Positions 1 through 64,000 of a stretch of 64,000 nt of DNA are shown in pieces. The notes under the pieces are model-generated. The model saw nothing but the letters and a program-made list of their open reading frames with translations. It was not told the DNA's origin and ran no database searches. The first letter of the stretch is position 1; each line of letters begins with the position of its first letter. The DNA is from Microbotryum violaceum (taxonomy: Eukaryota), in the NCBI GenBank assembly GCA_001244265.2, contig CDLV01000005.1:2108001-2172000 (forward strand), in the 5' to 3' direction. The position numbers and the translations under genes are program-made.

Positions 1-911
1 AATTCCGGTCAAGGTCGCTGGATGACATGGTAGGATCGTGAGGAATTCGCTTTTCGGGAACTTGTCGAGTGGAACTGGGGGACGTTGAAGAGAAGGAAGA
101 GGGAGATGGGGTCTTGCATTGTTTGTTTTGAGAGGGCGTTGTTTTGGTGGAGGGGGAATTTTGGGTTATTCTTTTAGGTGTGCAAAAGCTTGGTGTGGGG
201 GAACTCTACCAATATGTTTTATTCCTTTTCCGTCTTTAGTTGGGAAGAGAGAGCGAGTGTGAGCGGTGAGGTCTGTTCCAAATTTTCGAAGCGAAAGAAA
301 AAGAGACATGCACTCGACTGTTTGGATTGGTGCGAGATTTGTCTCTAGTATATGTCAAGTTGTCATAATGCGAGAAGAAAAAAGAAAAGGCAAAGAAAGT
401 AACGTGATTGAGGAAAAATGACAAGCGAAAAATGTAAGAGAGGTTCAGGAGCAATCGGAAGAGAAAAAGGGAAACTACTCTGGAAAGAGAAAGCGCACGA
501 CACGTGATGCACAGATGAACGAGGTCAAAACGAAAGTGAGTGATCGGAGATGAAATTTGTGCAAATGCCCAAGGTCGTAAAAAGCGATGACAGAATGCGA
601 AACGAGATGGGCCGTTAAGAGTGAGAAGAAAGCGTCAAGCTTTCATGTAAGAGGGCGTTAAGTAAGTGCGAGAAAGGCTTTGCGTGCAGAGGAAGTACGT
701 TCGACGGAAGGTGGACATGTATAGGGATGCGAAGGCGAAGCGAACAGTTTTGGAACGGCGAAAAACGGGTGGGGGATCGAGCAATGTGACGAACGAGGAT
801 GAAGAAGCGTCGGGTCGCCGGGACCGTAAGGCTTTCGGTCCTTCGGAGAAGGCGTAGAGAGAGGTCGGGTCATATCGTTTGGACCCGTTCTTTTGGGTGA
901 TATGGGAGAGC

Positions 912-3900
912 TCAAACGACTGTGCGAACGGAATTGAAAAAGCGGTGAGTGCAAGTTCGAAGGAGGTTCAAGTGCGAGCGTCCGAGCTTACAGAAATGGG
1001 TATAGGGCCTCGAGCTAGGGTGCACGTCCATCTCCTCCATCTTGTACGAGTTGAGCTCCTCCTTGATCTGCTGCGCCAACGTCGGCGTCAAGCGGTTGCA
1101 CGTCGCCGGCTCGGCACGGCGGTCGTAGATGGATGCGGGCCAGGTCGTATGGACGGACAGGTTGGGCGCAAAGACGATGCGACGCGCGGGCGAGACAGGG
1201 GAACGCAGAGGAGAGGCCGTGCGGCCCAGGCGATCGAGGACAGGGGCCGATACGTTCGCCGATGGGTTCGAATATGGGCTCGTAGGACCGCTCATGCCGC
1301 GGGGCGAAGCGGAACGAGGCGAGTTGGATCCCGAGTTTGCCGGCGGGTGAACGAGACCGTCGAATCGGTTCTCGAACGCCGTCATAGTCGTGATGCGCGC
1401 CGTTTTGCCGCCGTTGTGGAGCTCGTGGGACATGTGCGAAGCGTCGTACGAGCTCGCACGAACGCGAGGGAACTGCGGCTTGGCGAGATCAAACTCGTCT
1501 TGTCGGTACGAACTCGCACCCTTGAGGATCCCACGGGGTACGATGGGACGCAAAGGCTCGCGGCGCAGGCTGTGGTTGAGACTAGGTTCGTATTCGGGCT
1601 CGCTGTCGTGACCACCGACACTGCGGCCGAACAAGGGCTGGTGGGAGAGGATCTCGACGCCATCCGTGGTCGCGCTCGACTGGGTGCGGCCGTCGTGGTA
1701 AAAGTCCGCGACGCCGGTCGTGGGCGGCGTTCTGGGCGTCGGGGTCGATCTCCCCGACAACTCCGCCGTGGTGAGATGCGGCGACGTCGCCGAGACTGAG
1801 TTGGAACCAAAGCCGAGACTCCACTTGCGACGAGGCTTGGTCCGCTCTTTGTCACCTTCAGCCACCGAGCTTTCAGGAAAGTCGGGCGTCTTGGAGCGAC
1901 CCCACCCAACGCCAGCCGACGACGAGACGCTAGCATTGCGTTCGTGGGCAGCAGCGACGGCCTGCGCGCGGAGACGATCGGCCTCGGCAGCGGCAGCGGC
2001 GGCGGCCTCCTGCTCGGCATAGTGTTGCTGTTGTCGACGAGCGAGAGCGGCTGCCGGCGAGATTCCTCCCGTGACACCCGAGGACGAACTGCCGCGACCC
2101 TCTTGTTCGGCCGTGGCGTGCGAAACGCTCGTCGTTGCCGAGCCCATGCCGGACCCAGTGCTGCGTTTGAGGTCCTTCTTGCTCGGGGTGGTGGCCGTGA
2201 CGTTATCGGCGAAAGCCGACGCTACCGACGAAGAGCCTTCCTTGTCCTTCCCACTGCTCTTGAACGCCTTAGTCAGGCTCATCATGCTGCTACGCCTCGC
2301 CGACTTGCCCAATTGGCCAATCTTGCGAATCATAACCGAAGCGCTCGAGACGGTCGACGATATCGAGAGGTTGTCCGTCGACGAATTAAATTTGCCGCTA
2401 AAGATTCCCCTCTTGCTCGTCGGCGGTTTGGATGTCGCGGTCGAGTAACCCGTCATGACCGACGCCGAGCTCGAGGCGAGGGTCGGGGTACGACGACCCG
2501 AGGCGGCCATACCCGACAGGGGCAGATCGTCCGAACTGTGACTGGCGCGCGGCATGGCGATGACTTTTGGTCCCCGGCCGTCTAATTCAGCTTCGGTGAG
2601 GCCCAGGCCCGAGCTCGAAGGGGAGCTCGACACGCCGAACGCCTTCTTGAACTTCTGGCCCATCCCCTTCTTGACCTTGTCGGGCGCACGCGTAGCAGCG
2701 GTGGTATCGTCCGATTCCTCCCCGTCGTCGCCGCGCAGAGGGGCAAAAGTGGTCGCGGAGCGGAACTGCTCGTCGGACGATTTGCGTCCCAGCGGGCTCG
2801 GCTTCTTGCCCCCGCCCGAGGCGTTGAGCACTTGCACGGGCGTCGCCGAGCGAGCCGTGTCAAACGATTCCCGTGCGTGGTGCGTCGGCGTCGTTCCACC
2901 CGAGCCGTTGCTGTGGGGTCCTTTCGAGGACGACGTCGACTTGGTTGAAGCCTGCGAATCGGTTCGGGGCCGTAGCGAGGCGCCCATGACATGGGTCGCG
3001 GCAGCACCTGATCGGGGGATGGAAGACACGGACGTGCTCGATCTATTCGGTAACGATTGGAACGCGGGAGGGACGACGATGCTTGTTGAGCTGTTCTTGG
3101 CCGACGAGTTTGCGGTGTAGATCGAAGACGCCGAAGTCGTCGCACCATGCGTGGTCGGGTGCGAAGATGAAGAGAACGACCCGGACGAAGCGGAAGAGTG
3201 GCCCGGTGTACGAGGGTGCGACGGCGAGCGACGGTACGGATGGTGCGACTCGCGGCCACTTCCGCCGCCTCCGCTGCTGCTGCCGGAGGTCCCCTCGGTG
3301 CTTCCTGGCGGAGTTGGGTAAGCTCCAGACCCCGTGGAATGGGCCCCGGGTTGAAAAGTGGGCATCGCTCCAGCCAAGTCATAGGGCAAGAATTGGGTCA
3401 AGGACGACGAGGGTGACGATGTGTAGATCTGAGAGCTGTTGAAGGGTTTGTTTGAGGAAGAGGGTCCCGACTGGGTGCGTTGCCGAGAGGATGCTGTGGA
3501 GTGGAAAATTGGGATTGGGGAAGGAGCAACGTCAGTGGTGGTTCAAATCCTAGATGGAAAAAATAAAGCGGTGCGGCCTGTGTCGGTGGTCTACGCTGCA
3601 CGACAGGCGTCGATCCTTTCGCAAGCGCAACGTCACCGTGGCTATCGGGATCACAGATCATGCTGCATGGTGCTACATATGTACCACTTCATGAAAGCAG
3701 TCCCAAAAATCCGTGCTATCCCGAATATGGCTCGGGCTCGCAAGACCATGAACCTTGCGAGGCCCCAAATTAGGGTTGCGCGTGAATGGGGACACCACCG
3801 CGATCTGCCGATTCGGGGCGCGACGCGATACACAGCGTCTCTGAAACCACCGATGGGCCCTGTTTTGGAGATTAAAGATACGAGTGTAAAACAGGATGAC

Positions 3901-4899
3901 GAAATGAAAAAACAGACCTAGAAGCTGCTGCTGCTGATTCTGTTGGTAGTGATCCCGGAGGTGCTGCTGCTGCTGCTGTTGGTGATGTTGATGCTGCTGT
4001 TGCTGTTGTTGCAACGTCGCGTTCCTAATCATCTCCATTTGCCATTGGTGCTGTTGCAAGTGGGCGTGGTGCATCAACATCTGCTGGTGGTGCTGCTGCT
4101 GCGCGGCCGACACGGCGGGATCGTGGGGCCCGGCGAACCCGGCCGATTGCGGGTGCGGGTGCGGCGAAGGGATGAAGGGGTATTGCGGATGCGGGAACGC
4201 GTGCACGGCGTGCGGGTGCGATCCCGAAGAGAAGGCCGGGAAGTGGTGGTTACCCACCGCTGATCCTGTTGATGAGACTGAACCTGGGTTGGGGCCGAGC
4301 GGCGCCATCGACGACGACGACGACGACGATGAAGTCGAGACCGACGGGCGGTTCGCAGCGATCGTCTGGGCGCCGCCGGAGTGAGCTGGGGCCGCGTGTT
4401 GCGCCTGGCGATGCGACGAGCCAGCCGGTGACGGTCCGTACGGGTTGGTCGAACCGGATGCGATGTGGCCCGATGACCGCCTCTGTGACAACGTCGGGGT
4501 CGAAGACGCGTTGGCTGCCGAGTTAAACGAGGGCGGTTGAGGTCGCGAGCTCGTGCTGGGGCCGGACATGGCGCTCGGTTGTGGCGACGGCGACGTGGGC
4601 TTGGAGCTTGACACACTGCTTCTGCTCGAGGTCGGGTTGAGATCGACGAACGCCGGCGGTGTCCACTGGATCGTCGGTGGTCCGGCAGAGTAGGCCATGT
4701 TGGACGGGTACGATCGAGGCGACGCGGCGCCGGCTGATGACGAGCTGGTCGAGGTCTCTGCGGCGGTCGCGCGAGGGCTACCACTACTGACGCGGGCTGC
4801 TGTTGCTGCTGATCCAGGCGACGAGGCACGGTGGTGGGGATGACCGAACGAGGGCGAGCTGATGATGGAAGGAGGTGGCAACGTCGAGACCAGAGCCAT
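912..4899 (-). CDS. BNI4: Bni4-like PP1 (Glc7)-targeting protein, about 1190 aa, 3 exons (4899-3918, 3493-992, 919-912)
   Basis: The C-terminus RRIVFAPNLSVHTTWPASIYDRR...CNRLTPTLAQQIKEELNSYKMEEMDVHPSSRPYTHFFV matches the RVxF-type PP1-binding Bni4 C-terminal domain. ORFs 3673-4908 and 912-3401 join in frame through a phase-1 intron 3917-3494 (G|GTCTGT, branch ACTGAC, CCACAG). The last intron is 991-920. The start codon is uncertain. Confidence 0.75.
3924..4100 (-). repeat. CAG/CAA/CAC-rich tract encoding a poly-Gln/His segment in exon 1 of the Bni4-like gene
   Basis: Runs of (ctg)n and (ttg)n on the + strand; the translation includes QQQQHHQQ...QQQQQQHQHHQQQQQQH. Confidence 0.85.
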
Positions 4900-5355
4900 T
4901 CCCTCCACGCCTCTTGGTGTGTAAGGGTCTCGGGCGTAGGATCGTCCGCTGCGGCGTCGGTGAATGAACCCGACCTTTGGGTCAGTCGCACCACACTACT
5001 AGGTCGCGCCTGCGTCAAAGAGGCGCAATAGCAGATCGAGCACTCGTCGAGAGGACGGCTGGGAAAGTAGGCAGGTAAGAGTAGAGCCAATAGGTTAAGA
5101 TCAAGTGCAAGATGGGATCCACGAGGCCATCGACCACCACAACCGTTGCCCCGTTGCCCCCATCGGATCGTCATCAACCCGCGCGCGATTCGTCTTCGCG
5201 CGTGCCTCGAGCCCGTACCAACTCACCTCTTGAATCGATTCGGACTCAAAAACCACGCAGAGAACACGAACGCACGGCCAAAAGTTGGGAACGGGGAAAC
5301 GAGTGGTGTGAGGTGGGCGAAGGGGCGACCAACACTTTTTGGATCGACGACGACG

Positions 5356-5375
5356 GGAAGCTTCCCGACGTTTCC
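5356..5375. promoter_or_regulatory. Putative heat-shock element (four alternating nGAAn/nTTCn units, one mismatch) upstream of the Bni4-like gene
   Basis: Sequence gGAAgcTTCccGACgtTTCc, overlapping the perfect 14-bp palindrome CGGGAAGCTTCCCG (5354-5367). It lies about 460 bp upstream of the predicted ATG. Confidence 0.35.
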
Positions 5376-6790
5376 GACGGTAGGTTCGGGCGGTGGCAGA
5401 GGGTGTGCAACCAGCGTACGCGGCGGGTGGTCCCTCGCCTGAGCGCCTCGGGTCTTCAGCCAGGCATCGCCCTGTCGTGAACGTTTCACGCCAATCTCCG
5501 AGCACGCGCCTCGCGCCTCCGTGCTCTTCGGCCTGTTGAGCGTTGAGCGCGCGCGCGCCCTTTCTTCCATCGCCCTAACGTATCCCCCCACACCTGAGCC
5601 AACGTCGTAGTGCCCGGCAGCCATGCACTCGAGCTTGGTGAGCGGCGCAGAGCTAAACTGGTCACGGACGGACGGTCAAGTCTCGGAAAAACTTCATCTA
5701 CCTAGCAAAGAAAAAAGAAAGCTTCCGTCTTGAAATTTCAGCACTGCGTAGTCCAAAAGCTTCCCCGTTCTGGATTCAGAGAGGCAGGATATTCACGGCC
5801 CGGCTCGAGCTGCGCGACGGCAACTCCCGGAGGAATCGACACGACTCGAGGTCTCTTCTCATCCATCGCAGAGGCGAATGATGGACGCCTTTCTCATCCG
5901 GAAACCAAAAACAAAACATTTCAGAAGGGCGGGAGACGGGTCACACGAAAAAGAAGCTAGTCGCTGACGCGCGAACTCAGAGTATCATTGCGGTGCCACA
6001 GCCTTGCAACAGAAGGAGCTCTTTGCGCTGAAGATTTCCCGAATAGGTACCCCACGGGTATGCTTCGGCGTCTTCTCTTTGGGGGGTACGGTAGGATTGC
6101 TTGGTTGCTCTTTGTTGGTGTTGGGATTCTTCGTGAGTGTTTGTCGTGTTGCAGCTTTTGGTCGTAGCTCGTAGCTCGTAGCTTACTGTTCTCAGCTGTG
6201 TCGGCTTTTTTGCCAGAGGCTGAAGTCCGAGTTCGACGAACGACCTCTTGCGGGAAAGGACGAGCCATTGACAAACCTTGTCACCATCCTGACAAGTACT
6301 GCATACTGGGTGTCAATCCAAATCTCAAGCGCTTCTTGATGAACAAGCGACTCGATCCGTCGAATGAGGCGAGCCGTATAAGCATCATTATTACAAAATG
6401 GAAGTACGTCGAACGAAAATGACGGAAATTTGCTAAGCGACGAAAGAAAGAGCAATGCTGGATTGATAGGAAAAGGAACGCAACGAGAGCGAGAAAGGTT
6501 GACAGTGTGGTGCATGTGGCTGGTAGACAAGATGATGGAGATGGTGACGTGCAAGAAAGCGGTCGAATGTGATGCGGCGGACAAAGGACCTTGAGGTGGT
6601 GCAGATCATGCGTGCTTGTAGGTATACATGCGAAAGAAATCAGAGAGAAATCGTGGTCGAACAGGGGTAGAGAGGACGAAAGTTGCGCAAGGTATGTAGG
6701 TATATATGGTGCCGAGCTGAACAACGTGGAATAATTTTGCGCGACAGAGTCGACAGAAGTTGCCTACAGACGGAGACCGGAGAGAGTGGA

Positions 6791-9339
6791 TCACAGTGCT
6801 TGGGCGCGAACGAGAACAGCTTCTCTTTGCAGGTAGAGGACGTAGTCGAGCAAAAAGGCGACTTGGATTGGTGTCTCGATAGATTTGATGCTAATCGATT
6901 GAATGAGCCATGGGAAGCCGTCAGAAATAAGATTAAAGCTATGCACAGAACTCCAAGCTTCTCTCACTCACCTTCGCCGCTTCCGAATGACCTCTATAAC
7001 CCTCTCTACAATACTCATCGGATCCGACTCCTCGAACCGCTCAGCATCGCCGCTGATAAAGCCCATCTTGAGCATCCAACACGTCGCGACGAGGCCAGCC
7101 CTGCCTATACCTCCTCGGCAATGGGCCAAGACGGACTCGCCTCGAAGGGTATGTTCGCGGATGATGCGGCCTAGTTGGGCGTCGAGCGATGCCGCGGATG
7201 AAGGTGCAAAGCCTTCGACCATGGGAATACGGATGACGGATAGATCGAGCTCGTCGCAGGCTTGGGCGTATTCGTGCCAAGGTGATCCAAGAAAGGCGAG
7301 CTCTGTGAAAGGTGGCAACGTGAGCCTTTGGGTGAGCCAAAGGACGCTGGAGCTCGAAGAGCGGCAAGTTGCACTCACCGGTATCGTCAAGGCAGCAAAT
7401 CACTATCCCAACCCCTTCATCTTTGGCTCGCTGGAGATCCAACACGACGTCTCGACAGATCGCGCTCCTTCCCCCGGACCCTTGCGCAATCCCGCCCATG
7501 CGCACTTTTTTGCCAGGGCAGCTGCTGAGCAGAAAGTTGCCCAAGCGCGGATCAGTAGAGATCAAACCGAGTGCACTCTTCTTGCTTTCGGTAGGAGATA
7601 GCTGGCCGGTCGAGATAGCACCAGGTCCATGGATTACCCATTTGCAGAAGTCGCCGTACGAAGGCAGCTCGAGGATGAACGGAGGCGTCGTCACGGCTTC
7701 GCCTCGCATCGAGTTGATGTGAAGCGACGATGACGGCGCAAGTGGGGTACGAGATTTCGTCGAGGACATTGACTGGCCAAAGATGGAGGTGGCGAGCCAG
7801 GGAATGGCTTCTGGCGGGATCAAGGCCGATATGCTGCGGGTCAAGGTTTGCGCCAACAGGAAGTCAGCTTGGATTTACATACCAAAACCTGCAGCGGCGC
7901 ACTCCGTGCAACCCACTTCATTGGATGTGATACACTCGTCTTGACAGCGACGCCGTTGATCATCCGCATCCCCGCCATGAGACCGTCTCCGACGCTGGGT
8001 GGCATCGAAGGCAGGGCCGGAAGCGGGGGCTCCGTGGTCGCCTGCTGGACGATTGATGCATCGAGACGCAGCTCCCTCGATTCGGGTGGAATGGTGATTG
8101 TGGGGGTGGGGCAAAGTTCGTGGGAAACTCTCTTGCACACTGCGTTACGAGTGGTTTGCGCCATGTCCAGCGCTTCAAGGCCGAGACCGGTCACTGCCAA
8201 CGAGCTCGAGGCCTTGCCCGGACTGGTGGTTGGGAGTTGCTCACAAGAAGACAGCGAGGCTGCGTGTCCAATGTCCATCGAGTCTCGTTGAATGGGGTTT
8301 GGGCACCAACGCGCTGTGGTTACCGCCCTCGTCAACTCAGGTCGCGCGGGAGCAGCGGAGGTGGTGAGCCTCGACCAAGGGCCTCGGGTCGCAGTGGCGA
8401 CAGGAGCCGCGATCGACGACGGACGGGCGTACAAAGTCGAAGGCATCGAGGCGATCGAGGATGAAGACGGGGACGAGAAGGAGCGTGTAAGCGTGACTGA
8501 TTGTGTCGACCTCGAAGCCTGATGGTAGTGGGGCAAGGGAGGCGGGTTTGCAGAAGGAGCCGAGGAGGTGGCCACCAGTCGTTTGAGAACATTGTACTCG
8601 CTCAGCCTGATCGGGCCGCGCCAGGGTAGGGAGGTGAGTACATAAATCGATACCCCAACCCGGATCTAAGTACTTACACGTGCTGGCTTGACAGACGAGA
8701 CAGGGCCTGATTAAGGCCGTGCGGCATGCGATTAAAGTGAGTTTGCTGTTCCTCGGCGCTCGGGGCGGAAGCTCCTGGAGAGGCAGTTAGTCGAGCTCGC
8801 GCGGTCGATTGGGGCCAGTGGGCCACATCTTGATCAATGATGGGCGTGGAGCTGGTTTCGACCGCAATATCCGATGGCTCGCCCCCGTTCGTCTCGGTCG
8901 ATCTCTTGGTGAGGTTGATGCGGGAAAGATTCGGCGAGAGGGAGGGAGGCCCCGTTTGAACGCGGCGGGCGTTGCCAAACTCGCCATCGCGGCCATCGTC
9001 GTGGTTGTCAGGGTCCTGAACCGAGGTTGTCGAGAGCTTCTGGCGCAGGACTCGAGTATCCCTGTCGTTGTTGCCCCCGGTGGGGTCATGATGGTCGGGT
9101 AGCATGCGAGACGAGCAAGGTGGCGATGATACATGCTTCAGAGAGCGTTTGGTCGGAGACTGCAAGTGACGACTCGGACTCGACGATGACGATGAGGAGG
9201 TGGGGTTCGAAGTCCTAGGGCTAACGCCGGGCGACGCGCCGCTTCCTATGCTCGCGACTCTGGCTGCAGCGACCGACGATCGAGTCGACATGTGTGAGGT
9301 CGAACGACCCGAGATGGAGATCGGCGATGAGCTTGTCAT
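6791..9339 (-). CDS. CDKN3-like dual-specificity/tyrosine protein phosphatase (CX5R), 5 exons
   Basis: Active-site loop LAHCRGGIGRAG. Upstream motifs VKTSVSHPMNIS, GNFLLSSCPGKKVR and RSAICRDVVLDLQR...GIVICCLDDTEL. The last exon reads SIKSIETPIQVAFLLDYV and ends at TGA 6793-6791. Canonical GT-AG introns join ORFs 8674-9366, 7841-8575, 7041-7856 and 6968-7390. The start is uncertain. Confidence 0.8.
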
Positions 9340-10475
9340 GGGCCCCAAGAAGATCCGATGCCTCAAAGGACAAGTCGCACAGGCGAAGATGGAATGGCGT
9401 CGACGAGCTAGCTGGCGACGGAGCCAGGACGTGGCACTCGACGGAACCGTTCGCGCGTCGACGCTTCCGGCTGCTGATCAAATGTTCCTGGACGCGCGAG
9501 GACAGGCGGAACAGTCGCGAAGAGTGCGAAAGTTCAGAGCTTGGGGAACAATGCAAGGAAGGGGGAACGACAATGCTGACGGTGTGCTGTGAAGGGTATC
9601 GAAAACGTGCAAGCGGAACCCGCCGGACGTCGACACGATTCGTGGTCTGGTCAGAAGATAACACGGACTAGCCACGAACCGAGTCGGCCGAGTCGGCTTC
9701 GGCGTCGACGTGCGCGAGCACCTTGCGATCCAACTTGGTTTCATTTCAGCTCGTCGACGATGAGATCATGACAATTTCGATGGTGGCGTGCACAGCTGAT
9801 GAGAGCGCACGAAAAGCTCTCATCAATTTGAGTGCACCGGAAATAAATGAAGTAGTTTCTGAGCTGTGGGATTGGTCGATACGTACCAGAAATGCGATTT
9901 CCAGTGCGAAAGAATTTTCTTCCCCGCCGGCAGATACCACATTGGTGTGTCGCGGAATTCAAGCCTATCGCGGCTGGATCAGAGCCATGAGTCATGAGTA
10001 CGGTGAGAATGGTTTTCTCTCGAATTCACCAGACAGTCGTCAAGATGTTGTTAGTCAAGGTAACAGTTAAATCGGATGCTGCTGGATCCACCTCAGTCTT
10101 CAACCTGCAATGCAACCGGCGGCCCCTATCAGATCGATCACTCCTGATTGAAGTCAAGGTTGCCCTCCGGGCTCTACGAGTATTTCTTATGCAAGCACGT
10201 TTTATATTGGGAACACGCGCAACTGTTGCTTTTGACCACGACATCAGCTTATGAATCGTGGCCGGTCGGCGAACTGCGCCGTGACTAAACGAAGCCGGCG
10301 GTCGGCGTCGGCTCTGGCCCTCCCTCCACTTGGGGTTGGCAGGTCCCCACATCGACTGTCGCCCTTCAGCCGAGTCTTGATGGACCGACCAGCGACCTTA
10401 TCCGGCTCGCCCCCGCACAAGATCTCGAGACTGAGTGGACCTGCACCGGCCTATCGCACTACGCACACCTCGACC

Positions 10476-13400
10476 ATGTCTACCTCGCCGACCAACGCCG
10501 GCGCACCGCCATCGTCACCGTCGTTCTCTTCGTCTCAGGTGACTCCATCCAGTTCGGCGTCGACGCCGGCTGCGGTGGGACGCAAGCGGCTGGGCCTGAC
10601 CACGTGCTTGGAGAAGGCGACGGTCAAGAAATTGGTGCTCAAAGCAACGCGTGAGTAGGAGTCACGTGCCCACGTACCACGCACTGCATGGCTCATTCAC
10701 GCCGCCATCGCCTCCCGATCGAGCAGCTCGCGCGACACCCCCACCCGATCCCTCGATCCGCATCTCCCAGGCGATCGTCACCTTGACCCGCGCCGCACGA
10801 GCGATCTTGGCCGTCCAGCCCACGCCAGAATCCCTTCAGGCACTCTACGGCCTTTGTCAGCAAGTGGTCGTCGGGGGAGCATCGTACGCGCAAGAGCTCT
10901 ACGACAGACTGAAGCTCGAGCTTGAACGAGGCTCGAGCCAGTTGAGGCGTGACTTGGTGCAGATTGTCATTCCCACGACTTCGCGCAAGAACGAGGATGT
11001 GCTCGCCCAGATCGATGAACGTATCAAGCAATTCCTCGACCAGACGCTGTTGATCCGCTCTGTCTTCCTCTATCTCGATCGAGCCTACGTACTGCCCTTG
11101 CCCACCTTACTCGCAATCTGGTGAGTGGCGTCGACCACGGCGTCGCCTTGGCTCCGGGTACCGCGCTTCAGTGGTTGACCCGCAGTATGGTACATCATGT
11201 TTGCTCTTACCCAGGGAGCTCGGGCTAGATATCTTGCGGCATTCGGTCCTCGCCGACGAAGCGATCGCCGAGCGTATCACCTCGGCGCTCATCAACCTCA
11301 TCGTTCGCGAAAGGTTCGTCAGAGCTCGAACTGTCCTCAAGGACATGCCATACTCAGTCACAGAACTGATCTCCACATGGTGTTTTCTATCCATAGAGAT
11401 GGCGAGGCTATTCCCCGGGCGCTCGTTCAATCGGTCGTGACGGCGCTCTCGACCATCTCGACACAATCCCACCAGACCCTCTTCGTGGCCCCCTTCCTCG
11501 CATCTTCGCGCACCTACTACGAAGCCGAAGGCGTGACACTCTCCTCCGAACTTGATGCATCGTCCTATCTGCGCCGCGTCAATCAGAGGCTGTCCGAGGA
11601 AGCCGAGCGGTGTGATTCGGGCATGGTGGGGGTGGCGCTCAAGGGTGATGTCCTCCGGGTCGTGCTCGACGAGATGGTCAAGAACCACGTCGAGGCGATC
11701 GCAACGAAGCAAGTCGGAGCCATGGTCTCTGAGAATCGGACGACCGATTTATCGAGTTTATACTCGCTTCTATCACGTATCAGCGCTTTGCCTATCCTGC
11801 GTAATGCTTTCCTCGAGCACTTCAAAGCGACCGGCCTGGCGATCGTCCTCGACAAGGAACAGGACGACAAGATGGTGATCAACTTGATCGCATTACGGAA
11901 TAGTGGTGTCAACATTGTCGAGCAGTGTTTCGCGAGGGAACATCAATTCTCGCAAGCCATCTCTTCCGCATTCGAATTCTTCATCAATAAGCGGGAGAAC
12001 AAACCGGCAGAGATGATTGGTCGGTCGTTGTGCCCAAGTCATTGGCGCTCTTTGCCTTCGATGGTTCTGACACCTCATATGCTCTTTGTTCTTCAGCTAA
12101 ATTTCTGGACGCCAAGCTCCGCTCGGGCAATAAGAGCATGGGCGATGCCGAGTTTGAAAAGCTGCTGAACGACGTCTTGTTCCTCTTCCGGTTCACTCAA
12201 GGTGGGTGCTTCGACCTCCGGCCTCCAGATGTAAGCACAGGTGACTGCCTCTGAGATGCTATGTGTTCTACAGGCAAGGATATCTTTGAGGCATTCTACA
12301 AGCGGGACCTTGCGAAACGGTTGCTCCTCAACAAATCCGCGTCCTTTGATGCTGAGAGGAGCATGTTGCTTAAGCTCAAGGATGGTTAGTTTAAGCGCTT
12401 CACTAGACCTCGGCAAAATTATGCTTACTCAGGTCTTCGGCATGCAAATTCTCGCAGAATGCGGAGCGGGCTTCACGCAAAAGCTCGAGCTCATGTTCAA
12501 AGGTTGGTCTTGGTGTGCTCTCATGTCCCAGGACGCCAACTGATGTGTTGTTTCTATGCCCGCCTAGATGTCGAGCTTTCGGAAGACATCATGCGAGCCT
12601 ACGCCGACTCTTCGGCTGCACCATGTCCATTCGGCCTCTCCGTCAACGTCTTAAGTACAGGCAATTGGCCGACCTATCCTCCTACAACGGTCACGCTCCC
12701 ATCGGACATGGCCTCGGCGCTCGACAAGTTCAAAGTGTTCTACCAATCCAAGCACCAAGGCCGCGCTTTGACCTGGGCGCACGCGCTGGATTACTGCTCG
12801 CTTCGCGCCAAGTTCCCCAAGGGGGGTAGGAAGGAGTTGAGCGTGTCGTTGTTCCAGACGGTGATTTTGTTGTTGTTCAATGATGTCGCCGATGGCGCGA
12901 AGCTGGGGTTCAATGAAATTGTTGAAGCGACTAGACTAGGTGAGTGTCTCCCGACCTGTCCTCCGTCAAAAAGATTATTATACTGACTCGTTCTGATAAC
13001 TTTCTTTACTGTAATCAGATCCGAAAGAGGCGGCGAGAACGTTGCAGTCCCTCGCGTGTGGTAAAGTCCGGGTCTTGCAGAAGCACCCCAAGGGTCGCGA
13101 TGTCAACCCGACGGATCAGTTCTCGTTCAACAAGGTTGGTCTGACCTGAAGCGTGACGATTGACATAGATGCTGAGAACTGACGTCGTAACTTGAATGCA
13201 TTCTATCTATTCAGGAGTTCAAGGACGATCACATCAAGATCAAGATCAACCAGATACAGCAAAAGGAAACGGTGCGTTTGCGACCTGGACTGTCACGTGA
13301 TACTGTTCTGACCTGGTGACATCGATTATTGTGTGCAGGCAGAAGAGAATAAGTCGACCACAGACCGCGTCTTCACCGATCGGTCGTCGCACTTGCAATT

Positions 13401-13776
13401 GGCGATTGTACGAATCATGAAGGCGCGCAAGACGCTCAAATACACGGAGCTGTGAGTCGAGGAACGCCTCCCAGTCGAGATGAAGATTTTGTGAAAGCTC
13501 ACGAGTTTCTCCCACATCACCAGTGTGATGGAAGTGGTGACGCAGATCGGATCGCGATTCAAGGTCGAGACGAGCGAGATCAAAAAGGTTTGTCCGCGAA
13601 CTCCCTCTCGTCCGCCCTGTCCGCCCTACGGTCGTGCACGCACCGTCCACCGCGACTGACGCATTGTTGCCATCTATCGCTGTGGTTCAACTTGACAGGC
13701 CATCAGCTCTCTGATGGACCGAGAATACATGCGGCGAAGCGAAACCGAGCAGACCGTGTTTGAGTATGTCGCCTAA
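10476..13776 (+). CDS. CUL4: Cullin-4 (CRL4 scaffold), multi-exon
   Basis: Motifs [85 protein letters not shown] and [11 protein letters not shown]. Neddylation motif [11 protein letters not shown]. Ends FEYVA-TAA. An alternative ATG lies at 10380. Confidence 0.92.
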
Positions 13777-14396
13777 GACTGCGCCCAGCCTCGAAAGCGG
13801 TGCGGCGCCTCCCCCCACATCCTCCCCACATAGGTCGGTCGGGCAGTCTCTCCTCTTGCCCGTCGCCTGCCGCGGCGCACGCCGCCTGGCCGGAGTTGTG
13901 GGCGCGCCCCTTTTACGAGTTCAAGTTTGGGTTTTGACTTCGGTGGACAATACGTTTGCACGTCAGATAGAATGTGTAGCACGCCCCTCAATTGCACCTC
14001 TGCAAAAATCTGTTTTCCATCCTGCACTGTCCGCAAACCGATGCGACGTACCACGCGCAAAAGCCCCGCCGCCGCTGGGAACGCGCTAATACGGGGCCGA
14101 GGGCGGCTGGCGTCGCGCGGGCGTGGAGGTGGTCGGTGTCGGTACCTGTTGCTCGCTGTCTTTGCCCAGAGCATCATCCCCACGGCCGCAACTACCATCC
14201 ACGTCTCGCTACTTGGTCAGTCCACCCACTCTTCGTATCCCTTCGTAGCCTGTTCCTTCCCACACCGTGTTCACGCGCCTATCTGACCTGGCCTTGTTTC
14301 GGTTAAGCAGGCGTCGTCGTTTTTAGTCCCTTCCCGCCGCGGTTACTTCGACGCCTTCCTCAGCCGCCCTCGTCGCCACGTTCGGCCCTTCGCATC

Positions 14397-15507
14397 ATGT
14401 CCCAAACCCGTGCGAACGGTACATCGACCTCCCATACGACCATGACTTCCTCCCTCAACACGAAGAACCACGCCGTCGTCGGTGCGGTGCGCAATAAACG
14501 CAAGGGCATTCCTTCGCGAGCGCCGCGATCGGCAACGACGACATCGACAGGCGCCTCGTCCTCGTCCTCGTCCTCGTCGTCGGCCTCGTCGTCCTCGTCC
14601 TCGAGCACGTCCGCAACCCCGCGCGTGCACAACACCGTCAACGTATCGGCCCTGCTTCGAGCCCTGCTCCGAGAATCCGAACGTAGTGGTTACCACCTCG
14701 ACCTGCCGCGTTACGTCGCGCCCATCTTGCCGACCTCATCCGCCGCTGCCGCCGCCGCCTCCTCCGCGAGCGCGCATTCGAGGCCCAAGAAGGAACGCGA
14801 TATCCTCGCCGCGAGTGACCCCAATTACGGCCGAGGCAAGCGTGCGGCCAGTCAAGCCCTGCGAGACGATCACCATGGTCTGACCGTTTCCTCGACGTCG
14901 ACCAGGAAGCAGCGCGAGGCGAGCCCCGTCGTCGGCGGTCACTCGTTGCGACGCCAGCCCAGCCAATCGGCGCTGGCCTTGGCCCGCTCGACCGAACCAG
15001 CTTCGTCGTCGAACTCGACTGCGACGCCGACGGGGCCGGCCGCGTCGAATGGCGTACAAGCGTCCAAGTCCATGGCCCGGGCTTCGTCATTAGGTCCCGC
15101 TCATCAGCAACACCATCCTCACCACCACCACCATCACCCGTATGCCCGAGCGGCGAATGGCAACGGCTTGATCGTCTCCGAGGCGCTACCCGCGCACTCG
15201 TCACCGCTGGCCAAAGGTTGGGTCACCCCACCCGAAACCCACGGTGCCAGCGCCGTACCGACCCCGACGACTTTGGCTGCGACCACGGCCGCGACAACAA
15301 GTACGACTAGCCACGACACCGTGGCTGGTGTGTCGGGGAGAGAAAGAGGGGCGCCGAAAGCTTTGCAGTGAGTTACCGCTAGCTACCCCTGACGAGCGCG
15401 AGAGAGCGCGCGCACGCCGACTATACCTCAAGGGTCAAAGACGTTCGAACTGACGCTTCTCCTTCCCTTTAACTAGAGACTATGACATGCATTTTGTGCC
15501 TGCATGA
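14397..15507 (+). CDS. Hypothetical Ser/Thr/His-rich low-complexity protein (2 exons)
   Basis: A 324-codon ORF with genome-typical codon use. Donor GTGAGT near 15368 and acceptor AACTAG at 15476 give the ending RERGAPKALQDYDMHFVPA*. No domain recognised. Confidence 0.6.
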
Positions 15508-16101
15508 ATGCCTCGAAGAACGTTCACGTGCGCTCTTCACTGTTGTCCTACCAGCACCCAGCATGTTGTTTCGCCTCGATGGCACGACCCTCTTACACCC
15601 TGTTACTGCACCCCCTCGGCATCCTCCTCGGCATCGTCTCTGTCCCGCGCATTGTACACGATGGCATATCTCCATTATCATCTGACTCTAAGATGATGTG
15701 GATGGTCCCACTTCCCATTGTTTGTTCGGATCTCAGTTTGCTCTTTTTTTCCCACTGCTTCTCGCCCTCGCATAGATACTGTCTGTTTGGTAAGAATATC
15801 TGGATATGTCTTCGTCAACCGCTTACTCTCTTTTTTGGGAAAATAATACTGGAATGACTGCCTTGTTCTCTCACCGTCTATCGCTGGTGTTGTGGTTTTG
15901 GGAGTCGATACTCGACCCGGACTCGGTAAGCGACTGATTAGCGCTGCCTTGAATAGGCTACTCAGAATTCATAATTGATGTGTTTTGTGCTGGGCTGTGC
16001 TCGTCGCGTCTCCAAGCTTGCAGGCGCGCGCGCCCTCCTACTCCCATCGCTCCTACAACCACCTCCTCCTCTTCGCATCGCACGGGGACATACGTAACGT
16101 G

Positions 16102-18174
16102 ATGGACCCCTCTTTCGGACTTCCCGGCTCGCCCGGCCCCAACAAAAGGCCATTCGAAGGCGACGCGAATGGCGCCTCCGCTGCGTCTGCACCTGCGCTC
16201 GCACCAGGCACCTCGTCCGAGGCCAACGCGGCCCAGCCCTCCGGCGCGAGTGGTGTCGCGACTTCTGTTGTCTCGACGTCGAGTGGTGATGCCTCGAAAC
16301 GACCCCGCTTCGACACGGGCAATGGTTCGGACGTGGTCATGCTCGAAGGCGGCCTCGCGACCAACGACACCCACGACGACCCGCACGCCATGGCCAAACT
16401 CGCAACGACGCTCAACCCCGCTCCTCCCGCTCTCGGCAAGGATGGCAAACCCAACCCGATGATCCTCTCTCCGTCGCTAAACGACTCACGACTGCACGTC
16501 GGTACCTCGCTGCTCAGACGCAGGCCGTGATCATTCCTTCCTATTCGACCTGGTTCGACCTCTCGACGATCCATCCGATCGAACGCCGTTCGTTGCCCGA
16601 GTTCTTCAACAGCAAGAACAGGTCCAAGACCCCTAGCATCTACAAGGACTATAGGGACTTTATGATTCACACCTACCGCCTTAACCCGAGCGAGTACCTC
16701 ACCGTCACGGCGTGCAGGAGGAACCTCGCCGGTGATGTGTGCGCGATCATGAGGGTTCATGCGCTGTTGGAGCAATGGGGTTTGATCAACTACCAGGTGA
16801 GTCGATAGATTGCTTGAGGATGTGGTGCAGATAGGGTACTGACATGCGCGCACACAGATTGACGCCGACACGCGACCGGCTTCATTGGCTCCTCCGTTCA
16901 CGGGCCACTTCCGAATTCTGCTCGACACCCCGAGGGGTTTGGCACCTTTGCACCCCGGATCCTATCACCCCATCCGATCCGACACCATCTCGACGAGTGG
17001 GGCGACGAATGGGCGTCCCGACGTACGACTCTCCAACGCCGAAGCGATTCAAACGGCGTCGGAAGCTGGTGATGCCTCTGCCGCTACGACGAATGCCACG
17101 GACGCATCTACAACTGGTGCTCAAGCGCCCGTACCGCCGTGCCAGACGTGTGGCACCTCGGCCTCGGCGACGCACTACACCTCCCTCTCGACGCGCGGTC
17201 AGGTGGTGCTCTGCGCGCCGTGCTACACCGAAGGGCGCTTCCCCTCCTCCCTGCACTCGGGCGATTTCATCAAACTCGAATGTTCCCCTTTTGCGCACTC
17301 GTCGCGCGCGGAATGGACCGACCAAGAGACGTTGAAGCTCTTGGAAGGGTTGGAGATGTTCGATGACGATTGGGACGCGGTCGCGCTCCACGTCGGTACG
17401 AGGACCAAGGAGCAGTGCATCATCAAATTCATCGGGTTACCGATCGAAGACCCTTATCTCGAAACGATGCAGAAAGAACTGGGCGCGCTCAAGTACGATC
17501 GCAGGGAGTTGCCGTTCAGTAAGGAGGATAATCCGGTGATGAGCGTGATGTCTTATTTGGTCGACAAGGTCGATCGGGATGTCGTCAAGAAGATGACGGC
17601 GCAAGGGGTCCAAGAGCTCGAGCGCAAGTTGAAGGAAGAAGTGACCACTACGAACGAAGGGGAGAATGCATCGTCGGATATGCAAGTCGAAGGTGCCTCG
17701 CCGGCCGAGGAGAAGAGCAAGACCGCGCCGTCAAACCTCGCCAAAGCTTCGGCCGTCGCCTTGTCTTCGGCAGCGGTCAAAGCCCACTCCCTCGCAATGA
17801 CCGAAGATGCGTCCTTGCACCAACTCGTGACCTCCGTCGTTGAAGCGCAAGTGCAGAAGCTTCAGCTCAAGTTACAACACTTTGAACAACTCGAACGCTT
17901 GCTCGAGGTGGAGAAACGTGCGGTCGAAGCGGCGAAGCAACAACTGTTCGAGGAGCGAATGGACCTCGCGAGGAAAGCCGAGGTCGTCAAAGAGGCGTAC
18001 GAGAAAGTCAAGAGAGACGCCAAGGAGGTTACCGAGATGGACGTAGAAAAAGTCGTTAAAGCGATGGGTGGAGGGGCGGTGGAGAAGTTGGCCGAGGGGG
18101 AACCAACACAGGCCGTCGAGGACGCTGGTCCGGCACCTGGCGTTCCGGAGGAGGCTACGGCGCAATTGTCCTAA
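16102..18174 (+). CDS. RSC8: SWI/SNF-RSC subunit Rsc8/Swi3/Ssr2 (SMARCC family): SWIRM, zinc finger, SANT, coiled coil
   Basis: SWIRM domain [89 protein letters not shown]. Zinc finger CQTCG...[16 protein letters not shown] domain [20 protein letters not shown]. Also [13 protein letters not shown]. Confidence 0.93.
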
Positions 18175-18490
18175 AGTCGGTTGGCGTTTCTTGGAAGATG
18201 AAGTGAAATTGTGGCTTTCATGTGGTTCTTCGGTTGGGTGTCGAAAGCTTGTTTGTAATCAATGTTACTTGTCTCATGGAATCGCCACGGCGCTATCAAC
18301 CTCTGTGTGTTTTACGCGAGCTCGTAAAATAGTGTCCATGACCATTGATCAGACGCAAACGCTGTACTCCGTCTACAAGCTGGTCTTCAGAGAAAGAAAG
18401 CAAAGAATAAATGCACCAAGCATAGGCCCATCTAGATCGGCAACAAAAAAAGCCGGATTCGGAAGTAGGTAGGTGGTGGTCGACACCCCA

Positions 18491-20112
18491 TCAATCGTCG
18501 ACATCATCGAGGAAGAGTTTGACGGCCAACGAAGTCGGGCCCGAGGTATCAGCGATACGATAATCGATGCCAGTCTTGCGGAGGTTGAACTGGAAGATGT
18601 TCAAGTCAGTGATGAATACGGTTCGACGGTAGTCCGGCGCTTTCGTGCTCACCCAAGTGACGGAGATGAAGTAGGGCAACTGCGCCTTGGTCTCGGGCGA
18701 GAGGATGTGTTTCAACCAATTCATACGATCGGTCATGCTGACCCCCAACCCCGGCGCCGTCTCCCCAATCGCGAAAAAAGGTCCCGAGGACGTACAATAC
18801 TTGTTGTGCAGCGGTGCCATCACCGTGACGAAATCGGCGGTACTCAAAACCTTGGGATAGTAATCAATACCGATCAGGTCTACGGTCGAATGATTGGTGG
18901 GGTAGTAGCGGTCGTATTCTTCCAAGTTGGCGATGTTGGGCGTGAACCACATCTTGACTTGAGGAGCGATTTTCTTGCATGCGGAGGCGACGACGTCCCA
19001 GCCTTGCTTGAAGTCTTCGGCGTTGCCTTCGTAGGTTCCGTCGCTTTGGTACCAGTTCATTTCGTGCGCGAAACGAAGCCAGGTTTCGACGTTACGGTCA
19101 GTGAAATCTACAATGTGGAGTGGAGGTCAGTAGAAGATCGAAAGCGGGGTGACACTAGGACCGCGATCATTCCAAAGGTAGCCTGTAGAATGAAAGGCAA
19201 GTCACCTACTTTTCATCACATTACAGATCGCCACGGCTTGTCGATTATCGTTCCATCTCAGGCCCGCCCATCCACCTTGGCACCGGACAAGAAGAGCGAT
19301 TGCAAAGACGGACATCAGCGCTTCTCTTACCTTCCACAGCCCTTGCTATCGCGGCGGCTCTAAAAGAGTTCATATAACATCATAAGCTCACCAATCGGCA
19401 TGACGGAAGCTTGGAAGACTCCTCCGTCCTTGACGATCTGGTCAATTTTGGATAACAATTGCCGACCGTCGAACAGCTGGCCGGCGACGGCTTGGGCGTA
19501 ATAGCCTTGGGCTGAAACGCGTTGACCGATCATTGAATTAATTTCGGCGATCGTTTGACGAGTACCGCCGCCAGAGCCTAGGAGATGGGAAGAGATAAGA
19601 CCCGCCGTTTCACCGAATGAGCCAAGCCTCTTGATAGATAACCGAGGCAACGACCGCCGCTGGACGCGCGAATAGGCGCGAGCGCTTCTGAAATAGGAGG
19701 CCCGCTTCCGCCTGAACCGTTCTGAAGCGATCGTCGAGCAGTTTCTGCAGAGTGACTCACCGTCATCGGGAATAAAACCGAGTGCGATTCCATGCTTTGA
19801 CGCACCATCGAGTGCCCATCCAACAACTTCAGGCGGCTGATTTTGCGTCGAATTATCCGTTTTGACGTTAGGATGGAACGTCGGTGCTGATGCTCCGGAC
19901 ATTGAAGGCGAGGAGGATCCCTGAACCTTCGCTAGACTGAGGTAAGGCCCATCCGTTTTTAAGGGAGCGGAGTGGTTCGAAGAACTGCCGAGAATTGGGG
20001 GTTTGAACATCTTTTGAATCTTGGCGTGGTGACGACGATGTCCCCCAGAGCATCGAGCGGCCGCGAAACCGGCGAGCACGGCCCAAGCCAGCAGTATTTT
20101 CAGGCGGGGCAT
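18491..20112 (-). CDS. Secreted GH26-like glycoside hydrolase (paralog A), 5 exons
   Basis: Signal peptide MPRLKILLAWAVLAGFAAA. Motifs WLRFAHEMNWY (acid/base Glu), VDLIGIDYYP and FAIGETA (nucleophile Glu) are typical of clan GH-A/GH26. Confidence 0.8.
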
Positions 20113-21470
20113 GACACGAATGTGGACAGCGTGGGGTGTAGAGTCAGGCTTTCGAAAGGAGACGAGCTCCTTGCTGGATTCTGCAAAGGGTCGATCGAGG
20201 GTAGAGCAGCAGCTCTGGCGAGTTGTTGGTGATCGATCCCGCTTGTTATCACCGTCCAGCGATGCGTGGGAACCAGGCGCGAGGAGGTCCGTGGCGAAGA
20301 GCCGTAAGGGTGAATCAGTCCACAGGACCGGTGACAAAAAGGAAGGATACGAAAGAGAAGTGAACTTGGTGATGGGCTTATGGTAGAAGAGGGAGGGAGA
20401 GCTCAACAGAAGCCGTCAAAAACAATGGGACAAGGAAAAAAGTCCGATAGCCTGACGCGGAGAGGAGGCGTTTTCAACGGATTCACTCCCGCCACTCCCG
20501 CACCACGCGCTCAGGGGTCAGTGCTCATTCAACAAAGAACATTTGAGGGCCGGCAGCCTCAATTCTCGGCGCGACGCCTTCGGCTTGCGAAGCGTCGAGC
20601 GCTCGCACCATGTAGAAGAGTCCACACAGGGTAGGCGAGGTAGTCGATGCCCACTCTGATATGTCAGATAGACTCAAATGGTGCTCAGCGACCGCCTCGG
20701 TCGTAACTCCGTTGCCCGAATGTGATAGGCTCCTGATTCTGATGACCATCCCCTTAGTCTCTTTGCTGAGTCAGTGAGCAAGTTACGGTGTGGGCCGATT
20801 GGATCGCGGTCAGCTGACGAGCGCGATGAGCGCTGAGCTCTGGCTCGCTCTCGCTTCGTCGAGGCCATAGCGCGTTATATCCGCGCGCAGGTCGGTCTCG
20901 AAAGGAGTAGGTTAGACATTTCCTATTGAGGAGACTCGCGATTCATAATTATGCAGTAGAAAAAGTGGGGGCTTGATTTTGCAATACGAGACCGGCTCCG
21001 AATGTAAAAGCAAATAAGGACTCGAGTTCCGGTAACCGGTACCAAGAAAATGAGGGACCCGAGCACTGCAGCGCCCGAGCTTCGGCGGGGAAGCATCGGC
21101 TGGCCCTTGCAAAAGGTGAACTGACGCCCGTCGAATGAACAAAATAAGGCTGTGGACAAGAGAAAGCAAATGATGGTGGGAAACATTTTATATGTGTGAT
21201 GGACAGACTCGGCAGCAGGCCCGAAGTATGTGGTGAACAGGGAGTAAATGAAATGAAACCGAACTGATACTGGTTCGTCGTCGTCGTCGTGATGAGTCGT
21301 TAAGCAGGAAATTGCGTTACACTGTAGTATGCCATGCGAGGTGGGAGAAGAAGACCGCGTTGTGATGCCCCAGGATGAATCGAGAGTAGGTCGGAGAGAG
21401 AGCCAGCGAACGAGTCGATTGTGCGCGAGCTTGAAAGTTCAATTTCGCTCGGGCGTTTTAATGCCGACAA

Positions 21471-23237
21471 TTATGAAAAGTAGGACTTGATGACCGAGTC
21501 GCCATCAACAGCGGCAATTCGGAAATCATAACCCTGTGCACAGCGAGATGGACTTTAGAATCAGTGTCCGCAGCTGATGCGGAGGCAGCAAGATTAGGTG
21601 TCCATACCTTGTGGTAGTTGAACTGTTGAAACACAAATGAGACAGTGAGATATCAGTATGAGCGTTCGATTATGATACATGGAGGTCAAGGTGTACTCAC
21701 CCAAGAGCAGGCGATGAACTGGGGCATCTGCGACTTTGTGTTGGTCGACATGATGTTTTGGAGCCAGGCCAGTCGTTGCGCCATGTTGGTCGCCACACCG
21801 TTACCGATCTCACCAATGGCGAAGTAGGGACCACTGGAAGTAGTGTACTTGTCATGGAACGGCTTCATGAAGCTAACGAAATCATAGCCCGAGGTCTCCT
21901 TGGGGTAGAAGTCGATGCCGATGAGATCGACTGTCGAAGGATCATCGGGGTAGTACGCGTCGTATTGGGACTCGTCGGCAATGTCTATGAGATGTAGTCA
22001 GACGTTCAGAACCAGGTGGATAAATTACCTCGAGGCGAGCTGCTGGGACTGACTGGGGGTGTACCACATCTTCACAGCGGGGGCGATCTGCTTGCAAGCG
22101 GCCGAGACGGCAGCCCAGCCGGCCTTGAAGTCGCTGGCGTCACCTTGGTAGGTTCCGTCTTCTTGGTAGTAGTTCACCTCATGGGCGAAGCGAAGCCACA
22201 CCTCGATACCCTGGTCGGTGAATTCTGCGAGACGACGGGAAAGGTAAAATCAGTCGAGGCGTTCACGGGTTCCGAGGAAGCCCGTCAGTGCACAGCTCGC
22301 TGACAGTGTACAGAGACAAGAGGTAGACCGACTCACTCTTCATGACCTTGCAAATGGCGACAGCTTGCCGATTGTCGCTCGCGGTAAGACCCCACCAACC
22401 ACCTAGCAAGGAAAGGAGGTCAGACAAGAGATCATCAGGAGTGCGCCAGGGTCAGCCAGCCGCAAAGTTAGGATGATCAGGCAGCAACAAGGGAAACGCA
22501 CCAGTCGGCATGACAGCGGGCTGGAAGACACCGCCGGTCTTGATTTGATCCATGCGCCAGAGCAATTGATTGCCGTCGAAGAGGGTACCCGACTGGGCCT
22601 GAGCGTACCACCCCTGTGCCGAGGTTTGCTGGCCCATGGCGGACTCGATCTGTTGGATCGTTTGCGACGTTCCACCTCCCGAACCTGTGCGCCCAATCAT
22701 GATACATCAGATGTCAGGTCAGAGGCCACGTGATTCGGTTGGCACAACCGCAGGTGTCGGGCCGGCTCAAGCACGCGCAGCCGACGCCCCTTTGGAACAA
22801 AGGAAACTCGATCGCGCGAGCCGGCCTCCGAATGGAGCGTGCCATAGGAAATGCGAAGCCGATGGGGGCCGAAGCCAGCTCGATGAGATGTACGAAGCGG
22901 CACCGCATCACTCACCATCATCGGGCAACCACCCGAAAGCGATGTTGTTTTTCTTCATCCCCTTAAGGCCCCAGCCGACGCTTGACGATGAGCTCGACGA
23001 GCTCGAGCTCGAAGTGGAAGTGGACGAGCTGGCGCTTGAAGTCGAAGAGGATTGCTTCTGAGCGGCCAAGTTGGCATTGACGCCTGACGAGCCCGTCGAG
23101 GCGGTTGAAGTGGGTGCAGTAGCCGAGGCCGAGATCGATGCCGTGACCTTGGCGTGGTGGCGTCGATGGCCCGAGCAGGCAGCCGAGGCGACCGAGGCGA
23201 GCAAAGGCAGCGCGACGAAAGATTTGAATGAAACCAT
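21471..23237 (-). CDS. Secreted GH26-like glycoside hydrolase (paralog B), 7 exons
   Basis: Signal peptide MVSFKSFVALPLLASVASA and a Ser-rich linker. Motifs WLRFAHEVNYY, VDLIGIDFYP and FAIGEIG. Ends GYDFRIAAVDGDSVIKSYFS-TAA. Colinear with paralog A. Confidence 0.82.
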
Positions 23238-24897
23238 ACTGGAAAAGCGTTCGAGAGAGTGCTAGGTTCGAGGAACGAGAAGGAAGGGGGGGGGGTGTGT
23301 GTGTGGATGGATAGCTACTGGGGGAGCGAGCTACTTGAAGGTGTAAGGCCGCGTCGGGCCAAGGGGTTTCGCAAGCTGGACCGGCAGCTGAGCGGAGGGC
23401 GAAGAAGGCGGGTTGAGCGAAGAAAGGGCGGTTGGGCAATGGAAGATGAGCGGAACAGAAGGAGGACAAGCTACAACGAGGGCAAGAGAGACGGAGAAAC
23501 AACGACGGAGACGAGACGAGAAGAGACGAAGGTGACGAGCAGAGGAGAAGGGGGAACCCGGCGCTCTCAAAAGAGGTGCAAGCTCTAGCACACCGAGCTT
23601 TGATCAGGTTGAGCCGCTCGGGGAGAGCACGCGAACGCGCCGCCTGACGCGACCGGGCGCCGCGCGCCGCAGCTCACGCGTCCAGCTTCGCGGCGACCCA
23701 CCCGCGGCGACCCGCCCGCGACAACTCTGGACACGACACGGCCCCTATTCTGACATTTGCAATAACTTTTGACAGTATTTAACACTTATTTTCTACGATT
23801 TTCATGCTGGAAGCTTCGTTAAACGATTCAAGATGAGAAAGGGATCCGTGCGCAGTCAACGTGGTCGAGGCCTTGGAGAGCGGCTGAGGACCGTCGCTAA
23901 TTTGCAATAACCTCACTAAGAACGCACTATTATTGATGCTCGGCCAACCCCCCAAAGCATTATAACCAAGATCGACTGCTTCGCAAGAGCGAGATTAACA
24001 AGTGGCCATGCAAGACCTACACGTCTTTATGAGGTGCGATCCAATCTGAATGGACGCGCGAGGTCGGAGTCCTGGCTGACGGGGGCCGTGCGCGTCGCGC
24101 GGGACGCGTCGGGAATGTGGCACGCTCGAGCAGGCCGACGCTAATTTACGAACGAATCGGCCGTGCCGCGCGATGACAGAGCATCTGCCGATACTTGTCC
24201 GTGCTTTCAAGTCAGGGATCGGCGTCTAGTGCTGTTCGGTATACCTAGGCGGTAAAAGTCTCTGAAGCGTGGGCCCTACAAGGCCATGAGTGATCGCTAC
24301 CAAGGGGTGGCAGCCGCCAGTTTACAGCCGAGCGAATCGCAAAGCCCCTGTTCCGCTACGTTATGTTTCGTCTGCCTGCACCGCCGCTCACAGCATCCCT
24401 GCAGTCCCTGTCACTTCAACCAATTCACGGCTCGACCAAAACCTAAAAGAAAAAAAAGCCTGCCGATTTGCGTGCTTGTTGAGGTCCCTCCCTTTCTCTT
24501 GTCACCGATTGAGCAAGCTCCCTTGGCAGCCGTTGACGGTCCGCGCGTCCGCGAGCCAAGCTCTCGTGCTGGGCGGGCATCGACAGCAGTCACGGGAGTC
24601 TACCGTTGGAGTTGAGACATCGAAGCTGGGCTTTCTAGATTGTGATTATCGCAAAGGGCTATCCACTTTGCTCTGATCTGGTTGAAGTAACTCAAATAAT
24701 TTAGATTCATTAACACAAAAATATATCATTGCTGCCGAGTCGAGGGCTCAAGATTTCGAGCTCGTGCGCGATCCTAAACTGGGGAGCTCGAGCTCGGTAA
24801 TAAAATGAAGAGGGTTTCAAACCAACAAAGTAAAACGCTGTATAAACAGTACATAACCAAGGCCAACCAGGCAATATTATTTTCAGCGAAGGCCTCT

Positions 24898-27076
24898 TTA
24901 TGCCAAAGCCCCCATCGGGTCCCAGGGAGGAAGGACGGTGCGGTTGTCATTTTCAAAGACCTTAACGAGTTCCTTGGGCACCATTGATCGATCGGCAACG
25001 ACCTGGAAGACGTGCTCGGAGAACCTATGACGCGAACGTATGGTTCTCGGGATTAGCGGTGAAGTCGACGGATGTGGGAAGACAGGAATGCAGCTTACCA
25101 TTCATCGGTCATGAGCATATAGCCCTTCGTGCAAGCCTCCTTCGACCAACTGTTCTCAACCCTCCTGTGAATGGTCGAAGAAAAAAATCCTCGGTTTAAT
25201 ACATCGGTCCTTCCCGACAAGGAGACAAGTCTATCTCGATCACCACTCACCATCGGACGGGCTTGCCATTTGCGTCGAGATGAACGGCGGTCAAGACCAT
25301 GGCATGGGTCATGGCCGAGTCACCGGTGCTCAAACGTTGGGCCTTGGTCATGCCCAACGAAGTCGAGAAGGCCTCTTCAAGGTCGAACAGTTTCGTGTCC
25401 ATGAGGCCAAGGGGCGAGTTGGACGACTTGCTGACGTCGCAACCGAACCAGACCGGGGTGTCGTTTTTGAGCAGCTTGATCGCGACGTTCTTGAGGTCCT
25501 CTATCTCCGTGTTGACGTAGAGCTGCGAAAGGCAACCTTTCCATTTAGAATTTTAAACGGGGAAAGAGGGCATGATCGAGTCAAACTCACGACTGGTCGA
25601 CCTCCAACGACATTACCCAGCCGATCGACGGTGTACAGCCCGGGCGCGTTGCGAGGATCATGGATGAGCGAGATCGCCTTGGACACATCGACGAGCGCGT
25701 AGTCTTTGGCGAAACTCTTGGGCGTGCTTGTGACGCTGTGGTACTTCTTCTTGGTATCATAGTACTCCCACGTGAACTCTTCATCCGGCTTGGGTGGAAT
25801 ACCGAGCGTGATGGCGAGGATGCGATAGACCTCCTCCATCTGTTCCTCCTTGCGCTTGCGCGAGGACTGCGCGGCCAGGGCCTTCCTCTCACGGTGAGAC
25901 TTGGTGGTTATGCTACCGAGGCAGTCCATCGCATTGGCGTGGAGCTCACGCAGCTCGAGAGCGTATTCGCGCAGCTTGGAAGTCAAGAGATCATCGAGTT
26001 TGCCCGTCGAGGAAGAGTTGAAGGATTCAGGGTACACGGTTTGAGGCACGAGACCGAAGTGTTCAACCAAATTGACGGCCATGTCCCACTGTCCACCATC
26101 GTTCTCGGGTGCCTGCATCAGGTATTGGACGGTGCGGTCATCGAGGTCCTCCTCGGCCAGGTCGAGCATTTGCTCGAGGAACCAGTTGGCCTTGGAGAGC
26201 GAGTTGTAGAAGAAGAGGTACGATTGGGAAAGTTCAAACTCCTCGAGGTTGTACTTGCGCTGCATAGCGAGACGGACGACATTGCAGAGTGCGAAGCACC
26301 AGCACCTGCCACTGGACTTTTGGTCCGCGCTGAGTTTTAATCAGATCGAAGGGGAGTCAGTTGATGCCGATGGCATGATCCAGCATCATTATTGCTTAGC
26401 TTACACAGTCGAGTTCTCGGAAGAAAGTGTCACATTGAAGACTGTGTCGAAGGAGCGAGCCGCGATGGACAAGAAATGCGATAGTCAGCACCTGCAGAGC
26501 TCTTACCCGTCCAGGTCACGCGTCCCGACGAGGCCGACGAGAGGTCCCCCGGGGCCGATCCGAACCCCGAGAGGTCGCTGAAACACAGGAGAGCCTGTGA
26601 AGGTGGGACCTACCTTGTTGATCGCTGACGACAGCCTTGCGCTGTACCATAGCCGTTTGGAAGTCATTCTTGTGCATGAATGTCGCCGCCAATTTCTGCC
26701 GATGCATCAAGGCAAGCAAGCGTTTCAAGCATCAGTGGCAGCTCGACTGCACCACGCGGGTAGCCGAACCGAGCGCCCGACACCCGACGTCCGCCCCGGC
26801 CGGCACCGGTCTTTGTCGAGTCACGTGCGGTGGGGATGGGAGACGTACATGCTTGGGGTTGGACTCGAACGCCTTCTCCCACCACCTCAAACTATCGATG
26901 GACATCATCGCCGTTGCCGGCTTGGATTTGGAGCTACCACCAAGGGACAGTTGGGCAAGCAACTGTTGAGCGTCCGTCGTGGTCGTTCGGCGACGCGACG
27001 AGTCCGCACCGGACGAGAATTTCTCGCTCATGGTAGAGGGAGCGGTGGCGAGAGGGACGGAGGATGCGGATCCCAT
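24898..27076 (-). CDS. LAP3: Bleomycin hydrolase / cysteine aminopeptidase (peptidase C1B)
   Basis: QKSSGRCWCFALCN (catalytic Cys), FELSQSYLFFY, DGGQWDM, AMTHAMVLTAVH (catalytic His) and VENSW (catalytic Asn). C-terminus VLPPWDPMGALA. Confidence 0.93.
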
Positions 27077-27604
27077 GCTGTGTCAAGGGCGCGGTTGATG
27101 ATCAAGTGGATTGGGTTGGGGTCGCGCGCTGTGACGGAAGAGAAGAGAGAACGAGCGCCGGTGCTCGCTTGATTCGTCGAGCTAAGCGCCGGCGCGCTTC
27201 GTCTGATAAGGAGGACACGAGCTGCGCGAGCTAAATGTGGGGTGCTCGCCTCCCCGATCATCATTTCGAGTGTGGGGCCCGTTCGCCAGAAATGAGCGAA
27301 CAGCAAGCAGTTGTGATAACGTGTCAGCTGCTTCTCACAGTGAACAATACCCTCTGTAGAGGCTTTCCCCCATGGATAGCTACACATTTGAAGTTTGTAC
27401 CACTGATCCCAGTAATGGCGCCGCCCGGAGTATTCAGCATGTGCGTTGGGCCCCACCACGCGGTCATGTCCGGCACGCTTATAAATCGCGAGCGAGTCGT
27501 CAAGCAAAACACTCTGGTCACAGCGTACCCAGAACGGCCCCAAACCGATCGAATGACTTGAGATTCCATTCTGCGTTTCGATTCACTACAAAGGCGCCGT
27601 TCCG

Positions 27605-30053
27605 TCACCTACGCCCAAACAGGCTCCCGAAACCCCATCCGCTCTTTTTGGCCTTGACGGGTTTCTCTTCTTCTTCTTCCTCCATCTCCTCTTCCTCTTC
27701 CGCCTCTTCCGCCTCACCTTGATCCATCGCGTCGGCAGTGGGACTCGTCACTCCCTCCTCAACAGGTCCCAGCAATCCAGCCCGTCGCGCAATCTCGTCC
27801 ATATCGTACGCAGTGACGTAGCTGAACGCGATATCGTAGAACGGCACCTTCTTCTTCCTTGAAATCTTCCTCTTCTTCAATGCCTTCGAAGCAGTACCGC
27901 TCGAAGCCTCGAGTGACATCGCCCCTACGGGGAGGTCCTCGGGTTCATGGATCCTCCCTCCCGTCGCATTGAACCAATCATTGGCGAAGCGATCATAGTC
28001 CTGATTGAGCGATGCGTCAAGTGCCGCAAAGTGCGACTCGCGCAGGGGTAACGACTCGGCGAGGAAGTCGATCTCGTCGACGTGGTCCATGTCTTCGTCG
28101 TCCAGCGTCGACAGCGTCGAGCGCGCTTCTCGTGCGTAAAGTTTGGCTCTGGCGTTGAGCGCCAACGCCGATGCGAATTCATTGATCAATGCGTACGTCC
28201 GAGACAAGTACAAGCACCTGTGCATCAAAGATTCACGTCAGTTCCCTGACAAGCGATACGCCAAATGACTGGTCACCTATACGTACCTAGAAGCTCGCAC
28301 GAAAGCGATCTGAGCCTCAACCTTGGTCGCGAGCTGCCCATCTCGCTCGACATCCTCGAGGTCCCTGACCTGTTCGAGACTGTAAATGATGCCATTGTAG
28401 ATCTTGATCAGACTTGGGTAGACCTTCTTCCTTCGCTTGCAAATCTTCTGATTAGCCTTGTGTACGTTGCGCCCATTCGTGCGTTCGATGAAATCTTGCT
28501 CCTTTCGGTGCATTTTGGTCTCGCGCGCGGCGAGCTTCGAAGAGCTCTCTTTGATGAGCAGTACATCACGTAGAGTGCGAACAGAGAGGAGCTGGTAGAC
28601 GATGTAGGAGTGCGCGAGCTGAAGTGGCGACGAGGAAGCCTCGAATCGAGGTGAATGCGATTTGGAGAGTACGATCTGCACATTATAGACAAGGAGGCTC
28701 GTCAGAACTCTCCTCCCGAGACAAAGTTATTACTCTGCACCGACCTTGTTGTCTTCTACAGCCTGCCTGGCGATCCCTTCAGCATCACTCATGACTGATA
28801 AGGCCTTGTCGAATGTGCTTATCCTCCTCGCGCCGATCGCATCCTTCTTGGCTCTGTTCACCTCCGACGACGTTGCTTCCCCAGCTGCCTTCTTCTTCTG
28901 TTTCCTTTTGGATCGCTTCACCAAACCGTCCTGCAAGGTCTTGATCGCAGAATGAACCTTGAGCATCACCTCGACCAACTCGGGGCTCCTGCATTCGATC
29001 TGATTCCCCCTCCAGCTCAAGTCGAGCTTTTCCCTCTCCGACTGACCGGCCTCCTTCTTGACCTGCTCGATCAAATCAGCGTACCCAGGCACGAAACGGT
29101 GTTTGAGTTGATCCGTCGCGATGATTTGAGCGGTGGGTGCGACGCCTTTGCTCGTGTCGAGTTGGAGCGAGTAGGCGCAGAACCTCAACATGGGTTCAAC
29201 ATCGTCGATCATCTCGTTCGTCAAGGCCTCGTCGGTCGCCGCCGGGGCGTTGTTGGCCACGTCGTTCAAAAGGACCCAAGCGACGGAAAGCGTATCCAGC
29301 CCCTGCGAGTGACTCTGCTTGGTGAAGGCGAGTTGACCCTGGAGCACGAGGTGGTAAGCGATCGTCTGGGCTCGTTGGTTGGGCGAGATGCGTGAGGCGA
29401 GCGACTCGACGAGGGAGACGAGGTGCGCGGCGCGGAGGATCGAACGCGACAGTCGTTTGAGGAGGTGGTGCTTGGTCGTGGCCGGATTGGTCGATTGTGA
29501 CAAGGTGGACTGGATGTGTTGCGACTGCGCCCACGCTCGCTCGGTGTCAAAGAGCACGAGTTGGAGGTGTCTGGAAAGTGGGGCAAGGAACGGTGGTCAG
29601 CTTCGTGAGCTTGTCAGAGCGTCGCTGGGTGCACCGTCGTAAATTATGGTATTTACTTTGACCCGGTGATGGTCATAGACGTCACATCTTTCTTGGTGTA
29701 CTTCTTCTGCTTGCCCGCGACCTGGGTCAAACCGAGTTTCCTGCGCAGGTGATGGACCTTGGTCGAGCAGTGCGATCTGCAGAGATCGATGATGTCTCAG
29801 CTGAGCTCGTACTTTCGTTTCCTCTTGTTTGGGAACGCAACTGGTATCGATCAAAGTCCTGGTGACGAAGGCCATAGGTCGAGCGCGCCTCGTTGATGAT
29901 CTTGAGCACTGAGAGCTCGACCCGGGCCGAGAACGATCACGCAAGAGTCAGGGGGGTGGCAACACAGCATATTTAAAGTCAGCTAGCGTAGAAGGCATGC
30001 TCAAAGGTCGTCTCCTACCCACCTGGAAAGTCGATCGGGGCAGAATCAGCCAT
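27605..30053 (-). CDS. SRP68: Signal recognition particle subunit SRP68
   Basis: IINEARSTYGLRHQDFDRY, LFDTERAWAQSQ, MIDDVEPMLRFCAYSL and KKVPFYDIAFSYV. C-terminal KKSGWGFGSLFGRR. The first exon is ATGGCTGAT...CCAG|GTGGGT. Confidence 0.9.
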
Positions 30054-30344
30054 GATCGATGCTCCTCAATCCCGGCGTGAGCGGCGAGAACGAGAGCGTC
30101 GCCCAGCAAAGGCGCGGGTACTCGCATGCCATTTCGGTCAAAATCTCGACAAACTCTTGACCACTACGATCTTGAACAAACAAGTACTCAACATGTTACA
30201 TCACTTTACAACATTTGAAAGCACAAACAATATCGTCGCTCTCTGGCCAGGCATAAAGCTTTTTCCGCAATTTCAAAGCGAACCCCAATCCATAGAAGCG
30301 AATTGGTCCAGTTCATCCGAATCTGTAAAGCACGATCTAACAAG

Positions 30345-33300
30345 TCAGACATCTCCCAAAAGACGATCAAAGACCTGGATCCCGAGTCCTAACTTACAAA
30401 TGGCACCCATCCCGAAAAAGCTCGGGTTCACCTCGGTCAAGATCGACCGAAGCGCCTCGCCCGGTTCTTGCGTCGCATCGCCCGGAGCGGTCGGGATCAA
30501 CAACGCCCCACCCGAGACGGGCAAGTTCGGCGCTGTTAGATCGAAAAGCCAAGCATCGAGACGGGGCGCATCGTCCTGCACGTTCGCCATTGTCGTTAGA
30601 AGCAGGCCGTCGGGGTTAGTTTCGATATCCGCTGTTGCGACAGGAGGCACGGTCCGAGCTGAGGCGCCCGCCCGAGAAGCTGCCGCTGCCACGTTCATCG
30701 AGGCTGTCGAAGCCGGCGAGGTCGTCGACGCGGGAGATTTTGTCGTCGTTCCTGCCAACGAGTTCTCGCCCAGACCAGTTTTGAGGATCATATGAAGCAA
30801 GATGGCATGCTTTCGAGCAGGATGTTGTGGGTTCGGTGAGATCGCTCGGAGGAAGTTGGCGCCGAGCTCGAGCAGGATGGGCAACTTATCCCCACTGATC
30901 AGCGGTTTCGGTGTGTCGAGATCCGCGCCGGCTTCATAGTCGGACCGGCGGCACACAAGGTTGCTTGAGATGAGGCCCGCGCTCGCCATTCTGACCAGCA
31001 AAATCAGCGAGTAGACGAATGACTGCACGTGGGTGGGTGGTGAACGAGCGCGAACCTTCGTCAGCTCATCACGAACGCTATGAAAATATTCCGATCCTAA
31101 CTCACAATGCACGTCGACGTATCAAGTGCGGTCCTATAATCTTCCACCGTCACCAGGTCGAGTGTGAGAGGTTTTCGCACGCCATTGACCGAGTCGGCCC
31201 ATCTGCACGTTCGGAGAGGGTCCCCACTCGCTCTCGACTCGACCGACAAAGCAAAGATGGTCTTCATCGCAGAATCGGTTGCTCGTTGGAGGTCTTCAGG
31301 GGTATAATAGATTATTCAGCTACTAGCCTCGTACTCATACACGGTGTACGATGTCCACTTACGAGCCCAATCACTCGTCGTGAGCACAGGACGTCCGTTC
31401 CCACCACTATCGAGAGATCTTTGCCTCTCGATCGTCCACCGTGTGAACGTCGCCGAGTTGGCGATGAACGTCACGAAGTTGGCCGCTCCTTGGAACAGCG
31501 TATACGCCAACATATCACCCCCATTCTGTAGAGGCGTCAAGATGGGCCGCCAGTAGCTTTCCCAGCTGTCGAGTTCGTCGTTGATGCGGCCGAGCTGAGT
31601 AAGACGCAGCTTGAAGGGGTGCTGGCCCCGCGGGGTACGCACGATGGCGTAGAGCTCGAGTTGAGCAGCCATCCTTGCATCCATCGGGCTCGAGAGCAAT
31701 GAAGCAAATGCTCGCGTCGTCTCGAGGGCTGCGGTCGGATCGGTGGCGGCAACCCTTCCGGACTGCAACGAGCCATGAACGTCCGCAATACACAGCGCAT
31801 AATGTGTTCGCAGTCTGCACAGCACTTCGTTGTCGATAGGAGGTGCTCCGGGTACTGTCGAGGCATCGAGGGCTGCGAGGAAGGCTTGAGGAGCCCTGGG
31901 CAGACCGATCGCTTCGGCTGTGCGGTGAATGATGCCGTGGATCATGATCGACGACCAGTGATTGACCTTGGAGGAATGTGTGGCTCGACCGACATCCGTG
32001 ATCCCTTGAGCAGCATATGCAATGTGCTGGACCTGGAGAGCGGGTTCAAAAATCCATGTCAGCGCGTTGGTCTGTGGGCGACACTTGTCAGGCCAGCGCT
32101 GGCAGCAACGTAACTGGTTTGTAATAGATAATAAGCAGTAGACCTCGAATAAAGTCGGTGCCGATCAAGTTGGGGTCCGCAGCCAGAATCTGATGAGCTA
32201 AGATCAAGTTCACAAGTTCGGTCAAGCCGCGATACACTTCTCGCGCTCGCTCCGAGGTTGCTTGATTGTAGTAGTTGGTGACGCAGAGCACGACGTGGAA
32301 GAAGAATGGGGATCGGCTCTGAACGCCGAGTGCAGACCGATCGGCGTCATCTCCGAAAATCGGGATCCACGGTGCGATTCTATCGTGGAAGAAGGCAAAT
32401 GCTGCGTCCGCATCCTCGACCGAAATCAAACCTCTCGCAATCGCATCGGGTTTGCTCGTGCTGGGAGTGTCTTGGACCATCTTCTCTTCGCCCGTCACCC
32501 ATTCGTTGACCGATGCCTCGGTACTGGAGAGCGCTTCGATTTTGTCGACCGTTTGCAGCAGGATGTGGAGCGGCATCGACTCTGGGGGCGGTTCGACGTC
32601 CAGCAGTCGGGAGAGTGAGCTTGAGACGGTGCTCGTAGCACGTTGTGCGCTCCCGGATGCGGTTGACGAGCTCGGAGCGGCGCTGTTTCGAGCACGACGG
32701 TCGACCTCGAGGCCACTTTCGATTTGACGCAGTCGATCCTGGATATCGCGAAGACTGTTTCCGGGGTCCAGAGCGGGCAAGACGCAAGATTGTGTAAGCG
32801 AGTGCAAAAACAGTCATAAGCCTAACCGAGCAACTCACGTGGACGCGAGTACGCTCGAGTGTATGCCATTCGTCTCATTGAGACTGGCGGAAGCCACCGG
32901 GGTCGGAGGCAAGTCGAGCAAAGGGACTGCAGGACGACCTGCGTACGGGCTCAAGCTAGGCAGGGTGATGGATGCCGCGCGCTTGTGATTGGGTGTGACA
33001 TTCGATGAGTTCGCCGCCGTCAATGGGGCATCGCACTCTAGGTTGTACAGTTCACATCGCCGACAGGGGTGCCGAATCGCGCCGTCACATTTCTGATCGG
33101 AAGTGCCAGAGGTTACAAGTCGAACAATTTGAGGCAAGATATGAAGTTAGCACTTCTTGGATCAGGAACAGGCTTTGGAATTCGAGTGAGTTGTTCTGGT
33201 CGAGCCAAGCTCGTCGTCTAAGGCAAAAACCTGAGCGTATGCTTCGACGATCACCCGGCGGCGAGGGGAGTTGGGCCGTCGAGTGCTTATGTACGTTGCG

Positions 33301-33536
33301 ACTGAGGAAGCCTCGAGTCCCAGACGTGTCGTACTGTTCGAATGGTGACTCACTTGTTTGTTAGCACGACAGGCCGAACAAGCAGCTCGGCTGCGTCCCG
33401 GTTTGGCTTTGATCGGTCCCGTGGCCGGCTCTCGCTGCGCGGGCACACTCGAGTCGGCGTCGTCGCTGCAATGGCCATGATCCGCTGCACCGGCGTAATC
33501 TTTCGATGACTTGCCCTTGGGTACCGATGGACTCAT
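30345..33536 (-). CDS. Zn(II)2Cys6 fungal transcription factor with fungal TF middle domain
   Basis: The spliced binuclear cluster reads RSRAACSACRANK|QKCDGAIRHPCRRCELYNLEC. The middle region includes DAIARGLISVEDADAAFAFFH...RSPFFFHVVLCV...IRGLLLIIYYKP. Confidence 0.88.
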
Positions 33537-34836
33537 GGTCCTGTTGGATGAGAGTGGGCGCTCCCACGATGCGGCCTGGCACGTTCGTTTGCGAGTGCAC
33601 AAGAGGCCAAAGTGGGGGCGCTCCGCTTTCGTCCTCATCGATCTCATCTGCCAGAATGGGCCATGGCCAGCCTATAGCCTATGGCGGTGGGGGCTCTCGG
33701 CGGCTTTACCCGCCCCCGCGCTTCTTGCCTTGAATTTCCGTCGAAATGTTGTGGTTGTATCAGACCACTAGCCCATCCGAACCTCTCGTCCACGCGTGCT
33801 GACAGGCTTTTGTCATATTTACATCTCGATTTCCGGCCGACTTTGAGGCTGAGCGCCCCGAGTCCAGTTAAGTAAGAGGAATGTACGTCGAAAACCATTC
33901 TTCTGTTCAAGCGGCGAGCGATTACAAGAAACGGTTACAGAGGTCTAGGGACGGTAAACCACCAGCGAGTCACGTATTTATTTGTCTACGTGCCACTCAC
34001 TCATCCATCATACGATGAAGGGTCGCGGAATACACGCTTATTACGAGGGAGCTCAAGCCTGCATGGATGAAGACTCAGGATGGAGTTTGCATCCTGAGCT
34101 TTCTATAGTCGGAGAGTTTGCCGTAAGACGCTGCATGCGCTGCTGAGTGTCGTAAGTTGCTGCCTCAATCTCGGCGAGTACCGATTTCAACAGACTAAGA
34201 CGGTGCAAACCCATCAGATTGATGAGCAAAAACATTGGAAAGCTGAACGCGGTCATTGCGGTGAGCGCCACTGGTACGTGGTTTGCTGCGACGGGTAAAG
34301 TCAGACTTAGCACAGTTCACTGGAGCGGGTTGCGAGACCCACCGACGATGGGTACAAACAGGGGAAACACGCGCGCGGGTTGCTTAAGTCGCCAAATGCA
34401 GTGGTGCGTGACATAGGTGGGAGTAGAGGACAAGACACGCTCATGTTCTTTCAGTATATCAGATTTGAGAGGAAAGTGTGCGTTGGTTCAGAAAGAAGGT
34501 GACGGCCACGGCCAGTTCGAAACGTGAGATCGAACCCCCGCTCGAGCCCCCAGTGGATCACTCTGCGTTGATCCTCGGAGCCTCGGCACGGACCTTACTA
34601 TACCGGCATCGGGAACAGTTTCTTCTGATTACCCGCGGCAAGCGGCGAACTTCCACGGCATCCATAGGACCGCACAGACCTACGATGGGGCAGGACATCT
34701 CTCGACGCCGTCTCAACGTAGACTTCGTTAACTACCTTTCGACCGTATTGAACACACAACGCACCTCTACAAACACACAAGAGAAGTGGGACACACACAT
34801 GCAACATTATTCCTTCTCCGCTCATCCATCCCATGA

Positions 34837-37800
34837 TCAAATCAGCGATCTGCGAGACTTTTTGGCGACAGGAGGAGCAGGCGTCGAGGCTCGCGACGTA
34901 TTTGCCGAAGTCACCGTCGCCTCGTCCTCGACCCCAGCGACGATCGAGCCACGCTTCTTACCCCCACGAGGGGCTCGTCCGCCACCTCGACCCTGGCCTT
35001 TGCGCGGGATCGACTCGTCGTGGTCCAAGCCGACCTCCTTCTCGACGAGCGCGACAAGTGTCGTGCATCGTCGACCGATCTCTTGCGGCGTACGCGACTT
35101 GATGAACCAGTCGAAGAGGAACAGAGGGTTTTGGTTGATGTCGTACTTGATCTTTTCCGGTGTGTCCTCCTTGCCTACGCCGTACTTGGCCAACTCGCAC
35201 AACAAGTAGCGGTCCTCCTCGTCAGAGTACGACTTGCCCTTGGTCTGGTTCTGGTACATGATCTTCATGTTCTGCAGCGGGAACGGCGTCGACGCGACCT
35301 TCTCTTTGATGATACCCCACAGACGATCCTCGTGGTTGCGGCGCATCTCGGCGTCGTCGATACGCTTCATCAGACGCTCGTGATCGTCAATTTCGGTGTA
35401 GCGATCCCAGAACACTTGGGCATACTCGCGGATCTCGTCCGCTGTCTTGGTCGGCACCTCCGTCTGGATGAGATCGTAGGCCTCACTATCGTCGCGGAAA
35501 AACACAAAAACATCTGTCAGCTTTCGTTGCGAGCCAGCTTCATGAAGAACTCACCGGCCATAGTTTTCGCAGCCTCGGATGAATTGTTGGAATTCTCGCT
35601 TGCTCCAGTGGGAGAAGCCGAGCTCAGCCAATTCTTCCTTCTCGTTCTTCTCCTCCTCCGTCAGCGGTTCAGCCGTGTCGACCGCTTCTTGTTCGGCCGC
35701 GCGTTCGGCCTCAAGCTCCTCCTGGCTAGCGTCGGGGTCGTCGCGCAAGGGGACGACGTGCGATTGCGTCCTCTTAAAGTACAGGGCCTCGCGTTCTTGC
35801 AGTTCGATGAGGCGCGGAGGGAAGAACTTGTAGTCGTCGGCAGAAATTTGTCGAGGACCACGGGGACCACGGGGACCCGTGCGATGGTTCTGCTTCATCG
35901 CATCGCGGTAGTAGCTGTCGACCGAGTAGTTGGACTTGCGCTCGCGCTTCGAAGGCTCGATCCAAGTGAGACCGATCTTCTTCTGTCGTCCATACTCCTC
36001 ACCCTCCCAATTGGTCGTCGTCTCGGACTTGAACACTTGCAGGTCGTCAAAGTTGAGCGACTCGTACTTGGAGTTTAGCTCGGCGGTCCTCTCCTCACCG
36101 CGACGAATGATGTCATCAATGTCGTCGTCAATCAGCATCGACTCGCTCGAGTTGATAATTTTGTCGGCTCCGTGTTGGATCATCTCGACAAGCTCATCTT
36201 TGTTCGCCAGCTTGCTACTGTTGTGCGTGCGGCCCTGCTGGATGACCAACTGATCGAGTCGAAGCTTTTGCGCCGCACGTTCCAAGACCTTCTCCTCGAC
36301 CGCGTTTTCGGTCACGAATCGGAACACGTAGACTTGCTTCGTCTGACCGATTCGATGGGCTCGATCCATGGCCTGCAAATCGGCTTGAGGGTTCCAATCC
36401 GAGTCGTACAGCACGACAATGTCGGCCGAGACGAGGTTGATACCGAGACCACCGGCACGCGTCGTCAACAAGAAAATGAACTTCTCCGATCCGGGCTTGT
36501 TGTAGGCGTCGATCGCGTTCATGCGGTCCTCGTGCGCGGTGCCACCGTCGAGTCGGCAGTACTTGTACTCGCGGAACATGCAGTAGTCTTCGAGGATATC
36601 GAGTACACGACTCATCTGCGAGAAGATGAGCACTCGCGAGCCCTTGGCCTTCATGCTCTTAAGCAGTCGATCGAGGATGACCATTTTGCCCGAAGCCTCG
36701 ACGAGGTGCTCGTCGGTCGTGTAAGGGGGACCGGGCTCAGCGCCGTCAAAGAGGTAGGGGTGGTTGCAACATTTGCGCAGCTGCATGACGATGTTTTGCA
36801 AGCGCGTCTTGCCTTCCTTCTTGCCGCCAGCTCCGTTGACGGCGTCAATGTCTTTCTCGAGGATCATCTTGTACCACTTGCGCTGCAGCTGCGTCATGCC
36901 GACGTAGACGTTGATCTCCTTCTTGGGCAACAGCGCCTTTTCGACATCGGCCTTGACACGTCGGAGCAAGAAGGGTCGCAAGACGGCATGCAGTTGCTTC
37001 ACGATCGCGTTCGAGCCTTCTCCCTCGCCGCCTTCGCCCTTGGCTCCAGCGGCGCCCTCGTCTTGCTTCTTGAACCAAGCGTCGAAGTCCTCGACGCTCG
37101 AGAAGACGTCGGGCAAGAGGAAGTTGAGCAAGGCCCAAAGCTCGTGCAGGTTGTTCTGCAAGGGCGTACCCGTGATCAAGAGCCTGGCACGCGAGTCGAA
37201 GATGCGCACGCATTGCGACAGCATCGAGTCGACGTTCTTGATGCGGTGCGCCTCGTCGATCATGATATATTCCCAGGCCAGCTTCTTGAGCGACGACTGC
37301 TCGCGGAGGCACAGTTCGTACGATGTGATGAGCACCTCAAAGTTTTGCGGCAGGATCTCTTTCGTCAACGTTTCGTGGCGCTCCTCGGGTCCACCACGCA
37401 GCATGGAGACCTTGAAACCGGGGACCCAGTGTGCAAACTCGCGAGCCCAGTTGTCCAGAGTCGATTTGGGAACGATGACGAGATGGGGTCCTGCAATGCC
37501 GCGGTGGAATTTAAGGAAGCCGAGGAAAGAGATTGTTTGTAAAGTTTTTCCGAGACCCTGTGATCGTGGAGCAGATCAGCATGCAGCCGGGAAAAGGATG
37601 GAAGGCATGCGGGTGGGCAACGCACCATTTCGTCAGCAAGGATACCGTTGATACCGTTGTGGTGCAATCCGCACATCCAGTTGAGACCTTGGACCTGGTA
37701 GTCACGCATCTTTCCCCCCTTGACAAAGGCCGGTGACTCGGTGAAGACGAACGGGCCGCTCGACACGCCCTCGCCGTCCTCGGCCTTGGTCTCGGCGAGC

Positions 37801-38901
37801 AGCTCCTCGTCTTCCTCCTTCTCCGTCTTCCTGCCGCGCGATTGGTTCTTGCCCTTCTTGCCGGGGCCCTTGCCTTTGGTCAGAGCCTTTTCCGACTCGG
37901 CAAGCATTTTTGCGAACTCGGGGTCACGCTGGGCCTGAGGGCGACAAAGAAGGCAGACTACTGCGTCAGTACAGCTTTCCTATTGGCCATCGCGGTGGGC
38001 TGAGAACAAGCGCGACTGACTTTGAGATCGCAAAAGTGACGGAAGAGATCAGTCTGGCCGAGGAGGTAGGAGAAGCGTTTGATCGAATCGGCCGACTTGA
38101 GTCCAGCTTGGGCGTGACGCCTCGAGGACAACTGAGAGCAGTTTATAGCTCAGTCAGCTTCATGTTCCGATGATCACACTTCCCTAACAAAAAAAAAACC
38201 GCACCTGTTGCTTGACCTGTTGCCTGTCTTCCTTCCTCTGCTGCGCTTGCTCGGCTTTGGCGATCTTCTTCAGCTCGCTCTTGGTCGACGCGCCCGGTGC
38301 AGCCTTCTTGCCACTGGCGGTCACATCATCGGCGGCATCGGCATCGTCGACCTCCATCTCGTCGATCTCGTCCTCCTCGTCCTCCCCGTCGGCGACGACG
38401 GAGGGAACGCGGGAAGCGACGCGCGAGATCTCGTTCGAGTTGGGCACGTAGTCGCTCAGCTTGTCCGCGTCGTCGCCGCGAAGCGCCAGCTGCGGGTTGG
38501 GCGCGAATCCTGTCGACGAAGACGAGGACGACTGCAGCAGAAGACAGAAACGGTGGTCAGTCATGAACTCGACGGCTTCATCCACCAGGTTTGATGGGTC
38601 TGAGCCGATTGTGTCTTCCTCCTTCACGGCGCGAAACGATACACACGGAAGCTGTCGCCACCGCTATCCTCTAGACGCGTTGGAGCGCTACCACATCCTC
38701 CAAGTCGCCAGCTTCTGTACAGCAACCCGAGCTAGGTGAAAGCTCGATGCTTTGGACCCTGCGTAGCCGACGGGGACGAGCAACCGGCTACGCGACGGGG
38801 AACAGAGCATGATGCTCCTGATCGCACCATCCAACGCACGGTACGGATACCGGAGACACGAGAAAGACTATAGAAGGCATGAAGGGGAGACTCACAGCCA
38901 T
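34837..38901 (-). CDS. ISW2: ISWI-family (Isw1/Isw2) SNF2 chromatin-remodelling ATPase with HAND-SANT-SLIDE C-terminus
   Basis: [71 protein letters not shown] and [20 protein letters not shown] domain [11 protein letters not shown]...[17 protein letters not shown]. The probable first exon is only 6 coding nt (ATGGCT|GTGAGT, 38901-38896), spliced to 38531. Confidence 0.93.
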
Positions 38902-40032
38902 AGCAGTGACAAGTGCGCGGTTCAAGGAGCTCGACTAAGGGAACACGCGAGGGAACGCGTACAGCGCACAGGTGACCAACAGCTACAACAGTGCAAGGTG
39001 ATGCCCGGATGAAGCTTAGGCGGGTACAACGATGATATCGTCACGGTGCAGAGCAGGGGACGGTTCCGGATGTGTTGGTGACTCGGCGACGTGCGAGGTT
39101 GCGTATGGGCGAAGTTCACGATGCGCGAAGCGCGTTGGGCGCAGAGGGTCCCAGTCGCTCCTCGTTACGGTTAGTTCGTCAGCCTCAGCCCTCTATGAGC
39201 TAGTCAGCTGCTGTCAGAGCGGCAGTGGCCTACAGCCTGCCTCAGCACGACGGTGAAGTGGCTGGCGAGTCGTCGAGTTCAAACCGAATGCATCACCAGA
39301 ACCCTCCTTTGCTGCGAGCTCAGGTGCTGCAGTGCAGACGTGAGGCAGAGACAGCCCCTGTCTTTATCGCCCACCTCCGCGGGAACGAAATTCATCTTGT
39401 ACCTGCCCCAACACCACGGGACCACTTTGGTTTTGCTTCCACCTACTTATCAAAGGTAGCCCCGGGTATGCACAATACACTCTAGCCGAGCCACACCGGG
39501 CCGTCGGCACGAGCTGATCAGAATTTTCAGGCGCCCCTCGAGGAATATTTATCGGATGAGCGAGATCCGACAGACGTGAGGAAGTACAAGATGCCACAGA
39601 CGCGACGGGCAACTCGCCGCATCGGTGCGGAGCCGGCCCTGGCAAGCTGTACCAACACCGCGAGTACTTCGGCGTCAACGTCTTGTTGCCCGTTTAACAA
39701 AGCTACCGCCAGCCAATACAGCCGTCTTCGCACCTGTAGTTCTCTTGTCTTTTCCTACCTTTTCTCTCTTCTAAGGCGGGGGGTATCCTTGGTTCTTTTG
39801 TTGTACTCAATTGTCATCATCCGGTCGTCATACAGTCGTCCTTTATCGCATATGATCAATTCGAATGTGCTTGTGGGCATGCGGGCATGCGGACAAGAAT
39901 AGCGATTGACAGAGAGGGGCACTCGGCTCCTGACCGTACACAAATTAGCATCAAAACTAAATCAAAACTAAACATTGCCTCATCATAAGTATTGTCAACT
40001 AAAATTACCAAGAAACGTGTCATCCGGAAACA

Positions 40033-41576
40033 TCAACTACTATTACCAGGGAACTGGATCGGGCAAGGCACGTCGTCGATCGAGACGGGGTGTGTGTGGT
40101 AGGTGCCGATCAGACCTATGAGTTTCGTTTTGACGGACATGGTGAGGTTCAAACCTGGGCGCGTCGTCGTCGGATAAATGGTTTGGCATGCTTGTCGAAC
40201 GGCTTTGACTGCAGGGCAAAACAGTTGATCGAGCGCCGTGAGCACGACACTGCCGCAGCGAGTCCCGCATCGTACGGCGTCATCCACAATTTCCCTTACA
40301 GGTGGGCTCCGAGACCGACATGTTACCGGACCACGTCATAGGGATCTATATGGTATGAACTGATCAGCTTACACAGCCTTTGATGGGAGTCATCGTCATA
40401 GCTCAAAAGGCGTTGCACAAAACTGACTTGGTAGATCGTCGAAGTTTTGCCATTGACTTTGATCCCTGTTCGTGGCCCCTGAGCAATGATCTTTCCCGTC
40501 TCTTGCAATGAAAGCTGCACCTGAAACATCGAGAAGATGATGGGAATGTAACTCGCCGAGGCGTCGACTGCGAAAATCATCCCAGTCCACGTCAGAACTG
40601 TCCGTCACTCTCGCCGACCAGCGCTTGAGCAGAAATCAGGAGCTTCACTCACTATTGACGAGGAGATCCGAGGTGAAGTAAAAGAATGCCGGACTGGAGG
40701 ATGTCTGTGCGACTGTACTCGTCTTGATGATCGGATTCGAACCCTGGAAGTCGACACCGGGCACTCGAGGCAAAAGAAAGTAGAGTATCAAGGCGACCCT
40801 ATCGACATGATGTTCGCAGCTCGGCTTCAGCAATTCTCCGCCCGCCACATGGGACTGCCCCGATCGATCACACCGAGGGGGCTCACACTACGATCAAAGC
40901 CAAGACAATAGCAAGCAGCCACTTCCAATGCCTGCCCACGAAACCTTTGACTCGTTTCACCTTGGCCTTGAGCGGTGGGACAGCGCGCGGGTTTTCGCCT
41001 CGGCTCGAACCACGCTTGCCCCAGTCCGTTCGTTTTTCTCCGATTGCCCAGTCGTGCGTCGCCAAGATGGGTTGTTGTACCGTTTCGAGCACGTTCGTCT
41101 TGGATGTGGATCTGTTGAATACTTTCCGAGGAATAAGTGAATGTAATCAAACAAGTGTCACTACAATGGAATCCAGCGACTGAAAAACCTTGGCCAAGGC
41201 GCTAGTCGAACGACGGCCGCCTTTCAAGTGATTCAATAACGTACGAAGCGATGTGGCCCATCCCGGGGTGGTACATCGTACTCGCTCGACGTGGAACAAA
41301 GTCATCATAAGTGGTAGTCCAACCACCCTCGTCTTCATCGTCCTCCTCATCAGCGTCCTGGTAGGTCGAAATCCTCGGAGTGGACGTCGACGTCGCGCTC
41401 GACGCCGTCGCTCTAGATTGGCAAGCCGGCGGTTGCGGCGAACGATCCGATGACCTCAACTCGGCGTCCGACGGGTTGTCCTTTGACAAGGTGTACGCGT
41501 CAGCCGAGGAGTATTCGCGTGACAGATGGGACGAAGTAGGTCGTGTCATTCGTGCGTCGTAAGAAGGCCGTGACAT
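40033..41576 (-). CDS. Single-pass membrane protein with LEA_2-like beta-rich ectodomain (multi-exon)
   Basis: A disordered N-terminus, then a basic stretch and TM segment KRVKGFVGRHWKWLLAIVLALIVV...LILYFLLPRVP, then beta-strand-like segments ending VPCPIQFPGNSS*. Internal exon limits are approximate. Confidence 0.6.
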
Positions 41577-41966
41577 CGGTTTTCTCGAGGTGGAGGGATG
41601 CGTAGAAGGAGAGCCAAGGGAATGAGAAAGAGTGCACACTGCACGGAGACGTTCGGTGGAGGAGGCAATGAAGGTGAACCGGTGAACACCCACAGCCACG
41701 GCCGCCGCGCAAAGAACGTTTCGGACCGAGACAACCCCCATTTTACGATTGGAGGTTCGAGCAACCCTGATTAACACCAGCAGACGAATTTCTAAAGGCT
41801 CTTTGGACGTTTGCATACCTCCACACGACGACTAGAACTCGTTTCAAATATCCTTCATTGCATTCACAATTACTTTGCAAAGCTTGAGCCCCTTTCTTCG
41901 TACAAGCTCCAATCGTTCTCTCCCACTTGTAACCGCTTCGGGTACTTTACCACGGGTCACACATCA

Positions 41967-42751
41967 TCAAGCTTTCAGCATGTCGTGACCCCAATTCTTT
42001 AATGAGCGATACGCCTTGGTCTCGGTCAATTTGTTCTCATCTTTGCTCTCCTTCATCTTGCCCTCTTGCGCGAGATGACGAGCACAGTAGGCGCAGACCT
42101 GAGCGTGTATAGACAGACAGTCGGCTAAAGTATATGGCCGTAAAAACTCTTATAGACCAAGTCGGCTTGCTTACCTTGCGCATATGAGCCAACTCATCTT
42201 CCGAAGGATTCTGAGGATCGGAACGAAGGATCTTGACCTGCCCGGCACAGCGTCCACCAAAAGAACCAAAAAAAAGTGGGGGGGGGGGGGGGGGGGGGGG
42301 CTTACCACATCAGTGAAAGCTCCAGCACCAACACAACACCCAATACCAACTTGGAACATTTCAAAAACCCACTCACAATCTTCCTGCCGGAATCATGCCC
42401 GACAGACTCCCCACCCGCGCCATCATCGCCCGTCCATCCCGATCCTTTCGATTCATCCGTCTCGAGCCATTCTTCCAGTTCTTCCGGGGTCATGTTCACG
42501 TACTCTGAGCGAATGGTTCGATCAGCAAGCCTAATCTGGGCTCTCGTAAGGAACTACAAAAAAACAAAAACAACGTTGGAGGTACGACGCGGCAACATGC
42601 CTATTGATCGTAGAATCCGATCGGGTACGACGTGACGTAGTCCACCCCCACATCGACATCGACGTTCGCTACAACGCTACGACGGCCGATCCACCAGGCT
42701 CTTGCACTCACTTTGGAACTCCTCAATAACTTGCTCGTCCGATTTACCCAT
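41967..42751 (-). CDS. DUF3140-family small protein (4 exons)
   Basis: Spliced product: MGKSDEQVIEEFQ...YVNMTPEELEEWLETDESKGSGW...GESVGHDSGRKI|VKILRSDPQNPSEDELAHMRK|VCAYCARHLAQE...RSLKNWGHDMLKA*. Confidence 0.85.
42278..42300 (+). repeat. G23 homopolymer inside intron 2 of the DUF3140 gene
   Basis: 23 consecutive G, preceded by an A-run. Confidence 0.95.
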
Positions 42752-43291
42752 ATTGCTTTCAGCCGCTTCGGAGGGGAGGAGGGTCTATGGACGTGGTTCG
42801 TAGTAGCGGGATGAGGAAAGTTAAGGTCAAGCTGGAACGGAATCGAGTATTATCGCTTTCGCCTCTGGCAGGCGCGCGGACCAGCACGCGCGCCGGGATC
42901 GGAGTTGCTCGATCGCTTCGATGGCCCTCTCCGTCCTCGGGTTCTCCAGCAATGATCAAGGTGTAGCAGTATGCCAACCCAAGTTGGTCACCCAGCACGA
43001 TTCGCTGCAAAGGAACACGATGAAAAGGTGTCGTTACAGTTGCTGATGTAAGGAACCACAGTGGAGCTAGGACAGACAGATCAAGCCGAAGAAAACGCGC
43101 GTCAACACAATGGAGATAACGAGTTGCTACAAACAATGAAAAAACGAGAAGCCGAATATATGTGAAGTCGTCAAAGAAGAGTCAGCAAGCGCGCCGAAAT
43201 CAAGAGGCGAAAGCGTCTTTTAAGAGGATCGACGTTGGACGAATCATGGGGGTGGGTGGTGATGTGTGAGGGCGAGTATGATAATTAAGTT

Positions 43292-44735
43292 CTAGTATTG
43301 TCCGTATTGATTCCCTTGGCCTCCGTAGCTGCTCTTTTGAGGTAGAGGAGGGACGGGGGGATCTGGGTCGATTACAAGCACGCGAATGATCAGCTTCGGG
43401 GCTCGTTTGTTCAATTGCATAATAACCCCGAGGTACTTACAGCCCTGAGTGTTGAATGTAGATTGCCCCTGGGCTCCATAGGCGCCATACCCACCCGGTG
43501 TATGAGCCAACACGTCCTCGTCGTTATCACCCCTCAACAGGCTTTCCTTGACTTCCCATACGGCCTGCTTGGATCCCACAGAGAACTCGAGGTCCTCCTT
43601 GGTGATCGAATCCCAGTACTTGTACACCATCATCACCGCGAACAAGGTGCACAATGTTGAGAAGAAGAGCCCATCGATGTAGTGCGATACGGCATCGCAG
43701 ATCGTGACGGAGAAACCGTAGAGCAACGCTTGGCCGATGACGAAGAAGGCCGTGCCGAAGAGGATGTCGCCGATCGGCCAGCGATCGTCGAGGGTGCGGA
43801 TGACAAGGATGAGTTGTAGGACGATGTAGATGACGAGGCACGCGAGGTTGAAGATGAATTCGACGATCCAGAGCGCGGTTGGTTTCGAGCGTGAGAAGGA
43901 TGCGAGTCCTTTGAAGGTCGCGATGGCGATGAAGCCCGAGAGGAGGAAGACGCCCAGGCAGGACAAGCGGAGGGACTGTACGATAATGTGTGGGTACGGT
44001 CAGAGATCACTGCACCATCTCGGGATGTCCGTTCTTCGAGAGCCAGACCAACCCAGAGCGAAAGCGGAGTGCCGTCCTCCCACAGCTGGAACCCGACAAA
44101 GCCGTTCCAGAGCAAGGACCAGAACGTGGCGCAGATCAAGCCGAGATGAATGGCCGCGAACCACTGCCAGAGCAAGAGGGAAAGTGTCAGCTCAGCGGGA
44201 GCAGACTGCTTGACTGCGTGATGGCTGCCGAACGGGTGGCTCTAGAGCCTGCGACGCGTCAAGGGAGAAACGCCCAACTGACGGGATAAACGGTGGACGA
44301 AGAAGGGATGATGCCCGAGTCGAGAAAGATTGCCAGAAGCTCGACGACAAAGTAGAGGTAAAAAAAAGTGACGATTTCCTTCCTGCCTACAGCGGTGTAT
44401 TTGGCTCGGATGTGGAGGATCATGACGGCGACCATGCCGAGCGCGGTGATGTGCAGGAAGCTCGTGGCTGAGGAAGGCGTGCGCCACGGTTTATGTCAGT
44501 CGATCAAGCCACTCTGCGCTCGTCGCGAGTGAACGCCAAGTGGTCGCGGTCGCTTACCCGGTTGGAATATGAGCGTGGAGCCAATCTCGACATTGCGCGC
44601 ATAGCACGTTGGGGAGATGCCATAGCCACCCGAGGTCGAACTTCCCACGAGTGGACAAACGACCAAGGCGGCCTGGGTACAGATCCAGTCGTACGAGCCA
44701 AAGCTCAACGAGGTCTCAATCGTCGCTGTTGACAT
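43292..44735 (-). CDS. CHS7: Chitin synthase export chaperone Chs7
   Basis: FGSYDWIC...VCPLVG...[49 protein letters not shown] and [43 protein letters not shown]. Confidence 0.93.
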
Positions 44736-45760
44736 TGCTCTGGTGTGGTTCGTTCAAAAGGCGGGTGGGTGTCGTGATGGGTCAGGACGCTGGCAATGCT
44801 CGCTGGCGTGGCTCGGTCGGAGCGTCGTCGGTTGAGTGCTGCGTCGGCGCTGGCGCTGGGCGGCGGCGGTCGTACGCGGACGCGCGCTGCCAGGTGGTGT
44901 GTGATCGTCGCAGAAAGCCTGGCGCACGCTCGTGAGATGGAGAAGAGACGGGGAATGAAAAAAACACGCCAGGTGTCGTGGTACAAAGTCGGATACAGGT
45001 CGGTGTGTGTGCGTGTGTGCGGTGTCGGGGTTGAGAGGTGTACAGGGACTAATGTGCACGGGTCCAAAGCGAGCCTTCGTGCCGGGGTTTCGCACCATCA
45101 AGCTCCATCAAGTGTTGCTTGTTGGGCGCGATCTGGAGCGATCGCTCGACGCTCGGCTTGCGTTTGGGCCTTGCGCGACCAGACGCTGGCACGACGCGTC
45201 TCTGCGGCGATCCAGACGCGCATCTCCTCTGCCGCCCACCGTCGTGACAGTCGCACCATTTTCACCCCATCCCTGTCAAGGTGAGCAACCCCTTCGCTGT
45301 CTTCGTCTCATCCCGACCACCAAAGCACCTTAGAAACATGATGACGTCTTTAAATCATCCTTGTACGTCGATGAATGGGCCTTGTCCACCCAACCCCACT
45401 CCAACTTCGACGTTGTGTGGGGCTTCCGGTGAGATCAGGCGCCAATCGAATGAGCGACACAATCTTAGACGGGCCAAAAGTTACTGTTGACGCGGTAACT
45501 ACCCCACATCCGAGCAGGGGGACAGATGGGATGAAGCGAGGGTACGGATTTCATCAGAGGCTTTTCGTCTTCTGCTTGGTCCTAAGCGGCCCCCAACCAT
45601 ATTCTCGTCTTTGATCTTTTCTCTTGGGTGTGGCGTGTTACGATCTGATTTCTCTACGGATGGCTTTGGGTCGTTTGACGTGGATTTTCCATGGGACAGG
45701 TCGATCGAACGCTGACACGTTCTCAACCTTGTTCAACAGGCTCGACTTGGCGATTTTAAC

Positions 45761-48309
45761 TCACTCCCCAGCCCTCTCCTCGAGCGCATGCTGCAATCGA
45801 GCCAAGCTTTCCTCCTTTCCCAACGTTAGGACCGTCATGGGGACACCTGCACCCACCTGAGAGAGAGAGGGAGAGAGAGAGAGAGAGGGAGAGAGAGAGA
45901 GAGAGAGAGAGAGGCCCCACGAAAAACACGTCAGCTGTCTGACCCCCCTCTGAAGAGAACGTAGGAGGCTGCTCACCTTGGTCGCCGTCAACGCATGCCG
46001 AAGCGACGTCATTACGTTCTTACTACTCCCTCCCGGTTTGACGAGCGTGTTGAGTGTCTCAATCATCTTGGGATGCGTCTCGGAAGACCAAATCCAGGCT
46101 TCGTCGGGTAAGGTTTGCAGTAACTCGATCGTGGAAGACAGCGTCTCGCCTGTTGGGCGCAGCGTGCTGAGATGAGCAAGGCCCCGAAGGAGCTTCAGAG
46201 TGCTTGAGCAAGACGTACGATAGATCAACAAAGGCACGCTCTTGGCCATCTGACGCGCCAATTCGGTCGTGTAATCAGGCGGGGAGAAAAAGTAACGTCC
46301 TAGTCGAGGGATGTCGTGGATCGTGTGGAGGCGTTCCTGTCAGTTCGATGGTATCAATCGAATTCAGTGATGTTCCAGATCAAAGCAAGGGAGATGAACT
46401 GACCTTTAAAGCCTCAATCACCTGTCCCAAATAGACCGGATCGTCCGTCTTTTTTCTACTCACGAAATGAGAACACAACCCATCAGCTCTTTATTCACCC
46501 CACTTATCTCCACCATCCAGCGAACTCACGCATCCCCAATCTCCCGCTCTACATTCGCTTTCAACCTCTCCACCATCTCCTTTCTCCCTTCCTCCTCCCC
46601 CAATTTCAGCTTGACATGTTCTCGATTAAGATACTCCAACTTGCTCAAGTTCATCGTCGAGCGATTCTTGTTGACGCCTTCGAGGGAGAACTAGCGTCGT
46701 GCAAAGCACGCATCAGGAGTTGTTCACATCCAAGAAAGACTGCGAACAAGACGTACACGTTTTATCATCTCCTCCATCGTGAGCACATGTCCTTCTTGAC
46801 CCGACGCATCAACGTTGGTCGACGTTGTGGCTTGGGGCGACCAACCCATCAAAGCGACGAAATTCAACAACGCTTCGGGTTCGTAGCCCTTGTCCTATTC
46901 GATCATTTATCAAGTCCCATCCTCAGTTTTTCCATGATGGTAAAGAGGAGAGAGGTATGGCACGTACGATGTATTCTTCCACTCTTACGTCCCCTGCTCT
47001 TTTTGAGAGTTTGGACCCGTCTTGGTTGACCAAGAGAGGAAGATGAGCGAACTGGGGAGGGTCGATACCCAAGGCTGAGTAGAGGGAGAGGTGTTTGGGT
47101 GTTGAGGGCAGCCATTCCTATCACGAACGAGACGAGGGGCGTCAGCGAACTTTTGAAAGTGGGACGCTCTACGATCAGATGGTGTTGCTCACCTCCCCAC
47201 GTAGGACGTGAGTCACCCCCATCGAATGATCATCAACGACGTTCGCGAAATGATAGGTTGGTAGTCCCTCCGTTTTTCGTAGGACGAAATCTTCGATGGG
47301 TAGAGAGGGGTAGGTGATGGTATCGTAGACGAGGTCGTGCTGGGTCATACCACCACTTGAGCTCTGAGAAGGTATGAAGAGGGAGCGTGAGTACAGTCAG
47401 TGATGCCAGAGAGAGAGATGGGGCTCTGACCTTGAACCGAACGACACTCGCTTCGCCTTGATCCAATCTGGCCTGGACCTCCTCCTTACTCAATCCCAAG
47501 CACTTGCGATCATACGTCGCGTTGCTACCCTGTTTTTGTAACAGCTTGCGCGTCGATGCGAGTCGTTCGGCTGTACAAAAGCAGTGGTATGCTTTGCCGG
47601 ACTGTGTGGTGGGGGTTCGGTTGGTCAGGTGGGGGTCTGTTCGGGTTCGGAGCTGGAACTTGGAAGGACGTACGTCGATCAAGGGTTGTAGAAAGGCGTC
47701 GTATATATGCTTTCGTTCTGATTGAGAATATGGCCCGTTTCCACCATCTCGGTAAGGCCCTGCCAGAGAGAGTGATCTCATGCGCGATCAGTCTTTTTGG
47801 CGGAAAGTTCTTTCTCGGAATCGTTTGCGCTGACCTTCATCGTAGTCCAACTTGGCCCATCGAAGGGTCTTGATCAAGCTCTCGACAGCACCTGGCACGA
47901 ACCGAGTCTGTTCAAATTTGCGCAAGCAGGGGAGGAACGACCTTTTGTCAGCTCTGAACCCTACTCGTATGAGGTTCGTGGGGGGGGCTCTACGGACCTG
48001 ATCGGTATCCTCGATCCTCAGGGCCCAAGTTGCGCCGAGTCTTTTAGCAAGTAGATGGTTGTAGAGGACTGTTCGGAGACCACCGAGATGGAGATATCCC
48101 GTAGGGGAAGGGGCGAAACGGAGTTTGGTCGGTTTCTGAGTCGTGGACGGCGTGGATGTGGTTGAGCAATGACGATGGGCGTGACCTTGGCCGCGTGGGG
48201 AGGACCGGATCGGGAGCGAGCGAGATGCGGAGGTAGCTTGAGGGGTGAGACATGATTGGGAGAGTTCGAGTAGGGTCACGGGTAGTCTGTGCCATTTGAT
48301 GATGGACAT
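45761..48309 (-). CDS. MSE1: Mitochondrial glutamyl-tRNA synthetase
   Basis: A presequence-like N-terminus. HIGH region [18 protein letters not shown], then [23 protein letters not shown] and [18 protein letters not shown] (KMSKS-type). Anticodon-domain end LRHALT...VGAGVP...[10 protein letters not shown]. Confidence 0.92.
45859..45913 (+). repeat. (GA)n/(CT)n microsatellite, about 55 bp, in the last MSE1 intron
   Basis: A gagagaga... run with two ggga interruptions; it abuts the 3' splice site at 45857. Confidence 0.95.
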
Positions 48310-48932
48310 GGTTGTTCGCGCCAGCCCCCGATTCGTTCAGAGAGGACCAGGGGGAACAGAGGAAAGGGGGCTCTATTCGGCGCCTATTCTACGGGCACGG
48401 GCTAACCCACGCTTATTCGCCGCCTATTTCCTGCTTAGTCCCTGCTCAGTCGCTGCTTACGGCGCTTGGGCTGAATGGCGCGCGGCGGCTCCGAGCACGC
48501 TTGGCCCTGTTCCCTCCTGCACCGCTTACCTCGCACCGACGACTTGGCTGTCGTTTGTGTTGTCGTAGTTGGCATACACCCCAGCCCTCCGTGATCGTCG
48601 CCCGCATTCGTGCTCTTGTCGGCTCTGTGGCGTTTTGTGTGGTGGTTGCGTTGCGCGTTGGACCGTCCCGACCTGCCGGGACCACATCCCCTTACGACTT
48701 GACGACACCCACACCTACTCGACGATCGACCTAGGACGTATCGACCGGTGTATCTCGTGCTTCGGGTCCAGTCGACACGCCCATTGGACGTACACGACAA
48801 CGCCAGTGACGACGACGACGCGAGTCCAGCAACCCCAAGTCACCCGTGGATCCGCTGTCTACGCCAGCCCGCCCCACTGGATCCGCCTACATCCCATCCC
48901 ACCCTTGATCAAGCGCCTTACCCGTGTTCATC

Positions 48933-51900
48933 ATGAGTAATGGGTTGGCTCATTCCGAGGCGTGAGTGCTCACCTGCCTGCGACGTCCCTGTCGTGCCTG
49001 TCGCCACCTGCTCGCCTCGCTCCTCCCGCTGTCGGCACCGCGCACCACCCACTGCCGCTGGCCCGCGTCGACGGCCACTCGCACGCCCGCGCACCCATCG
49101 GCTCACGACCCACCCACGAACGCGCTCACAGCCTGTTCATTACTGCGTGACCTGACACACACACTTTCTCTCGCCCAACGCCTCCACAGCCCCGTGCGAA
49201 AGGCGCACACGATCCAATTCGGTATCCTAAGCCCTGAAGAGATCAAGGCCTACTCGGTATGCAAGGTCGAGTATCCCGAAACCTACGAGGAGGGCAGCCA
49301 GCGTCCCGTAAGCCCTTTTCTCTTTCCTTGTCGTGCTCTGCCACTTCATCGAATTGGGCTTAGCATGTTTCTTCTCGTTCTTTTCTTGTCTTTGTTTGGG
49401 TCTTCTTCCATGGCTGCGATGCCTTTGTGGCCTCGTCGATTAGAAACCGGGAGGATTGTCCGATCCGCGCATGGGCACGATCGACCGCAACTTCAAGTGC
49501 GCGACATGTGGCGAAGGCATGGCCGACTGCCCCGGCCATTTCGGTCACATCGAGTTGAGCAAGGCCGTGTTCCATGTCGGTACGTGTTGGCCTCCACTCT
49601 GCTGGTTGATGCTTTCGTCATTGGCGCGTGAACGTCGCCCCTAACTCCGGACTCCGCTTTTCCATCGACCAGGCTTCATCAACAAGTGCAAAAAGATCAC
49701 CGAATCCATTTGCGTCCTGTGCGGTAAACTCAAGTCGTCGCCGCACCTCGACCCCCGCCTGGCCGAAGTCGTGCGCTTCGTGCGCGACCCCAAGAAGCGG
49801 CTCGCGATCGTGCACTCGCTCGTCAAGACCAAGAACGTGTGCGAGATGGATGCCGCGATCGATCCGAGTGAACCGGTACCGGAAGGGAAGGAACCTGTCA
49901 GGGGACATGGAGGGTGTGGGCACCAGCAGCCGCAGATCAGGAGGGAGGGGTTGAAGTTGATTATGGTCTACTCGAAAGGGAAGGATGAGGTGCGTCTCAT
50001 CAGGAAAACGGTCGTTGGGGTTTATTCTCTTCATCATGCTGACTCTCTTGCCCCATTTTTCAGGACGGCAATCCGATGCAACCGGACCGTAAACCTCTGA
50101 CACCCACCATGGCCAACGCCTTGTTCCGAAAGATCCCTGCCGAGGACCTCAAGGTCATGGGTCTCAACCCGCTCGAGGCGCACCCTGCATGGATGATTCT
50201 CACCGTCCTGCCCGTTCCCCCACCACCGGTCCGACCTTCGATCGCCGTCGATGGAGGTGCGATGCGAGGCGAGGACGATTTGACCTACAAGCTAGCCGAA
50301 ATTATCCGCGCGAACCAGGTCCTGCGCAAGTTCGAGGAAGAGGGAGCGCCGAATCACGTCATTGCCGAGTTCGAGACCTTGCTGCAATGGCACGTTGCGA
50401 CTTACATGGACAACGACATTGCGGGGCAGCCGCAGGCGATGCAAAAATCTGGTCGACCGGTCAAGTCGATCCGAGCGCGACTGAAGGGCAAAGAAGGTCG
50501 ACTGCGAGGAAACCTCATGGGTAAACGTGTCGATTTCTCGGCACGAACGGTCATTACGGGGGATCCCAATTTGGCGCTTGACGAGGTCGGCGTCCCCTTT
50601 TCGATCGCACGCAATTTGACCTACCCCGAACGCGTGACGCCGTACAACATCTCGTACTTGCAAGAGCTCGTGCGTAACGGGCCGAACGAGTACCCCGGAG
50701 CGCGGTACATCGTGCGTGATACGGGTGATCGCATCGATTTGCGGTACAACAAGCGCGCCGACACGGCGTTGCAATTTGGGTGGATCGTCGAACGTCATCT
50801 TAAGGATGGTGATTTGGTCCTGTTCAATCGACAGCCGAGTTTGCACAAAATGTCCATGATGGCCCATCGGGTCAAGTTGATGCCGTTCTCGACGTTCCGA
50901 CTCAACCTTTCTGTCACGGTAAGTACATGCAAGTGGCTTTACTGGATGCGACTCGAGCTAGTTGCTGACCAATTGTCCCTGTTATTTCACCTTCACAGTC
51001 ACCTTACAACGCCGAGTACGCTCTCCCGGGCGAGGAGAGTGTTTGATGAGGCTGTATCAAGGCTGACAATGTATTATGTTCTGACTGCGCAGTTTCGACG
51101 GTGACGAAATGAACTTGCACGTCCCGCAGTCGGAAGAGACGCGAGCCGAGTTGATGCAGATCTGCGCCGTCCCTCGCAACATCATCTCACCGCAAGCCAA
51201 CAAGCCCGTCATGGGTATTGTGCAAGACACGCTGTGCGGTGTGCGCAAGTTCACCCTCCGTGATTGCTTCATGGATCGCGACTTTATCCAAAATATCCTG
51301 CTGTGGGTTCCGGAATGGGATGGCATCATCCCTCCGCCCGCAATCCTTAAGCCCAAGCAGCTGTGGACGGGCAAGCAGATTTTGTCGATGTGCATCCCCA
51401 AAGGAATTAATTTGTACCGCGCGCCCGATCCGGCCAGTCCGAACCCCGTCGAGGACAACGGCATGTGGATCGAAGACGGCGAGATCATCTACGGCATTGT
51501 CGACAAAAAGACTGTCGGCGCTTCCCAAGGTGGTATTATCCACATCATCTTCCGTGAAAAGGGTCACGAGGTGTGCCGCGATTTCTTCTCGGGTGTACAA
51601 AAAGTCGTCAATTATTGGTTGTTGCACAATGGATTCTCGATCGGGATTGGGGATACCGTTCCTGACAAGGGGACCATGGAGGCCATCACGGGTTTCATCG
51701 ACGCAGCCAAGAACCAGGTTGCGGAGATCATACAGATGGCGCAAGAGGATAAGCTCGAACCCGAGCCCGGTATGTCGATCCGAGAATCTTTTGAGAGCAA
51801 GGTCAACAAGGCGCTCAATTCGGCGCGTGATTCGTCCGGTCGCTCGGCCGAAAAGTCGCTCAAGGGGGACAACAACGTCAAGCAGATGGTCGTGGCCGGT

Positions 51901-54900
51901 TCGAAAGGATCGTTCATTAACATCTCGCAAATGTCGGCTTGTGTAGGGCAACAGATCGTCGAGGGCAAACGTGTGCCGTTTGGGTTCAAGCATCGTACTT
52001 TGCCCCACTTTACCAAGGACGATTACTCGCCCGAAGCGAGGGGTTTCGTCGAAAACTCGTACTTGCGAGGTTTGACACCGCAAGAGTTCTTCTTCCACGC
52101 CATGGCCGGACGAGAAGGATTGATCGATACGGCCGTCAAGACGGCCGAGACGGGGTACATCCAACGTCGTCTCGTCAAGGCGCTCGAAGATGTCATGGTT
52201 GCATATGATGGCACCGTACGCAACTCGCTCGGCGACGTCGTGCAGTTCGTATACGGTGAAGACGGCATGGACGGTGCTTTTATCGAGGAGCAGGTCATTG
52301 ACCCGATTCGGTTGTCGGACGAGCGCTTCGAGAAGCGGTACCGCCTCGATGTCATGGATCGCAAGTGGACGTTCCGCAGCGGTGCGCTGCAGGTTGGCTT
52401 GATCGATCAGGACGACTACGAGCAGGTGCAAGCCTTGCTCGATGACGAGTACGAGCAGTTGAAGGAGGACCGGAAGATGTTGCGCGAGTTCATCTTCCCC
52501 AATGGTGACGCGACCGTCTTTTTGCCCGTCAATGTGCGTCGCACGATCCAGAACGCGCAGCAGATCTTCCACATCGACTTCCGGAAACCGAGCGACCTGC
52601 ACCCCGAGGTCATTCTGCGCGACGTCACAGCTTTGCTCGAGCGGTTGGTCGTCGTGCGCGGTTCGGGTCGATTGGTCGAGGAGGCGCAGGCGAACGCGAC
52701 CTTATTGTTCAACATCTTCTTGCGGTCCAACTTTGCCGTTCGACGTGTTATCGAGGAGCACCATCTGAATCAAGAGGCGTTCCAGTGGGTGCTGGGAGAG
52801 GTCGAGTCCAAGTTTAAGGCCTCGCTCGCGGCGCCGGGTGAGATGTGCGGTACGCTTGCGGCGCAATCGATCGGAGAACCGGCGACGCAGATGACGCTCA
52901 ATACGTTCCATTACGCCGGTGTGTCGTCCAAGAACGTGACGCTCGGTGTGCCGCGTCTCAAGGAAATTATCAACGTCGCCGTAAACCTCAAGACGCCGTC
53001 GATGACGGTCTACCTCCAACCCGAGATCGCTCGCGACATTGATCTTGCCAAGGAGGTGCAGACGATGTTGTCGTACACGACGCTCAAGACGATCACGGCC
53101 TCGACCGAGATCATCTACGACCCCGAGGTCAACACGACCGTCATCACCGATGATATCGAATTCGTCGAGGCCTTCTTCGCGATCCCCGACGAGGACGTCG
53201 AAGCGAACTTGCATCGTCAGTCGCCTTGGTTGTTGAGGTTCGAGCTTGACCGCGCCAAGATGCTCGACAAGAAGCTCGAGATGTCGTTCGTAGCGGGCAA
53301 GATCGCCGAAGTGTTTGAACAGGACCTGTTCGTTATTTGGTCCGAAGACAACGCCGAGAAGCTCGTCATTCGTTGCCGAGCTTTGAACGAGGAAGGCAGA
53401 GACAAGGAGGATGGTGCTGAAGAGGCTGAGGACGCCGAGGAGGACATCTTCCTGAAACAGCTCGAGGCGTCGATGCTGTCGACAATCTCGTTGCGAGGTG
53501 TCGAGGGCATCGAGCGTGTGTTCATGCTGCAGCACAAGCGCAACGTCATCACCGAATCGGGCGAGTTCGACAACCCAACGGAGTGGGTACTCGAAACCGA
53601 CGGTATCAACTTGCGCAAGGTCTTGTGCGTCGATGGTGTCGACCCCACACGGACAGTGTCCAACTCATGCGTGGAAGTCTTGCAAGTGCTCGGTATCGAA
53701 GCCGCTCGTGCATCGGTCCTGCGCGAGTTGCGCAACGTCATCGAGTTCGACGGTTCTCGTGTCAACTACCGTCATTTGAGCATGTTGACCGATATCATGA
53801 CGAACCGAGGCTCGCTCATGGCCATCACGCGTCACGGTATCAATCGATCCGACACGGGTGCGCTCATGCGGTGCTCGTTCGAAGAGACGGTCGAGATCTT
53901 GTTCGAAGCCGCGGCGACGGGTGAGATCGATTACTGCACCGGTGTGGCAGAGAACATCTTGCTTGGCCAAGTCGCGCCGATGGGGACGGGTGCGTTCGAG
54001 CTCTCGCTTGATATGGAGATGCTCAAGGAGGTCGTCATCGATCATCGATTGCCCATGGCCGGCATGAACGCCTACGGCAACGATGGTGGCTTGACGCCGG
54101 GTGGAGGAGGAATGACGCCGTACGCTGATGCGAACGACAGTCGAACGCCGATGCATGTCCCCATGGATGGTCTGGCCAACTTCTCGCCCCTGTACGACTC
54201 GTCGGCAGGCTACGACCAAGGCGGAGGATTGACGCCGATCTACGGTGGCGCATCTCCTGCTTACGGAGGCGCTTCGCCCTTCGGTGGTGGGGCTTCGCCT
54301 GGGTACTCGCCCTCTTCGCCGTTCCCTGGCTACTCGCCTGTCTCGCCAGGCTACAACCCTCGCTCACCAGGTGGTGCGCTCGGAGGTCGGTCGCCTGCTG
54401 GGTACGCGCCCCAATCGCCTTGGGTTGATCGACTTGCGGGAGGTGGGGCAACGTCGCCGTCGTACTCGCCCACATCGCCGATGATTAACATGTCACCGGC
54501 GTCCCCGCGCTTCTCCCCCGCTTCTCCGGCCTGGAGTCCTTCGTCGCCCTCGTTCTCGCCTGCGAGTCCATCCTTCTCCCCGGCTTCGCCTTCGTTCAGC
54601 CCTTCGTCGCCGTCGTTCAGCCCTGCCTCGCCGAGGTATTCGCCGACGAGTCCTTCGTTCTCCCCTTCGAGTCCCAAGTACTCACCTGTAAGTGATAATG
54701 ATCATTCCCGACCTCTTCAAAGTTATCCGTGCTGACACTGGTATCCTGATCTTTCGCTCGCAGACCTCGCCGCAGTACTCTCCCGTGCGCTTTCTTCGCT
54801 CCCGAGGTGACCTGTTTGCGACTGCTACGGTCGCTGACGCGTTGCGCATCTTTTCTCATAGACCTCTCCTCGTTACTCCCCAACGAGCCCGACCTATTCC

Positions 54901-55285
54901 CCAGCTTCGCCAGCTTACAGTCCCGTGAGTGATTTATCCATGACGAGGTGGTCGGTCTGACGTTTCCAAGGCTGACTGAGCAAATTCTCTTACACTCAGA
55001 CGAGCCCCAAGTATTCGCCGACGTCGCCGCAGTATTCGCCGACGTCACCGCAATACAGTCAGTCATTGCCTGCGTACAATTGGCCCGTCTCATGTCCTCC
55101 GACGCGGAGCCGCTGACCTCTTGTGTGCTCTCCTCTCCGCTTCAGGCCCTACCTCCCCATCTTACAGCCCCACCTCCCTGGCTGCTGCGCGCCCCGGCAA
55201 CGCCGCCGCCGGATCGAGCTCGTCCAACGCCAACGCGAGCGCCTCGGCGTCGCGTTATTCAAGCAAGTCGAGCTGGCAACGATGA
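48933..55285 (+). CDS. RPB1: RNA polymerase II largest subunit, 11 exons (48933-48961, 49190-49307, 49444-49579, 49673-49989, 50064-50918, 50999-51015, 51093-54687, 54764-54784, 54862-54924, 55000-55057, 55146-55285)
   Basis: [40 protein letters not shown] and spliced [14 protein letters not shown]. Bridge helix [30 protein letters not shown], trigger loop TLNTFHYAG, and a heptad CTD. Confidence 0.98.
54493..55177 (+). repeat. RPB1 CTD heptad array (about 18 tandem heptads) interrupted by four introns
   Basis: [126 protein letters not shown]. Confidence 0.9.
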
Positions 55286-55715
55286 TCGTCGGGATCTCGT
55301 TCCGCCTGCTGCGATCTCCTTTCGCCCCTCCTCTCCTATCCCCCCATCGCCTCGCGCGCCTTGACGGCTGCGGAAAAAAACTGGCCGCCCCGCCACCCTC
55401 GTCTTCCTCGGAATATCTTGTGCTTGTTTTGCAATGCCCTTTGCTAATGTAATGTCATAAAAAACACCGAACGACCAGCTAACGTCGGTACAAAGAGTTT
55501 GGGCTCGGACTAGCGCCAGCATTTCCGACGAGGACCATGCTTTTAATTTTCGAGGCTTTTAGCTTCATGCGATCGACGATGCCTCTCAAGTCCACGGATT
55601 AAAGCGATTAGAACTAAGGGCGTGTTCGGCTGGAAAAGCACTTTTGGTAGGACGTTTTCACTTTGAAAGCTCCAACTTTAGCCGAGGCCCGCGCGCCTCT
55701 TGAATCGACCCCTTT

Positions 55716-57191
55716 ATGATGCCCGAAGGACAAAGATTCGAAATGCAAGCAAACCCCGGTTTTTTATCTACATTTCGCGCTCCTCCGTTTCCCTTGAACG
55801 ACCGACCACGACCAAGCTTGCCAGAGTTCGGCCCTCCAAACTCATTGGGGGGCACGCCCTCGCCTAGGATGAATGCTGATTCGAGTGCGATGGATCCTCG
55901 ACCCTTACCACCGGGATGGATGACGCAGTGGAACGAAAGATGTGGGTGTTAACCTCCCTGCGAGGCTGCAACCAGCGGATCACGCTTGAACCCGTCGAAT
56001 ACGGAGCTGACGATCTTGTTGGGATTCGCTTTCGGGAGCAACGCCTCGTTTGCTCGAATAATTAGACCGAACATGGTTCTACATCAACACCAATGTCAAT
56101 CCACCTGCTTCGGTGTGGGAACATCCCTCGGATATGGCAGAGGCCGGACCGGTGCGGGTGCCCGTGAGCAGGAGCTCGGAAATTGACCTTTCGACGAGAG
56201 GGTCCGTGAGCGGCAGCGCGCACGCCAACGAGGTCTTCGACGACGATCACGCCGGAGTGGCGGTACGTCGACGCGAGGATTACGACGTCGTTTCGGACGA
56301 CTTCTTCGGGAACCTCGACGGCGTTGCGGGCCACCACCTCCCGCTCCTTCGAGTCGAGTTCGAACACCATCCTTCAACACTGGCTACACATCCGCCGTCC
56401 ATGATGAGGCCTTTTGAACCAGGTCAGTCATTTACAAGCTCCTCCGGATCTCCGATTGGCGCTCCTTCGGGCCCGATGTCGCTCGCTTTCTCCTGCAACT
56501 CCGGGCCGTGCCTTCCGGTTCCACGCACGGGCTCGAGCGCGGAGCGCACAATGTCTCCTCCTGTCTTCATCGATCAGGGGTACGCCGAGCTTTTGGCAAT
56601 CGATGTCGCCGTTGGTTTCTCTTCTTCGGATAAAGGTGGAGTTGTTTGCTCGCCGGCTCGCGGATTAGTCCGACAAACCTCGGTTAAACACGCAAACTCC
56701 GAAACTCACCGAGACAACTTCCGGGTTTTTTTTTTCTAGGTGCGACGGCGGGTGCGCATTACTGTTACGTCCTCGATCATCCGGACCTGTATGAGCTCTC
56801 ACCGTATCAACTCGTTCGAGTACAACAAGCCGCCGCCTTATACCAGCAGCAGCAGCAGCAATCATCACTGCAGCAGCAAGAACCACGCGGCTTTCTCTCC
56901 ACATCAATATCGGGCTCGAGTCCAACGACGACGACAGCGATTCCGAGGCCCGTAGCGCCGCCGGCGCCGCACGGGCACTTGAGTTATCCGTCAATTTGGC
57001 CGCTAGCTTTTCAGCCTCAACAACATCATCCACTTGACGGGGGAGGATCGATACTTTCGATGCATCCTTTGAATAGGATGGATCCAGTGCATAGTTTTAA
57101 TCATGCACATTTACGGCATCACCATGACTCTTTGACTGGGCAATTTGTTCCGAGACCGTTCGGCGGCAATTTCAACGGCGGGGGGGATTAG
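55716..57191 (+). CDS. WW-domain protein (3 exons; the start may instead be 55869)
   Basis: Spliced WW domain PRPLPPGWMTQWNER|YRTWFYINTNVNPPASVWEHP. A phase-1 intron CCAG|GTCAGT...TTTTTCTAG at 56422-56739 joins a Q-rich last exon ending GGNFNGGGD*. Confidence 0.7.
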
Positions 57192-57655
57192 TAGCATGGA
57201 CTCATGGATGGGATTATCAAAAGGACCTCGTCTCTTAATTTTATTATTTTTATGTCTACCTTCGTTCAGTACCTGGAGTTTGTGCTGTAAGCAGTAATTT
57301 TGTCTTCACTGTTCCTTGTGCCGAGCTGCCGGAGCGTGGTTGTCCGTCGAGTCGAGCCGAGTCATAACGCATGATCAGGGGTGTGGGCGCGACACGGGGT
57401 TTCCTTCGTCTGGTCACGTCTCTCCACTCACTCAGCTCGTATCGTCGACTCGGCTACTCTCGTTGGCCTTGTAACCACAGAAGTGATTGGCCACCTTATA
57501 GACTGTGCTTACTCGATCCAAGCCTCCTCGTCGCGCATCAAGGCTTCCCCACGGCTCCTCCACGAAGACCAGAAGACCCACGTGCTCGCCGGTCGATAAC
57601 TCCGCATTCATCCACCGACTACAAAGCTCCGCAGCGAGGAATCCCTCCCGCACTC

Positions 57656-58954
57656 ATGCCCACAAGACTCTACATCATCGCCATTGGCGGTCCGACATGT
57701 TCAGGTACGCACCCACCCAACCTATAATCCCTTCCCTGCTCGCTTTCTGCATCCTAACCACTTCCGCTTCCTCTCGTTCTCATAGGCAAAACAACCCTCG
57801 CCAAACACCTCGCCCAAATCTTGCCCAATTCGACCAGTCTCTTCCAAGATGATTTTGCCCCACCCGCTGAGAAAGTGCCGATACACCCTGTGCATAGGGT
57901 GCAGGATTGGGATGATCCGGACGGAGCGTAAGTCTCCTTCAACGCGAGCTTCAAAGACGTGAGGATAGGGAAGGTGCTGATAAATACGGCCTGGTTGAAA
58001 CGTGCAGTATCGAATGGGATCGACAAAGGGAAACGTTGCAATACATCCGGGACCATAACGGTGCTTTCCCCGAGGCGCATTATTCGCACGATTCGTTCAA
58101 CGTCCAAATTCCCGTACCGATAGACGAAGCAACGCGAGCAAGATGGATCGAAAAGTTCACTGCATTACAGAAGGAAGTCGGGGATGGGAAAGGGGATAAT
58201 GCAGTCAAGTACATCATCGCGGATGGGTTCTTGATGCTCGTGGATGAGCAATCGGTCAGGCAGTTTGACGTGAGGATTTTCGTGAGGGAGGGGTATCAGA
58301 CGCTCAAGAAGCGGAGGGAGGAGAGGAATGGTTACGTGAGTCGTGGGGCAGGATGGAAGGGTCGGAACTGAGTACGTGTACGTGATTTAGGTATATGGTT
58401 GCTGATGTTGCTGTCCCTTGGCTTGAAACAGCATACTGCAGGTGAGCATCGAAAACCCTCCTTTAGCCGCCTGCTTGCTCCGAGCCGGTCCGACGATGAT
58501 GATTCGCGTGTATTTGTCGTTGATGCTTTGGGTTGCTGACGTTCAGTTGAATCCGAACCAGAGGGAGCACTATGGACAGTGAGTTTGCTTGATTCCTGCT
58601 TGATCGCGGAAGAATTCCGATTGCTGACGCCGAGCTACACTCTCTTCCGGTAGGATCCACCAGGGTATTGGGTCCGTCTGATCAAACCACATCTCATCCG
58701 GTACCTCGAGACTGATTTTACAATTCCTGAATGCACAGGATCAAATCGTATGGCCCGCCTACGAAAAAGCGCACAAGAAACTCTTCACGAATGGCGACAT
58801 CAACAAAGGGACCATAGACCCTAGTATCATCTCGGGAGTGAATCTCTTGGAAGCAAGTGAACTTTCGATGACGCAGCTGCTGGACCAGAGTTGTGAGGCG
58901 ATATATGGGATGGTCAAAGAGGGGAGAACAGCGAGGCATTGGGAGAGGCCTTAG
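57656..58954 (+). CDS. NRK1: Nicotinamide riboside kinase (P-loop kinase)
   Basis: IAIGGPTCSG|KTTLAKHL (Walker A), FQDDFAPP, VQDWDDPDGAIEW, IIADGFLM and LKKRREERNGYHTAEGALWTDPPGYWDQIVWPAY. Confidence 0.88.
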
Positions 58955-59191
58955 TCCTGGGCTCAGGGTTTGGTGATAGAGCACTCAGGGTTTGGTAATA
59001 GAGCACTTGAAAGAGGCCATAGATATTGCATTGTATACCATGTAAAGTCAGAAGTCTTGGCGAGGACCATGCTTGCCAGACTCGACCTGCTTTCGTTCCA
59101 ATGTCACGTGATTAGACTTGCCTTCCCCGATCAGATCCCGACGCGTCTCGATTGATGCTTGAGTTCACTCCGTCCTCGTCGTCAGCGCGCG

Positions 59192-62100
59192 ATGCCACTC
59201 TTCGGCATTCGGCCCAACGACGATGACTTCCTCGTCTCTCACCTGGGGGACAAGGGTGCGTACTCGAACCATGTATCGCGCTTTGGTCTGCCTCTTCCCT
59301 CGACGAGCTCGACTGGCTTGTTCAAAGATGACGCTCAAGCATTGGCGTTCCGATTACCTATTCTGGACAGTCAATCGGGAACAGCGACTTTGTTTGAGGA
59401 CGTGATTCTCAACAATGTCGTGCTCAAGCAGAAGCAAGAGCAGCAACGAGCGGCCAAGGTTCATGAGCGACACGCGCTCGAGGTTGAGAGACAGGAGGTC
59501 GATAATCTCCTGCTCGAGAAGGAGCAGAGTACGCCTGGGCCATCGACTCACCGCGATATATGGAGTCAAGCTGTGTCGAATGAGGTACACAAGGTACGCG
59601 TTTCCTAACCCGTGGAGAGGTATTTACCCTTGAGCTCATCTCACTGCGACTTCACCTACAGACCGCGCCTCAGTTGTCGACTTGGGACAATCTCGACCGA
59701 TCAGACAAGTCGTACGCGTCACCTTTTTTCAGTGAAGCGTCGGCGAGAGTGTGGGAAGCAGAGCTGTATGTTCAAGCCTGGGTTGGAGACCGTTCTTGGC
59801 ACCATCTGAGCGTCTCCTGTCCTCTTCACAGCTCGCTCAACTCGGAGCGAACATCCCGGGCCCCAGCTTATGCCCACGCTGTCATTCTCGACAACCTCAT
59901 GACCATAGTCCGTGGTCTCGACTCCGTCTTGTTCGCATGGGATACGGAAAAAGAACGCTACGTCTGGCGAGCCGAACTCAAGGGAAAGGCCAGATCCGGC
60001 CTCGAGAATCGGGGAAGGTTCGTCGGCATCTCGCTCGAGGCATCGCATAGGTCAGTCAGAGGATCCCACGCGACTGGTAGACTCGGAGTCGACGCTAATC
60101 GCAAAGGCGGTCCTTCGTTGACAGTTACATCCAGCGCTTCTTCTTCCTCGCTAGTTCGATGAGCCGATTGGACGAGGTCGCACGATCGCTCGTTGAGCCA
60201 TCTTCGAGCCCTTCGACCATAGCTCATGCCGTGTCGTCATCGCTCTCCGCTTTCATCGACTGGGCCCGCGAGGAAGTGGTCAGATTATGCCCCACGCAAC
60301 TCGAGGATCCTAGCGACCCAAGCTCCCGCGATGGTCTCGCCGTCGTATGGGCCAGATTGGCGGATCTCGCTCGAGTGGTCGAGTCCGTCTCGACCATCTT
60401 TGAACGCCAATATCGCATGGTTCCACCTTTGGCACCCATGCCACGGACGACGGCCTCTCTTCTCAGTCTTTTACACGATAACCTCAAACACCACTTGGCA
60501 TATTCGTTGACGTCTCCCTTGTTGGAGCAAACGACGTCGGCGTGGCTCTTGGACCATGCATTGTCGGCTTGGTGGACGGGGTGGGAAGCCTGGGTTGGGA
60601 TTGCTGAATCGTCACACCATGAGAGTGAACATACCTGGGCCGATTTAGGGATCGAAGTGGAGATTACGAGGAGGGACTTATCGATGCTTCAAGTTCGCAA
60701 CGCGGGTTCGGGAATGGAGGAGCTTTCCCGGACTAGATATAGGGCGAGTCAGAATCAAAGCCTGTTCGGCAGAGTCATCTACCTTTTCGTGGGGCTAATT
60801 TGTTTCGAGATGCTCCCACATAGCTTCACCTGTCAAGAATACCGACGTTCTTCCCTCGCAATGTTGCTATCGAGCTGTTCGAAGCTGGTCGGGCATTGCG
60901 TCTGCTGCGTCGAGCAAAGCCGGACCATCCACTCTCGAGACCACAGAGGATACAGAATGCGGGACGAGGAATCCGATGGGATGTTGGAGATGATGATAGG
61001 TACGTTTCGCAGTGAACTGAAGATGGCCGAGGGCTGGGCTGATGTGAAATTCTGCTTTCACAACACATTCAGCTTCTTCCAAGCCGTTCGGACACGGGTC
61101 GCTCAACTTCGAAATGACGTGAGGGCATGGCAAGTCGGCAAATACGCGCCTGACGTTCTGCCAGATAATGCTTTCTTGGTCAAACTCGACGTACATACCT
61201 CTGCATCATCACTCAAGTACCCTGCCGAGCTGGCGGACCTATTTGGGCGCTTCACGACTTTGCCGGTCACGAACGCTTTGACTGCTCCGCATTGGTCGAC
61301 GGACACAGGGATCAGCTCGTTCTTCGCCGATCGCATCGAGTCTCCCACCTTCTCGATCCTCCCCCCCTCAATACCTAACTTGGACATCCTTCTTTCGACA
61401 TCGCTCTATCGCCCCCTCTCCATCTTCGGCCACCTACCCTCGGCAGCGTTCCTCACGCTCTTTTTCACCGATCTAGCCCTAACCTCCCACCTCGACGTCC
61501 TCCACTCCTTCCTCCTCTTCGGTGACGCTCCTTTTGTCCAACGTTTCCGCGATGCCTTGTTCGCTCCTCCCGAGGAGAGGGAAGGTAGTTCGATCCAACG
61601 TCGTCGAGCGCGGGATGTGAACGTCTGGGGAGCTAAGGATCAAGGCGAGCTAGGTGCGGAAAGGGAAGGGTGGGGAATCGGGATCGGTATTCGAGGGATG
61701 ACCGACCAAACGAGTTGGCCCCCTGGTGGTGCGGAATTGGCCCTGGCCCTGCGAGCTGCGTTGGCTGAATCGATCCAAGGACGCATCGAATCCGTCGATC
61801 GAAAGATGGAAGACCCCCAAACGAACAAGGACAAAGCGCAACTGAACGATACTCAGGTCTGGCACTCGGTTGATTCGAGATTATCGTTCGCTTATCGTCA
61901 CGACGAAGTCGAGATGGATCCCAACAGTCTCACGGCGTTTAATTTCCTCTACCTCGATTACAAGGCACCTTCACCCCTCGATCTGGTCATCATCCCTTCC
62001 GTACAAGGCAAGTATCAACAGATCTTCACCCACTTGCTCAAATTGATGAGGATCGAAGCCGTGATGCGCAATTTGACGCTCGATATCACCAAACCGGTCG

Positions 62101-62879
62101 TTTTCGGTCTTTCACGAAACGGAAGATTGGACGACAAGACGAAAGAGGTGCCGGTACCTTCACTTCTGTTGGACGTGGACCCCTTCGATTTTCGAGCGCG
62201 TAAAGCCTTGATCGCTTTGTGTTTCGAACTTCGTACCCTCGTCAATAGTATTACGGGACACGCGTACCATTCCGCCATTGATGCCAACGTATCGAGGTTC
62301 AAGAAGTCGCTACAAAGGATTGAACGGGCGTTACATCAGCAGCTTCACCAGGGCAAAATGCGCCCGACGGACGAGGAAGAGGATGATGATCCCGACTCAG
62401 CAAGCGTATGGAATCTTGAAACCCTCGAACTCGTTCATCAGCAATTCCTCGACCGAATACTCCTTTCCCTCTTGCTTCAAAAACGTCAACGACCTCTCAT
62501 GCGCGTCGTGACGGAAGGGATCTTTCAAGTCGTCCTTGATTTGGGTCGAGCGGTGAAGAAGTGGAAGAAGTTTCAGGCGAGTGGAACTTGGCCCGCACGT
62601 GCAGAACAGACGATCCTTGAGGAGATCATGGGGATGCATCGTGTTCTAACGAGTCAAGCGAGTACGCTCGTCAAAGTTCTCCAAGCATTGGACGATAGAG
62701 GCTCGTCAGCGAAAGCGTCATCAACAACGGGTTCAAGCTCGTCCCTTAAGGATCAACGAGGGAAGAAGTTGTTGGAAGAGATGGAAGCGGGTTTCGAGGC
62801 GAAGAGTGCGGGATATTTGAGTGAATGGGTGTTCGCATTGGATGCGAATCGGTTTTATGCTGGATTGGGTGTAGTTTGA
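59192..62879 (+). CDS. Gamma-tubulin complex component (Spc97/Spc98 family, GCP6/Alp16-like)
   Basis: IPTFFPRNVAIELFEAGRALRLLRRAKPDHPL (exon 60824-60999), HLDVLHSFLLFGDAPFVQRFRDALF, SWPPGGAELALALR, AFNFLYLDYKAPSPLDLVIIP...KYQQIFTHLLKLMRI and HQQFLDRILLSLLL. Confidence 0.82.
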
Positions 62880-63094
62880 AGTGAAAAGATCGGCATCCTG
62901 GAGAAACTTTGGGGACATTTGTTCTCCGCCAATTTGCAATTCACGTTTCAGGACATAGGCACCTTGAGGGGCACGGGCAGATTAGGAAGCAACTATGTAC
63001 AAGGACATTATTAATTCACAAAGAGAGATGGACAGAGATTGTGTTCAGGAACTCATTCATACACACAACTTTACACTTATTTCGACCCAGTTGG

Positions 63095-64000
63095 TCAAAC
63101 CCTCGAAACGATCGAAGCCCAAGTCCTAACTTGAGGTGCTACCGTAGGACCCACCGCAGCCTCATCTTCCATCCCCAACAATTCCCAATCATCGTCCTCT
63201 TCCGATGCTGACGAACTGCCCGTGTCGGAACCCTGTCGAGGAGGGTGGAGGAACGAAGAGGGGCGTCCAGTATGATGATTGCCGAGCGAAAGTGCCGAGG
63301 TGGAAGGGGAGGAAGTGTCGTCGGGTAGTGTGATGACTCGCGCGTGGGGTGTGATCACTTCATAGTCGTGAGTTAGATCTAGTGAGGGAGGTGAGGCGCG
63401 TTCGGGTGTCAGTTCTCAGGTCGGGTTGATCTACTGTCGAACTTGAGGAGGCTCCCCGCCCCGCGCGCGCACACACAATCGCGGGCTGCTGATAACGGAA
63501 GCGATAAACATCGGAGGGACGAGGCGCGCGTCACCGCGTTACCCGCCGCCGATTACCCGCCACTGCACGCGATTGCCGACTGGGAGCTATCGGCCATGTG
63601 ATGATATTGCCGAGTAGTATGAAGAGAATGTGAACTGACCGAGTCGAGGTGGTTTATGAACGATGAGTTGATCCAAGCGAAGACTCGTCCTTCGTCTCGT
63701 CGCCGCGGCTTGATCCTCGTCACTGCTGGCGGCGTCGACTTCGATGTTCGTCCTGGCGGCGCCCCGACTTGGTGCCGACGCCGACATCATCGAGCTGCCA
63801 GTCGGAACGTGACCGTGCGCGAGCAAGAGTTCTTCCTGTAACGCCGCTTGGGTCCTCGCGTTCCCTCTGACGCTGTATTCATTCGATGACTTGGTCCCAT
63901 GATGATGATGAACACCGCCATGAACCGAGCGTCGACTAGTACTAGCAGCAGGCGGGCCGCCGGGTACGCCGTCCGAGCCCGAGGAGGACGGCGTGGGATG
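63095..64000 (-). CDS. Hypothetical disordered protein, 5'-truncated by the window edge (exons >64000-63640 and 63378-63095), with AIM/LIR-like motifs
   Basis: The frame is open from 64000 to donor CTCG|GTCAGT (63639). A phase-1 acceptor CACTAG at 63379 gives ...LRLDQLIVHKPPRLDLTHDYEVITPHARVITLPDD...SEEDDDWELL...RTWASIVSRV*. Confidence 0.65.

What the first reader, a model, noticed from the sequence alone, without database searches (positions are those of the whole stretch)
54688..55145. RPB1 CTD built from heptad-register symmetric exons: possible splicing control of CTD length
Seen in sequence: three consecutive introns (54688-54763, 54785-54861, 54925-54999; 76, 77 and 75 nt) are all phase 0 and all fall at the same heptad position (Y-S-P|T-S-P-x). 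They bound a 21-nt exon encoding one heptad unit (TSPQYSP) and a 63-nt exon encoding three. Skipping either or both removes 1, 3 or 4 heptads with frame and register intact. Retaining the first intron hits TGA at 54733-54735 and deletes nearly the whole Tyr1 block. Established: CTD length and composition govern co-factor recruitment and Pol II clustering. Inference: the architecture arose by duplication of exon-plus-intron units and may let Pol II adjust its own CTD by alternative splicing.
Basis: partly seen in the sequence, partly recalled or inferred. Interest (0 to 1): 0.72.

Follow-up and report, generated by a model that had tools for sequence, protein, structure and literature searches.

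The report
Heptad-register introns in Pol II tail gene
In an anther-smut fungus (Microbotryum) the gene segment for the repetitive tail of RNA polymerase II is cut by three introns at exactly the same spot of the seven-residue repeat; they are real and are removed in every transcript assembly seen, and relatives show the same kind of in-register intron runs, so this looks like a by-product of repeat duplication, not a switch for tail length.

Summary
The RPB1 CTD of this Microbotryum window has introns at 54688-54763, 54785-54861 and 54925-54999. All three are phase 0, directly after Tyr-Ser-Pro, and they bound a 21-nt and a 63-nt exon. A fourth intron (55058-55145) is phase 1, inside the Ser2 codon.

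Assembled RNA contigs from 3 of the 4 runs laid carry exactly these junctions. None of the 4 shows an exon-skipped form.

Three related Microbotryomycetes loci from metagenomes show the same design more strongly. One has 7 of 7 CTD introns at a single heptad offset. Another has 6 at one offset, then 3 at another. The third has 4 of 5 at one offset. The offsets differ between lineages. Across all four genes, 18 of 22 neighbouring intron pairs share an offset.

In one relative (L003), introns in a run are clearly similar to each other (z about 11). This supports duplication of heptad-plus-intron units. The window's own introns show no such similarity.

No evidence supports control of CTD length by splicing. 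The best reading is ordinary constitutive introns multiplied in register. I found no paper describing this (8 searches).

The parts
48933..55285 (+). [quoted passage not shown]
   Evidence: Pfam Rpb1 domains 2-7. One search threaded public model P0001 onto the window. One search gave the spliced 3' end.
50999..51015 (+). 17-nt micro-exon encoding SPYNA(D) of the catalytic NADFDGD motif, flanked by introns 50919-50998 (phase 0) and 51016-51092 (phase 2)
   Evidence: Read by eye against the P0001 protein. No RNA was laid on this part.
51093..54687 (+). Large exon: core domains 3-7, the linker and the proximal CTD half, which is rich in Phe/Trp-Ser-Pro heptads
   Evidence: The X16 contig is colinear over 53200-54687.
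54688..54763 (+). CTD intron I1, 76 nt, phase 0 after Tyr-Ser-Pro (offset 9 in the 21-nt heptad unit)
   Evidence: Junction 54687>54764 is present in contigs of X16 and X6. In X3 it is listed as 54687>54767 with 3 replaced letters.
54764..54784 (+). 21-nt exon encoding one heptad unit, TSPQYSP
   Evidence: Present in the spliced contigs of X16, X3 and X6.
54785..54861 (+). CTD intron I2, 77 nt, GTGCGC..TAG, phase 0, same offset 9
   Evidence: Junction 54784>54862 is present in X16, X3 and X6.
54862..54924 (+). 63-nt exon encoding three heptads ([21 protein letters not shown])
54925..54999 (+). CTD intron I3, 75 nt, phase 0, same offset 9
   Evidence: Junction 54924>55000 is present in X16 and X3. 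The X6 loose end matches 55000-55019.
55000..55057 (+). 58-nt exon (not symmetric; skipping it shifts the frame)
55058..55145 (+). CTD intron I4, 88 nt, phase 1 inside the Ser2 codon (offset 4). It is one base away from the offset-5 last intron of all three relatives.
   Evidence: Junction 55057>55146 is present in X16 and X3. Comparison with relatives.
55146..55285 (+). Last coding exon: two heptads plus the non-repeat tail ending ...YSSKSSWQR*
   Evidence: Identical to the tail of public protein P0122.

Best explanation
These are ordinary spliceosomal introns of the RPB1 gene of a Microbotryum species, and they are removed constitutively. Three of them sit at the same heptad position because the CTD-coding DNA is a 21-nt tandem repeat. 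Such a repeat grows and shrinks by unequal recombination or slippage. When the duplicated unit contains an intron, the intron is copied in register. This produces runs of same-phase introns separated by exons of 21 x n nt. The intron copies then diverge, while the heptad exons stay under protein selection. Each short intron is recognised on its own (intron definition), so 21-nt exons cause no difficulty. The fact that exon skipping would be in frame is a by-product, not a regulatory device. Shown here: gene identity, intron boundaries, their removal in RNA assemblies, the register lock in the window and in three relatives, and similarity between introns of a run in one relative. Inferred: that the window's own three introns arose by unit duplication, which would predate the genus, and that splicing is constitutive under all conditions.
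For: (1) Junctions in RNA contigs. X16 (one 5940-nt contig, depth 183) and X3 (5506 nt, depth 456, about 97% alike) each cross all four junctions in a single contig. X6 crosses the first two. No alternative junction is listed in any of the 4 runs laid.

(2) Public protein P0122 (M. lychnidis-dioicae) has exactly the fully included CTD, and Pfam PF05001 matches it.

(3) Relatives. L001 is 94% identical to Rhodotorula graminis P0010. It has 7 of 7 CTD introns at phase 2 in the Ser2 codon, with internal exons of 21, 21, 105, 42, 63 and 21 nt. Its spliced translation equals the annotated P0010 tail except for one extra heptad. L005 is 92% identical to Phenoliferia P0011. It has 6 introns at offset 8, then 3 at offset 0, then 1 at offset 5, with five 21-nt exons. 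L003 has 4 introns at offset 5 with two 21-nt exons.

(4) Run structure. 18 of 22 neighbouring intron pairs share an offset.

(5) Direct trace of duplication. L003 introns 2/3 and 2/5 give z 11.0 and 10.5 among 351 pairs tested, against at most 5.8 for the cross-species pairs in the top-15 listing (alignment). Three in-register L003 introns also share an unusual GC donor.

(6) The same gene has a 17-nt exon in its catalytic motif, so micro-exons are routine here.

(7) The mis-spliced public model of M. intermedium (P0124) still contains the units KYSP|V.., TSPQYSP and [21 protein letters not shown]. This suggests the same exon units exist across the genus.
Against: The window's own introns give no sign of common descent. 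None of the 6 pairs is significant; the best, I2-I3, has z 2.2 with a shuffle fraction of 0.056. No window-window pair is among the top 15 of 351. The window's offset for I1-I3 (9) is not seen in the heptad arrays of the three relatives, which use 5, 8 and 0. Homology with their introns is therefore not shown, and independent gain cannot be excluded. The L003 similarity includes a long T-run, which inflates scores against mononucleotide shuffles. The L003 and L005 models rest on reading frame and splice signals only, without RNA. They need three and one apparent GC-AG introns respectively, and L005 also needs a 13-nt exon. Constitutive splicing is judged from assembled contigs of three runs, which cannot show minor or condition-specific isoforms. 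The X1 contigs run unspliced through I1, I2 and part of I3 at depth 3-4. Whether X1 is DNA or RNA is not on record.
Confidence: 0.7

Rival explanations
1. One reading: the 21-nt and 63-nt exons are cassette exons, and the cell tunes CTD length (minus 1, 3 or 4 heptads) or makes a truncated CTD (I1 retention) by regulated alternative splicing.
For: The arithmetic is right. Skipping either or both exons keeps frame and heptad register, and I1 retention stops at 54733-54735. I2 has a weaker-looking donor (GTGCGC) next to the micro-exon. Relatives keep many single-heptad exons, so the capacity is widespread.
Against: None of the 4 runs laid shows a skipping junction. The two full-length RNA contigs (X16, X3) are fully included. 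GTGCGC/GTGCGT is a common donor in the relatives' CTD introns, so it is not a sign of weakness. Fungal splicing is held to be intron-defined, with retention rather than skipping as the failure mode (PMC3925392, passages). Between the window and the 97%-alike relative (X3) the CTD shows no length difference. The register differs between lineages, as expected for a neutral by-product.
Confidence: 0.06
2. The register lock comes from independent intron gains plus a filter, not from duplication. Either introns insert or survive preferentially in a few codon contexts of the Tyr-Ser-Pro half of the heptad, or selection keeps only introns in register with their neighbours, because pairing a donor with the wrong acceptor then still gives a working CTD (buffering of splicing errors).
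For: All 26 introns inside the heptad arrays of the four genes use only offsets 0, 4, 5, 8 or 9, which all lie in or at the edges of the Tyr-Ser-Pro codons. The window's introns show no mutual similarity. The window's offsets 9 and 4 lie one base from the relatives' 8 and 5, which suggests that a preferred neighbourhood is re-used.
Against: Offsets come in contiguous runs (6 then 3 in L005; 7 in L001). A general site preference does not predict this. The introns within the L003 run are similar to each other, which shows copying in at least one lineage. The exon flanks (CCT|GT, CCC|GT, TC|GT) are not classic AG|G proto-splice sites.
Confidence: 0.17
3. Coincidence: three of four introns of this one gene happen to share a position.
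For: If only five offsets are usable, at least 3 of 4 introns at one offset has p = 0.136 for the window alone.
Against: Relatives repeat the pattern with 7 of 7, 6+3 and 4 introns in register. 18 of 22 neighbouring pairs are equal, p 8e-10 even at 1/5 per pair.
Confidence: 0.03

Closest known systems
Fibrillar collagen genes with 54-bp (and 45/99/108-bp) exons that each start with a Gly codon (recalled textbook knowledge, not checked in a call)
   Same: A tandem-repeat protein domain is encoded by short symmetric exons. Exon lengths are multiples of the repeat unit, and all introns sit at the same point of the repeat. This is classically explained by duplication of an exon-plus-intron unit.
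   Different: Here the unit is a 21-nt heptad of an essential transcription enzyme, in a fungus with 50-170-nt introns. Exons go down to a single repeat (21 nt). The register differs between related lineages (offsets 0, 5, 8, 9).
Lineage-specific expansion and contraction of Pol II CTD heptads by tandem duplication (the CTD evolution literature; Stiller and Hall 2002 is cited in PMC8090853, seen, but the paper itself is not held)
   Same: The CTD array changes by duplication of heptad-coding DNA, and different lineages carry different repeat variants. L001 differs from R. graminis P0010 by exactly one heptad.
   Different: In the passages and listings I could read, that literature treats the protein repeats. 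I found no statement that introns are copied with the heptads or lie in register (8 searches). Older gene-structure papers in subscription journals could not be searched.
Cassette micro-exons of animals that are skipped in frame under regulation
   Same: Very short symmetric exons whose skipping keeps the reading frame.
   Different: Alternative use defines that class, and it was not seen here in any of the 4 runs. Fungal splicing is intron-defined (PMC3925392).

Membership tests
[quoted passage not shown] | Rpb1 core domains (Pfam RNA_pol_Rpb1_1 to _7) | tested here: met
   The large exon matches Rpb1 domains 2-7 above the curated cut-offs. The best database hit is a Microbotryum RPB1 model, 100% identical over residues 800-1201 of the exon.
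[quoted passage not shown] | C-terminal array of YSPTSPS-type heptads (Pfam PF05001) | tested here: met
   The RNA-supported spliced translation carries the array. It is identical to the tail of P0122, which matches PF05001 at 63.9 bits against a cut-off of 20.3. The large exon alone, with its Phe-type heptads, gives no PF05001 match.
Canonical U2-type spliceosomal introns | GT..AG ends, a branch-like CTRAY motif near the 3' end, and removal from the RNA | tested here: met
   4 of 4 CTD introns have GT..AG and a CTRAY motif 13-38 nt from the 3' end. All four junctions are present in the contigs of X16 and X3.
Repeat-unit exon arrays made by exon-plus-intron duplication (collagen-like design) | All introns of the run share phase and repeat position, and exon lengths are multiples of the unit | tested here: met
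   I1-I3 are phase 0 at offset 9, with exons of 21 and 63 nt. The relatives behave likewise.
Repeat-unit exon arrays made by exon-plus-intron duplication (collagen-like design) | Introns of a run are recognisably similar to each other (paralogous) | tested here: not met
   In the window, none of the 6 pairs is significant and none is in the top 15 of 351. The feature is met only in relative L003 (z 11.0 and 10.5). Old duplications would have lost this signal, so the test is weak against the model.
Alternatively spliced cassette exons | Transcripts both with and without the exon | tested here: inconclusive
   None of the 4 runs shows a skipping junction, and 3 show inclusion.

The most novel reading that the evidence does not exclude
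In Microbotryomycetes the Pol II tail is encoded by modules of one or a few heptads plus an intron, and these modules multiply in register. Selection keeps the register because any donor can then pair with any acceptor and still give a working CTD. Low-level or condition-dependent skipping of these heptad exons would then yield RPB1 isoforms with different CTD lengths, so the enzyme that couples transcription to splicing would have its own tail length set by splicing.
Probability: 0.07. Interest if true: 0.8.

Novelty: new member of a known kind. Interest (0 to 1): 0.42.

Why it matters
The CTD is one of the most studied repeat domains in biology, and its length matters for transcription activation (PMC8090853, abstract seen). 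This work adds three points.

First, in a whole fungal class the CTD-coding DNA carries runs of introns locked to the heptad register, with exons as short as one heptad. This is a clean natural example of introns multiplying by tandem duplication inside a coding repeat. It can be dated and tested with more genomes.

Second, automatic gene models fail on this architecture. Three of the four Microbotryum species with a public RPB1 model in the cluster (silenes-dioicae, saponariae, intermedium) and one Phenoliferia model have a frameshifted, non-heptad tail. CTD surveys based on predicted proteins will therefore miscount repeats in these fungi.

Third, the appealing idea of CTD length control by splicing has no support in the data at hand.

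Tried and rejected
- The whole genome of the window is not held, so genome-wide intron statistics could not be made.
- RNA holders: no listed holder is on record as RNA. The nature of the runs was judged from whether their contigs are spliced. X1 gave only unspliced short contigs at depth 3-4, and whether it is DNA or RNA is unknown, so it is not used either way.
- No skipping junction was seen in the contigs.
- Intronisation of heptad DNA: I compared each intron with its own gene's CTD exons. In the window, none of the 4 CTD introns and none of the 6 control 5' introns were significant. A 26-nt direct-repeat family joins the I1 3' end plus the micro-exon to exonic heptads (D5). It is explained by the exonic part, so the lead was dropped.
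- A 16-nt match between window I2 and L005 intron 2 (z 5.8) is no higher than other cross-species pairs, so it is not taken as orthology.
- Structured RNA in the introns: Rfam gave 0 matches at E up to 1 over 54500-55500.
- Earlier notes of this scan: 3 look-ups gave nothing on this subject. The eight notes returned concern giant-virus or Naegleria CTD-like repeats.
- Literature: 8 searches found no paper on the intron register of the CTD. PMC3335468 (passages) and PMC4362643 (0 occurrences of intron, exon or duplication) say nothing on it. PMC122907 is not held. Supplementary files were not consulted.
- L004 ends before the CTD, L006 is a weak match and L002 duplicates L001's tail. These three of the 6 loci were left out of the intron counts.
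Full report
**What is there**

[quoted passage not shown] The 3.6-kb exon 51093-54687 matches Pfam Rpb1 domains 2 to 7. It is 100% identical, over the part searched, to a public Microbotryum RPB1 model (P0001). The organism is therefore a Microbotryum species, an anther-smut fungus of the class Microbotryomycetes.

Downstream of the large exon the reading frame breaks four times. The breaks are:

| Intron | Coordinates | Length | Ends |
|---|---|---|---|
| I1 | 54688-54763 | 76 nt | GTAAGT..CAG |
| I2 | 54785-54861 | 77 nt | GTGCGC..TAG |
| I3 | 54925-54999 | 75 nt | GTGAGT..CAG |
| I4 | 55058-55145 | 88 nt | GTCAGT..CAG |

Splicing at these sites yields an uninterrupted heptad array that ends ...[12 protein letters not shown], followed by a short non-repeat tail (...YSSKSSWQR) and the stop at 55283-55285. 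I1, I2 and I3 each follow a complete Tyr-Ser-Pro and precede Thr. They are phase 0 at offset 9 of the 21-nt unit. They bound a 21-nt exon (TSPQYSP) and a 63-nt exon (three heptads). I4 is phase 1, inside the Ser2 codon (offset 4).

**RNA evidence**

No run is on record as RNA, but contigs of three of the four runs laid are spliced.
- X16: one 5940-nt contig, identical to the window, depth 183, carries all four junctions.
- X3: one 5506-nt contig from a relative about 97% alike, depth 456, carries all four. Its first junction is listed as 54687>54767 with three replaced letters.
- X6: a short contig carries the first two junctions, and its 20-letter loose end equals 55000-55019.
- X1: only short unspliced contigs at depth 3-4. 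Whether X1 is DNA or RNA is unknown.

None of the four runs shows a junction that skips the 21-nt exon, the 63-nt exon or both. Because contigs drop rare variants, this shows that the fully included form is the dominant one, not that it is the only one. The public M. lychnidis-dioicae protein P0122 has exactly this fully included tail, and Pfam's CTD repeat model matches it.

**Is the register lock more than chance?**

For the window alone the case is modest. At least 3 of 4 introns at one of 21 offsets has p = 0.0087. If only the five offsets seen in this clade are usable, p = 0.136.

The decisive evidence comes from relatives. A scan of metagenome contigs with the end of the large exon gave six loci. 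Three of them hold a complete CTD region of a related fungus.
- L001 is 94% identical to Rhodotorula graminis P0010.
- L005 is 92% identical to Phenoliferia P0011.
- L003 is an unnamed Microbotryomycete, about 83-84% identical to several.
- L002 repeats L001's tail, L004 ends before the CTD and L006 is weak. These three were left out.

I built models by eye from frame, splice signals and heptad continuity, then checked them by translation.

| Locus | CTD introns (offset in the 21-nt unit) | Notes |
|---|---|---|
| Window | 9, 9, 9, 4 | Exons of 21, 63 and 58 nt |
| L001 | 5 x 7 (phase 2 in the Ser2 codon) | Internal exons of 21, 21, 105, 42, 63, 21 nt |
| L003 | 8 (in the linker GYSP), then 5 x 4 | Two 21-nt exons |
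| L005 | 8 x 6, then 0 x 3, then 5 | Five 21-nt exons and a 13-nt exon; one further phase-0 intron lies in the linker |

The L001 spliced translation equals the annotated R. graminis tail except for one extra heptad. That is independent support for the L001 model.

Across the four genes, 18 of 22 neighbouring intron pairs share their offset. The binomial p is 1e-20 at 1/21 per pair and 8e-10 at 1/5. The pairs are not fully independent, because some introns are probably orthologous. Register-locked runs of CTD introns, with single-heptad exons, are thus a feature of the class and not a quirk of this window. The register itself differs between lineages.

**How the runs arise**

Offsets come in contiguous runs. 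This fits local tandem duplication of a unit made of heptad(s) plus an intron. Such duplication is an expected accident in a 21-nt tandem repeat.

There is a direct trace in L003. Among 351 intron pairs from the four genes, L003 introns 2/3 and 2/5 stand out at z 11.0 and 10.5. The cross-species pairs in the top-15 listing reach at most 5.8 (alignment). Part of the L003 signal is a T-run. Three in-register L003 introns also share a GC donor.

For the window itself no such trace remains. None of the 6 pairs is significant; the best, I2-I3, has z 2.2 with a shuffle fraction of 0.056. The mis-spliced public model of M. intermedium still contains the same exon units. If the three introns are copies, the duplication is therefore older than the genus. 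The introns do not look like decayed heptad DNA either.

The last intron lies just before the final heptads in all four species. It is at offset 5 in the three relatives and offset 4 in the window. I suggest, weakly, that this is one old intron that shifted by one base in Microbotryum. The window's offset 9 was not seen in the heptad arrays of the relatives.

**Does it regulate CTD length?**

Nothing supports this.
- The dominant transcripts are fully included in both Microbotryum sources.
- The CTD shows no length difference between the window and the 97%-alike relative.
- The gene also splices a 17-nt exon inside the catalytic NADFDGD motif (50999-51015), so very short exons are routine for this spliceosome.
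- GTGCGC-type donors are common in the relatives.
- Fungal splicing is held to work by intron definition, under which errors give retention, not skipping (PMC3925392, passages read).
- Retention of any of the four CTD introns gives a premature stop or a frameshift.

The idea remains possible at a low level, and only raw junction counts can settle it.

**Comparison with what is known**

The design works like the classic collagen case, where exons are multiples of the repeat unit, all start at the same repeat position, and are explained by unit duplication (recalled, not checked in a call). It also fits what is said about CTD growth by tandem duplication.

I found no paper stating that CTD introns lie in heptad register or multiply with the heptads. 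Passages of PMC3335468 and PMC4362643 say nothing on it. Old gene-structure papers in subscription journals, and all supplements, could not be seen.

I therefore class this as a new member of a known kind. It is a tidy and apparently undescribed example, of interest for intron evolution and for anyone counting CTD repeats from predicted proteins. It is not a new mechanism.

**Verdict**

- Observation: confirmed.
- Duplication origin: plausible and supported by relatives, but not shown for the window.
- Splicing control of CTD length: unsupported.

Noticed in passing
window 54764-55285, compared with proteins P0001, P0121, P0124, P0122 and P0123: Public RPB1 models of M. silenes-dioicae, M. saponariae and M. 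intermedium are mis-spliced after TSPQYSP or KYSP and end in frameshifted, non-heptad tails. The M. saponariae model (2149 aa) also runs on into the next gene. The M. lychnidis-dioicae gene has the right tail but is split into two models.
   Followed up: partly
window 50919-51092: A 17-nt micro-exon (50999-51015) encodes SPYNA(D), so an intron splits the first Asp codon of the catalytic NADFDGD motif. In all, the gene has six introns in its first 2.2 kb, none in the next 3.6 kb and four in the last 460 nt of coding sequence.
   Followed up: partly
L003 5298-5377, 5546-5621, 5643-5723; L005 787-860: The only in-frame, in-register models need apparent GC-AG introns (donors GCAAGC, GCAAGT, GCACGT in L003 and GCAAGC in L005). 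Three of them lie in one run at one offset. There is no RNA to confirm them.
   Followed up: partly
L005 1336-1348: The predicted gene model needs a 13-nt exon (completing Pro, then Ser-Ser-Pro-Lys) between an offset-8 intron and an offset-0 intron. It marks the switch between two intron runs.
   Followed up: no
window 54490-54687 and the relatives' proximal CTD: The proximal half of the CTD uses Phe (once Trp) instead of Tyr at heptad position 1 (SPSFSPA and similar) in the window and in all three relatives. Pfam's CTD repeat model does not match this part.
   Followed up: no
proteins P0002, P0015, P0059, P0111 (unnamed relatives, 74-81% identical): Read-through ORFs from contigs of other relatives end or derail at heptad-related spots. 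Examples are ...SPTSPM followed by a 57-nt in-frame intron-like insert...KYSP-stop...GYSP-stop and ...SPRFS-CV. These hint at further CTD or linker introns at offsets 0, 8 and 5.
   Followed up: no
window 54802-54817 versus L005 737-752 (approximate): A 16-nt near-identical stretch (15 of 16 bases) lies between window intron I2 and L005 intron 2. Its z of 5.8 is no higher than other cross-species pairs.
   Followed up: partly
window 47233-48336 (- strand) and 55704-56739 (+ strand): Neighbouring ORFs look like parts of other genes. The upstream minus-strand frames resemble an aminoacyl-tRNA synthetase, and a downstream frame has a WW-like PPGW motif. This is judged by eye from the translations and was not searched.
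   Followed up: no
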